A stretch of DNA of 63,983 nucleotides, the filler included, from Octopus bimaculoides (Eukaryota): assembly GCF_001194135.2 (NCBI RefSeq). It is 5 parts of 5 records of this genome, joined end to end, with 100 filler letters (N's around TTAATTAATTAA, not from the genome) between each part and the next. Parts side by side here need not be neighbours in the genome. Positions count along the whole stretch, not along the records: positions 55,887 to 62,848 come from NC_068992.1; 4 more parts are not named here. One strand, written 5' to 3'. The notes under the pieces were generated by a model that saw nothing but the letters and a program-made list of their open reading frames with translations, made no database searches and was not told the origin of the DNA. The number at the start of each line of letters is the position of its first letter. Positions within the stretch are counted from its first letter, which is position 1. A program made the position numbers and the translations under genes. This document shows positions 1 to 63,983 of the stretch, piece after piece.

Positions 1-259
1 ATAATAAATTTAATGACCATCCCGAAATATGTGACTGCGTGTGTATCATTTGCGATTTTCTTTCTCCGTCCTCCCTTCTTTGGATTTATTCTATATTTCT
101 GTTGAAGAGCTCCGCTCGAAACGTGAAATCCTCTTTCTTTTCTTTCCTTTCCTTTCCTGAGCGTCCAATAACACAATACTTGTTCCACGTCCTCTCGTTG
201 TTGTTTTTTTCTTGCTTGTTCTTGTTTGGATTGACTATATATATATATATATATATATA
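1..259 (+). mobile_element. Penelope-like element pseudo-LTR / 3' end with minimal hammerhead-like motif
   Basis: ATTTCTGTTGAAGAGCTCCGCTCGAAACGTGAAAT at 95-129, then a pyrimidine-rich stretch ending in GAC-(TA)n. Same layout as 44730-44915, which follows a GIY-YIG ORF fragment. Confidence 0.5.
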
Positions 260-454
260 CTTCAGAGTAAATATAAATGCATGATGGGCATCGGCATATT
301 TATATTTACTCTGAAGGATCTTGCGATTAAAAGAAAACTTTGGGCGATCATGAAATATTGGCTTTTGTTTTATGCACAAGGATATGAGGATACATTACAA
401 TGAGGTGGAGTATGTGACATTTTATAACCTTCATGCTCCGATGTTAGACGTTGA

Positions 455-654
455 TCTCAAATTTTGGCACAAGGCCAGCAATTTCGGGGATGGGGTAAGT
501 CAACTGTAACGACCCCAGCACTCAACAGGTACTCATTTTATGGACTCCGAAGGACGAAAGGCAAAGTCGACCTCGGCGGAATTTGAACGCAGAACGTGAA
601 TACGGACGAAATGCCGCTGAGCATTTCACCCATGGTGGTAACGATTCTGCCAGC
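455..654 (-). mobile_element. SINE family A (abundant octopus-type SINE)
   Basis: Reverse complement has GCTGGCAGAATCGTTA..AAATGCTCAGCGGCATTTCGTCC..GTTCAAATTCCGCCGAGGTCGACTTTGCCTTTCGTCC core; at least 12 homologues in the window. Confidence 0.85.
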
Positions 655-1038
655 CTTTCTGAAATGAAACAATTGCTTCGAGAATTTCGTTCAAAAGACT
701 CTCTATGTTGTCTTACATAATCGATTCAACATCATTCCTCAGTGTCATTGGTAAGGTGTAAAAACTCAATAGCAAATCACACGCTTTATAGTAAAGAGAC
801 TGGATAATGAAATTGTATTTCATTTCTTTTCCAAGTGGTGTACAGGAGAACAAAAATCCGTTAAAAATAATCCGTAATTCAATCATGACTCCTGCTTATT
901 TCAGTATCCTTTGTATGTATCCTAAATATCCACTACCCATTTAAATAAAAATCAATACGTAACAGAATTATAGAAATGGTTTTGGAATATATGTAAAGCC
1001 TTAGTGCAACTAAATACCTACTTTCTCTCTTTTCCCAC

Positions 1039-1095
<57 letters not shown>

Positions 1096-1178
1096 GATAA
1101 TTAGAAAAATAAGTTACTAACATTGAATAGTTGTTTGTAGGTTTTAGTTCTCTTTTTTCTTTTTCTTTGGGTTTCAAG

Positions 1179-1241
1179 CGCATAAAGATTTTGTCTTGCA
1201 CCTAAACAGCCCAAAATTTATCCCAGTTTCCGTAGAAGGAG
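1179..1241 (+). CDS. Candidate 63-bp symmetric phase-1 internal exon, product unknown
   Basis: Long pyrimidine tract ending TTTCAAG, one open frame (xHKDFVLHLNSPKFIPVSVEG), donor GAG|GTAAGT. No recognisable homology. Confidence 0.3.
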
Positions 1242-1748
1242 GTAAGTGGTGAGGAGAAATATTTTCCCTTTTATTTGGCGGGGGCTGCTTTCTATTAGTA
1301 TATTTCGACATCTAAGCCAGTCGGTACAGTTTGGGCTGAGTGGGACGTGAGATAGTGGGGGGTAGAATAGTAACTAAATTGATACAGCTACTCAGCACCC
1401 GCTACCCTCACTGCAACCTCTTAACTGTCTATAAATACACATGTGCACCAAATGCACTTGAATACGCGTGTAAAGAAAGAGAAAAAATAGAGTGAGTGAG
1501 AGAGAGATAGTGAAAGAGAGGAGAAGAAAGTGATAGAGAGAGAGACGAAGAAATGGAGAGAGGGAGGTACTTGTGTAGATACTTTCCCTATTTCATTTTA
1601 CCCTAACGTGTTAAGCCTTTAGAGATTTAAGTAAACCATTATAATAATGTTACGTATGGTATTTAGTAGTTGTTGCTGAGATATAGAGATGATAAAGATA
1701 ATTCCGTATCATCTTTACATTCTTTCTCACCTTCTTCTCCATCTACCT

Positions 1749-1798
<50 letters not shown>

Positions 1799-2438
1799 NN
1801 NNNNNNNNNNNNNNNNNNNNNNNNNNNNNNNNNNNNNNNNNNNNNNNNNATATATATATATATATATACGATTATCGGGGGTATATACATGCATTTGTAA
1901 ACATACACGATTCTACATTTATGTTTACACCGGCATAAGAACATTGTCGTTTATATTGTGCAGTTGCAAAAGAGTCAACTGCTTTATTACATAATACTTA
2001 TGTTTTACGATTTTTAGATGCTTTTAATTCGTTATCCATTATTCTTTTCCTGATATAAGTTCTTTTTGATATTTTCTACCTGAATAGACCGGTTTCATCA
2101 GCCATAGATATTTGCTTTCAAAAACAGAAACCTATTATTTTAGCTAATTTTGACACAGATTCTTATAGTTTTCTTATAGTTTGATCAGCTTTCTCCATGC
2201 AAGTAAACAGCTTTGATTTTAAAATTAGTAAGTCATGACTCACACCCTGGAAATCCATGTTGTAAGAGATTGGATGCTTCACTTTTTAATGTTGGTTTGA
2301 TTAAACATTTTTACTGCTCTTTGTCGCAAAACTGATTTCAGGCAATCCGTTTGGGGTTTTATTTTCTGTCACTTCTATCAAAAGTAATACATTCCTTTTT
2401 CACTATTGTCTCTATAATATGACTACGTAGGTTAATGA

Positions 2439-2629
2439 GGTGAGCTAGCAGAATTGTTACAGCGCCAGACAAAATGCTTAGCGGCATTTCGTCCGTCTTT
2501 ACGTTCTGAGTTCGACTTAGCCTTTCATCCTTTTGCGGTCGATAAAATAAGTACGAGTTGAGTGCTAGAGTCAATGTAATCGACTTTCCCCTCGAACTTG
2601 CTGACCTTGTATCAAACTTTGAAACCAAT
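2439..2629 (+). mobile_element. SINE family A, internally deleted
   Basis: GGTGAGCTAGCAGAATTGTTA..AAATGCTTAGCGGCATTTCGTCC..GCCTTTCATCC..GGTCGATAAAATAAGTAC; tail ends TTTGAAACCAAT. Confidence 0.85.
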
Positions 2630-2814
2630 ATTACTGCGTAGTTTTTGAAGTGCTTTGAAGATCCATCGATTATAGTGACTCGGCTCTGTTCCTTTGGTTT
2701 CTTTTAATTGTTCTAACAATAGCTTCGTTTGCAATTTCTGTTGAGCCCCTTCCATTTTGAATTTAATAAAATATTTTGATTGTTGTTTCAAGAAAAATTA
2801 ATATTCTTGCCTGA

Positions 2815-3545
2815 GGATCCGCAAGCACACCATAAGCAGCTGGTTCAAGGCACTGAGTGACGGGCGCTATCGTTGGAGAGATGATCAGGCCCTTAAGATC
2901 ATCAATGAGGCTATCTGCAAGGGAGTGGATGGCAACAAAAATGTAGGACTACGACCAGAAAGATAGCCTTCGTTGACAAAGGAGGAAAAAAAAAAAACAA
3001 GGATAGCTCCAATGGTTTATTTTCCACAGCACATGACAGGCTGATGTAAGTTGACTCGGAGAAGTAGCTAAAATTCCGAGCATGCATCATACATACATTG
3101 TTGAGATCAGATATCAATTTAGTTTCTTAAACACAACAAGGCAGTTAATCCTATTGGAATTAAATATGCCCTACCAAAAGAAGATGTAGCAGGTTCAAGA
3201 GATGACGAGAAGTAAAAGTAATTAGGGCAGGACTGCCGCAAGAAGTGGTGGAGAACGAGATGTTTGCCAGTGAAGGTTGGCAGTCGTGGATTCATGGATC
3301 GTTTCCCGAATAAGGCCTATGGAAACCTAGGCATTACAGGAATAAATACGACAGCCATCAAGAACAACATGGAGTATCTATATGATTCTGGTTGAAGAAA
3401 GGTGATCGGCGGGGTCAGCAGAATGGCGCTTGGAAACAGGTGCCAGTTTCAACAACCAAGGCGTTGGTCGTTTGGATGAGGGTCTATGCTGTAAGACCCA
3501 AAGCACCCTGTCACTCTAGGATGCAACATTGACTGACCATGTGTC
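2815..3545 (+). mobile_element. Decayed 3' end of a HERO-like REL-endonuclease non-LTR retrotransposon
   Basis: Broken frames give KALSDGRYRWRDDQALKIINEAI, LRSDI..RQLILLELNMP and WRTRCLPVKVGSRGF; 3' UTR AAGACCCAAAGCACCC..GTGTCC resembles HERO-type ends as I recall them. Confidence 0.7.
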
Positions 3546-3560
3546 CAACCACTGCGTCTC

Positions 3561-3944
3561 TAACCACTCTTTGTTAATGAAATTTGCATAAGATGGAATA
3601 ACCAAATATCTATAAACAATCTCTCCTGTTTGTCCATACATTTATACGACGATTTGTCTCCTCTTTACACACGTTATGACCATCATCACTCATTTAATTT
3701 TCGTCGTTATAGTCGCAGTTACATTCTTTAAAGTAGCGCTGTTACTGTACTAAGAGTACGCGTTCAATGTCTCGTGTATGACATTCCAAAGAATATGAAG
3801 AAATTGCAAATGAATCGTGTCATTGTCTCGGAGAAAAATGTGTGAATGATTAAGTCAAACGTCCCAAATTGGAATAGTTTAGTAAAGAAAATAGTTCTCA
3901 AATGGGAACGTATACACTACAGTTCCCAGAAAACTTTTCACCAT
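3561..3944 (+). repeat. Left arm of a ~384-bp near-identical inverted repeat (partner 10635-11018)
   Basis: Reverse complement matches 10635-11018 with only a few substitutions and one indel; both arms share the outer boundary TAACCACTCTTTGTTAATG. Confidence 0.92.
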
Positions 3945-4170
3945 ATCAAGGAGAATGCAAAGGAAATGGGAATAGTCAGTAGAACTGTTGCAAAAAGGTT
4001 GTCTCCTTGGCACAGCCAGAATCATCAGGAAAATATTAAATAAGTGAAAGAAAAGATAGAATAGTACCGTAGGCTGCAGGTAGCAAGCCCGCTACGCAAG
4101 CAATCTCCAGAAGTTCCGGCAAAACTTAAGTTAAAAGAATAATAATAGAGGTAACAACAACAGCAATAAT

Positions 4171-4385
4171 GGACCTTTTGCGTGAAATGGGCCGATAAAA
4201 ATTCTAACTGGGTCCCACCTGAGAGGTCATGCGCTGTTTATCTTGATATGAGATCATTATGTCGTGTACCTATAGTTGTGATGAATACCCGTCATGTACA
4301 CCGGTAGTCATGATGGATGAATTGGGCTTCGTATGTTTGTACCCCAGTGTTACTTTGATAGCATGCGCTGCTCTCCCATTCAATA
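4171..4385 (+). mobile_element. Non-coding AAT-tailed repeat (family E), 5'-truncated copy
   Basis: Homologous to ~55550-55786 (AAAATTCTAACTGGG..GAGGTCATGCGCTGTTTATCTT..ACCCCAGTGT..CTTTGAT.GCATGC.CTGCTC); both end at the same point before AAT/AAC tracts. Confidence 0.75.
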
Positions 4386-4424
4386 ACAACAATAACAACA
4401 ACAACAATGATAATAATAATAAAC

Positions 4425-5763
4425 TGATTAAACAAATTGAAAAGGAAATCTACTAGAGTTCAACGAAATCATGGAGAAGGATATGAAAGAACAACCGTGC
4501 GTGGAATATTTCCAAAGACTAAAATTGGTGTTGCGCTCAAAATTGATCAGATGGAATAAAATCCAAGCAGTTAATACATAAGTGATAGTATCACTTCGGT
4601 ATGGAGCTGGAATCATAAAATGGTAAAAGAAAGAACTGATGAACATGGATACGAAGACAAGAAACATATTGACAGTGCATGGAGCCTTCCACCCTAAGAG
4701 TGACACCGGTAGGCTGTACTTGTCTAGAAAAAAGGGTTGGAGAGTTTTGATCAGTTACCAAGATTGTATCGAAACAGAAGAAAACAGCTTAGGGTAGTAG
4801 GTAAAAAATATCTAGGAACTATTGTTGAAATATGTGAAGAAGTTCGGCATCATTAAAACTGATAATTGTGTAAAGAAAAAAAAACTTAAAGAGGAAAAGA
4901 ACTCAAAAAATGAAACAGCATGGAAGGAGAAAAATGTACGGTCAGCTTGCAAGAGATACGAACGCCAAGACAGATTCAGAAGACCGGTGGCTATGGATGA
5001 GGAAGAGTGGCTTGAAAATAGAGACAGAAGCACTTATATGCGCAGCTCAAGAACAAACATTAAAGACTATGTGAAGTGCAGAATCGATAAGACTACCGAC
5101 AGCGATAAAAGTAGAATGTGTGGTGAAAGGGGTGAAACGGTATGGCACATAGTTAGCGAATGCCCGAAATTGGCACAAATCAAATATGAAAGACATGACA
5201 ATGTGGCAAGAATAATCCATTGGGAGCTCTGTGGAAATCACAGCCTACAAAAAGCAAAAATGTGGTATGAACAAATCCATGAAGGAGTCACTGAGAATGA
5301 AAATTGAAAAATCCTGTAGGATGCAATGATTCAGAGCGATCACCTGATCAGACATTGGAAACCAGACATTGTTGTGGTGAATAAAAGAGAAAGAACATGC
5401 AATGTAATCCATATAGCATGTCCTGGTGACAACAAAATCAAAGAAAAAGGAGAAAAACTGAACAACTACGACGATTTGAAGTGGGAAATACGAAGATTGT
5501 GGTCAATAAAGAGAATAGACGTGATACCAATAGTAATTGGTGCACTTGGAAGTATCAGCACTCAATTCAACTACCAGCATGGCTCAAAAAGATTGGTACA
5601 AATGTAAAGATAGAACACCTACAAAAATCAGATTGCTTGGAACTGCAATTCTTCGCAGGGTTCTTGCAGCATGACCAGTAAACAGGCACCACTTTAGTCT
5701 GCTGGTTGTGAACAGCTGACACTTTCCATCATACCCAGCAAAATAAGCTGAGAATTTTCATCA
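4425..5763 (+). mobile_element. 5'-truncated R4/Dong-like non-LTR retrotransposon (RT C-terminus, CCHC knuckle, REL endonuclease, 3' UTR), pseudogenised
   Basis: EYFQRLKLVLRSKL, GAFHPKSDTGRLYLSRKKG, CRMCGERGETVWHIVSECPKLAQ..HDNVARIIHWELC, KPDIVVVNK..IACP..Y.DLKWEI..VIPIVIGALG; followed directly by (AAT)n. Confidence 0.88.
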
Positions 5764-5811
<48 letters not shown>

Positions 5812-5828
5812 TAATAATAATAATAATA

Positions 5829-5866
<38 letters not shown>

Positions 5867-6126
5867 NNNNNNNNNNNNNNNNNNNNNNNNNNNNNNNNNN
5901 NNNNNNNNNNNNNNNNNNNNNNNNNNNNNNNNNNNNNNNNNNNNNNNNNNNNNNNNNNNNNNNNNNNNNNNNNNNNNNNNNNNNNNNNNNNNNNNNNNNN
6001 NNNNNNNNNNNNNNNNNNNNNNNNNNNNNNNNNNNNNNNNNNNNNNNNNNNNNNNNNNNNNNNNNNNNNNNNNNNNNNNNNNNNNNNNNNNNNNNNNNNN
6101 NNNNNNNNNNNNNNNNNNNNNNNNNN

Positions 6127-6214
<88 letters not shown>

Positions 6215-6250
6215 TAATAATAATAAAAATGATGATGATGATGATGATAA
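5764..6250. repeat. (AAT)n microsatellite spanning an assembly gap
   Basis: Pure AAT runs on both sides of the N gap at 5867-6126. Confidence 0.95.
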
Positions 6251-6254
6251 TAAT

Positions 6255-6314
6255 AAGGACACAAAGGACTGCAAATTGTTAAAAACTAAGACAGAAAATT
6301 CAATGAAGTGTCGG

Positions 6315-6385
<71 letters not shown>

Positions 6386-6809
6386 CTGATACCAGCAGAG
6401 AACAAATCAGTACAACGAAAGAAAATTCTATAAACAACTGAACAATGAAGAGAAGCATACGGAAAATGATATGCTAGATGCTGAAGCAACAAGGAAATTC
6501 TGGGCAGAAATCTGGAGTAAAGAAGTCTAACGTATTATAAAATTAGATTAGCTGCGGGAATTTCAAAGAGAAATATAAATTTGAGTGACACAAGGAAATA
6601 TAACAATCATGGAGAAGAAAGTTAAAGAAATGACCAAGAAATTTCCAAACTGGAATGCCCTCGACCAGATGGCGTCCAGGGTTTCTGACTCAAGGATCTC
6701 CCAAGTATACACAATTATATATGACCGTTTTTTACAGACTGTACAGAAAATGGAACACCAACAGGTATGTAAAAAGGAAGGATAGTGCTAATACAGAAAG
6801 ACAAAAAGG

Positions 6810-6881
<72 letters not shown>

Positions 6882-7686
6882 NNNNNNNNNNNNNNNNNNN
6901 NNNNNNNNNNNNNNNNNNNNNNNNNNNNNNNNNNNNNNNNNNNNNNNNNNNNNNNNNNNNNNNNNNNNNNNNNNNNNNNNNNNNNNNNNNNNNNNNNNNN
7001 NNNNNNNNNNNNNNNNNNNNNNNNNNNNNNNNNNNNNNNNNNNNNNNNNNNNNNNNNNNNNNNNNNNNNNNNNNNNNNNNNNNNNNNNNNNNNNNNNNNN
7101 NNNNNNNNNNNNNNNNNNNNNNNNNNNNNNNNNNNNNNNNNNNNNNNNNNNNNNNNNNNNNNNNNNNNNNNNNNNNNNNNNNNNNNNNNNNNNNNNNNNN
7201 NNNNNNNNNNNNNNNNNNNNNNNNNNNNNNNNNNNNNNNNNNNNNNNNNNNNNNNNNNNNNNNNNNNNNNNNNNNNNNNNNNNNNNNNNNNNNNNNNNNN
7301 NNNNNNNNNNNNNNNNNNNNNNNNNNNNNNNNNNNNNNNNNNNNNNNNNNNNNNNNNNNNNNNNNNNNNNNNNNNNNNNNNNNNNNNNNNNNNNNNNNNN
7401 NNNNNNNNNNNNNNNNNNNNNNNNNNNNNNNNNNNNNNNNNNNNNNNNNNNNNNNNNNNNNNNNNNNNNNNNNNNNNNNNNNNNNNNNNNNNNNNNNNNN
7501 NNNNNNNNNNNNNNNNNNNNNNNNNNNNNNNNNNNNNNNNNNNNNNNNNNNNNNNNNNNNNNNNNNNNNNNNNNNNNNNNNNNNNNNNNNNNNNNNNNNN
7601 NNNNNNNNNNNNNNNNNNNNNNNNNNNNNNNNNNNNNNNNNNNNNNNNNNNNNNNNNNNNNNNNNNNNNNNGATAGAGAGATAGAG

Positions 7687-7762
<76 letters not shown>

Positions 7763-8533
7763 TACAGGAAGGTTTACGACAATGTCCCATACAGCTGTCC
7801 TTTGAAGTGCCTGAGGACGCTCGGAATCAATGAGAAGATAACTTTTTGGAGAAAGCAGTAATAGTGTGGGAAGTAGAAGTGACATGTACAAATAAATAGG
7901 TAACCCGAAAATACACAGGGGCATTTTCCAGGGAGACTCGCTCTTTCCGTTACTCTTCGTCATTGTATTAATCCTGCTGACAAGTATACTAAGAAAATCC
8001 AGGCCTGTCTTATGAGTTTACTAAAACCAAGAGGAGAATGATTCACCTACTTCACAGGAATGACCTCATGCTATATACAAAAAATTAACCCGACCTGGAT
8101 TCTTTAATCCAGACAGTGAGAGTATCCAGTAAAGATATTGGAATAGTTTGAGATAAATAAGTGTGCAGTACTAATTATGGAGAGAGGCTGGAAGGTTGAT
8201 TCTGATGGCATAAAATTACCACAAGACAAAATCATTAGATTGATGTGGAATAATGAGGGATAGGAATACTTAGAAGTGCTGCTAGATGATAAAATAGCGG
8301 AAGGACAAAAGAGAGAGAAAATCATTAAAGAGTACCAGAGGAGAATTAGGAAGGTGCTCGAAACAACATTAAATGGAAAAATCATCATTGAAGATATAAA
8401 TAGATGGCCTATGCCAGTACTAAGATACTCTGCTCCCTTTCTGAACTGGACAAAAGTTGAGTTACAGAACCTGGATACTAAAACTAGAAAGCTGGTCACA
8501 ATGCATGACGCACTCCACCCTAAAAGTATATGA
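6255..8533 (+). mobile_element. Second R4/Dong-like element (RT region, different subfamily), interrupted by (AAT)n, (AG)n, a gap and (GATA)n
   Basis: RTNQYNERKFY, NWNA..D..GFxLK, DYRKVYDNVP, GIFQGDSLFPLLFVIVLI, LDSLIQTVRV, EYQRRIRKVLETTLNGK..MPVLRYS..TMHDALHPKS. Confidence 0.85.
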
Positions 8534-8534
8534 A

Positions 8535-8650
8535 GAGCATCATTACACGCAAACACCACCAAGAGCATACTCTCAGTTGGAACTGCCGAGATCCAGGAAC
8601 TTGTCCACTCGACCAGCGATGTCTGAGTAAATCCGTAATATATGAAGAAG
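8535..8650 (+). mobile_element. Small Naiad-type Penelope-like fragment (Cys motif preceding GIY-YIG)
   Basis: Translates as NCRDPGTCPLDQRCLSKSVIYE, matching the recalled CNCR..CPL.G.CL...VIY motif. Confidence 0.5.
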
Positions 8651-8702
8651 GGTGCTAGATGATAACATAAGCTAAAAGAAGAGTTACTTATTTCTTCATT
8701 GC

Positions 8703-8908
8703 CTACAAGGGGCTAAACATAGAAGGGACAAACAAGAACAGACAAAGGGATTAAGTCGATTACATCGACCCCAGTGCATAACTGGTACTTAATTTATCGA
8801 CCCCGAAAGGATGAAAGGCAAAGGCAACCTCGGCGGAATTTGAACTCAGAACGTAACGGCAGAGGAAATACCGCAAAGCATTTCACCCGGCGTGCTAACG
8901 TTTCTGCC
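8703..8908 (-). mobile_element. SINE family A with the alternative 'TTTGTC..GCCCCTTG' tail
   Basis: Family A core on the minus strand; tail shared with 35792-36017. Confidence 0.85.
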
Positions 8909-9376
8909 TAAAAGAAGAGTTACATTGGGTTATGTGAAGGCAATTTCGAAAATTGCTATGCTAATCAGATATCTTCCTTCCGACACAGGGACAAAAGTTG
9001 ATTCTGAAGTCACTACTATATCTAATTATAGGTCATCTGGCTATTTTCTATTATCCAAACTTGTCACGCTGAATCTGCTCGACTATTTCGTCAAGGCTAC
9101 AAGTGTCTGAAATATAGAGCAGCTAATTCAATGAATTGTTACTCGAGTTTATCAAAGAAGTGCACGAACATATAATTCGTTGTTGACAAGAAAAGCTGCC
9201 GTAAATGTGTAAATATGATTTAGGGACTAAATCACTCTCTGTGAGGCTAAGGTTGCAAAAGGAGTGGGCGAGTATACGTTAAGAGCTCCAACCTCTGCTA
9301 TGATAAGTAGAGGAACGTCACCCCTCGTATGTATGTGAGTCAGTGTATGTGACTGTACATCTAAATAGACATACAT

Positions 9377-9419
<43 letters not shown>

Positions 9420-10634
9420 TATACAATTCTCTCTCTCTTTCTCCCTACACACACACACACACACACACACACACGTATGTTTATGTATTTGTTTTGCAAG
9501 ATTCCTGTCTTTCCACANNNNNNNNNNNNNNNNNNNNNNNNNNNNNNNNNNNNNNNNNNNNNNNNNNNNNNNNNNNNNNNNNNNNNNNNNNNNNNNNNNN
9601 NNNNNNNNNNNNNNNNNNNNNNNNNNNNNNNNNNNNNNNNNNNNNNNNNNNNNNNNNNNNNNNNNNNNNNNNNNNNNNNNNNNNNNNNNNNNNNNNNNNN
9701 NNNNNNNNNNNNNNNNNNNNNNNNNNNNNNNNNNNNNNNNNNNNNNNNNNNNNNNNNNNNNNNNNNNNNNNNNNNNNNNNNNNNNNNNNNNNNNNNNNNN
9801 NNNNNNNNNNNNNNNNNNNNNNNNNNNNNNNNNNNNNNNNNNNNNNNNNNNNNNNNNNNNNNNNNNNNNNNNNNNNNNNNNNNNNNNNNNNNNNNNNNNN
9901 NNNNNNNNNNNNNNNNNNNNNNNNNNNNNNNNNNNNNNNNNNNNNNNNNNNNNNNNNNNNNNNNNNNNNNNNNNNNNNNNNNNNNNNNNNNNNNNNNNNN
10001 NNNNNNNNNNNNNNNNNNNNNNNNNNNNNNNNNNNNNNNNNNNNNNNNNNNNNNNNNNNNNNNNNNNNNNNNNNNNNNNNNNNNNNNNNNNNNNNNNNNN
10101 NNNNNNNNNNNNNNNNNNNNNNNNNNNNNNNNNNNNNNNNNNNNNNNNNNNNNNNNNNNNNNNNNNNNNNNNNNNNNNNNNNNNNNNNNNNNNNNNNNNN
10201 NNNNNNNNNNNNNNNNNNNNNNNNNNNACACACACACACATTCATACATACATAAGTCGCACATATAAAGATGTATAGGTTTTTGTAAGCTATGTCCGGA
10301 GAAAGAGGCACTGTCATAACCTTTAGAATCTCTCCGATACAAATGTTATTGCAGCCGTTAACATGCTACTTAAAGCAACTATACATAAATATACAACACT
10401 GTACGTCTACAAGACATGGTATATCGAGACAACTACCACAGTTTATCAGGCTTTCAAAGATGCATCTACTCTAAGTATGATACATAAAATGCTACTTTGA
10501 ACTAATATTGACGAATAAACATGAACAATATCTTTCTTCATGTAGAGGTGTGCATTTGGACATGCAAAAACACATAAAAATGAACACATTTATATACGCT
10601 TATTCGCACCATGACACTATTAAGGCATTGGAAA

Positions 10635-11018
10635 ATGGTGCAAGGTTTTCTGGGAACTGTGGTGCATACGTTCCCATTTGAGAACTATTTACTTTACTAA
10701 ACTATTCCAATTTGGGACGTTTGACTTAATCATTCACACATTTTTCTCCGAGACAATGGCACGATTCATTTGCAATTTCTTCATATTCTTTGGAATGTCA
10801 TACACGAGACATTGAACGCGTACTCTTAGTACAGTAACAGCGCTACTTTAAAGAATGTAACTGTGACTATAACGACGAAAATTAAATGAGTGATGATGGT
10901 CATAACGTGTGTAAAGAGGAGACAAATCGTCGTATAAATGTATGGACAAACAGGAGAGATTGTTTATAGATATTTGGTTATTCCATCTTATGCAAATTTC
11001 ATTAACAAAGAGTGGTTA
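10635..11018 (-). repeat. Right arm of the ~384-bp inverted repeat (partner 3561-3944)
   Basis: Direct sequence comparison; a degenerate third copy of the terminal ~55 bp lies at ~11516-11570. Confidence 0.92.
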
Positions 11019-11119
11019 TTAGTGTTATAACATAAATTATATAAACAAATATATACAAACTGCATTATCAAATCTTCAGAGACGCCTAACTTTCATTGTT
11101 AATGTTACTAGATTAGTAA

Positions 11120-11334
11120 GGCGGCGAGCTGGCAGAAACGTTAGCACGCCGGGCGAAATGCTTAGCGGTATTTCATCTACCTTTACGTTCTGAGTTCAAA
11201 TTCTGCCGAGGTCGACTTTGCCCTTCATCCTTTCGGGGCCGATAAGTTAAGTACCAATTGCGTACTGGGATCATTCTAATCAACTGGCCCCTCCCCCAAA
11301 ATTTCGGGCCTTGTGTCTCGAGTAGAAAAGAATA
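11120..11334 (+). mobile_element. Full-length SINE family A with target-site duplication
   Basis: GGCGGCGAGCTGGCAGAAACG..AGTAGAAAAGAATA, flanked by TTACTAGATTAGT (11105-11117) and TTACCAGATTAGT (11335-11347), 12/13 identical. Confidence 0.92.
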
Positions 11335-11699
11335 TTACCAGATTAGTGACAATGTTGCTATCACCAGATAAACAAATATTTGAGTGACGGGTGTCAGTTT
11401 ATCTGGTGGTGGTTGCCATTTTCTCTGCTCCAGTAATATTACGAATGTTAGGCATCTCTGAAGATTTGACAATGCAATATGATTATTTGATTATATAATC
11501 TACATTATATAATTATTCTTTGTTAATGAAATGTGAGTAAGATGGAATAACTAAATATTTTATAAGTAATTTCTGTATATGTATACATAGTGTATGTCCT
11601 TGGTAACAAGTGCACTTGTCGCCAAGGAGTGCTTGCCAACCCAACCCCAAGAGCCAGTCACAAATCTGCCTGCAGGTTTTCCTGCATCATCCTCCGCGC

Positions 11700-13150
11700 A
11701 ATATATATTCCTTTCCACTAAACTCAAGTACCTCAGCACTCGGCTGGTGGATCAAATCTGCTGACAGAAAATAATGACATCATGCATCGTTGGACAGAAC
11801 ACTATGCAAGTCTGTTTGTAGACACACACTCAGTGCAAGCACCTTGCCAACATACTACAGCGAGAGGCGAAAACAAAACTGGATGACCAGCCCTCCACAG
11901 ACGAGATTCATACAGCGATTGCTAAGTTAAGAACTCACAAGGCTCCTGGTGTGGATGGTATTCTGGCAAAAATGTACAAACTTGGCGGGAATTGACTTCT
12001 TAACAACCTCACTGATCTTTGCATTATGCTGGGAGTGATGAAAATTCCGAGCAGCCTATGCAACCATACTAGTGACTTTGTACAAACAGAAAGAAATCAG
12101 TACTCCAACTACAGTCATCATGTTGCTTTCAAGTGTAGACAAGATACTGGTGCGTGTTCTCTAAGAAAGACTCATCACCACCATTGCTGACGAAGTCCTC
12201 TTCGAGAGTCAGCGTGGCTTTCGTTAGACATGATCTCGCTCCTCCGCTAGAAAAGGAAGAAATGGAGAGAGCAAAACGTTCCTCCTTATCCTCCAGTAGC
12301 TATACTAGGGCCAGCGGGGGCAGATCAAATATGAGTTGTCCTGTCAGAGCACTTCCCCTTTGAGAATAGTGTGAAAAAAGTTTGTGCTCTGATCTCTACA
12401 GTCTTTGCAATCTTATTCAGCACGATGTTGTGGGAGGCCAAGGAGGAATTTCATGAGGGTATCCACATCCATCTTGGCACTGACGGGAACATGTTCCATC
12501 TTCGCTGACTCCTTGATTGCAAGAGAACTTAGAAGGAGCGCACCACTGATCTGCTATTTACAGATAACTGTACACTTTCAGCACACACTGAAATTGCCCT
12601 TTGGACAGTTGTGTCTAATTTTTCTTAGGCCTCACCATCAGTCTGAAGAAAACTGAAGTACTGCTTCACAGATTGCCACATGCCAACTACCGACAGCCGC
12701 AAATTAGCACCAAACGACACCCCCTTAATGCAGTCGAATACTTCACCTATCTGAGAAGTGTCATTTTTAATGGTGCAACTTGTGATAAGGATATTGAAAA
12801 CCGCATTACCAAAATCAGCACCTCCTTTTGATGTCTGCTGATGCAGCTACGGCAGATCCATGCACTACATCTATGCACCAGGACCAACGTCTACAAGGCA
12901 ACAGCCATCAGTAGTCTTTTCTGTAGGTCAGAAGCTTGGGTGTCGTACAGGAAGCAGATCAAGCTACTGGAACGCTTCCATCAAAGAAGACTTTCTTCTT
13001 TCATGAACATCTCATGGAAGGAAATATCACCAACAACGAAGTCCTCCAGCATTGAAACGATACTGTTGCACAGACAGATCAGATGAACCGGTTGTCTCAT
13101 GCACGGAAAAAATCCAGAATGCTGAAATCCGTTTTTAACAGAAAGCTCAG
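11700..13150 (+). mobile_element. Decayed RTE-clade LINE, RT region
   Basis: RWTEHYASLF, DEIHTAIAKLRTHKAPGVDGI, ESQRGF, DLLFTDNCTLSAHTE, DIENRITK, TNVYKA..SEAWVSYRKQIKLLERFHQR; many stops and frameshifts. Confidence 0.85.
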
Positions 13151-13749
13151 CCAGGAAAATAAAGCGATTACTTTTATAAGAGAGTTTTGGGTATATTTTT
13201 GCTGGTTCAGATTTACAAAGAGTTACTTTTTCATAAGACAAGGAATGTCTCTACTTAATTTTTGTTATGGTACACGTATTTCAAGAGCTGTCAAAATTAC
13301 GTGGATATATATTTCGTATTAGAAGGAAAAAATGAATCTTACACAGTAGAGCGTTGAAAAGTAATGATGCTACAGAATTTGTGAAGGAAAATAAAATGTG
13401 AGCTACAAAAAGAACATTCAAAGAAAAGAACTAGAATGAATATAGAAATACAAGTTCTGAAACAATAAAACTTTCAAATATTTACTAATGATTAAGTAAA
13501 GGCTGATACTTACCTGCTATATAGGAAAGAACATAATTATGTTGACATGAACAAATACATTTATGTATGTAAATAACTCAAGGAAAGCACACACACACTC
13601 GCATAGATATACTTACTTGTTTATAACTGTGCATCAAATGTGGCGAGGATTGTCTCGTTCATTTTGCCAGTATACTTTCCAAGTTTTGTTATAAAGCCTC
13701 AGTTTTTCCTGATGGTGCTGAATTCTTTTTCTCTCTTTTATAGTGAATC

Positions 13750-15060
13750 CATAAAAGCAGATGATAAGCAACGAGATCTTCCACTTTTGAAAGGTGATGT
13801 TGTTCATTTTTAATTAGTCTTCAGTTAGTATTTGAACTGTTTCTTCTGTCCTCTTGCCAAGCGCTGATCATGATGTAACTGGCCAAATGTAATTGTGATA
13901 CTGAGATGGTTATTTAGGATAATTCTCTTTCTGAGCATCCCAAAGAATTCTTAGCTGATCTTGCATTTCTTTAAACAGTTTTCAGAGATTAGAAATGCTG
14001 CAACCTAGGTATCTGAATCGGGATACTCTAAGGATATTGTAATGAGAAAACTTGAGTAGAAGGTCGATGAACGTGAAGATTATCTTAGCTTTCTGAATGT
14101 AAACTATCAGATCAATTCTTTCGAAAGGTGTAATATCAGTTTAGAGCTTCTGGAATGTTGACTTTCAAAGCTCAATAATCGGTATATTGTAGCTCAATAA
14201 TCTACTCATATCTGAGGTTAATGTTGGTTCAGTCTTTTGCATTATTTACTATTAACATCGATTCAGATATTAATAGTAAATAATGTTTCCCTTTTCCATC
14301 TTGAGTAGGAAGGTGATCACACAGATACGGAAGATATTAAGTACAGGAACTAGCCTGCATTATTGCCTGATGCACGTTTTACATTGAAGAGTTCAGGCAA
14401 CTACCTTACCCCTCAACAACAAAATAGGCAATCACTCTTGTGTGGAACTACGGAGAGATACTTCAAGAATTTGAGTGGAAAAACAAATTTTTCAGTGCAT
14501 CCTACAGATGTTTCCTCTTAACTGTATCGGACGACTTCAATAACAGAAGCAATGTACAGGGCTCCGAAGCATTTTTCCTGAAGCTGTATTGTCACATTGA
14601 TCATGCCGACTGAGTCTAGCATCATCTTGATCAGGGCTTTCCAGTAACGCAGCAGACATATTTACCTCCTTTATTTCTATAGATGTTCACAACATGATTG
14701 TTTCTTCAATGTCTGCTAGAATGTAATCTCTGATTTATAGAGTATTAATTTCGGCAAATGTTGGTAACCTATCAAAAGATAGTGAGTAGTGAGCATTTCA
14801 TAAAATTCTTCATGCCTTCTGATTGGTATTCTAGTAAGGAAGTGCTATCTACTGACGTGACTTATGTCATGAAATTAGGAATATTTATTGCATCAAAAAT
14901 TATGCGCACAATGCTTGTTTGCAAGTATCTGAATTTACTGGTCCTTTTCTAATACACCTTTCATTTTGCAAGGTTCGAATTGTTGGTTGAGTCTTGGAAT
15001 TATGTGAAGAGAGGTTGTTCAAGATTGATTTCTTAGTCTATGATTTTCTGAACGTATCGC
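13750..15060 (-). mobile_element. Possible heavily decayed hAT transposase
   Basis: Fragmentary motifs in hAT order on the minus strand: MKG..HCAHN, FVFPLKFL, PVTS*SA..RLIKN..TFQKWKISLLII (dimerisation-domain-like). Match is weak. Confidence 0.4.
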
Positions 15061-15280
15061 TGTTCATATACTCATTCTTGACAGTTTTGTTTTGAACGCA
15101 ATGGTTTCAACCGCACTATCATTGAGCATGTAACTAAAGGAAACCAATGCGAGTTTCTGTGGCAAGTTTACTCTGAAACTTTCAGTTTGGCAGCTTAACA
15201 GTAATGAACATACTTGTAAATGTCGGGACAATAGAGTTTGCAGCAAATGAGCCTCTTCATACGCGTGCGCGCACACGCGC

Positions 15281-15319
<39 letters not shown>

Positions 15320-16242
15320 CTCTCTCACTCTCACTCTTTCTCTTCTCCGGATATATATATAGTTATCTAGCTATCAGTATGTCTCTCTCTTTCCGACACA
15401 TACACACTAACCTAGATATAAGTATGCGGAGACATTACTTTTTGCATTATTTATATCTATATATATTGTGAATTAGCAATATAAATATATAAATCTGTTT
15501 ATATCTCTCTATGCAGCAGAAGAGATGTTACAGACATCAAAGGAATAATTCAAAGTAATATCTCGATTTATATCAACATAAATTGTTTTTTGGTGTCAAA
15601 ATCCAAGAACAATAAAGACAATGACAGATATGAAGAGAAATTCATTCAAAGGTAAAGAAACAAGCGCCTTGTTTAGAAGTAAATAATACGTCTGTCGCAA
15701 TTTAATTTTTGTCCTTCTTCAAATTTGCTATGAACAACATGAAAAAAGTGTAATGACAATGGTTTTAATAAGGTTAAGACTTACCTTCATAGGAATTAAA
15801 TGAAATCTCACGCTTCAGTGACGTCATTGGGATTCAATTCGTTCGGTTATTGTAGAATGAGTTCTCGAATGTAAAGTATATGTATAAATCCTTACCTGAT
15901 TGCCTATAACTGAACTGATGCTACTACAGCCATGCAAAATAATTAAAACTCATTATACCATGCTAACATGCATTTTCAATTACAATTCCTTTGAAACATC
16001 GCAAATAATATTTCCGACAAATAAACTCATAAAAAATATCTTTACAACATGCCATTCAAATATTTTTTTACTTAATATTTCATTCAGTTTTTCTCTTTTC
16101 ATTTTGTAATTATTTTTTAAAATCACTTTTTCATTTCTTGTTTTGTTTTGTTTTTATTTAATTTTTTTCATTTTAAATTCTTTTTTTTTTTTATTCCGTT
16201 AGCAATTATGGACTTCATCAAGCTGGAAACGGGTTGACTAAC

Positions 16243-16359
16243 CTTTACAGATACCTTTGTCCATGATATATCCGGGTCTACATCCGCAGAAGAATGAACC
16301 TGGTGTATTATAGCATACCTGGTGACAGTTGCCGTTGTTGAAAATACATTCGTTGAAGT
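16243..16359 (-). CDS. Internal exon encoding one calcium-binding EGF-like domain (MEGF6/SCUBE/matrilin/fibulin type)
   Basis: Acceptor TTTACTTCCTTTCTTCTTCAG, 117-bp phase 1-1 exon DFNECIFNNGNCHQVCYNTPGSFFCGCRPGYIMDKGICK with six correctly spaced Cys, donor AAG|GTTAGT. Absent from the ORF track. Confidence 0.9.
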
Positions 16360-16392
16360 CTGAAGAAGAAAGGAAGTAAAATTGATTTTATA

Positions 16393-16600
16393 ATTCATCT
16401 GTCAGATTTTTAAAACTAATCTTGACATTGCTGCAGCTGATCTTTAAATTAGAAAAATTCATCTTCCTCTTAGAATAGTTGATTTTTAGATTCTTCGAGA
16501 TCATCTTTGGATTGACACAACAGTTCAAACTGAGAAATAGAATGTCATAACTGATTATCAGATTGTCAAAACTGATCACAAAGTTGACAGGACTGATCAT
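16393..16600 (-). repeat. Degenerate 21-bp tandem array (heptad-like)
   Basis: Minus-strand units GATCAGTCCTGTCAACTTTGT / GATCAGTTTTGACAATCTGAT / AATCAGTTATGACATTCTATT .. GATGATCTCGAAGAATCTAAA / GATCAGCTGCAGCAATGTCAA / GATTAGTTTTAAAAATCTGAC. Confidence 0.75.
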
Positions 16601-16759
16601 AAGGTTTTAATCATTGATTTTAAACTGTTTTTAAACAACCATTAGATTGTGAAATAAGTTAAAGCGTGACTTACTGAATGATGAATACAAAGAATATGCC
16701 AAGTTAATATTTCCCTTTTAGATAGAGGGAAAACAAAAACTTAAAGATAACTGATGCTG

Positions 16760-17277
16760 ACTTTCAAAGAAAAGGAGTATAATATATCGGTTAAAGGCGT
16801 CAGTGCTAGACAGAAAAGGAGTGGAGAGAGCAGGTCCCCTTGGTATATTCCTATTCTAGTGGGGATGGCTTTAGTTTTTATAATTCCCTCTTGTCTGTAG
16901 CCGCAGAACTGTTAGCCATTTATTTATGACATGTTTTACAAATTTTATCACTGTTGGTGCTATCTTGCTTATGATTAGTGCCCCAAGGATCCATATGGGG
17001 GGAATGCCGTGAAAAGCCTTCCGGTAATCGATACAAACCACCCTTAGACTTTTCTTTTACTTTCGGTAGTCTTCAGTTACGGCTTTGTTGATCATTAACT
17101 GATTTTACAGCCATATGAGCCTTTACAGCATCCCTTCAGCTCTTTTGGAAACTGATTTATTTTAAATGTCTGCCCATTCCCTACGATACTATTGCAGTTA
17201 CCGCTATATTGGTTGCAAGGAGACATGTTATGGGTCTGTAATTTTGCGGGTTTGTGGGAATTAGGATATTTTTCCAT
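16760..17277 (-). mobile_element. R4/Dong-like RT fragment
   Basis: GCCKGSYGCK, VCIDYRKAFHGIPHIWI, IGIYQGDLLSPLLFCLALTPL; the plus-strand edge abuts (TAA)n at ~17280. Confidence 0.8.
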
Positions 17278-17314
17278 TTATAATAATAATAATCCTTTCT
17301 ACTAAAGGCACAGC

Positions 17315-17997
17315 CTCTGAAATAAGGGAAGTGATGAGCGATAGAACAAGTTGCAAATCGCCCGGTTAGGATGGTCTGCCCAACGAATTCTATGTTTTCA
17401 TACCTGATTTATTTGGCAGCCTCTTGGCAGATGTCTACAGTAACTGTCAGCAGAACAGCGGAATTCTTAGTGCTGTTAGCCGGAGTGTGGTAGCACTGCT
17501 GAGAAAAGACGCTGACAATGGGGACGTGCTAGGGAATTTTCGGCCCATAACTTTGCGAAGCACAGAGTTTAAGATTTTGGCCAAGGTGTTCGCGAAAAGG
17601 TTGGCGCTTGTCGTTTGCAGTCTGGTCGGGGAGGTACAAACGTGCGCAATCTCGAGCAGGTCTATCTACAACCTCTACCTTATGCGATACATCGTAGAGA
17701 GGGCTGGGACTAAAGCTGGCTTCGGTGAGGCCCTAATCAATTTAAATCAGTCGAAAGCTTTCGATAGGGTAGAACAATGCTGCTTAGAAGCCGTCTTTAA
17801 AGCGGCCGGTTTCGGACCCGTTCTCAGAGGCTGGATTGCTGCAATGCACAGCAGCACCTGAACAGTGGTCAAAGTAAATGGTCACCTATCGGAACTGTTT
17901 GGTATCACACGTTCAGTCTGTCAGGGCTTCCTGCTGTCATCTCTTCTGTATGTGCCGGCCCTCGAGTCACTGCTGTGGAAGTTGGGACAGTTAAGAG
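17315..17997 (+). mobile_element. L1/Tx1-like LINE RT fragment, cut by scaffold end
   Basis: KSPG*DGLPNEFY, NFRPITL..EFKILAKVFAKRL, LNQSKAFDRV, VKVNGHLSE.F.ITRSVCQG.LLS.LLY..ALE.LL. Confidence 0.85.
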
Positions 17998-18097
17998 NNN
18001 NNNNNNNNNNNNNNNNNNNNNNNNNNNNNNNNNNNNNNNNNTTAATTAATTAANNNNNNNNNNNNNNNNNNNNNNNNNNNNNNNNNNNNNNNNNNNN
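17998..18097. other. Artificial scaffold-joining linker
   Basis: Exactly 44 N + TTAATTAATTAA (stop codons in all six frames) + 44 N. Confidence 0.97.
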
Positions 18098-18428
18098 ATA
18101 TATATATACTTAAGTCTTAGTTGTGATCTGAACAGAACCGCTTCTGACACAGGAATCGGGAGCCCTTTTGGTCATTCTATTTTCCTTGCTGGGAGGGTTC
18201 CTAACCCATGGGCAAAGGGGGGTCAGGTGATGGCGGTGGTGTTTTCAAAGGGATGGCATGTGTAACCTGATCACCTCTGCCGATCAAACTCCCAACACAT
18301 GCGCTCCAATTGCAACACTGATTCTGCCCAAATTTGACGTCATGTTACTTAGTCTGGCATGAAATAAAGAACTTGATTCGCTTAATAATCCCAACTTAAT
18401 CCCGGGCAAAGCCGGGCTATACTGCTAG
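18098..18428 (+). mobile_element. Non-autonomous Helitron-like element, 3' end
   Basis: GC hairpin CCCGG-GCAAAG-CCGGG (18401-18416), 8 nt before CTAG (18425-18428), followed by T. This is the canonical Helitron 3' signature. Confidence 0.55.
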
Positions 18429-20012
18429 TATATCCTAAAGTTTAAATAAAATGCTACATGAAACAGGTTTCTCACGCTGTATCAGTACGGATGCGAGGTT
18501 ATATCTATAAAGTATTCTTAAAGAAGACAGGGTAAAACATTGGCAAAGAAGACATTTGACAGTAGGAGGATAGTTTACTGGAATGATAGCGAAAGAAGAA
18601 CTTGACAAGCGGGGGCGAAATACAGAAACAATCGCTGTATTAAAGCGAAGTAGCTGCCTCTTGTGTGCGAGCAGGTGTGATTATTTTCAGTAATTGGGGT
18701 GCATTGCTGTATGTTATATGGGTTATTTTAATAGTTATAATCGATCAGGACATTGAAATCCTTGTAATTTATAATAATAAAATGACTGAGTTGTTGAATA
18801 CTATTTAATTACGTGTACGTCTATAATAAATATCGATTTTTTTTTCATGATTAAAAAGTTATTTTCGTAAAGCTTTAATACGTAATGTTTATATCATATA
18901 TGTATATTTTTTATAACTGAAAATTTTATTTTACTTGATAAATAAACCATTAGAGGAGGTAAATGAATGTTAAAATCGTAGGAAAGCCTATTCATAATGG
19001 TGTATTATTTTCGTATAAATTGTTATGATTTTATGTGAGTTAAAAATTTAAAAAAAGCCTTTATATATACGAAGTCGTTTATACAGGTGTAGAGCCAGTG
19101 AGTTACATTTTATAATGATGTTTTGCGGTTAGGACTGATATAAACAGAAAACTGCGGTGTAATTGGACGGAAGAGAAGTGTGTAGTCTTTGGTAAACAGG
19201 CATCGAGGAATCATTAAAGGATCGTTTAGAAGGTCTTTGATATTACTGCAGAGATGTAGCTCCTGGGACAAATAGCAAAGTTATCATATGCAGACTGAGT
19301 GTGAAACATCGAAGTTCTTAGAAGAGTAAAGACCAAGAGAAAGATTCTTAACTGCATAAAGGGACAACAGACTCAGTTCATTGAAACCAAATACAGAGAG
19401 AAACACTGTTGAGTATACTTGGTGGCAACTGGGAAACTAGAAAGAAACGTCCGAAAAGAGAGAGGGAGAGAGAGAGAAGGGCAGAGGGAGAGACAGAGAG
19501 AGAAAGAATTGTTCATGATCTTATCCGCTGTCATCTGGAAAATCGACCAAATAACATATTCCGTTGTATGTGAGACAGATGGGACTGGAGGTCCATCATT
19601 ACATAAAGACATGGCACATGAAGAAGATCGATCGACAGTTACGTTTGTAGGAAAGCTGAATATTGTTGTGAGTGTCAAATATTCTTGTGCTAAATTTACA
19701 TTAAGAAAACTGTTGAAACAAAGTCAGGACTCTAAAACATCAGTTAAATATGGGTGACCAGTACTTAATTTAGCCTTAAGCTAGGCAAGGTTGCTAACCA
19801 AGTATCACAATCCACATTAACTTCAAAATTACTAAAGGATATATATGTTCCTAATATTTGAGAGGAAATTCTGATGGTCTCTAAGCTCACTGCAGCTTAA
19901 AATTTCAGCAAGTCTAAATCCGGTAATATATGAGAAATGATAACCTGTTTAGACATGAAACACATGTAGTTATTGTATTGCCAAAATAATAAACAAATCT
20001 AGAATTATCAAT

Positions 20013-20366
20013 TACTATTAGGACAAGGCTTGAAATCTGGGTGAGAGAGGGATAGTCGATTACATCGACTCCAGTAATCAACTGGTACTTAGTTTATCAA
20101 TCTCAAAAGGATGAACGGCAAAATCGACCTCGGGAGAATTTGAACCTAGAATGTAAAGACGGACGAATCGCTGCAAAGCATTTTGTCCGATGTATTAACG
20201 ATTCTTCCAGTTCGTCACCTTGAGATGTTAAATAATAATGGTTCCAAGTTTTTCTATAAGGGTAGCAATTTTCGGGGAGGGGATGAGTCGATTACATCGA
20301 CCCCAGAGTTAAACTGGTACTTATTTTATCGTCCCCAAAAGGATGAAAGGCAAAATTGACCTTGAA
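20013..20366 (-). mobile_element. Two adjacent SINE family A copies (~20013-20221 and partial ~20241-20366)
   Basis: GTCGATTACATCGAC.CCAG..AACTGGTACTTA.TTTATC..AAAGGATGAA.GGCAAAAT occurs twice. Confidence 0.8.
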
Positions 20367-21595
20367 ACGATGGTAAGTAATGATAGCTTACTATACAAAA
20401 GCGTAACAATTTTGAAAAACTAAGGTATCACAATTCTACCAGTCGTGACAATGATGCTTCTTTTTCGAAGAAATTGCTTACTTCTAATTGTTTTCTTTTT
20501 ATCTAATAACTGGACTGATTATAGATATTAAACGACCAATCGCTTGCTTTTAACTACCAATGAAAGTGAATTAGTTTGACGAGGAATATATTTTGTTTGG
20601 CGTGTCCAACTTAAGAGATAATAAAAAAATAAAACTGTAGCTTTTATCTTTGTAGTTTGTTTATAATCAATATGTTTTGAAATACGGTTTTTGATATATC
20701 CTCGTGCTGCTTTCGTTACATATTATATATGTTGTTTATTAGATACGTTAGATAAGATATAGCTTTGGCAGAAATATAGATTTAGTAGGGATAAAGTCTG
20801 GTTTGATATATTAACTAAGGCATATTGTCGACCCTGTCTGGAAAATTTAATAGATTAGTGATAACAGTCAAGTGTTGGTATGAAGAATATTGAGAAAAGA
20901 ACGAACAGCAAAAAGGAAATACAAATATATGTGAACCCAGTACATTAAAGACATTGTAAATTGAATATAAAGATCAGAAAAGGGGGAAATAGATATGAGA
21001 ATATAAGCTAGTGCGTATCTATCTATCTATCTATCTATCTCTCTATCTATCTATCTATCAATATANNNNNNNNNNNNNNNNNNNNNNNNNNNNNNNNNNN
21101 NNNNNNNNNNNNNNNNNNNNNNNNNNNNNNNNNNNNNNNNNNNNNNNNNNNNNNNNNNNNNNNNNNNNNNNNNNNNNNNNNNNNNNNNNNNNNNNNNNNN
21201 NNATATATATATATAGGAAGTGTATTTGGTGGAAGAAGTAAAAGAAACCGTAGAAAGAAGACGCAAAGTCCGATTAAACGCTATTTATCTCGATCGGCGT
21301 TTCCTAACCGGCATTCTCCGGAATCTTACGCTTCCATCACAAGTGACTAGAGGTTTTGTGAGAAGATCAATTTTATGTAAATACATTTTTGGTGTCATTT
21401 TCGTGTTTAATTTCATATTTTTATTTCCGTTATGCGCAAACAAAAGGCCGTAAGCTGGTAGCCTGTTTAGGATGTTGGACAAACATGTTCAATAACATTT
21501 GTTCCAACTCAGTACTCTTCTGAAAAAAGTCAACTGCTTTTTATCCTTCTGAGGTTGATAAAATAACTGCCCGTTGAACACTGAGGTTTATATAA

Positions 21596-23686
21596 CACTG
21601 GTGAACACACTTTTTGCTGACTTCCATTTTGTGGTTGTTTTTAGTTAATTTTGAAATGATGATTTCAATTATGACATCAATTTCCCCCTAATACATCAGG
21701 TTTTCATTGTATAGCAGACCCCTAGTTTATGATGTACTGTTAAATAATTTACCTTGTCAGGATACCTCGCTAAGTCTTATAGTTTCAAACCATAAGTTAT
21801 AGTGTCAATAGAATATGAAATGTAAGATAGCGTCACCTTTTACTAAATACCTACTGTGAATTTTATAACATAATGAATAAAACACAAAGCATCAAATACA
21901 TAACTTCATATTCACGGAACAAATTTCCACTTGTGACAGAGTCTGGAGACTTTCATGTCTGCACAATCTCTTTGAATACTCCAGCAGTAGTCTACCGTTG
22001 TGTGTGTTCCATAGCTCTCCTCTATAATCTTGATTGCTTGATGAAAACGCTCACCGTGCTTATCGCTCACGTCTACGAGATAGCAGGAAATTCATCGAGA
22101 TGGCTATTGAAGAAATGAAGCTTTATGCATTTGTTGCATCCTAAAAGATGAAAGCTATCAACTAATGTCTCCACCAAATTCTTGTAGTTTGCAGCCTTTT
22201 CACTCCCCCAATATCCTTTCACAACAGTCACAAATGAATCCCATACTCGTTTTTCTACATCAGCCATTGAGCTCGAGAAATTCTGGCATTTCGTTAACTT
22301 TCTAATTTATGGCCCATCAAAAACACTAGACGTTATTTTATCATAGCTTATGCCACAAAATGTCTATATGAATTTGAAACAGTTACCTTCCACATTAATA
22401 GCTTTGAAAAATTACTTCATTAGACCTAATATGAAGGGGTAGAAAGATGATTTTCTCTCGCTCGAGAAGTGGTTGGTGTATAATAATCTTCTCCCCGACA
22501 GTCAAATTTTTCCTAACTGCCCAGAGCTTCTGTTCCCAATGTTTGTCTCATAAACACAGGAAACACGGATATTTTGTATAACCTCCTTGTTGGCCAAGTA
22601 AAAAGTTGACCACTTTTAAATCCGCACATATGACCCACTTGTGTTCATCATACTTAAGTAAATTTAATACAACTTTTATGTGATCATAATTCTCTTTTAA
22701 GTGTACAGAGTGACCAATAGGAAGTGCATCAAACAAGTTTCCATTATAGAGTAATACACATTTTAGACTCTTCTTTGAACGATCTATAAAGAGTTTCCAT
22801 TCACTAGGATCATACTGTTCAACACCCATTACGTTTAACAGTCCCGCCACGTCACACCATAAACAAAATCTTTTCCAATTGTAAAGAATGCCATGAGACC
22901 TTTTTTCCTTGTTCCGGTAAAAGAGTCACGTTTGTTTCTTTCTGCAACAAATGTTTCTCTTTAAGCCTAGAAGCTAACAGTTCTGATAACTCTGTTGACA
23001 GTCCAAGGTCTCTAACTAAAACATTAAGTTCGGCCTGGTTGAAGTTTTGATATCTTTGGTTGGTGTTTCTAGAAAGTCTGAACACTATCATGTTCATGAT
23101 TTACATCTACTTCATATATATCACTTTCACCTTGCAGTGAAGGTAGATCCTTGAAAACGGGTCCTGATATTCCATCGGAGTGAAGCACCGGATGAATTGC
23201 TGAATCCAGATTTGGATAACTTATTTTCTGTCACATTTTCTTGATATAACCAGACGTCATTCTGAGACAAAAGCAACAATCGTTTACATGGTTCTTTGGC
23301 TACCACCATAGCACAAAATACCAAATGTTAGTTGTTTCCTTGTGCCCTTTGTCCATTGGCGCAGATTTTCGACATAATTTATCCTAATCACCAACTTTAA
23401 TCTTTGAGTAAATCAAGTTGGATCTTTTCACAATGTCACTAACGTTCATTCTTTGACTTGGTACTGTAAAACACCCACATGTATAACAAAAAGTGTGAGG
23501 AAAATTCAAAAATTTCAAACATGTATCTACGGGTGAGGCCAAGATGGGTCAGACCATAGAAAAAAGAACAAACTAGACGTGATAGAAAATAACTATTGCC
23601 ATTTTAAAACTCAGTGACCTAAATTATCCCAAAATAGGTCTAAAACTTGACTCTGCAGAAAAAAGGTTAGAATTTATTGGCCAGTG
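21596..23686 (-). mobile_element. Full-length (~2.1 kb) Chapaev3-like DNA transposon with decayed transposase
   Basis: Termini CACTG..CAGTG with imperfect TIRs and ATAA on both flanks. Transposase pieces (~23500-21930): FCYTCG, NHVNDCCFC..ISYPNLDSAIHPV, FNQAELNVLVRDLGLS, WKLFID.SKKSLKCVLL.NGN..PIGHSVHLKE, DLKVVNFLLGQQGGYTKYPCFLC, HGERFHQ, DYCW. Confidence 0.8.
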
Positions 23687-24132
23687 ATAATCGACTAAAC
23701 CCCTACCCTAAAACGATTGTCCTTGTTTCAAAAATTAAAAGAATTTTGATAAAGATTGCATATTCCCAAACGTAGATAAAACCTAGAATATGTAGATAAC
23801 AGGACGACCTTATGGGGAAATGACTTCCTAAGAAGAACTGTTGGTCATTTGATTAAAGAAAGGTCTGGATGAAAAAAAAATATATGAAATAATATTTGCG
23901 GCACTTGATGGATTAAACCCTGTAAATTTTCAAAGCTAGTTTTATTGTTTGTTTAATGTGTGTTGTGAATTTTCAATTAATGTAAGGAAAGGAATAACAT
24001 ATATATAATAAGCTTCCTGAAACGTGGAATATATTTCAAGAGCGCATTTGTGTATCAAGAGTACTAGGAAAATGTTCGGAAACGCTTTCTAGAGATATGG
24101 AGAGAATGATGGAAAATTCTGGATGTAGTAGC

Positions 24133-24175
<43 letters not shown>

Positions 24176-24296
24176 ATAATAATGTATGTGTGTGCGTGTG
24201 TGAGAGAGAGAGAGAAAGAGAAAGAGTATATGTGTGTGTGTGAGGGAGCGTGTATATATCTATGTACGTAGAAGTATTCTTACCAGTAATACACAC

Positions 24297-24339
<43 letters not shown>

Positions 24340-25413
24340 TATATATATATATATATATTACTATACTAACGTCTTAATCTTTTTGTTCCAGCTGTAATAA
24401 AATTCCATGCATACATCTACATGTATATATATGTATATACGTATGTATGTATGTATGTATGTATGTATGTATGTATGTATGTATGTATGTATGCATATAT
24501 GTTTCGGAAATCTAATGCACAAAAACGAACGGAAAAGAGGACACAACAGAAGATATATATGAATATATGTTTATATATATAAGTGCATCTGGTGTGTATG
24601 TACGTATACGTGCTTGCATTTCTGTATATCCGTCTGTCTGTTTGTCTGTCTGTATATATATGTATATATGTATATATGTACCCATATATTTATGTATGTA
24701 TGTACGTATGTATGTATGTATGTATGTATGTACGTATGTATGTACACATGTATACATATCTGTTTGCATCGAGATGGACTGCAAAGCTTATTTCTTAAGG
24801 GTGAATACCCACATGAAAACACACTTCATGACACTGTTTGAAAGATAAATCAGTTTTCTTGACTTAGGAATTTCCGTGATACAACCATCAGATATTTTTA
24901 AAAGAATGTGTTTAGTTAAATTTAGACAAAGTAAAAAGAATTCTATGATGCCCATTTCCAATCTTCACCATTATAGCTTTCGTTTTATTCTTTGTTTCAC
25001 AGTTGTAAGATTTAGGAAAACATTCCTTCGCGTTACTTGTTACAACCTGTTAGGAATTTTCAAATATATATATGTATATGCTTCGTTTAATTCTTTCCTT
25101 TACTTATTACACCTGATTTCTGAGAAGCAAAATTTCCAGATCAGGCAATAGAATTCCTGTCATGTTTCCGAAAATGCCATCCCTTTTCCGCTTCGAGAGG
25201 GCAGAAACATACGATATGAATAGTTTTAAATAATGAACGGTGAGTGGAAGACAGTTTCGTAAACTATGCACAAATGGATGAGACGCAGAGACGCAGATAT
25301 ATAGAAAGGCAGATAGATAGATATAGATACAAACATGCACATACATATATTCATATATATGCATGTATTTTTGCATATTTACTCACACCTACACAAAAAT
25401 GCATAAATATGTA

Positions 25414-25501
25414 TGCGTATCTCTCTCTTCTCTCTCACTCTGTGTGTGTATATATATATATATACATACACACAGAGTGAGAGAGAAGAGAGAGATACGC
25501 A
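25414..25501. repeat. 88-bp near-perfect palindrome abutting an N gap
   Basis: TGCGTATCTCTCTCTTCTCTCTCACTCTGTGTG..(TA)n..CACACAGAGTGAGAGAGAAGAGAGAGATACGCA. Confidence 0.9.
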
Positions 25502-28017
25502 NNNNNNNNNNNNNNNNNNNNNNNNNNNNNNNNNNNNNNNNNNNNNNNNNNNNNNNNNNNNNNNNNNNNNNNNNNNNNNNNNNNNNNNNNNNNNNNNNNN
25601 NNNNNNNNNNNNNNNNNNNNNNNNNNNNNNNNNNNNNNNNNNNNNNNNNNNNNNNNNNNNNNNNNNNNNNNNNNNNNNNNNNNNNNNNNNNNNNNNNNNN
25701 NNNNNNNNNNNNNNNNNNNNNNNNNNNNNNNNNNNNNNNNNNNNNNNNNNNNNNNNNNNNNNNNNNNNNNNNNNNNNNNNNNNNNNNNNNNNNNNNNNNN
25801 NNNNNNNNNNNNNNNNNNNNNNNNNNNNNNNNNNNNNNNNNNNNNNNNNNNNNNNNNNNNNNNNNNNNNNNNNNNNNNNNNNNNNNNNNNNNNNNNNNNN
25901 NNNNNNNNNNNNNNNNNNNNNNNNNNNNNNNNNNNNNNNNNNNNNNNNNNATATATATATGAAGATATATATGAAGATATATATATGAAGATATATATAT
26001 GAAGAGCAAATGTAGAATAACCAACTCAACTGGCTGTCAAGAAAAATCGATGTTTAATTTTCGTATTTTAATTTAACTGAAATAGTGTCTGCTTTCTAAG
26101 GAACAAGCCACCGTATGGAACTTTTTCATATCGAACACATGTCATAATGCTGATAATGCTAAACAGGACACAAGCTTGTTTGGTTCCATTATGTCATATG
26201 CCCAAAGGGTGATTTCAAGCTGTTGAAGAACTTGTTAGAGATTTATTAATTACAGTCTCCTTGGATGCTTGGATTCCTGGCTGTGTATAAACAATACTTT
26301 CAATGCGTTTTGGTGCTTTCTCGCAAAGACGTTGTTGTAACATCAACAGTAGAGCTTTTAGATATGTTCTGCCCACAACTCCCGTCGGTTTTGCTCGATT
26401 TTACTTTTCATGTCATTGTATGATCAATAAGATAAATTCCAGTTATATTATTGGCGGTGAATTGATTTTGAAGCCAGATTTTCTCTCTTAATATGTTGCT
26501 TTCTGTTAATTACGTTAAGTATTATATTATACAGCAATCTTCGTGTTTAGAGCAATGTGCTGCACTTCCTCATGTTACTTGTTTATGATTATAAATAATA
26601 AACCACCGAGAATTTAATCTGCTCGATATGATTGATGTATAAGTGATTAGATAAGAACAACCTAACATTCGATCAGCAACAAAATTCGATGGAGTATATG
26701 TCCTGCTTTCAAACTCAATTGATTTTGATGGCTTTAATTTTGCCAGCTGTGGGTGAGGTCAACAAAATAAGTATCAGTAGAAAAAAGGTTGTGAGTTATT
26801 CTACTACTTGTACCACAATGAGGTTTATATTTGGTTTCCTGGTAATCTCATAAATTATATTACACAGTAGTCTTCTGTTTTTCAGTAATGTACATGAGGT
26901 CCTTGTTGTGCATATTGAACATTCTGGGTGTTTAAACAAGCCAAAATTTAATTAGATTCTTACGACCAAGCCGATATTGGTGAATAGATGTGAACTGCCA
27001 AACCTTCGATGACATTGATCATTATAGATAGCTTATTCTTACCATCCATCAAAGTCTGTGAGATTTTGAACATCTTTCCAGTAATTTAGTAATAGTGCAT
27101 GTCACAACAAACTGAGAAGTAGGTAGAGATGGATAAAGGGAAGAATGCATTTGTACAAGAAAACATCTAAATGATAGAAGACCTATCTAACTATAAACTA
27201 GAGTCATTTCATGGTTTACCCTGTCGTGGCTGATTACGTTTTACGACAAATAGAAATAAATCAAAACTATCTGCATTTGAAATATTCACCTGACTTGAAG
27301 TAGCTTGACTTCGTTAAATTGGCTAAAAGTATATAGTAAAAGAAACGGTTAGCTCTACCACCTTAATACACGCAAAATCCAGTTAAAATAGAATGTTTCG
27401 ATCGTTACATGTCAATAAGAAGAAGAAGAAAATGTATTGTGTAGATAGGGATTAGCATATGTATCGGATTGAATAATCGTAAAATTTTAAGAGACAGAGG
27501 GAAGAAGGCAATTGCTTTCTCTGAAAACAAGAACACTGATAAATTATGTTTTCACGTGTATTTGCTGAATGGCAATTGTGTGGTACTTCTTTTTCATTTA
27601 TTTGTTTATCAATTTATTTGTTTGTTTTTTTGTTTATGCATTCATTCATTCATGTATTTATTTTCTGGAATAAAATGAATTGAGAAAAAGTAAATGCCGG
27701 AAGATAAATAACTTGGCGAGGAAAGTAAAATACAGATTAGTTTTCTGTGTGTGTGTGTGTGTGTGCGTGTGCGTGAGTGTGTGCATGTACACACATATGT
27801 AGGTATGTATGTATATATATATATATATGTATATATGTGTGTGCATGTGTGTATGTATATGCATGTGTGTATGTATGCATGTATATGTATATATATGTAT
27901 GTATATATATATACGTACTATATATATACATGTATATACATGTATATATTTATATGAATACATATATATACATGTACATATATACATAGATGCATATACA
28001 AATATATGTATATATAT

Positions 28018-28057
<40 letters not shown>

Positions 28058-28578
28058 CATTTTATCTAGTTACAGCTCATGAGCTGTGGCCATGCTGGGG
28101 CACCGCCATTTGAATATATATATATNNNNNNNNNNNNNNNNNNNNNNNNNNNNNNNNNNNNNNNNNNNNNNNNNNNNNNNNNNNNNNNNNNNNNNNNNNN
28201 NNNNNNNNNNNNNNNNNNNNNNNNNNNNNNNNNNNNNNNNNNNNNNNNNNNNNNNNNNNNNNNNNNNNNNNNNNNNNNNNNNNNNNNNNNNNNNNNNNNN
28301 NNNNNNNNNNNNNNNNNNNNNNNNNNNNNNNNNNNNNNNNNNNNNNNNNNNNNNNNNNNNNNNNNNNNNNNNNNNNNNNNNNNNNNNNNNNNNNNNNNNN
28401 NNNNNNNNNNNNNNNNNNNNNNNNNNNNNNNNNNNNNNNNNNNNNNNNNNNNNNNNNNNNNNNNNNNNNNNNNNNNNNNNNNNNNNNNNNNNNNNNNNNN
28501 NNNNNNNNNNNNNNNNNNNNNNNNNNNNNNNNNNNNNNNNNNNNNNNNNNNNNNNNNNNNNNNNNNNNNNNNNNNNNN

Positions 28579-28614
<36 letters not shown>

Positions 28615-28951
28615 GTACATATATGCTTATATGTAAACACGTTTATATATATTACAACATTGGTAAGGGGACGATGGTGCATTGTGTCTCTTACTCTCTC
28701 TCTCTCTCTCTACCACCAGGTGTATCTCACTGATGCCTAGACATACTCTCACACACACGCACGCACACATACAATCACACACTCACATACACAATCACAC
28801 ACACTCACAAACACAGAAGATAAACGCATAAAAACATAAATATTAATTCAAGCATTGCCAAATGTCCACAGAATAACACAGAATAACATGCATAGAAATA
28901 TTAACCAAATAGCACTCATATAGAATCATACACCCAGAGAATTATGTACAC

Positions 28952-28985
<34 letters not shown>

Positions 28986-29362
28986 TTGTGTTTGTGTGTG
29001 TGTGTGTCTTTATATTGTATATAACATATTATTTCATATTTGTTATACACAACTCTTACGCAAGCACAAACTCACAAGACAATTACAAACATTAACTTGT
29101 TCAAATACAGCAGACGATACAGACATCAACGCAAACATACATGGGCATCGCTATATAAAATGTTTATCAAAACTTTATTACAATAGTGAATAATGGCATA
29201 TTACCCTTCCATTTGTGGTAAATTATTACAGCATCAATTATTTCAACAATTCTGAAACTCATACTGAACATTCTCTATAAATACTTCGTTGTCTCGATTC
29301 TAATAGGGCTACAAATTTGACCACAAAATCTTTTCTTTGGTATGTAAGGTATATATATATAT

Positions 29363-29405
<43 letters not shown>

Positions 29406-29526
29406 NNNNNNNNNNNNNNNNNNNNNNNNNNNNNNNNNNNNNNNNNNNNNNNNNNNNNNNNNNNNNNNNNNNNNNNNNNNNNNNNNNNNNNNNNNNNNNN
29501 NNNNNNNNNNNNNNNNNNNNNNNNNN

Positions 29527-30040
29527 AGTCAGACATGATGATGACGGCCGTCCACACGGGACCGAAGAAGACCATTGCCGAACTTCAGGAACATTGTGCG
29601 CTCTAGGACTAACTTATATTTTGCATTTGCGGCTCCGTTTGTGGCTAATGAGCCCTGCTCTTGATAAGCGTACACGACTGCAAACATTGCAGACCAAGCT
29701 TTCCTCATTCACTATATGAGCCATGCGCTTTCGCGCATCTCGCTTACGTTCTACATGCTGGATACGTGCTCTCTCAAATGTGTCGATTCCTTCCTTAACC
29801 TGCTTTCTCCATCCGTGGCGATGACAGGCATTGTTCTCCCAGTCAGTGTCCTGCATATCACAGGCCTTTAATGAGAATCTCCTTCCATTCACAAGTTCAC
29901 CATATAGCATCTGCTTAGGAATCCTGCTATCCTTCATTCTAATAAGGTGTCCAGTCCAACGTAACCGGTGCTTGTGCACCATCGCCTCAATACTCAATGT
30001 ATCAGCTGTCCTCAGGATCTGTGTGTCTGCAATTCCTGTT
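29527..30040 (-). mobile_element. RTE-clade LINE 3' end with terminal zinc-finger-like motif
   Basis: SIEAMVHKHRLRWTGHLIRMKDSRIPKQMLYGEL..WRKQVKEG..CNVCSRVRLSRAGLISHKR, then a short 3' UTR. Confidence 0.88.
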
Positions 30041-30090
30041 GAGAATGGTTCCGGGTTTAGTCTCTTTGTGTGGAAAGATGGCTAATTGTT

Positions 30091-30428
30091 TACTCCTTTA
30101 GCGTCGGGCTGACCTAAGCCTTATGAGTAGATTTGTTAAACGGAAGTGGAAATAAACCAGTTTGTATACATGTATAGATGTATATGTGCATGTGTATGAG
30201 GGTACGTGAACGTGCGTGTATATGCGTTTGCACCTCTCCAACACTTGACAATCGGTGTTGGTTTGTTTCAATCCCCATAACCTAGTAGTTCAACAAAAGA
30301 GACAAATACAATAAGCACCAGGCTTTAAAAAATATAATAAGTACTATATACGATTTGTTCCACTAAACCCTTCAATGTTGTGTGCCAGCATTGCTGCAGT
30401 CCAATGAATGAAACAAGTAAAAACTAAA
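30091..30428 (+). mobile_element. SINE family D (octopus-type), 5'-truncated and degenerate
   Basis: GGGCTGACCTAAGCCTT..GATTTG..ACGGAA..(TG/TA)n..TTGACAATCGGTGTTGGTTTGTTT..TGAAACAAGTAAAA; homologous to the minus copies at 49051-49446 and 50073-50266. Confidence 0.7.
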
Positions 30429-30446
30429 AGATATATATAACAGCAA

Positions 30447-31026
30447 TATCAGCACCAAGCAATGGTTAGGCATAAGCGAACTTCAAATTAGTTAAAATAT
30501 GTTTGTGATATATTTCAACCCGTAAAGGCAAATTCACTGAAGTTACAGTAGAGAAAAAAATTTTCTCCTCTCGTAGAAAGATGTGAAAACACTATGTATG
30601 TGCAGTGCTGCCCCCTGCTGGATTCCCAGATGCCTTTCTATCTCTTTAGTCGTATTCAATGGGAAATACCGAAGAGAGGCATATTTTAACTAACCTATAG
30701 TTCGCTTGTGCCTAAACCTGCTTGGCGCTGATACTGTTGAAATGTTTTTCGACTTGACAGTCTAATGGCGCAACTCAGTCAGACTTGTTGACTTGAATCT
30801 ACAGCTTTAACTGTCCAGAGTTGCATCACTTCGGTATTTTTCATTGATAACGCCTAAAGAGTTAGAAATGTCTCTGGTAATCCGGTAGGTGACACTACTG
30901 GTCAGACATGATGTTTTTACACCTTTTTTTTATCATAAGAGAGATTTTTCCACGGTATCTGCAGAGAACTTGCCTTTAGAAGTTTGAAATATGTCACAAA
31001 AATATTTTAACTAACCTAAAGTTCGC

Positions 31027-31029
<3 letters not shown>
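30447..31029. mobile_element. MITE-like element with long imperfect inverted arms and an internal duplicate terminus
   Basis: ~30474-30600 is the inverse of ~30900-31029; 30447-30501 is the inverse of 30680-30733. Confidence 0.6.
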
Positions 31030-31095
<66 letters not shown>

Positions 31096-31105
31096 NNNNN
31101 NNNNN

Positions 31106-31151
<46 letters not shown>

Positions 31152-31389
31152 CTCATACACACATATACATGTATCTACATATAGTACGTACAGACATGTG
31201 TATGTATATATTTATATACATATATATATGCACACAACCGACCATATCTAGGTACAATCATAAGGGCTGAGCAACAAAGTTCTTTTTTTTAAGTATTGTG
31301 CTGACACTGACCTGGCTACATGAATTTCAGATTCGATACCATTCCCACAGTCAATGGATCCAAGGTGGCTACCACTAACATCGGCGCTA

Positions 31390-33152
31390 CACATTTGAAG
31401 ACTATTACAAGTTAGTATCAGAAACAAAATTCCTTTCCTCAGAGACATTTTGAGATACAGTCAATCTTTATGCATAGTAAGTTACAGAAACGCATCTAAA
31501 ACCTAATATTGCAGATGCAGAAATACACATACGAAAATATGGTATATTGCGAATCGAAAGAAAAGACAGGAGTCACGTCGGAGTTGCAGTGTAAACTCGT
31601 GAAGTACTCATACCCCAGATCCTTCTGTCATACTGAAACTCAATACATATAAGACAACCGGGTGGAGTTATATATATAACCTATAGCCCACTAGATGCTC
31701 CAAATCACACGGGTAGATTTCCAGAATGTCATGCAAAAGTAGAAGAAATCTTAACCAAGTTAGAACAACATATCAGGCTACTTCTCATGGGAGACTTCAA
31801 TCTGCCAAACGGAGGATGGCTCGAAAGGCCTTTTCTTCGCAGGAATGACGTGGATCAATTTCAGCAGCACGTTATACACGGAGCTAATAGTACTCCAACT
31901 AACCAAGGCAAACAACTTAACTTAATCTCTGCTTACAATATGGATTTCATGTATAATGTGAAAGAGATCCTGACGCTAGTCTCCGATAACAATATAATAG
32001 AGATGACCATGTATGAACCAAAGGAATCCGCAGAGATACAGCCTATGAGAAGTCCCAAAATCTATCCAATATAATTCCATGAAGCAGACTTGATGTTGAT
32101 TGAAAGAGATCTTCAAACAGGATTGGTCCCTATGTTGCACCACACCTGACATTGAGATGAAGCTTAAAGAATTCAGGTCCACAATGTAAGCCATATGCTA
32201 CAAGTTAGTCCCAGAGAGAAAGGCTGATATACACGAAAACAAACTTTCAAGAGAGAATAAAGTTTTTATCAGACAGTGTACAAAAATTGCAAACAAAATA
32301 CCTAAACAGAATACTCAATGGCAATGAAAGATCTTGCCTGGAAACAATACTGTTGAAAATTGAGGAATATATCAGAAGTTCCTGTGAAAAAGAGAGTAGA
32401 TGGAGAAGTCAGGCTTATAGAAGATATTAATTAAATCAAACCCTAAAGCCTATTTTATGTCTTCCAACGAAATTAATTCAATGCAGTACAGAGTTGAATC
32501 ACTCTTCCAAAAAGATGGCATCTCAAAGAAACCCAATGGGAATATGTAAAACACTGAAAGAACAATTCAAAGGTATTTTCAACCAACCCTTACAACACTT
32601 GCAACTCAGGAAGCCTGTTGAGTTCTTTAGTACTACGGATATAAAAACAGAAGCAACAACAATTGATTACATCGATATAAAAGAAACAGAGGTAATACTG
32701 GCCATAGAAGAGATAAACATGAACTCAACTACTTACGCTAATGGTTTCCGAGCAATCCTTCTAAATCGTGTAAACGTGTCCAAGCAAATCCACTGCAGTC
32801 TCCTAGATTTTCTTTGCATGTGGCAAATTGAAGGGAATAATATACCTAAAACTGTAGGTCTATCTCTCTAGCATCCTTATCTGCAAAGTCATAGTATCGA
32901 TGATCCGTAGGAAAATGATTTGCTGAATGACACCTAGTGTGGTTTCCGACCAGAAAGAAGTTGCCTAACACAACTTTTACAACACGCTACTTAACCACTC
33001 AGATGTAGATGTGATATATCTCGACTTTGGGAAAGTCTTCGTTGAAGTCGATCATAGAATGGTATGGTACAAGTGGCATGACCTTGGCATAGTCGCAAAA
33101 TTTGTGTGCATATATATGCGCACATACATGTTTGTTTGTCTGTGTGTGTATA

Positions 33153-33208
<56 letters not shown>

Positions 33209-34400
33209 CGTGTGTATGAATTCCTATAGAGTTGTATCTAAGACGATAGAAGAAACGTAGGAAGAGTGGCTTGACATTTTTAAAAGATAGAAGTCAGGCA
33301 GTGGTAGCCAATGGAGCCAACTCCAAGGAAACACAAATAGTGAGCGGTGACCCTATGGCACGGTACTGCGATTGCTACTGTTCATATAGGCCCTCTCAGA
33401 TATGTCCTCATCCATACAGACAGCCACACGTAGAGGCTAGGCAGATGACTCAAATGCCTTACAGGTTATACAAAACCCTGGAGTTGTCATGCATCTGGAA
33501 CAAGTGTTAGATGCAATGTAGAAGACCGCTGACGACAATAACACAGCTTAATGGAGTTTAAAGTTCCAACAACTATGCTAACAGTATACAAAGTTAAATT
33601 CAATGTAGACTTATTGCACTAGACTCTGCAGGGATTGCAATTCCAAAATTACAGTTTGTGCGTTACATGGGTACTAACATGAGTGGGTAACCACACTTCC
33701 ATGTGTATATTACGAAGTTGGCAACGCAGGCAACTGACCGGATGGATAGGAAACCATGATGTTCTCTGGAGGACTTTAGTCCTAAGACGTCTTGGATATT
33801 GCTCTTAACTACGGTCACTACACAGAAATCGAAACAGTCCACCGATGCAACACGAACAAGATAACCCCAATGCAGCAAATTAGCTATTGGGAAAGACTCA
33901 AGAACTTAAGATTTTTACACCTTGTAATAAAGATACAAAATACATGCTTCAATATACACCTGGATTATTCTGGAAGGACTTGTCCCAGACTTTGGCGTTA
34001 AAAGTTAGATAGGGTGCCAACGCATAGTTAGACAGGGAACTGTTGCATAGTTAAGCTTCGGTGTTGAAAGTTAGACAGGGAACCGTTGCAATATACTTAA
34101 AATCTATACCTAGTTGTCAACATACAGGATCAAATACTGCAATAGCTTGGGACTGAAAGATCACAGCTCTTCAATGTCCTCTCGAAGGAGCTGAGAGATC
34201 TAGTCAAGTGGTTGTGGATGTAGACGTCATCTAAAACTAAACTAGATTTCCTGCTGTTAAGAGTCCCGGATGGGCCACCCTCATGACAGGAAGTAAGAAT
34301 GAGGGTATCAACATCAAACACCCCAGTTCGCTAAACTCCAACAATTAAAGGGGGCATTAATGAAGGTATATCGTCACCAGTTGGTAGCCACCCAGTATAG
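31390..34400 (+). mobile_element. Near full-length ORF2 of a CR1-like LINE (APE endonuclease + RT), pseudogenised
   Basis: LLLMGDFNLP, SDNNIIE, IKSNPK, GFRPERSCLTQLL, DVIYLDFGKVF..VDH, WLTFLKDRSQAVVANG, SYWERLKNL, ILEGLVPDFG; (TG)n-containing insertion at ~33095-33260. Confidence 0.85.
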
Positions 34401-34492
34401 CCACAGCTCTTAAGCTAAAAGTAATAGATACACACACAACCACCCGCACACTAACACACATATATATTCATACATATACGTGTGTGTACATC

Positions 34493-34523
<31 letters not shown>

Positions 34524-35791
34524 NNNNNNNNNNNNNNNNNNNNNNNNNNNNNNNNNNNNNNNNNNNNNNNNNNNNNNNNNNNNNNNNNNNNNNNNNNNNN
34601 NNNNNNNNNNNNNNNNNNNNNNNNNNNNNNNNNNNNNNNNNNNNNNNNNNNNNNNNNNNNNNNNNNNNNNNNNNNNNNNNNNNNNNNNNNNNNNNNNNNN
34701 NNNNNNNNNNNNNNNNNNNNNNNNNNNNNNNNNNNNNNNNNNNNNNNNNNNNNNNNNNNNNNNNNNNNNNNNNNNNNNNNNNNNNNNNNNNNNNNNNNNN
34801 NNNNNNNNNNNNNNNNNNNNNNNNNNNNNNNNNNNNNNNNNNNNNNNNNNNNNNNNNNNNNNNNNNNNNTACATATATATCAGCACAGGCAAATATCTTT
34901 GCAATTATGCATGTATATGCATATGCATATGCGTATATACGACAATATTCACTCTCACATTTTTAGTCGTCACGTGGCAATAGCAGAAAACACCGCCCTA
35001 AAAGTGCTGCAGAGTAACTCTGAAATCAAAATCCACGTGTTTGTGAAGCAAGCTTCTTAACCACGTATTCGTATCTGTGCTTCGTTCCGTTTTCTATATC
35101 TTTCCTTTTTTTTTTTTTTGTAGTTGCCATTATTGTTGTTATGCCTTTATACTAAGTGAGATACGAAATGAATTTCTAGCAGTGTTTAAATTAGTTCATT
35201 CATTTTATGAGTTCATATGGCCTTTGGGCAGATTAGTGCTTTCGTCTCCCTCACCCCACTCCAGAATTTGGATTATATGTACAAGACTTATAAACTAGTA
35301 TAATTTCCTTGCATCCCTTTGTCAATGTAGTTTTATATAACAGATCTTCTGCTACGCATAGCTTATTTTTTAATTACATTTTGATTCTGTTCTCAACTAA
35401 TATCAACGATGGTTATCAGTCACATAATTTCTTTTTGCTTCGCTTTAGATCTATCTTGATGAAGGCTACACTAATTTGGATTTTTGCCTGTTAGTGAGTC
35501 TTCCTTCAAGAAAGTTAATGAGCAACTTGTTATCAAAACTTAAGATATTTGAATATCGGATGAACTCTGAAAGTAACAGTGTAACGGGAAATTTATCTAT
35601 ACTTTGTACTGATATTCAATAAAAACAGTGTATGGTAGAGTCGCTAGAGAAACGGCTGAATAAAACGATCGGGCGCAGCTGTTTGGACGTTAGCGGGTTT
35701 AGCACACCTGACTGCACTTTCAGCTTGTTTTCACATTGGAGGCAAACACACACACACACACACACACATAAACGCACACATACTCACACAC

Positions 35792-36017
35792 GGTGAGCTG
35801 GCAGAAACGTTAGCACGCCGGGCGAAATGCTTAGCGGTATTTCGTCTACCGTTACGTTCTGAGTTCAAATTCCGCCGAGGTCGACTTTGCCTTTCATCCT
35901 TTGGGGGTCGATTAAATAAGTACCAGTTACGAACCAGTTTTATAATCGACTTAATCCGATTGTTTGTCCTTGTTTGCTCCCTCTGTGTGTAGCCCCTTGT
36001 GGGTAGTAAAGAAATAA
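35792..36017 (+). mobile_element. SINE family A, alternative tail
   Basis: Near-consensus head and core; tail TTGTTTGTCCTTGTTTG..GCCCCTTGTGGG as in 8703-8908. Confidence 0.9.
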
Positions 36018-36025
36018 CACACATA

Positions 36026-36072
<47 letters not shown>

Positions 36073-36820
36073 GCACGCACACGCGCATACACGCATACAC
36101 ACATTCATACACGTGCGAACATGCGCGCGCAGAAATATAGAACCACAGATAGAAAGAACGAGAGCGAGAGAGGTTGGATAGAAAATTACTACAATTAATT
36201 AAACACAATTGGCATAAATACACACCCTTTCTACACACACATACACAGAGAGAGTGAGAAAGAGAAAAAGAGAATGAGAAAGAGGGGTAGGGAATGGATG
36301 AGAACGACATTATAATCAGCGACGCCCGATAGGCTGCGCGAAAACGCTGTACTAAGACGTATCATATTCGAACGTCGGATAAACAGCGTAATCTTTATCT
36401 TTCCATCCCTCAGATCTTTGTATTCAAATTTCATTCATTGTTTTAGGGCTGATAAATAAAGTAACAGTGCTATACTAAGTTCCATTCTTCTCTTCTGTCT
36501 ATCTTTTCTTATTATAGAAGAAATAGAATGGAATCAGATCCTTAGAATGCAATCAGATTATGTTAAGGACGCGTTGTATGTCGATACATCTGTGGCTTTA
36601 TCAAGAAAACGAAGACTCGAGGCAAATATATAAGTTGTACAGTGTAGTAATGATGTCTTTCGTAACGTGTGTTCCTTAGTGTAACGTGTGTGTCTCGAGT
36701 CACACTCAGCTGACGATTCGAAGAAAGGGATGAAATCATGCTTTACGTGGCCACCAACTATGTAGGAAAAAGAAATATTAAAAGCATATATTTTGTATAC
36801 GTAGTTAAGTAAAGTCCCGA

Positions 36821-37039
36821 GTTATGTAAACTCATAGCGCTAGTTTCCCGGTTTCCATGACGTATATATTCCCCATTCCCTTGCAAGATTACTTATTTTT
36901 TTACCAGCTGAGCGAGCTGAAGCAACGTGAGATGAAGTGTCTTACTCAAGAACACAACGCGACGTCCGGTTCAGTAATCGAAACTACATCTTACAAATCT
37001 GAATCGAACACTCTAACCACTAAACCACGTGTCTCCGCA
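36821..37039 (-). mobile_element. tRNA-derived CORE-like SINE
   Basis: Reverse complement GGAGACACGTGGTTTAGTGGTTAGAGTG..TTTCGATTAC..TTGTGTTCTTGAGTAAGACACTTCATCTCACGTTGC (A box, B box, CORE-like motif). Confidence 0.75.
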
Positions 37040-37783
37040 TAAAATATATAGGAAAGAGAAACATTAAGAAATACATTCTGTACGCCTTCTTCTTTGCTCT
37101 TCTATTCAAATTTTAAAAAAAAAAACCTGCCTCACCTTAACTGATACAAGAAAGGATTGTTTTCCTTATACAGTTGAGCATTAGGTATACATCACGAGTG
37201 TAATTCGTACATTCCACTAGTTTTAAAGCTAGAGTTTAGCAGAGAGTAAGTGAAGGTGTGTCGGTTATACAAAATGAAAAAAAGGTCTTTCAGAGAAAAT
37301 AAGTGCCTGTAAATTGATATTATAACAACTTTGATAGCTGTGACTCAGAAACATAGTTTATGTAAATACTTTTAAGAGTATCGGTTTCCAGTATGAAAAT
37401 TTAATCCACCAACCGTCATGCACTGTTAGGAAGTCTGCGCCAAATGATTGTTATCTTAAAAATGGACGTGCTTCATATACGCTTCACTAACATCCAATTC
37501 ATGCCACAGAGAGATGTGAACAATGATCAATGACTTCGAGTCTACAGTTACTAATTTAAAACTTTGTGTATAAATCGATTTTCTCCATTTGATTTCTCCC
37601 CTTAATATAGATGTCTGTGTGTGTGCATGCGTGTATGTGTGTGTGCATGCGTGTATGTGTGTGTGCATGCGTGTATGTGTGTGTGTGTAAGTATGCATGT
37701 ATGTATGTATGGATAAACGGATGTATAATGTATGTATGTTTGTATATACGTATGCATGTATGTATGTGTGTATGTATGTATGC

Positions 37784-37816
<33 letters not shown>

Positions 37817-38734
37817 CGTACGTTTTGCATTGTATTTGTATAATATTAACATCTCATGAACAGTACTATTAGCATACACTATAGCTAAGCAATCTATGTA
37901 GTCGTCTGCCATTACAATATCTCGTCTGCTAATGGTAGCTTATTTCTCCAAAATTTGAAGGGAAAAGAAAATGAAACAAATACCAATGAAAACAAAAGAT
38001 GTTTAAAATTCTACTCTAAAACAACTCATTTTGGATTATAAGCGTTACACCGTTCTTCTTTTTATTTCTATCCAAGATTATCAAATGAGTTTATTTTTTA
38101 TTTTATTTTTGGTGGTGGGGAATATGCCAATCAAATTGACTTTTGTATAACGTTGTCTAAGAGAATTTCTACTTCTAATTTTACTTTTATTGTTTTCTTT
38201 TCATTATTTCATTTCAAATATTGAAAGACCATTGGATAAGAGCTAAAGCTTTATATTTTCTCCTTGAAATCTGTGATGTGAGAGTGTGTGGATGTGTACG
38301 TGTCTGGTGAATGAGTCTCTTTCCTTTTATTCTTTTTTTTCCACGAAATAGTTGCGAGTGGTTGAGAGAATTATATGTATATGTCTGTATGTACGCAGGA
38401 AGCATGAGTATGTATATGTATTTATATATATATATATATATATAAATATATANNNNNNNNNNNNNNNNNNNNNNNNNNNNNNNNNNNNNNNNNNNNNNNN
38501 NNNNNNNNNNNNNNNNNNNNNNNNNNNNNNNNNNNNNNNNNNNNNNNNNNNNNNNNNNNNNNNNNNNNNNNNNNNNNNNNNNNNNNNNNNNNNNNNNNNN
38601 NNNNNNNNNNNNNNNNNNNNNNNNNNNNNNNNNNNNNNNNNNNNNNNNNNNNNNNNNNNNNNNNNNNNNNNNNNNNNNNNNNNNNNNNNNNNNNNNNNNN
38701 NNNNNNNNNNNNNNNNNNNNNNNNNNNNNNNNNN

Positions 38735-38773
<39 letters not shown>

Positions 38774-39159
38774 CATATATATATATATACATATACATAT
38801 ATGTATACACACACATATATATATACATATATATATATGTGTGTGTGTATGTATGTTTGTCAGTATGTACGTAGGAAGCGTATGTGTATATATATGTGTG
38901 TGTGCGTGTGTGTGTATGTTGTGTGAATACGCATATATAGACGCATATACACACGTAGGAGTATATTTACAAACGAAAAACACACATGCACAAGCACATG
39001 TCTCTACACACATACATAAACATATATCTATAGAAATACATAACTGTATGTTTGTGTGAGTTTGTATGTGTGTGTATGTGTGTGTTTTAAGAGATAAGCA
39101 GACATCAGCCGGACTGAATGTCGGCCAATCAGATAGACGGACAGACAGATAGACTGACG

Positions 39160-39190
<31 letters not shown>

Positions 39191-40222
39191 TGACGGACGG
39201 ACGGACGAACGGACGGACGGACGAACGGGCGGATGAATGGATGGATTGATGGATGGATCGATTGATCGACAATGGATAAATAGGTATAAATATGAGTTTT
39301 ACTTATGTCAAACAGCAAACATTACATCTTTAAAACAATCAATAACAGAAAGAGAGTGACTTCTAACCTTTTGAAAACATAAACGTACACACACGCACAC
39401 GCACACACACACACACACACACACATGTATAAAGAAGGCAAGAACAATAATAAAGCAGACGAAAATGGAAAGAAAGAAAGAGAAAGAAAGAAATAAAGAA
39501 ACAAACAAACAAACAAACAAACAAAAAAGAAGGAAACAAGCCAAATATCTCGTAGCTTCATCAGGTGCAGAGCAGTATGTCTTTCGAGTTTTTCCTCTCA
39601 GAGTTCAAATCACTAAGAGGCCAAACTTCGCCTTTCATTCTTGCAGTCATAAAAATGGACCATTTAAGCACTTGACTCGATCGGCTACCCATCCCAAACA
39701 ATTTCCTGTCTTATGCCAAAATTACGAAGAATTATATTTATATGTGCGTGTGTGTATGTGGGTGTGTGTGTGTATGTGGGTGTGTGTGTGTATGTGGGTG
39801 TGTGTGTGTATATNNNNNNNNNNNNNNNNNNNNNNNNNNNNNNNNNNNNNNNNNNNNNNNNNNNNNNNNNNNNNNNNNNNNNNNNNNNNNNNNNNNNNNN
39901 NNNNNNNNNNNNNNNNNNNNNNNNNNNNNNNNNNNNNNNNNNNNNNNNNNNNNNNNNNNNNNNNNNNNNNNNNNNNNNNNNNNNNNNNNNNNNNNNNNNN
40001 NNNNNNNNNNNNNNNNNNNNNNNNNNNNNNNNNNNNNNNNNNNNNNNNNNNNNNNNNNNNNNNNNNNNNNNNNNNNNNNNNNNNNNNNNNNNNNNNNNNN
40101 NNNNNNNNNNNNNNNNNNNNNNNNNNNNNNNNNNNNNNNNNNNNNNNNNNNNNNNNNNNNNNNNNNNNNNNNNNNNNNNNNNNNNNNNNNNNNNNNNNNN
40201 NNNNNNNNNNNNNNNNNNNNNN

Positions 40223-40292
<70 letters not shown>

Positions 40293-41269
40293 TTAGTGAT
40301 TTTATAAAATGAGTTTTCTTCTAGTGACATTTGTTTTGAAGGACATCTCATTAAAAGGTGCCCTTAAGAGTAATATGACGTAGACTAATTCAACACCGAT
40401 CTTGAGTGACACTACGACGTTTCTAAAGAAAATATTAAGGCCCCTCTTTGTCATTATCTGTCAATACGTAATTGTAGACTAGAAGGAGATATAGGTGTAT
40501 GTATTGTGTATTAAAGTGTGCTAAATGAGTTACAGTCTTAAGTATTTATAAATTTGTCAAGCTATCACTTATATATATGACATTTGTTTCATAAATTATT
40601 CGTTCTATATAAAATATTTCTAGATCTGATCTAAACAACTTTTGGTGAATACCCTGTAGAGAGAAAATATTTATCAGCGATACAACGATGTTAGTAGTTA
40701 TTGAGCTATAGTAATTTTTTTCTACCTTTTAAAAGGCACACCTCTTCAAATATTCAAAATTATTAACGCGTCCTTTGATGTAAGGGATAAAACATTGAAA
40801 TTGTTAAGTCAAACTGGCAAATTAAATATTGAAGTGTCTGTATCAAAACATTAAACATTTATCAGATATTAACATTAAAAAAAAATGACGGTATCAAGAT
40901 ATTGCTAATAAAAAAAAGACAGTATCAGGTCTTAAGAAGAAAAATGGAATCTAGATATTGCTATTAAATAGAACAGTCGCAAGATATTACAACAGAAAAA
41001 ATACGTTCTGGTTATTGCTAGTGTTGTTCATATAACTGTAAATGTGTGGTATTTCGGTGTTCAGAATGATGCGCGTGTTATGTTAAGCATCTATTCATAA
41101 ATGTGTATCGTTTATATGAAGTACGGACGAAAAAATCTATTTTGGAAGAGGAATTTGTTAGATTTACGTATCCTCCTCATCATCATCGTTCTTATCCTTA
41201 GCATCATCAATATCATCATCATTTTCACTGTTATCCTTATCATCCTCATATTATCATCTTCCAGAGTAA

Positions 41270-42527
41270 AAAGTATTAATGTACGTGGTCTGAAGTCAGG
41301 TTGGAAGCAAGGTTACTTGCTCAACATTCTCAGATTATTTAACTTGGATGTGGTAGTCATTCCTAAAACCAGGATTTCTAGGATACGCCCAGTCAGTCCC
41401 ATGTCTGACGATCACAGGACATTGTCTGATGGTATCAGGCGGTAGGGTATCAGTGCTTTTCCATAATGAATTAGGCTTAAAGGTTCAGACGTTCTTTCTG
41501 GATACGGCAGATAATTTAGCGGTACTAGATGTGTGTGACTAAAGACAGGTCCTTCAGACTAGCGGCCGTCTATGCACCCACCGGGGCTGGATGGCCAGAT
41601 ATTTTTAGACATCTAAAACCTTCCTAGAAATATCCTGCTCTTTAGTTTTAGTCGATAATTGGAATAGCATTTGGGCGTATGATGGGACTGGGCAGGGTTA
41701 ACCCATAGAAGAAGATGCAAGCCTCCGTCTGACAGGTACTGACTGGATTTCCCGAATGCGCTAATGTAGACGTGGAACAACAGCGTTGGGTCTTAGAGAA
41801 TTTGTTTGGTTAACTAAAAAGGGTATTCAAATTGGTTGGCTGTACCGATCACAAATTTGTGATCTTCACAGTTGCTTTAAATAGGACTCATAGATAGGAA
41901 TCCGGCTACTGGAACATGAACGCGTCTTTCCCGACCTGGAGAGATACTTAAGAGACATTTGATAGGAGCGATAGTCAATTGCAGGTGGTGGGTAATCCTG
42001 AAGAAGGTAATTAAACGTGGGCCAATAGAATTTGGTAGAGCGTAGGGTGACAGAGAGAAATAGATTTGAGGAGAAGCTAGTTAGTAAACTACAAGAGACA
42101 ATTAGAAGTGGCATCGCGACCAACGTGGTGGCGGCAAAAATAGCTCTCGACTATTTCTTCAATTCGAAACAGGAATGCTGCGTTGTCAGGGCTAGAGCTC
42201 GTGCGCTAAAATAAGAAGTCATTCGGTGAGTTCTGGTGGTGGAGGCGCAACATGGTAACAAGAACGCAATCCAGTTTTTACGGATCCGGATAGGCGCGTA
42301 CTGTGCGAGCCCACGCAAATGTGTGCGGCCTTCCAGCAGCACTTCGCCCAAAGTTTTAGAGAACATTATAGGTTACTGCGACTCTTGGAAGAAGAGGTTA
42401 GGCGCTGTAAAAGGTCAATAACAGCATCTGACATACGATAAGTACTGAACGATTGAGTAAGGGACAAATCGCCCGGTATGGATGGCCTGCTCTATGACTT
42501 TTATGGTCATATGCCAGATTTGTTAGG
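41270..42527 (+). mobile_element. L1/Tx1-like ORF2 N-terminus (APE endonuclease to start of RT), decayed
   Basis: SINVRGLKS..LLNILRLFNLDVVVI, FRLAAVYAP, GCTDHKFV, GYWNMNAS, KSPGMDGL.YDFY..MPDLLG; 3' end homologous to the start of 17315-17997. Confidence 0.8.
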
Positions 42528-42652
42528 TCGACTTTTCTCTTCATCTTTTCGGGATAGATGAAATAAGTTCCAGTTAAGTACTGGTTCGATATAATCGACT
42601 GGCCCCTCCCCACAAATTTCAGGTGTGTGCCTTTGCTAGTAAAGATTATCGC

Positions 42653-42707
<55 letters not shown>

Positions 42708-42725
42708 TTCATTATTATTATTATT
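42525..42725 (+). mobile_element. 5'-truncated SINE family A with (TTA)n tail
   Basis: AGGTCGACTTT..TTCATCTTTTCGGG..TAATCGACTGGCCCCTCCCCACAAATTTC followed by (TTA)n. Confidence 0.75.
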
Positions 42726-43824
42726 TCATTTCTAAGCAATATTAGGACATCTGAATCTGTCATACACAAAAGATTTCTAGCGAGTTTCCTTAAAAATTTA
42801 TATTTGTTGCTTGGTCATTTTTCATGTCAACGACTTCATATAGAAGGTCATATAATTTTGAAGTAAAATGTATTAGTTATCCAGGAGTAACTATAGCTGT
42901 AATCTCCAGTATAAAAGTAAACATCAAAAGTGTCCGCTGATATCCCAATATACTTCTTTATTGGAGCAGTAAATTTTGGAATCAATGATACATCTTCGCC
43001 AAACAACTTCATCCTGTGACAGGAACTTAGCCAAATCCATGTTCACAGCAGAATTTTCTCTTTGAAGGAAGGCGTCATGTCTTATGAAATAAACGCTTTC
43101 ATTTCGTCGAAGAGAGATGGTCAGATACAGAGATTGGGAGGGGGGGGGGTTGAGAAGACTGACGCTACAGGCATATTCGAAGTTATTAACGAGTCGTAGT
43201 ATTGTGCAGATGTATGCAATTTCGTTTGGATTATATGTATAGGCTATTCGAAAAGATTAACTAATATCCCACAATTTTGGTATGTACGGTTATGACGGTT
43301 TATCTATAATTACACGTTATAAACGTTACACAACTTTATAGAATAACTTATTATTCAAAAGCACGTAAAATACCAAGGTTGAAACAGAAATGATTTGAAA
43401 CCTTACTACAAAACCTCCGCAAACGATAGACTGTATAAATAGGGGACTTTTACCCCCCATCTAGCGTCTTTCGAATTTAATGGAAACATAAGGTGCAATT
43501 TCTGTACATCGGAGCTTCGTGAAATACTTTAAATAGGATTTGAATAATGTTTCGGAATGTTTCAAAGTATGTCGCCGCTTCCACATGATGCTGTTTAAAT
43601 TCTTGAGTCCGTAGGGTTGAATCAAACTTGCATGAAGCGATTTGACAATAGGCATAGAATAACCAAGTATAACACTTTATAAATTGTATAAAGTATAGCA
43701 CCCAACAAGTACACTATCCAACTATGAAAATACAAGAGACATCTACTGAGAAACAATATATTGTATGCCCCTCTAGATTATATATATATATACATACATG
43801 CATACATACATACATACATATACA

Positions 43825-44150
43825 CTGCCGCACTAGCCCTTACCTCTCCAACACCACCGTCCTCACAGGCACCTACACTTCTAGCAACCTCATCTCCTGC
43901 TCTCTCTATCCTTCTCTGTACATCGGTCAAACGGGAGGCTGCTTGGCTGACCGGTTCGCGGAGCACCTCCGAGACATCAGACTCGGCAGCGACACCCCCA
44001 TCTCGCGCCATTTCCGCTCTATCGGTCATTTTTTACAACACCTGTCTGTGTTCGGATTGTCCTTGTACGGGGGCTATCCGGACCCCGTCTTCGCCGTGAA
44101 CAGGAATTAATCTTAGCTCTTCGCTCCTTTGCGCCACATGGGCTCAACTC
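43825..44150 (+). mobile_element. Penelope-like element GIY-YIG endonuclease 3' fragment
   Basis: TYTSSNL..LYIGQTG..LADRFAEHLRDIR..TPISRHF..H..LSVFGL, then REQELILALRSFAPHGLN. Confidence 0.85.
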
Positions 44151-44729
44151 TCCTCCCCTCTTCATCTAACCCTTCTCTTCTCTCCTCTCTTCCTCTCACA
44201 CCTACTTCCTCCCACCCACCCCTCCTCTCTTGCTCAGGCACCTACTTCCCCTCTTCACTCTTACCCACCTCCCCCATTCCACCCTCTCCCTTCATCGCCA
44301 CCCCTTCCCCATTACCCCACCCCTATACATTCCAACCCCACCATCCTTATACATCCCATCCTTTACATCACCCCTGCTTCCCCACTCTCGCCTTCCCCAC
44401 AACCTAACACTACCACACTACGCACCACCATACCACACCACACATCACCACACCGCACGCTACCAGAACACACTACACCACATCATACCACACCGCACAC
44501 ACAAACACTGAACACTTCCCAGCAACCACACCAGCGCACACACTAGTACTGACCACTTCCTAGCACCTACAACATCATCCACACACGTACACATGCACAC
44601 ACGCACACCTCAAGGTCACCCGCCCCCTTCCAAACACACATAAGCGCTCTCACATACACAGGCACGACCACATTTGTTTTGGGATCACCACTACTTTATT
44701 ATCTCCATTTCTTCCTAGCTCTCCTGTGT

Positions 44730-44915
44730 GAGTCCTCTGTCCGGCGTTCGCCATGATAGATCGCTAACCACTAATTTAAAAAAAAAAATTGTCCCTGTTT
44801 ATTTCTGCGTTCCTTTCTGTCGAAGAGCGTAGGCACGAAACGTAAAAGACTTTTTCACTGTAGTTTACACACCCGTCTTCGTCTTTTGTTTTCTTTGTAA
44901 ATTCTCACTATATAT
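44730..44915 (+). mobile_element. Penelope-like pseudo-LTR end with minimal hammerhead-like motif
   Basis: CTTTCTGTCGAAGAGCGTAGGCACGAAACGTAAAAG at 44813-44848, downstream of the GIY-YIG fragment and a C-rich 3' UTR; ends CAC-(TA)n. Confidence 0.65.
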
Positions 44916-45906
44916 ATATGTATATATATATATCACTTCACTAATGAGTAAAGTTCACTTGCGAAACACAAATAATACCCACAAATAAGCCCTTTTAATG
45001 ACATATTTATATATAGATATTAATATTTCTAAATCTCTCTAAAGGAGACTACGGCAGCAGTACTGGATACTTATAGTTATCGAAAAATAGGGCGAATGCA
45101 TACCTAAATACATACATACATGTATATATATATATCNNNNNNNNNNNNNNNNNNNNNNNNNNNNNNNNNNNNNNNNNNNNNNNNNNNNNNNNNNNNNNNN
45201 NNNNNNNNNNNNNNNNNNNNNNNNNNNNNNNNNNNNNNNNNNNNNNNNNNNNNNNNNNNNNNNNNNNNNNNNNNNNNNNNNNNNNNNNNNNNNNNNNNNN
45301 NNNNNNNNNNNNNNNNNNNNNNNNNNNNNNNNNNNNNNNNNNNNNNNNNNNNNNNNNNNNNNNNNNNNNNNNNNNNNNNNNNNNNNNNNNNNNNNNNNNN
45401 NNNNNNNNNNNNNNNNNNNNNNNNNNNNNNNNNNNNNNNNNNNNNNNNNNNNNNNNNNNNNNNNNNNNNNNNNNNNNNNNNNNNNNNNNNNNNNNNNNNN
45501 NNNNNNNNNNNNNNNNNNNNNNNNNNNNNNNNNNNNNNNNNNNNNNNNNNNNNNNNNNNNNNNNNNNNNNNNNNNNNNNNNNNNNNNNNNNNNNNNNNNN
45601 NNNNNNNNNNNNNNNNNNNNNNNNNNNNNNNNNNNNNNNNNNNNNNNNNNNNNNNNNNNNNNNNNNNNNNNNNNNNNNNNNNNNNNNNNNNNNNNNNNNN
45701 NNNNNNNNNNNNNNNNNNNNNNNNNNNNNNNNNNNNNNNNNNNNNNNNNNNNNNNNNNNNNNNNNNNNNNNNNNNNNNNNNNNNNNNNNNNNNNNNNNNN
45801 NNNNNNNNNNNNNNNNNNNNNNNNNNNNNNNNNNNNNNNNNNNNNNNNNNNNNNNNNNNNNNNNNNNNNNNNNNNATATATATGTGTGTGTGTGTGCGTG
45901 TGTGTG

Positions 45907-45939
<33 letters not shown>

Positions 45940-46159
45940 ATGTATATATATATATCCATGAAGTATCAGATCACTATTCCTTGTAAAGGAGGTATTATTA
46001 GATTCAGTTTATTTGATACACTACGTTGGTCAAACATTATTCGATACTTACTTATTTCCTCATGTATAGTCACGAAGTAAACTTCTTTTTATAATTTGTA
46101 TTATATAATTATTATTATTTTTTTATGTACGACAAAAAAAATTCTGAGAAAGTTCTATT

Positions 46160-46179
46160 ATTAATAGTAATAATAATAA

Positions 46180-46250
<71 letters not shown>

Positions 46251-46273
46251 TAATAANNNNNNNNNNGATAGTG

Positions 46274-46339
<66 letters not shown>

Positions 46340-46909
46340 GTGATGATGTCGATGATGATGATATGGATGGTAAGTGTACGTCTTTAGTTTTGTGTTTGTT
46401 TGTTTTTTTTTTGTTTTTTATTAAATTTTCTATCATGTGCTATCTTATCATTTTATCTATCTAGAATGCTGTAGTGTCTCTACGGCATTCACTTTCAGCG
46501 AAGCAAAAGCGGAGAGTGAAGGGCAAGGAGGATGAAAAGAGATCGAGAGATAGAGAGATATAAAGAGAGATTATAGAGGCAAAGAGAGAGTGAGAGAGGG
46601 GAGAAAGTGACTGCCAGAAAGACAGAGAGAGAGAGAGAGAAAACGATAGATAGAGAGCTATAGAATGAGTGAGAAAGAGAAAGTGAAGGTGAATTATACA
46701 TTAAATGAACCCTACTAACATTAGATTCAGTCAAAACAAAAGAGAGGGGAAAAAATTATTACCATTATCTCTTTATTTCTATGGATTCTGGCCAGAGTTC
46801 TTGTAAATTATTGGCTAGTAATAGAATCATTTCTTTCTTTCAGGCATCAGTATCGCAGTCATCCATCATCATTATCGCGAACGTCATAGTCAACATCACC
46901 ACCGCCACG

Positions 46910-46940
<31 letters not shown>

Positions 46941-46957
46941 CCATCACCACCACCACC

Positions 46958-47015
<58 letters not shown>

Positions 47016-47315
47016 GTATCGTCTTTATCATGAATCTGATCAACATCATCGTCGTCAGCATATCGTCATCGTCATCATCACCACCTCCATCACCATTATT
47101 ATCGTCGTCTTTATTACGATTTTAATCAACATCATAATCGTCGTCATCTACTTCATCTCCCTCCTCCTCATCATCGTTATCATCATCACCATCATCATCA
47201 TCAGCGCTATCACCATCACTATCATCACCATCAGCAGCAGTACTTTCACTATCACCACCATCGTCCTCATCATCTATACCATTCCCGCCATCATTACAAC
47301 CACCACCACCGCCAC

Positions 47316-47355
<40 letters not shown>

Positions 47356-47400
47356 TATACCATTCCCGCCATCATTGCAACCACCACCACCTCCACCATT
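46160..47400. repeat. Low-complexity block: (AAT)n, AG-rich tract and long imperfect (CAT/CAC/CAA)n
   Basis: Directly visible; contains a ~40-bp duplication CATCTATACCATTCCCGCCATCATT.CAACCACCACC at ~47270 and ~47352. Confidence 0.9.
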
Positions 47401-47897
47401 TATATCTGGTCATCAACAGGAATCTTTTACATGGTCGCTTGACAAACAAGAAATAGTTGGCCAAAATCTCTTTCAAAAACACTATCAAATACTTTTAAAT
47501 CACATATTTTGTTTTCCTCGTTTTATAAAAAGCCACGACTTTCATGGTTAGAATGCCCTTCACAATTGGTCTACTCATAAATCTATTGAATAAAGGCTAA
47601 CTTACAATTCAACAATAACAATCTTCATTACTAGAAAGCTTACAACTTGCCTCCGTCCTTTACTTATTTCGCTTTGTCTTTTCTATACAAATACCGCCAT
47701 TTACATAAATTTAGGACCATCATGTTATATAACAGTTCGCATGGTATTTCAGTAAGGGGGGGGGGTGACCTTGTTAGTAAATTTGGTTCATGATCAAAAG
47801 AACATGCGTTCTTTTCCTAGTCTGGGCAAGACTTTGTGTCCATGAGCAAGATGCCTCACTTCATATTCCTCCAGTCTATTCTGCTATAATGAATAGC

Positions 47898-47997
47898 NNN
47901 NNNNNNNNNNNNNNNNNNNNNNNNNNNNNNNNNNNNNNNNNTTAATTAATTAANNNNNNNNNNNNNNNNNNNNNNNNNNNNNNNNNNNNNNNNNNNN
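47898..47997. other. Artificial scaffold-joining linker
   Basis: 44 N + TTAATTAATTAA + 44 N. Confidence 0.97.
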
Positions 47998-48180
47998 TAT
48001 ATATATATATGTATATATATATATATGTACATTTATTCATTTAACAACAATAACAGAATAGTTGGTTCAAGAGGAAAAATAGTTTCATAAATTTCATGTG
48101 AAGAATGTTAAATAATCTCATTCGTTAGGGTTTTCCATGTCAAGTCCATAATCAGAACATAATTTGCAATTTTCGTTTAC

Positions 48181-48215
<35 letters not shown>

Positions 48216-48469
48216 CTTTTCTCCCAGATAACATTCATATAAACATATTTGTATTTCCAACCAATAAAGTTATACAGTTACTTCTTCCCCATCTCACAAT
48301 CCTTGTCCTAACGCCTGTGCTTGTCGCTCTGTCAGGTTCTTAGCTCTAAACGCCCGATAGAAAACCACCTTCCTCTCTTCAAAACCCTTTCTTCATTTAC
48401 AGGAGATCTTACCTGTTCATCTTCTTGTGTCTTGCAAGTTACTAGGCAACCTCACTAATGATGGAACCA

Positions 48470-48780
48470 TTTAAAAAGCACCCAGTATATTCTGTAATGT
48501 GGTTGGCATTAGGAAGGGTATCCAGCTGTAGAAAACATCACAAAGCTGGTGGTATTGGAGCTTGTCAGAGCCTTGTGTCTCAACAGATCCTGTTAGACAA
48601 TTCAACCTTTGCCAGCATGGACAGCAGCACTATGGGCATACTGTTAGAAGGTCACAGGAAAGTGTCACGAGAAGAAGGTATCCTGTAGGGCAGTTTAACG
48701 TGGAAGGTACCTGAGTGTTGTAACCCCACGACCTTCCAAGGAATAGTGAGAGGCAAAAATGGACGGATGGATATTGGTCC
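48470..48780 (+). mobile_element. Family B repeat fragment followed by an RTE (Rex3/Expander-like) 3' end
   Basis: GGCATTAGGAAGGGTATCCAGCTGTAGAAA.. then ..CCCCACGACCTTCCAAGGAATAG..AAAATGGACGGATGG tail. Confidence 0.55.
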
Positions 48781-49050
48781 TCTTCCTCTCTTCTGCTCTC
48801 TGTCGAAGGGCACAGTGCTATATATTAGACTTTCCACTTCTTCTGGCAGTCAAACCAATTAACAGCCAATGATGACCTCTCTTATGAATTAATTATTAAC
48901 AATGCAGAACCACACCATTATTTTATTACCCTTAATTAGGGGCTAACTTGGGGTGCAACAGCAACATCAACAACAATGCCTAGCAACATATGTTTATATG
49001 TGACCTCTAAGTTGCCGGTTCAAACTCTAAGACAAACAGGGACTAACATC

Positions 49051-49446
49051 TATCTTTTCATTTTCTATTCTTTTATTTGTTTCCATCATTGGACTGCAGC
49101 CATCCTGGGGCACTGCCTTGAAAGATTTTTTTTGTCAAACATACGGACCCCAGTACTTTTCAAGTCTGGTACTAATTCTACCGGTCTCTTTTGCCAAGAA
49201 GCTAAGTAATGGGGATATAAACAGACCAACAATGGTTATTAGCAGTGGGGTGAAGACAGGACAAATGCAGACACAATGATATGCAAGCTTCCACACAGTT
49301 TCCACCTATCATATTTACTTTCAAGGCTTTGGTCAGTCTGGGGCTAAATTAAAAAAAAAAAACACTTGCTCCAAATGCCATGCAGAAGGATGGAACCCAA
49401 AAATATAGGGTTGCAAACCAAGCTTCTTAGCCACACAGCCATACCT
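49051..49446 (-). mobile_element. SINE family D, near full length
   Basis: Reverse complement starts GGTATGGCTGTGTGGCTAAGAAGCTTG (tRNA-like head) and ends CCAGGATGGCTGCAGTCCAATGATGGAAACAAATAAAAG. Confidence 0.8.
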
Positions 49447-49776
49447 AGAAGTGAAATGATATCCAGGGTTTGATACTCAGGGTCCGATACCAGGGGACTT
49501 TGTAAGACCTCCTTGTCCAATAAGACTGATGCAGATGGGTTTTTTTTTTGTTTTCCTTTTGATTTTTGTAAATGTAATTATTGCTTTCCAGTTACTAATT
49601 AGCTTGTAAATGAAATCAATTATCTGCATTTTCTAATTAACTTTTCTAATTAGCAGCATGTTCATGCATGATTAATTCAGATAGAGTTAAGGAGTAGGGA
49701 GAGGAATTCAAGAGTTTCTGAAGGAATTTGAGCAATATATATATATGAAGTAAGATGATTTTGGTTCTAGCTAGAT

Positions 49777-49993
49777 ATTCTTTTCTACTCAAGGCACAAG
49801 GCCCGAAATTTTGGGGGAAGGGGCCAGTCGATTAGATCGATTCCAGTATGCAACTGGTACTTAGTTTATCAACCCCGAAAGGATAAAAGGCAAAATCAAC
49901 CTCGGTGGAATTTGAACTCAGAACGTAAAGACAGACAAAATACCGCCAAGCATTTCGTCCGACATGCTAACGTTTCCGCCAGCTCATTGCCTT
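49777..49993 (-). mobile_element. Full-length SINE family A with target-site duplication
   Basis: Flanked by GGTTCTAGCTAGATATT (49763-49779) and GGGTCTACCTAGATATT (49994-50010), 15/17 identical. Confidence 0.9.
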
Positions 49994-50072
49994 GGGTCTA
50001 CCTAGATATTGAACCTGGAATGCTTGGAACTACTTCCTTCTTTCTATTCAATGGATGCAAGTTAAATGTAGT

Positions 50073-50266
50073 ATTCTTATATTCTTTTACTTGTTTGAAT
50101 CATTTTGACTGCAGCCATGCTGGAGCACCACCTTGAATGGCTTTAGTTGAACAAGTTGACCCTGAGGCTATAGTAGAAGACACTTGGCCAAGGTGCCATG
50201 CAGTGGGATTGAACCTAGAACCATGTGGTTCATAAGCAATCTTCTTACCACACAGCCATGCCTGCC
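50073..50266 (-). mobile_element. SINE family D, internally deleted
   Basis: Head and tail of family D joined at GACCC.GAGG; the central microsatellite-containing part is missing. Confidence 0.8.
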
Positions 50267-50451
50267 TCTATAGAATCTTCATTTACATCTCTAAAATATA
50301 GTACAAACTCCATTAATCTTCTCGGTACAAAATCATAAGGCATCTCATGTCTGAGCTGGTCAGCTATGAATGAAGAAGCTCTAAATAAATGATCTTCTGA
50401 CTAGGAAACAAGCCAGCAAGGGTAGGTCACTTTACCTGCTAAACATAGCAG

Positions 50452-50612
50452 CCAGTGGCTTTTTGGTTTGGGTATTTGGCTCATGATGAGAACGGTGTGA
50501 GTTCAATTCCCAGGAGAGTGCATTGTCTCCTTCAGCAAGACACTTTATTTCACATTGCTCCAGGCCACTCACCGAGCAAAAATGAGTTGTACCAGTAATC
50601 CAAAAGAGCCAT
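50452..50612 (+). mobile_element. Degenerate CORE-like tRNA SINE
   Basis: GAGTTCAATTCC B box, then CAGCAAGACACTTTATTTCACATTGCTCCAG..AAAAATGAGT. Confidence 0.65.
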
Positions 50613-50896
50613 TGGATCAACATCATAACTGATGGAGTAACAGTTCAATAACAGCTAAATTTTCTTCAATAAACTTTATCCTTTCCTTTAATCCTTTCTT
50701 TATTATTAAGAATCCAGAACCTATTTGTTTAAATTAATTTTTTTTAAAATAATAATGAACATTATGGAAAGGAGTTCTGATGTTATCAATTAACTGCTGT
50801 TGTTATTAACGCAAGACTTGCAAGACAGTTTGGGGTCCTTAGGGATGGCTTGAACTCCATTGATGTGGATTGTTTGCTGCATTATGTTTGGCATGT

Positions 50897-51194
50897 GGAG
50901 GCGCAATGGCCCAGTGGTTAGGGTAGCGGACTCGTGGTCATAGGATTGCGGTTTCGATTCCCAGACCAGGCATAGTGAGTGTTTATTGAGCGAAAACACC
51001 TAAAGCTCCACGAGGCTCCGGCAGGGGATGGTGACGAACCCTGCTGTACTCTTCCACCACAACTTTCTTTCACTCTTACTTCCTATTTCTGTTGTACCTG
51101 TAATTCAAAGGGTCAGCCTTGTCACACTGTGTCACGCTGAATATCCCCGAGAACTACGTTCAGGGTACACGTGTCTGTGGAGTGCTCAGCCACT
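50897..51194 (+). mobile_element. tRNA-derived SINE (separate family, Arg-like head), truncated by a gap
   Basis: GGAGGCGCAATGGCCCAGTGGTTAGGG (A box)..GTTTCGATTCC (B box) with no acceptor-stem closure, followed by a ~220-bp body. Confidence 0.75.
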
Positions 51195-51690
51195 NNNNNN
51201 NNNNNNNNNNNNNNNNNNNNNNNNNNNNNNNNNNNNNNNNNNNNNNNNNNNNNNNNNNNNNNNNNNNNNNNNNNNNNNNNNNNNNNNNNNNNNNNNNNNN
51301 NNNNNNNNNNNNNNNNNNNNNNNNNNNNNNNNNNNNNNNNNNNNNNNNNNNNNNNNNNNNNNNNNNNNNNNNNNNNNNNNNNNNNNNNNNNNNNNNNNNN
51401 NNNNNNNNNNNNNNNNNNNNNNNNNNNNNNNNNNNNNNNNNNNNNNNNNNNNNNNNNNNNNNNNNNNNNNNNNNNNNNNNNNNNNNNNNNNNNNNNNNNN
51501 NNNNNNNNNNNNNNNNNNNNNNNNNNNNNNNNNNNNNNNNNNNNNNNNNNNNNNNNNNNNNNNNNNNNNNNNNNNNNNNNNNNNNNNNNNNNNNNNNNNN
51601 NNNNNNNNNNNNNNNNNNNNNNNNNNNTATACATATATGTATAAATATATATATAATCTGTGTGTGTGTGTGTGTGTGTGTTTGTGTGAA

Positions 51691-52031
51691 GGCGTATGGC
51701 TCAGTGGCTAGAGTGTCAGGCTCACAATCATGAAGTAGTGAGTTCGATTCCTGGACCAGGCTGCATGTCCTGTTCTTGAGCAAGACACTTTATTTCACGT
51801 TGCTCCAGTCTACTCAGCCATAGAAATGAGTTGCAACATCACTGGTGCCATGCTGTATCGGCCCCTTTGCCTTTATTTTGGATAACATCGGTGGCGTGGA
51901 GAGGAGAGGCTGGTATGCATGGGCGACTGCTGGTCTTCCATAAACAACCCTGCCCAGACTTGTGCCTTGGTGGGGAGCTTTCTAGGTGTAATCCCATGGT
52001 CATTCATGACTGAAGGGGGTCTTTACCCTTA
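51691..52031 (+). mobile_element. Full-length CORE-like tRNA SINE
   Basis: GGCGTATGGCTCAGTGGCTAGAG..GAGTTCGATTCC..CTTGAGCAAGACACTTTATTTCACGTTGCTCCAG..GAAGGGGGTCTTTACCCTT. Confidence 0.85.
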
Positions 52032-52062
52032 CTTTTCTTTATATATATATATATACATACAT

Positions 52063-52121
<59 letters not shown>

Positions 52122-52195
52122 NNNNNNNNNNNNNNNNNNNNNNNNNNNNNNNNNNNNNNNNNNNNNNNNNNNNNNNNNNNNNNNNNNNNNNNNNN

Positions 52196-52242
<47 letters not shown>

Positions 52243-53199
52243 ATCCAGCCTTTCCCACATACATTCACACACCAAAACCAAAACTGCAATAATTTAATTC
52301 TGATGACATGACATGAAAATAAAAACTAAACAAATTCACTAATTAAAAACTATATTTTTAATTAAATAAAGGAAAAGTGATTTAAATGGAAATAAAAGAA
52401 TGTGAAAAAAAAGTACATTGTATGTACGTGTGCACATGTATGTGTGTGAATATATATATGCACACACACACATACATACATACATACATACGTACATATA
52501 TATACATATACATGCATATACATGCATATACATACATACATATTTATATTTATATATATGTACACATATATTCATGTATTTATATACACACATAAATATA
52601 TATACATATACACACATATATATATTTATACATACATATATACACACACATATATATATATTTATACATACATACATAGATATATGTACGCATGTATGTA
52701 TATATATATATATGTTTGTAATATATCCATGTGTGTGTATAGACATGTTTTTATACTATTTTTACAATAATCAAAAGAAAGATATAAAATAAGAAATTAC
52801 TTGAAAAATAATAACAAGAACAAAAAAGTAACATAAAATGAAATAAATAACAGTAAAAAATGATAATCAATTAAAAAAAAAACAATAAGATCCTGTTTAA
52901 TTATTGCTTATTTCATATATTTATATTGCCCACCCTTCACCACCTAACCCACTATGCTATCTGCCTCACCCCTGCAGAATAAGAAGCAATGTTAGACCTT
53001 TCTAGATTTGAACTGAGAAGAGAAAGATACCTGATGAAATCTTTAGCATTTAAACCAGCCCAAATCTTCTACCTGTTTTACGTTCAAACTGGCTAGATCT
53101 GGCCTTTCACTCCTACCTGATAATGTCACTCTAAAAGGAAACAGTGGAATCATCAAAATTTTGAAGCTATGAGATAATGACAGGGTGTGTAGCTCTGAG

Positions 53200-53545
53200 G
53201 TCAGGGAGATTTTTGCAGGTCAGTCAACTACTTCTCTGCATCGAGAGGGTCACACTTCTGGTACTATGGACATGGGGGAAAAGGGCCGCAAGATGGATTC
53301 TTTAAGCTGAGCCAGCTGGAAGGATACCCAAGGGGGGGAAGGCTGAGAGTGAGATGGTTGGATAATAACCATAGTGCCAGCTGGTTGTGTCTGAGACTCA
53401 AACAGGAAAGCGTAATGGCACTTGCTTCTGATGAGACCCCATTCAAGAGATGCCCGAAGACTCTGCCTTCACACAACACACCCAGGAATAGCAGGCAGCA
53501 AAAATGAATGGACGGATGGCTGGATGGACAGATGGATGGACAGAC
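53200..53545 (+). mobile_element. RTE (Rex3/Expander-like) LINE 3' end with (GGAT)n tail
   Basis: Decayed G.PRGGRLRVRWLD..ALASD motif; 3' UTR ..CCCAGGAATAG..AAAATGAATGGACGGATGG, like ~48730-48770. Confidence 0.6.
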
Positions 53546-54299
53546 AGATGGATATACTTACTGTGAAATTCAATTGAATTCTAAAATATTTGTGAACTTA
53601 AAATGGTTTTGTAAGATAATTTATGCATTTATTGATACAGTAAGGGAAGTGGGGGGTGATCTGGTGGACTTGGCACTGGTGGAGGCAGAGATTTATCTGA
53701 CCGCTAGTGATATAAACGAAAGTGCATTTTACGCCAAAAGCTAAGATGAGAGTTTCTCTCATGATATCTTCTGCAGTATTGTTTGTTCTAAAAGAACGTC
53801 CATGTTTAAGTGGGGGATAAATACTCCCTTTTGGTATTAATACTGCTTCTGTCATTAATAAATATTTTCTTAATAAGGTGGGTGTTTCACAGAATTTAAC
53901 ATAAGATTCTTATATAAAGCAGCTTGAGAAATTTTGTCTCAAAACTACTCCAATTATAGTTATATACAAATTAAAATTTGAAATATAAAGCTTTTTAGCT
54001 TTTAAATGTCACTGCTTAGGCCTTGTGAGTGAAACTGAAAGAAGCCTATCGTATGTAAATATAAATATATATATATATATAAATATATATATATTATCGA
54101 GATGTACTTGCATAGCAAATGACCTGATCTGAGATCGTGTGCTGGAACGAAAACAATTGCAGCATGGATGGTGTTTATAAGCCATTTGAGAAACACACAA
54201 AAACTGTTAGATTCACTTCAACATTTAAATTTAGTTTGTCAAAATATTTTCGTCGCTTTGAGACCGGGACCTGTTCACTGACAAAATTGTTGGGGCAAT

Positions 54300-54702
54300 A
54301 TGCTGTGCTTGAGAAGACCTGTTGAATCAAGTAAAATCACTGTCGGGGCCGATGCCAGTGCCACCTGACTGGCTCCTGTGCTAGTGGCACATAAATAGCA
54401 TCATTCAAGAGTGGTTGATGCCAGTGCCGCCTGACTGGCTCCTGTACCAGTGGCACATAAATAGCATCATTTGAATGTGGCCAGTGCCAGTGGCGCCTGA
54501 GTGGATCCTGTGCCAGTGGCGTGTAAAAAGCACTCACTACACTCTCGGAGTGGTTGGCATTAGGAAGGGCATCCAGCTGTAGAAACCTTGCCAGATCAGA
54601 TTGGAGCCTGGGGCAGCCTCTTGGCTCACCAGTCCTCAGTCAAACCATCCAACTCATGCCAGCACGGAAAGCAGATGTTAAGTGATGATGACGATGATGA
54701 TG
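54300..54702 (+). mobile_element. Family B repeat with three internal 66-bp units and (GAT)n tail
   Basis: Units start GATGCCAGTGCC at 54351 and 54417, and diverged at ~54483; then AGGAAGGGCATCCAGCTGTAGAAACC..GATGATGA. Confidence 0.8.
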
Positions 54703-54709
54703 AAAATGG

Positions 54710-54895
54710 GAATGACATGAGAGTAGAACATGCTCAGAAAACAGCTTTATTGGAGACAGTGAGGATTTTGAGACCAGTACTTGGGTGTTGAGTAGTGTGT
54801 GAAGAGACCCAGTGAGATCCTCGACAGCAGGTTGTTGTCTGCTCTTACGAAATTAGCTCTGAGAAGTGAAATGACAATAGTGATAATAATAAAAA
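54710..54895 (+). mobile_element. Extreme 3' end of an R4/Dong-like element
   Basis: MRVEHAQKTALLETVRILRPVLGC* resembles the LQK..LLGTA.ILR.VL terminus; short UTR ending GATAATAAT. Confidence 0.65.
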
Positions 54896-55188
54896 TATAG
54901 GAAAAAAAAAATCATGCTTAAAAGAAATGCAGAAAAATAACTCCAATGGGCACTGTGCACATTTTAGAAAGAGCACTACCACTTTGAATTTCTTAGTTTC
55001 ATAGCAATTTCATTGTGCACTCATGTGTATACATGCTTTTTTTTTTCTAAAATTTATCCATCTTTGGACTTCTCAATACCATGCAGTTACTAATGTATTA
55101 AAAAAATTACTTCATCTAAAATGCAGTGGGGGGTGGGGATACTAAGTTTATAATGAGTAAACATTGCAGATATGGAAAATTTTGCATC

Positions 55189-55220
<32 letters not shown>

Positions 55221-55222
<2 letters not shown>

Positions 55223-55786
55223 GCCCTGATGCAGTACCAAGCAGTGGCTCTCATGGCTTCTGATCTTAATTGATTGGAAGTGTTATCATGTACATTGTTT
55301 TGTCTTGGTATAAAAGATGGGCTACAGCAAATATTCTGCTTAATACCACAGATTTGCTTGTCAGTTGTTTGACCCTAACCAGTTGAGCATGTCCCCTGGT
55401 GGCTGACGATATGGGCATCCATGATCATGAGCAGAAGTAGTGGGGGAGCATCATAGCTATGTGTTGAGAGGAATTCTTTGGGGTTTGAATAATTCACCTT
55501 TGGAAACATGGGTGTTTTGCTCAACATCCTTAAACAACCCTTATTCAGGGACCTTTTGAACGAGATGGACCACTTGACCTGAAGAAAATTCTAACTGGGC
55601 CCCTCCTGCGAGGTCATGCGCTGTTTATCTTCAAATAAGATCACCATGTCGCACACATATGGTTGTAATGCATGTGCCTGGTGTACCCTTATCAGACGGG
55701 TAGTCATGATGGGTATAATGGGCTTCATATATTTTACCCCAGTGTCACTTTGATGGCATGCACTGCTCACTCACTCAATAATAATA
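55221..55786 (+). mobile_element. Family E non-coding repeat between (AAT)n tracts
   Basis: Preceded by (AAT)n at ~55190-55220 and ends CTCACTCAATAATAATA; 3' part homologous to 4171-4385. Confidence 0.75.
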
Positions 55787-55886
55787 NNNNNNNNNNNNNN
55801 NNNNNNNNNNNNNNNNNNNNNNNNNNNNNNTTAATTAATTAANNNNNNNNNNNNNNNNNNNNNNNNNNNNNNNNNNNNNNNNNNNN
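55787..55886. other. Artificial scaffold-joining linker
   Basis: 44 N + TTAATTAATTAA + 44 N. Confidence 0.97.
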
Positions 55887-56955
55887 ATTTGAACTCAGAA
55901 TGTGAAGACAGAGGAAATGTTGCTAAACACTTTATCAGGGTGCTAACAACTCTGACAGTTTGGCACATTATTATTATTATTATTATTAGTAGTAGTAGTA
56001 GTAGTAGTAATAGTAGTAGTAGTAGTAGTAGAACAAGGCTTGAAGTTTGGAGGGAAAGCTTTAGTTGATACCATGAACCTCAATTTTTTGCTGGTGTTTT
56101 ATTTTATTGATTCTAGAGTATAGGTTCTCAAAGTGGGTGCTACTGCTCCCCATTGGGCGTTGAAACGGTCCAGGTGGGCGCTGGTGCCTAAGGGAGTGGT
56201 GGGGGTCGGAGCAGTAGAGAAAAAAAGAGATGTTGGGAGGAAGACAGTGGATTGGGGGACACTATGAGTTTACCATAATTCATAGCATGACTGAAACAAG
56301 TAAAAGAGAGAGAGGGAGAGACAGAAACTAGAGAAGCCAGTATGTGTGCGTATGTTTGATTTTTCTTTGTCTTTATGTTTCTGTGTCTGCAAATAAAACA
56401 ACAACCTGACTCTCAAATACAAATATTCTCATGTGCTTACAGTCAACCACAAAAGCATGTCTGTGCGTCTTGATATTTCCCCGACATGTTATATTACCTT
56501 TGTAAACAAAAGAGACTCATAACTATGTCTGCGTTGTTTCTTTGTTCAATAGATAAGCGTATTATTATCTTCCTTGAAAACAGGTGAGGTTTGGTGACAG
56601 GAAAAGCATTCAGCTATAGAAAATCTGTCTCAATGAATTCCATCTGATCCATACAAGCATGGGAAAAAATGGATCTTAAAATGATGACATTGATATCAAT
56701 AATATATATTCTATTAATAGCAGGGTTCCATTGAAGCTTGTTGGCTGTTTTAATTATTTCTTTGCATGAATGGAGTTTGTTGAGTTTAGGAGCCTGTTTA
56801 TGATGTTAGGCTTTGATAAATTTATTGTGATTTTGGCAGAGACTGGTTTATAAGATTTGTTAAAATTTTGAATTTGATTTTGTCAATCATACTACTACAT
56901 ATTTTATATAGTGTCAGCTACGGTTTAAAATAGTGTTCTGTTTTTCTTTTTGTAG

Positions 56956-57109
56956 TGATATATCTGAGATTAATTTTGAGAAAATGTTGGCTTCCAAACT
57001 TGATGGTGAACACTTGAAGATAGAGAGAAAGCAAGCATCTCACAGCAGCATAAATTGGGTTTGGTACTGGAGAGCTAAGCCTGAAACTTGGATTGAAATG
57101 AGTAAATCG
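56956..57109 (+). CDS. Penultimate exon of a tandem-WWE protein (PARP12/ZC3HAV1/TIPARP-like)
   Basis: Acceptor TTTTTCTTTTTGTAG, 154-bp exon (S)DISEINFEKMLASKLDGEHLKIERKQASHSSINWVWYWRAKPETWIEMSKS, donor TCG|GTAAAT. I.F..M..R..W.WYW..W.E matches the WWE1-WWE2 junction. Confidence 0.75.
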
Positions 57110-58086
57110 GTAAATTATATTTTTATATTTAACAGAACTATGGTAGGTTAGAGGAATCAGTATAGCATCTAATATATTGTGGAATTTCTTAGTTTCTTTA
57201 TGTTTTAACTTCAGATTGTTTGTGGAAAGTACTGGTGGTATGAGCTTGATGTTGACGTAACTAATTGAAGGTGATGTTCAAGTATAGCCACAATGCAATT
57301 AGTAAATGGATAAGAGAATTTTATAATGTAATATCACTCTATTCCTCTTTCTTATCAATGTTTATTCTCTATAAACAAGTATTGACCAGATCCACAATTG
57401 TTTCTTGATGGTTCACATAATGTGTTCTTGTTAAATTCAGCATGTCCTCTATTTACTATTAATTTCTTCATCAGTTTTACATTCATATTTCTATTGGAAA
57501 CATCTGCAACTGCAACATTGCATCTTTGTATGTGCCTTGCATCTGTACCATGTCATCCATGAAGCTAAAAGTTTTCACCTGTGACTTACAAGACTTTGCC
57601 CCAAATTATTGACCTACCTGCCTCAATCATAATTGCTTTACAGCCTCTAAATTATGGCAAATTTTTCATTTGGCAGGTATCATCAATTTGTTTTACTGGT
57701 TTATGTAAACATTGTCATTTTTCATTCATGCATCTGCTAATGTGGTACTTGTCTACTTTCTTGTAAGTTAATGTTGCGTTTCCAGTAAATCACATACAAT
57801 ATGTCCTCACCTTGTCACTGCAGATCCCTGCATCCAGTGCTATATACTATCACACTTTTTAATCTTATAACATCTACTCTTCTTTCTTAGAAAGAAATTA
57901 GTTTATGTTGTCAACAAATATAGTAATTGATCAGCTCCCTAATCATCATTCAGCAGCTATCTCCCAAGCTGGCTTCTGTTCGTTGGTTTGAGAGGATCCA
58001 ACAGGTCTAAGGGTTGTGTCCTGTTCCAGTGTCTGCTGTGGCATGGCTTCTTTGGTTGGATGACCCTCCTAATACTATCCATTTCA

Positions 58087-58203
58087 ACAGGCTTCTTGAA
58101 GTATGATCAATAAACAAGTGTCACCTTAGTCTGCTGGCTGTGGGCAGCCGACACTTTCCATCATACGTAGCAAAATAAGCTGCGAGTTTTAATCAAATGA
58201 TAA
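58087..58203 (+). mobile_element. Solo 3' UTR of the R4/Dong-like family
   Basis: TTAGTCTGCTGG.TGTG..CAGC.GACACTTTCCATCATAC..AGCAAAATAAGCTG matches 5680-5763. Confidence 0.8.
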
Positions 58204-58416
58204 TGGTTTCAAATTTTGGCACTGGGCCAGCAATTTTGGAGGTGGTTGTTAAGTCAATTACATCAACCTCGGTGTTCAACTGATACTTATTTTATCAACT
58301 CTGAAAGGATGAAAGGCAAAGTTACCTCAGTGGAATTTGAACTCAGAACAAAGTCAGAAGAAATGCCTCTAAGCATTTTGCCCAGCATGCTAACAGTTCT
58401 GCCAACTTGCCACCTT
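58203..58416 (-). mobile_element. SINE family A (intronic, antisense to the WWE gene)
   Basis: Full head, core and CAAAATTTGAAACCA-type tail on the minus strand. Confidence 0.85.
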
Positions 58417-58485
58417 CCTGCACCAATATTCATTTTGTTTGCAGAAGATAAAGGAGTGGATTGCAATTTAAAAGAATTTTTCTAA

Positions 58486-58643
58486 TCGCAGAATAATGCT
58501 AATAATATAGCTTGAACAGGATAAACTACCCCTATTTTGCAGAGAAAGGTGGCTAGCTGTCCACAGTTAGCCACTTACACTTTTCTCTGCAAAATAGGGG
58601 TAGTTTATCCTGTTCAGGCTATATTATTAGCATTATTCTGCGA
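58486..58643 (+). repeat. 158-nt near-perfect hairpin in the last intron of the WWE gene
   Basis: 58486-58547 pairs with 58582-58643 (61/62 Watson-Crick, one U-G); 58549-58560 pairs with 58563-58574 (11/12, one G-U); 2-nt apex and a short asymmetric bulge. Confidence 0.93.
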
Positions 58644-58777
58644 CTGAGAATTAAAAATCACTTCTTTAACTTTCTAAAAAGATATCCCAACGCTTCTAAA
58701 AGCAAGCTTCGCTTGTTTATTTACGTTTGTCCTAATTTGAATTTAATTTTTCTAATATTTCTTCTCTATACTTTCAG

Positions 58778-58948
58778 GGAATTGAAGAAGAAAATAAAAT
58801 CATTGAAAAGTCCTTCAATTCAAAAACAAATCTGAAGCTACATTTTAAAGAATCAAATACCTATGCAGTACTGGATGTTAAAAAGATGGTATTGATTCAT
58901 AAATCTATTCCGTATCCAGTTTGCCGCCGTCCAGAAAAGAAAGATTAA
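58778..58948 (+). CDS. Terminal coding exon of the tandem-WWE protein
   Basis: Acceptor TTCTTCTCTATACTTTCAG, phase 0 matching the previous donor; GIEEENKIIEKSFNSKTNLKLHFKESNTYAVLDVKKMVLIHKSIPYPVCRRPEKKD*, with WWE-like IE..F..Y..LD...M..V.RRP. Confidence 0.75.
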   Translation, partial: GIEEENKIIEKSFNSKTNLKLHFKESNTYAVLDVKKMVLIHKSIPYPVCRRPEKKD

Positions 58949-59093
58949 AGTTTATCTACAACAAATCCTTTTTTTTTCTCAAGAGAATTTCATGATTTTT
59001 TTGTTGTTGTTGTTTTAATTGATCAAAACTTTCTAAGGCAATTACTTCTAATTTTTAACTTAACATTGCAGTTGATTGTACATTAGATTATTG

Positions 59094-59114
59094 AATAAAT
59101 TTAATTGGAATAAA
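59094..59114 (+). promoter_or_regulatory. Two AATAAA candidate polyadenylation signals for the WWE gene
   Basis: AATAAA at 59094-59099 and 59109-59114, about 150 nt after the stop. AT-rich context makes chance matches likely. Confidence 0.4.
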
Positions 59115-59208
59115 AGTGGAATATAATTAACATACATGTAAGTAGATTCAACGTTGTTTATTGTTGTGGAAGATGACATTCCGAAGTTGTTAATATTAAC
59201 ATAGCTAA

Positions 59209-59422
59209 AGGTGGCAAACCAACAGAATTGTTAACATGCTGGACAAAATGCTTAGTGACTTTTTAATCATCTTTACATTCTGAGTTCAAATGCTGCCAAG
59301 GTTGACTTTGCCTTTCTTCTTTTTGAGGTCGATGAAATAGTACCAGTTGCACACTGGGGTCAATGCAATTGACTTATGCCTCCCCCGAGCTTGCTGGCCT
59401 TGTGCCAAAAATCTGCAACCAA
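59209..59422 (+). mobile_element. SINE family A (inverted relative to 58203-58416)
   Basis: AGGTGGCAAAC..GTTCAAATGCTGCCAAGGTTGACTTTGCCTTTC..TTGCTGGCCTTGTGCCAAAA. Confidence 0.85.
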
Positions 59423-60038
59423 TTTTAACAGTGTGAAACTTGTGTGTAAATATACTGACGCAGTGAAGTGTGCAAAAGCCAGAGATCATGTGCAGGAGAA
59501 CAGGCCTCATTGATGTTTTGGCTTCTTAAATGTACTGTCCATTTCTGTTTGGCTGTGATTCTGTGATGTATGAACCTGTTGTGAATCTCACTGACCTGCT
59601 CAGAACACAGAATTTCAGCATAAACTACAGGTACTTAGAAAACTAAGCCATACACAGTTACTGAATCTAGTCAGATTGCACCAACATTTCAGTTATCCCT
59701 GTTACATTACTTAATGGATTCTCAAATCATCTGTGTACATGTTCAGTGCATCCTGGAATCCCATCCTGCAAAGACATTCACAAGTCTGATCTTGGTGACA
59801 ATGGAATGTAAATCCTTTCCATAATACACCAATAGTTGACATACCTTGAAAATCTTCCTTATCTGGGGACAATACTTGAAAAGCTTGCAAGATGGAAACA
59901 TATTCTGAGCTGCTGCGTACTTGTAGTGTACACTTGAGGGAAATTCCTCTCTCTCTGTTATATATACATAAATACAGACGTAGTAGATAACAGCTAGCTT
60001 TCGGCCGCCCTTTTGGACCCTGTTGTATCCACTACTCT

Positions 60039-60175
60039 GATTGGTTGGTATTGGCACAATTTGTCTCTTGCTCTATTGTGCGCCAAGATGCAACCCAACC
60101 AATCACAGCCTTCAAATAAGGTCACGTGAGACAGTCTCTTCTAAACCTCCGGTGAGCTGACCGCACCCTATAAAA
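60039..60175 (+). promoter_or_regulatory. Pol II promoter-like or LTR-like motif cluster
   Basis: Inverted CCAAT (GATTGG 60039-60044), AACCAATCACAG 60097-60108, E-box GTCACGTGAG 60121-60130, TATAAAA 60169-60175. Confidence 0.45.
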
Positions 60176-60429
60176 CTCTAGCTTCACATCGAGTTGATGT
60201 CTTTCGGTTCCAGACCTTTTAAAGTCTAGCCACTGACCATACAGGACACAGCCAGTTCCAGCGACGACACAACAGCAGCTACATGGAGACTCATCAACTT
60301 CGTCTAGCAGTATTCAGCAACCTCCACCTCTGTTGCCAGCATTCGTCCTAACATCAACATTATCTCTCTACGTACACAGCAACCAGCAGCACTAGCACAG
60401 GTTCCAACACAACACTGTTTGTGAATTAC

Positions 60430-61160
60430 TTCACTATGGTTAGCAGCAAATACAACCTGCGAGAACTCCTGTACTAAGTGACTGGCAGCAGCATCGTAGC
60501 CACGACTTCTTGCACGACATGTGTCTCAACTGGCTCCGCCAGGATGTGGGAGGGAGCAAAAGAGTCACGGACTGTAGTGTCACAGATGAGGCACCTACCA
60601 CTAACCCAGGGAGAGAGGGTAAGACCATCTATTCTCTTCCCATCACTTCTGGATAATCCTGTTGGCTCCAGAACTGAGTGGGTATTAATCCAAGTCAGGG
60701 CCTGCTTAATGATTAAGTTTAGCTCAGTGTGATGAGTGAAACAACCAGCATTTAGGTAGCAAGACAGATTCTGAAGACCTGTGGAGTCAAGGAGTCTACC
60801 ACAGCGACATCTCAGACCCCTACAGATGTCAGCTCCCACTCTGAGTGTGATGGAGAGGTGAAACTCATCTAGATTGAGTAGACCTCCAATGTTGGCCACA
60901 GGCAAGGCATCAATCCAGTTCCCCGAGAATTTTGCCCTAGCAGAACGTAGGTGATACCTTGAAAATTTACGAGATTGATAAAGGAGAGAGTTGAAAGTAG
61001 CACCTGAATGCAGATTGCTCCATACCTTCTGCTTTTGTTTGTCCTCAACTGTAACAGGAACTGGCAAACCCAGAACTCTCCACTGTAACATAGTATCATC
61101 CACCTCCCTATTAGAACTAGTCCATGTTGGAGAGGAGAGAATGTTGCCTACCAAAGGGGA
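60430..61160 (-). mobile_element. CRE-like REL non-LTR retrotransposon 3' fragment
   Basis: QKVW..LL..SGNWIDALP..G..L..LRVG..CRCG..DSTG..LSC..AG..H..LNLIIKQAL..LEPTGLSRSDGKRIDGLTLSPW..GRCL..D.TV.DSFA.S. Confidence 0.75.
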
Positions 61161-62327
61161 ACAAACATGGTTGGAGGAAAGAAAACGAAGAGAAAGACTA
61201 ATATCATATTTGGTAACGAAAACCGATCTGAAACATGGAACTTCATCAGAGTGAAGAATAAATAAAAAAAGAGAAGAGCCTAGAGAAGAAAAAGGAAAAG
61301 TTGAATATGGTTGTAATCAGACCATTTTGCTTGTGGATGTCTTTGGGACGTTAAGTAAATGACTAAACTTAAAATAGTATTTGGTAGATTAATCCTTTGT
61401 ACGTGGTGTGGGGGGATAGGATGGCTAAATAAAAAATAATAGTGGGATATTCTTATAGGTTTTACTTGGAGAAGGGGTAAAGATACAATAAAGTTTTAAA
61501 TTAATCAGAATAATTGATAATAGTTATGTTCATAGTACTAATTAATAGTATTTATCATAATAAAGTGCTAATCGATTAAATGTAATATTTTATTTACTAG
61601 TAGGTGATTATGCCCTTCCACCTGTTGTCTGAAGTGAGATAGGCCAAGGTCCACGGTTCGATATAACTGGTCAGTTGAAAGTTAAAAACAAAAAGACCAG
61701 CTATTGAGACCGTCAGACGGGGTAAGATAAATAGATAAATGAATGGGATAATGGTATATGTTATAAGGGGCCTGAAAACGCTTAGAACAGTATATACTAG
61801 ATTAAAAAAGTAAATATTAAGAAACTTATTTAGACATTTAGGAAATAAGACGGTTGGGGGTGAAAATGGTCGAAATGTTTTTTAAATAGGAATGTAAAAT
61901 TAGTAATAGCAAGGAGAAAAATTTATTCCGTAGGAAAATTAGGGAAATATTTATGGTTAAGGGGAGGTAATAACTAGGGTAAGTGGCCTAAATTGGAAAC
62001 TGTTGGTCTACCATCCAGTGCACCTAATCAGTGAGCTGACTAGCCCATCAGACAGCTAATTAGCTAAACAATCTATAAATCAGTCAGCCTCGTGGTCAAT
62101 TAAATAAGTAAAAGTAAATATCCCTAATTAAATTAATGATTACAATTAAAATACTTGCAAATTATTTTTATAGATGTAAGCTCTTACTACGATTTGCGAA
62201 TGCATTCATATACAAAAACAAACTCAACATACATATACATGCGTATGCACACACTCATATAAATGTCTTTAGCTTCTCGCAACTACCCTACAAGTGTCAA
62301 TCTAAAAATAAACAATCATACCTTTGA

Positions 62328-62660
62328 AATCATCATCATCATTTAATATGTGTTGTTCATGATAGCACGGGTTGGATGCTTTGAGCAGGGCTAGTAAACT
62401 GATTTGGCGTGGTTTTCTATGGCTGGATGCCCTTCCTAATACCAACCACTCCAAGAGTGTAATGGATGCTTTTACGTGCCACCAGCATGGGTGCCATTTG
62501 CACGACACCAGTATCTGCCATGACAACGGTTTCACTTAGCTTGATGGGTCTTCTTTTTCAAGCACAACAGGTTTCAGTCGTTTATTATTGCCTCCATGAG
62601 GCCCAGTGGTTGGAAGGTACTTTTTATGTGTCACTGGCACAGGTACTAGTTACGTGACAC
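62328..62660 (-). mobile_element. Family B repeat
   Basis: Plus strand reads CATCATCATTTAA..GGCTGGATGCCCTTCCTAATACCAACCACTCC..TTTTACGTGCCACC, the inverse of 54520-54702. Confidence 0.8.
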
Positions 62661-62848
62661 CAGCAAGAAGCTGACACAACTGTGGTGTATGCGTGCGAGT
62701 AGAAGTAATCGGCTTACCTCGGTTTTCCTTCCTTTGCACGAGTCTGTCCTGCGGTATCCGATCCTCGCGGCTCGCCCGACCCGAAGAACACTAGAAATAG
62801 CAGCTACTTCTCCCAACACCTAGACGATTGCTTGGCACGTCCTCTCCT

Positions 62849-62948
62849 NNNNNNNNNNNNNNNNNNNNNNNNNNNNNNNNNNNNNNNNNNNNTTAATTAA
62901 TTAANNNNNNNNNNNNNNNNNNNNNNNNNNNNNNNNNNNNNNNNNNNN
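62849..62948. other. Artificial scaffold-joining linker
   Basis: 44 N + TTAATTAATTAA + 44 N. Confidence 0.97.
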
Positions 62949-63900
62949 GTTTGTTCTTATTATAGATATTATTGAATTTATTATTGGTATTATTAAATAT
63001 ATTATTATCATTAAAAAAATTTTAATAATATTTAAAATTGTTTCCATTAAAATTAAGTTTATGTTTAGGTAATTTATTATCATAATACCAATGATTCTTA
63101 TTATTCTTATTATTACTTAAGAAGACATTATCATGAGTATAAAAGTTACGTTTATTAAAAGGGTCATTATTATAATTATTATTACTAAAATTATAAAAAT
63201 ATTGCGGATTATTAAAAAAATTTATATTATTTGTATATCCCGCTTCTTGAAGGGCTTTATTATAATAAGGTGCATGTTTTTCAAAAATCTGTATATTAGA
63301 AGATAGTAAAGATATTCTGTTACCTATAGTAAATGTTAAGGAATTTTTAATTGAGGGTGGGTGATTGCTTTTAGCATGAATGTCTTTAATATTTTCATTA
63401 ATCTTATGGTAAAGTTGGGTATTACAAGTAGATAAGTTAAAATTAGCATCTAAATAATTAACGCTATAATACTCATTATAAATAATAATCATTAAACCAT
63501 TTCTTTTAAAAAAAACTATATATTCTCTTCTTATATAATTCTAGTTTTCTATTAGTACAATTTTTAGTAAGTAATAATAGGTCATCTCTATATAAACCAC
63601 CCTCCAATTTTAAGTTTTCAAGTTCAAGTTCAGATAATAAATATATACCTACTAAATCAGTTACCTGTGCTGAATCAGGCGCCCCCATTGGTATATCGAA
63701 ATAATCTCTAGTATCTTTCCTAGCCCACAATTTATTATCATATTTAATCAATGATTTCCTAGCCATTTTAACTGCATTTACTTCATCGTAAGTCATACCT
63801 ACTTTCTTCATAGCAAAAATTAGGGCCTTATTTAGTACAATTTCATTTATGGAAGAATAATAATTATCAATATCTATTTGAATAAATTTATACCTATTTT
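62949..63900 (-). mobile_element. Naiad-type Penelope-like retroelement RT, almost open
   Basis: FIQIDIDNYYSSI, ARKSLI..W..K, FDIPMGAPDSAQVTDLVGIYLL, GLYRDD, VNYLD, SNHPPSI..RIS.LSS..YNKALQEAGY; one +1 shift in an 8-base homopolymer at ~63508-63515. Confidence 0.85.
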
Positions 63901-63983
63901 TATATATATATAACTATATATATATAAATATACATATGTATATATTTGTTTTGCAAGATTTTTGATGTGAAATCGTGTGTTGA

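What the first reader, a model, noticed from the sequence alone, without database searches (positions are those of the whole stretch)
58486..58643. Long intronic hairpin 134 nt upstream of the terminal-exon acceptor; both mismatches are G-U on the sense strand
It has a 62-bp outer stem and a 12-bp inner stem with a 2-nt apex and almost no spacer, unlike a typical MITE. On the WWE pre-mRNA both non-Watson-Crick positions (58512/58617 and 58556/58567) are G-U wobbles; on the other strand they would be A-C mismatches. Two events are weak statistics. It is a candidate ADAR substrate, hairpin-siRNA or miRNA source, or splice regulator in a putative antiviral gene, in a lineage known for heavy A-to-I editing and miRNA expansion.
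Basis: partly seen in the sequence, partly recalled or inferred. Interest (0 to 1): 0.7.

Follow-up and report, generated by a model that had tools for sequence, protein, structure and literature searches.

The report
Young transposon insertion forming intronic hairpin
The long hairpin is real, but it is the fold-back half of a 258-bp mobile element that inserted into the last intron of an Octopus bimaculoides ZAP/PARP12-like antiviral gene after the split from O. sinensis, so it is an ordinary young repeat and not a conserved regulatory RNA.

Summary
The hairpin at 58486-58643 is confirmed: 62-bp outer stem, 12-bp inner stem, -124.6 kcal/mol, z = -25. All three non-Watson-Crick pairs are G.U on the sense strand. 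The gene context is also confirmed. The piece is Octopus bimaculoides, and the hairpin lies in the last intron of a 416-aa ZAP/PARP12-like gene, 134 nt before the acceptor.

The hairpin is not a free-standing or conserved element. It is the 5' part of a 258-bp insertion (58487-58744: hairpin plus a 101-nt non-palindromic tail). A perfect 12-bp target-site duplication, AATTTTTCTAAT, flanks the insertion. The orthologous O. sinensis intron has the empty site with one copy of that 12-mer.

A second, ~68% identical copy lies 9.8 kb downstream in a Ccdc124 intron. It has the same hairpin-plus-tail layout and its own perfect 12-bp duplication. In both copies the ends of the insert are not inverted repeats. 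The 3' ends agree and the 5' ends differ, which fits a retroposon-like repeat better than a classic MITE.

The G.U bias is three events (P about 0.125) and is absent in the second copy.

ADAR hyper-editing of the stem remains plausible but generic. A miRNA, siRNA or conserved splice-regulator role is not supported.

The parts
58475..58486 (+). Left copy of the 12-bp target-site duplication AATTTTTCTAAT. T58486 is host sequence that happens to pair with A58643.
   Evidence: Exact 12/12 direct repeat with 58745-58756. O. sinensis has a single copy, AATTTTTGTAAT, at the empty site.
58487..58744 (+). Inserted 258-bp repeat element (copy 1): fold-back hairpin plus non-palindromic 3' tail. It is specific to the O. 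bimaculoides lineage.
   Evidence: Absent between L003 23021 and 23022 in the collinear O. sinensis ortholog. Paralogous copy at L002 24862-25124.
58486..58643 (+).
58644..58744 (+). 101-nt tail of the element. It is not self-complementary with the left end. Its 3' end ...TAATTTGAATTT is shared with copy 2.
   Evidence: Alignment of copy 1 and copy 2; comparison of the ends.
58745..58756 (+). Right copy of the target-site duplication. It contains a branch-point-like TTCTAAT, with A58755 lying 22 nt before the acceptor G.
   Evidence: Sequence. Match to the YNYURAY branch-site consensus is by inspection. Its use as the branch point is inferred.
58757..58777 (+). Polypyrimidine tract and 3' splice site (AG at 58776-58777) of the last intron (57110-58777).
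   Evidence: The spliced translation of 56956-57109 plus 58778-58948 is 100% identical to residues 310-416 of P0007. The region is 97% conserved with O. sinensis.
58778..58948 (+). Terminal coding exon (C-terminal half of the WWE domain; stop codon TAA at 58946-58948).
   Evidence: The gene end L002 15550 corresponds to window 58948.
56956..57109 (+). Penultimate coding exon (N-terminal half of the WWE domain).

Best explanation
The hairpin is the self-complementary 5' portion of a short non-autonomous interspersed repeat of about 260 bp: a fold-back of roughly 75-100-nt arms followed by a ~100-nt tail. The repeat inserted into the last intron of the O. bimaculoides ZAP/PARP12-like gene after the divergence from the O. 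sinensis lineage. Integration duplicated 12 bp of target DNA. That target happened to be the branch-site region, 21-33 nt before the acceptor. The downstream copy of the duplication therefore restores a branch-point-like TTCTAAT and the polypyrimidine tract at the normal distance from the acceptor. This is probably why the insertion is tolerated (inferred). The element most likely moved through an RNA copy by target-primed reverse transcription in the + orientation. The two copies share the 3' end and differ at the 5' end, their termini are not inverted repeats, and both targets are AT-rich (inferred; about 55% within the transposon reading). On the pre-mRNA the element will fold into a ~74-bp near-perfect duplex. 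That duplex is expected to be hyper-edited by ADAR like other young repeats. This is a by-product and not a selected function.
For: Shown. (1) Species and gene: the window is O. bimaculoides CM046612.1, and the annotated protein P0007 ends in exactly the two exons of this piece. (2) Empty site: the collinear O. sinensis ortholog reads ...AAAGAATTTTTGTAAT|ATTTCTTCTCTATACTTTCAG. O. bimaculoides has 258 bp between two perfect copies of AATTTTTCTAAT. (3) Second copy: L002 24862-25124 (263 bp) is ~68% identical over both hairpin and tail. It also folds into a long hairpin (-85.5 kcal/mol, z = -17.6) and is flanked by its own perfect 12-bp repeat AGAGATTTTAAA. (4) Ends: the 3' ends match (..TAATTTGAATTT and ..TAATTTGAAATTTC). 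Copy 1 lacks about 32 nt of the left arm that copy 2 has. Left and right termini are not inverted repeats. (5) Age: neighbouring SINE copies are orthologous in both species at 90-93% identity, whereas the hairpin arms are ~96-97% alike. This fits an insertion younger than the species split. Background: young repeats are the main A-to-I targets across metazoans including O. bimaculoides (PMC9989829). Most octopus editing lies in introns and 3'UTRs and rarely alters splice sites (PMC9699675).
Against: Only two copies could be examined (25.5 kb of O. bimaculoides DNA), so the family's copy number, consensus and class are not established. No copy was seen in 53 kb of O. vulgaris and O. sinensis DNA. 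The identical 12-bp duplication length in both copies is more typical of a transposase than of LINE-type endonucleases, which usually give variable lengths. No pol III A/B boxes, tRNA-like head, poly(A) tail or simple-repeat tail were found, so it is not a textbook SINE. Editing, small RNAs and splicing could not be tested here. Host exaptation of a young insertion cannot be excluded by sequence alone.
Confidence: 0.85

Rival explanations
1. It is a cut-and-paste DNA transposon derivative, a fold-back or MITE-like element. Its transposase makes a fixed 12-bp staggered cut. The long palindrome is a pair of very long inverted repeats needed for transposition, and the tail is internal or subterminal sequence.
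For: Both copies have duplications of exactly 12 bp. The palindromic symmetry is kept in two copies that are only ~68% identical, with 7 fully compensatory pair changes among 55 alignable stem pairs. That is what co-evolving inverted repeats would show.
Against: The termini defined by the duplications are not inverted repeats of each other in either copy. The left ends differ by ~32 nt while the right ends coincide, yet both are directly abutted by intact duplications. That would not be expected for post-insertion truncation of a DNA element. From my own knowledge, no classical eukaryotic DNA-transposon superfamily gives a 12-bp duplication; Mutator/Foldback gives 9-11 bp.
Confidence: 0.15
2. 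The source element is not palindromic. The left arm is made anew at each integration, when the first-strand cDNA snaps back and copies itself before joining the upstream target end.
For: The inverted segment starts at the centre and extends outward for a different length in each copy: about 76 nt in copy 1 and about 100 nt in copy 2. In the young copy the palindrome runs almost to the apex with no spacer. Arms match within a copy while differing between copies. Snap-back 5' junctions carrying reverse-complemented cDNA sequence are documented for R2 TPRT (PMC11331408). Penelope-like elements often carry an adjacent inverted partial copy (PMC8557442).
Against: Snap-back junctions are a low-frequency outcome in the R2 system, yet both copies here are palindromic. 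A master copy that is itself palindromic, combined with 5' truncation, explains the same data. In Penelope-like elements the inverted copy is 5'-truncated and keeps its 3' end, which is the opposite of what is seen here. No hammerhead ribozyme or PLE protein remnant was found next to the element.
Confidence: 0.15
3. The hairpin has been recruited by the host. It could act as a selected ADAR-editing or dsRNA element, or as a structural splice regulator of the antiviral gene, for example by masking the acceptor-like CCCCTATTTTGCAG|A that lies in its own left arm. It could also be a young miRNA or small-RNA source.
For: All three non-canonical pairs are G.U on the sense strand. The sense RNA folds 10.6 kcal/mol better than the antisense RNA. 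The position is close to the 3' splice site of an immune gene. The stem sequesters an acceptor-like motif.
Against: The element is absent from O. sinensis. It is a member of a repeat family. Three transitions give P about 0.125, and known transcription-coupled mutation asymmetry would also produce G.U on the sense strand. The paralog, which is also sense-oriented in an intron, shows 1 G.U against 2 A.C. A 74-bp near-perfect stem is unlike an animal pre-miRNA, and Rfam hits are far below threshold: mir-14 scores 24.8 bits against a cut-off of 53. There is no match in the held supplements of the octopus miRNA study. Molluscs appear to have no dedicated endo-siRNA pathway.
Confidence: 0.05
4. It is an assembly artefact: a chimeric palindromic read or a mis-join.
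For: Near-perfect palindromes with almost no spacer are a known artefact class in some sequencing chemistries.
Against: The arms differ at three positions and by a 6-nt indel. The unit is bounded by a clean 12-bp duplication around a site that is empty in the sister species. An independent, diverged copy has the same architecture.
Confidence: 0.01

Closest known systems
Palindromic MITEs that fold into hairpins inside genes, e.g. human MADE1, the source of the mir-548 family (PMC1784062, seen)
   Same: A short, non-coding, multi-copy mobile element whose transcript folds into a near-perfect hairpin when carried in an intron. It is a possible raw material for small RNAs.
   Different: MADE1 is 80 bp, is bounded by its inverted repeats and has a TA duplication (the size and duplication are from my own knowledge). 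Here the inverted repeat occupies only the 5' ~60% of the unit, the termini are not inverted repeats, and the duplication is 12 bp. The stem (74 bp) is far longer than a pre-miRNA.
Non-autonomous retroposons (SINE-like elements) inserted by LINE-type target-primed reverse transcription
   Same: Target-site duplication in the 7-20-bp range, AT-rich target, conserved 3' end with a variable 5' end, about 260 bp, no coding capacity.
   Different: No tRNA, 7SL or 5S-derived head, no A/B boxes, and no poly(A) or microsatellite tail were detected. The body is a long fold-back, which is unusual for SINEs.
Inverted partial copies at the 5' end of Penelope-like element insertions (PMC8557442) and snap-back 5' junctions in R2 TPRT (PMC11331408)
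   Same: Retroelement integration that leaves an adjacent inverted duplicate, so the insertion forms an inverted repeat.
   Different: The PLE inverted copy keeps its 3' end and is 5'-truncated. Here the inverted segment starts at the centre and lacks the 3' tail. No PLE reverse transcriptase, GIY-YIG endonuclease or hammerhead motif was found nearby.
Inverted Alu pairs and other young repeat-derived intronic dsRNAs edited by ADAR
   Same: Repeat-derived long dsRNA in pre-mRNA. Promiscuous A-to-I hyper-editing is expected (PMC9989829).
   Different: Here a single element folds on itself; the duplex does not come from two neighbouring inverted copies. The window also holds a conventional inverted SINE pair around the terminal exon (58203-58417 and 59207-59445).
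Drosophila hairpin-RNA (hpRNA) endo-siRNA loci
   Same: A long, near-perfect transcribed hairpin.
   Different: hpRNA loci need a Dicer-2/AGO2-type pathway. siDicer, siAgo and endo-siRNAs were not detected in molluscs, including O. bimaculoides (PMC12479628).

Membership tests
MITE (miniature inverted-repeat transposable element) | Terminal inverted repeats at the two ends of the inserted unit | tested here: not met
   The unit delimited by the duplications begins CGCAGAATAATG... and ends ...CCTAATTTGAATTT. Copy 2 begins GATACAGGTAACG... and ends ...AATTTGAAATTTC. In neither copy are the ends reverse complements. The inverted repeat is internal and 5'-sided.
MITE (miniature inverted-repeat transposable element) | Target-site duplication of the length typical of a DNA-transposon superfamily (2-11 bp) | tested here: not met
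   Both copies have 12-bp duplications. From my own knowledge this matches no classical superfamily.
MITE (miniature inverted-repeat transposable element) | Small, non-coding, multi-copy and dispersed | tested here: inconclusive
   The units are 258 and 263 bp, and the hairpin has stop codons in all three + strand frames by inspection of the sequence. Two copies lie 9.8 kb apart in 25.5 kb of O. bimaculoides DNA. The genome-wide count could not be obtained.
SINE / non-autonomous TPRT retroposon | Flanking target-site duplication, with an empty orthologous or paralogous site | tested here: met
   Perfect 12-bp duplications in both copies. The site is empty in O. sinensis.
SINE / non-autonomous TPRT retroposon | Conserved 3' end with variable (truncated) 5' ends | tested here: met
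   The 3' ends align. Copy 1 lacks ~32 nt present at the 5' end of copy 2. This rests on only two copies.
SINE / non-autonomous TPRT retroposon | Pol III head (tRNA, 7SL or 5S-derived, with A/B boxes) | tested here: not met
   No tRNA by ARAGORN. No Rfam tRNA, 7SL or 5S hit at E<=1. No B box, and only one 2-mismatch A-box-like site on the minus strand.
SINE / non-autonomous TPRT retroposon | 3' tail shared with an autonomous LINE partner, or an A-rich or simple-repeat tail | not testable with these tools
   No octopus genome or repeat library can be searched at the DNA level here. No related sequence was found in the ~110 kb of loci held.
Animal miRNA gene | Imperfect hairpin of about 60 nt matching a known family, or supported by small-RNA reads | tested here: not met
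   The stem is 74 bp and nearly perfect. The best Rfam hits, mir-14 and mir-4878, score 24.8 bits against gathering scores of 53 and 100. No arm 12-16-mer occurs in the held supplements of PMC9699675. Small-RNA reads are not testable here.
Animal miRNA gene | Conservation at the orthologous locus | tested here: not met
   Absent from O. sinensis.
ADAR substrate (hyper-edited dsRNA) | Long duplex on a transcribed strand | tested here: met
   A 62 + 12 bp duplex lies on the sense strand of an annotated intron.
ADAR substrate (hyper-edited dsRNA) | Clustered A-to-G RNA-DNA differences | not testable with these tools
   No RNA-seq data are accessible here.
hpRNA / endo-siRNA locus | A host siRNA pathway (siDicer and siAgo) and 21-nt phased reads | not testable with these tools
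   Literature only: molluscs including O. bimaculoides lack siDicer and siAgo and detectable endo-siRNAs (PMC12479628).
Penelope-like element insertion | Adjacent inverted 5'-truncated copy, pLTR, hammerhead ribozyme, RT/GIY-YIG remnants | tested here: not met
   The inverted segment lacks the 3' end instead of the 5' end. No hammerhead hit in Rfam. The nearby 226-aa ORF has no Pfam domain.

The most novel reading that the evidence does not exclude
The element belongs to an undescribed octopus retroposon family whose integration builds a fold-back at the 5' end of each new copy, by snap-back of the first-strand cDNA. Every insertion into a transcribed intron would then create a near-perfect long dsRNA hairpin. 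Such a family would be a steady, transposon-driven supply of ADAR substrates in a lineage known for heavy RNA editing.
Probability: 0.12. Interest if true: 0.55.

Novelty: new member of a known kind. Interest (0 to 1): 0.25.

Why it matters
The work removes a tempting false lead. The hairpin is not a conserved regulatory RNA of an antiviral gene; it is a lineage-specific repeat insertion. Three smaller points remain of interest. (1) The insertion landed in the branch-site region, and its own 12-bp target duplication rebuilt the branch-point-like motif and pyrimidine tract. This illustrates how introns can tolerate insertions next to a splice site. (2) The repeat has an unusual layout: a 5' fold-back plus a tail, 12-bp duplications and no terminal inverted repeats. 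It deserves a proper genome-wide classification. (3) The insertion provides a natural presence/absence pair, O. bimaculoides against O. sinensis. That pair could be used to ask whether a 74-bp intronic duplex changes editing, splicing or expression of a ZAP-like gene.

Tried and rejected
(1) I looked for target-site duplications directly at the hairpin boundaries with symmetric offsets. None were found, because the real unit includes the 101-nt tail; the duplication only became visible from the O. sinensis comparison.

(2) A word-indexed protein search with the 107-aa spliced exon product found nothing. The exhaustive HMMER search found the exact protein, and re-querying with the full-length protein gave the species and the ortholog.

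(3) An exact look-up of the 226-aa retroelement ORF found nothing on record.

(4) Exact-pattern scans of metagenome contigs and viral contigs for arm sequences gave 0 hits. These collections probably hold no octopus DNA, so the result says nothing about copy number.

(5) Rfam gave only sub-threshold miRNA-shaped hits.

(6) Two ENA contigs fetched through a distant retroelement homolog (L004, L005) share no repeats with the window and were of no use. The Logan contigs L006 and L007 are intron-less transcripts of a related gene.

(7) The local SINE family, tested as the source of the hairpin or tail, gave alignment scores within the shuffle range.

(8) I considered an introner reading, in which the element creates the intron. 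I rejected it because the intron exists without the element in O. sinensis.

(9) I considered a Helitron. I rejected it because a 12-bp duplication is present.

Full report
**Observation**

The inverted repeat is real and sits at the stated place. The repeat finder reports arms 58486-58551 and 58578-58643, 66 nt and 97% complementary. As RNA the + strand of 58486-58643 folds at -124.6 kcal/mol. The fold has these parts:
- a 62-bp outer stem (58486-58547 / 58582-58643);
- a 6-nt bulge on the 3' side (58576-58581);
- a 12-bp inner stem (58548-58559 / 58564-58575);
- a 4-nt loop.

With flanks the z-score against dinucleotide shuffles is -25, and 0 of 200 shuffles fold as well. The stems hold three non-Watson-Crick pairs: 58512.58617, 58556.58567 and 58548.58575. 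All three are G.U on the + strand. The - strand folds at -114.0 kcal/mol. The hairpin ends 134 nt before the acceptor AG at 58776-58777.

**Gene context**

Joining 56956-57109 to 58778-58948 gives a 107-aa peptide with a WWE domain that spans the junction (Pfam E = 5.7e-6). An exhaustive HMMER search found a 416-aa protein whose residues 310-416 are 100% identical to this peptide. That protein is annotated 'zinc finger CCCH-type antiviral protein 1 [Octopus bimaculoides]', and it carries the PARP12-type CCCH and WWE Pfam domains. Its gene lies on CM046612.1 of GCA_001194135.2 and ends exactly at window 58948 (window coordinate = L002 coordinate + 43398). The intron is 57110-58777.

**What the hairpin belongs to**

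The O. sinensis ortholog (P0012, 72% identical, 'PARP12 isoform X1') was fetched with its introns as L003. The two loci are collinear across exons, introns and downstream sequence at 87-95% identity. At the hairpin the alignment breaks cleanly:
- window 58430-58486 matches L003 22965-23021 at 94.7%;
- window 58745-58780 matches L003 23010-23045 at 97.2%.

The two matches overlap by 12 nt in O. sinensis. The pairwise alignment shows O. sinensis ...AAAGAATTTTTGTAAT|ATTTCTTCTCTATACTTTCAG|GG. O. bimaculoides has 258 extra bases (58487-58744) sitting between two perfect copies of AATTTTTCTAAT, at 58475-58486 and 58745-58756.

This is the signature of a mobile-element insertion with a 12-bp target-site duplication and an empty site in the sister lineage. 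The inserted unit is the hairpin (58487-58642, closed by chance by T58486 and A58643) plus a 101-nt tail (58644-58744) that has no complement on the left.

**A second copy**

The 25.5-kb O. bimaculoides locus holds a second copy 9.8 kb downstream, in an intron of the neighbouring Ccdc124 gene. It aligns to copy 1 at about 68% identity across both hairpin and tail, up to the same 3' end. It folds into a long hairpin of its own (-85.5 kcal/mol, z = -17.6). It is flanked by its own perfect 12-bp direct repeat AGAGATTTTAAA, at L002 24850-24861 and 25125-25136, which delimits a 263-bp unit. The unit starts four bases after the donor hexamer GTATGT. Its arms are about 96-100 nt, with 87 Watson-Crick pairs, 9 mismatches and 4 indel positions.

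Comparing the two copies over the outer stem of copy 1:

| Outcome at the stem pair | Pairs |
|---|---|
| Unchanged | 42 |
| Changed on both sides, still Watson-Crick | 7 |
| Changed on both sides, now mismatched | 3 |
| Changed on one side | 3 |
| Fall in a gap | 7 |

The fold-back is therefore a property of the family and not an accident of this locus. No copy was found in 20 kb of O. vulgaris (L001) or 33 kb of O. sinensis (L003).

**Class of element**

It is not a classic MITE. In both copies the ends defined by the duplications are not inverted repeats of each other, and from my own knowledge 12 bp matches no classical DNA-transposon superfamily. Several features favour a non-autonomous retroposon inserted by target-primed reverse transcription in the + orientation:
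- The 3' ends coincide (..TAATTTGAATTT and ..TAATTTGAAATTTC).
- The 5' ends differ by about 32 nt of left arm, yet both are abutted by intact duplications.
- Both targets are AT-rich.
- In copy 1 the element's 3' AATTT overlaps the start of the duplication (AATTTTT), as expected if the nicked target primed on the RNA 3' end. This last point is inference.

Against a textbook SINE, there is no tRNA-like head, no A/B boxes and no A-rich or microsatellite tail. The identical duplication length in the two copies would also suit a transposase. I put the retroposon reading at roughly 55% and a DNA fold-back element at roughly 15%.

A further variant is that the left arm is made at integration by snap-back of the cDNA. 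Snap-back 5' junctions are documented for R2 (PMC11331408), and inverted partial copies are common in Penelope-like elements (PMC8557442). This variant would explain three things: the palindrome runs to an almost spacer-less apex, the arms match within copies but differ between them, and the left arm has a variable length. However, two of two copies being palindromic is explained as well or better by a palindromic master copy with 5' truncation.

**Consequences for the host (inferred)**

The target was the branch-site region. The downstream copy of the duplication puts a YNYURAY-type TTCTAAT (A58755) 22 nt before the acceptor, followed by the original pyrimidine tract. The 3' splice-site context is therefore rebuilt, which probably explains why the insertion is tolerated. 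The annotated protein uses the normal junction.

On the pre-mRNA the unit will form a ~74-bp duplex. Young repeats are the primary A-to-I targets in metazoans, including O. bimaculoides (PMC9989829). Most octopus editing is intronic or in 3'UTRs and rarely touches splice sites (PMC9699675). ADAR hyper-editing is therefore likely, but it is generic.

A hairpin-siRNA role is unlikely, because siDicer, siAgo and endo-siRNAs were not found in molluscs, including this species (PMC12479628). A miRNA role is unlikely for four reasons:
- the stem is too long and too perfect;
- Rfam hits are far below threshold;
- the held supplements of the octopus miRNA study contain none of the arm strings;
- the locus is absent from O. 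sinensis.

**The G.U asymmetry**

Three of three transitions giving G.U on the sense strand has P about 0.125 under a 50:50 null. From my own knowledge of transcription-associated mutation bias, the two commonest changes on the non-template strand are A-to-G and C-to-T, and both turn Watson-Crick pairs into G.U on the sense RNA without any selection. The paralogous copy is also sense-oriented in an intron, and it shows 1 G.U and 2 A.C among its transitions, plus 6 transversions. There is no evidence of selection for sense-strand folding.

**Age**

Neutral-looking orthologous blocks in this region are 87-93% identical between the two species. Among them are the two SINE copies that flank the hairpin and the terminal exon in inverted orientation. 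The hairpin arms differ at 3 of 74 pairs plus one 6-nt indel. Together with the empty site, this fits an insertion younger than the species split.

**Limits**

No octopus genome could be searched at the DNA level, so the copy number, the consensus and the autonomous partner are unknown. The metagenome and viral scans are uninformative. Editing, small RNAs, branch-point use and polymorphism are untested.

**Verdict**

The interpretation as a special regulatory hairpin is not supported. It is a young, lineage-specific insertion of a fold-back-bearing interspersed repeat, with generic potential as an ADAR substrate.

Noticed in passing
window 58203-58417 and 59207-59445: Two copies of a SINE-like repeat lie in inverted orientation and bracket the hairpin and the terminal coding exon. 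They are about 75-80% complementary over ~200 nt (I2, I5, I6). A partial third copy lies at 55887-55965. Both flanking copies are orthologous in O. sinensis at 93.5% and 90.4%, so this is an older and more conventional candidate dsRNA than the hairpin. The downstream copy lies beyond the AATAAA signals at 59094-59099 and 59109-59114, so it may be outside the mature mRNA.
   Followed up: partly
L002 24841-25136 (O. bimaculoides, 9.8 kb downstream of the gene; outside the piece): The second copy of the element starts 4 nt after a 5' splice-site hexamer (CAG|GTATGT) of a Ccdc124 exon, and copy 1 sits 21-33 nt before a 3' splice site. Both known copies are thus within about 35 nt of a splice site. 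This could be chance or an AT/T-rich target preference.
   Followed up: no
window 58527-58541 (also L002 ~24932-24946): The left arm carries a strong acceptor-like motif, CTACCCCTATTTTGCAG|AG. Its core ATTTTGCAGA is conserved in copy 2. In the folded RNA it is buried in the stem. If it were used, the exon would be extended by 237 nt of intron.
   Followed up: no
window 60474-61154 (- strand): A 226-aa ORF without Pfam domains. It is 55% identical to an O. vulgaris 'hypothetical predicted protein' and 65% identical to a Logan contig product. The DNA is ~78% identical to O. vulgaris L001 10100-10611. It looks like a fragment of a dispersed retroelement-type repeat.
   Followed up: partly
window 60035-60180: Two inverted CCAAT/ATTGG boxes (CTCTGATTGGTTGG ... 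CCAACCAATCACAG, I21) are followed about 60 nt later by CCCTATAAAA. The arrangement looks like a promoter. It may belong to the neighbouring repeat and not to a host gene.
   Followed up: no
window 62328-62570 and 58048-58090: Another interspersed repeat, with several copies in the O. vulgaris and O. sinensis loci at 78-92% identity and a partial copy inside the same intron (D2).
   Followed up: no
L003 22578-22964 (O. sinensis): O. sinensis has about 387 bp between the shared SINE and the hairpin's left flank, where O. bimaculoides has 12 bp (58418-58429). This is either a separate lineage-specific insertion in O. sinensis or a deletion in O. bimaculoides.
   Followed up: no
window 55969-56031: A compound microsatellite, (TAT)n(TAG)n, lies directly after the partial SINE-like copy at the edge of the piece (D1, D5).
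   Followed up: no
tool behaviour: The word-indexed protein search missed a 100% identical protein when queried with its last 107 residues, but found it with the full-length query. Negative results from that tool with short queries should not be read as absence.
   Followed up: yes
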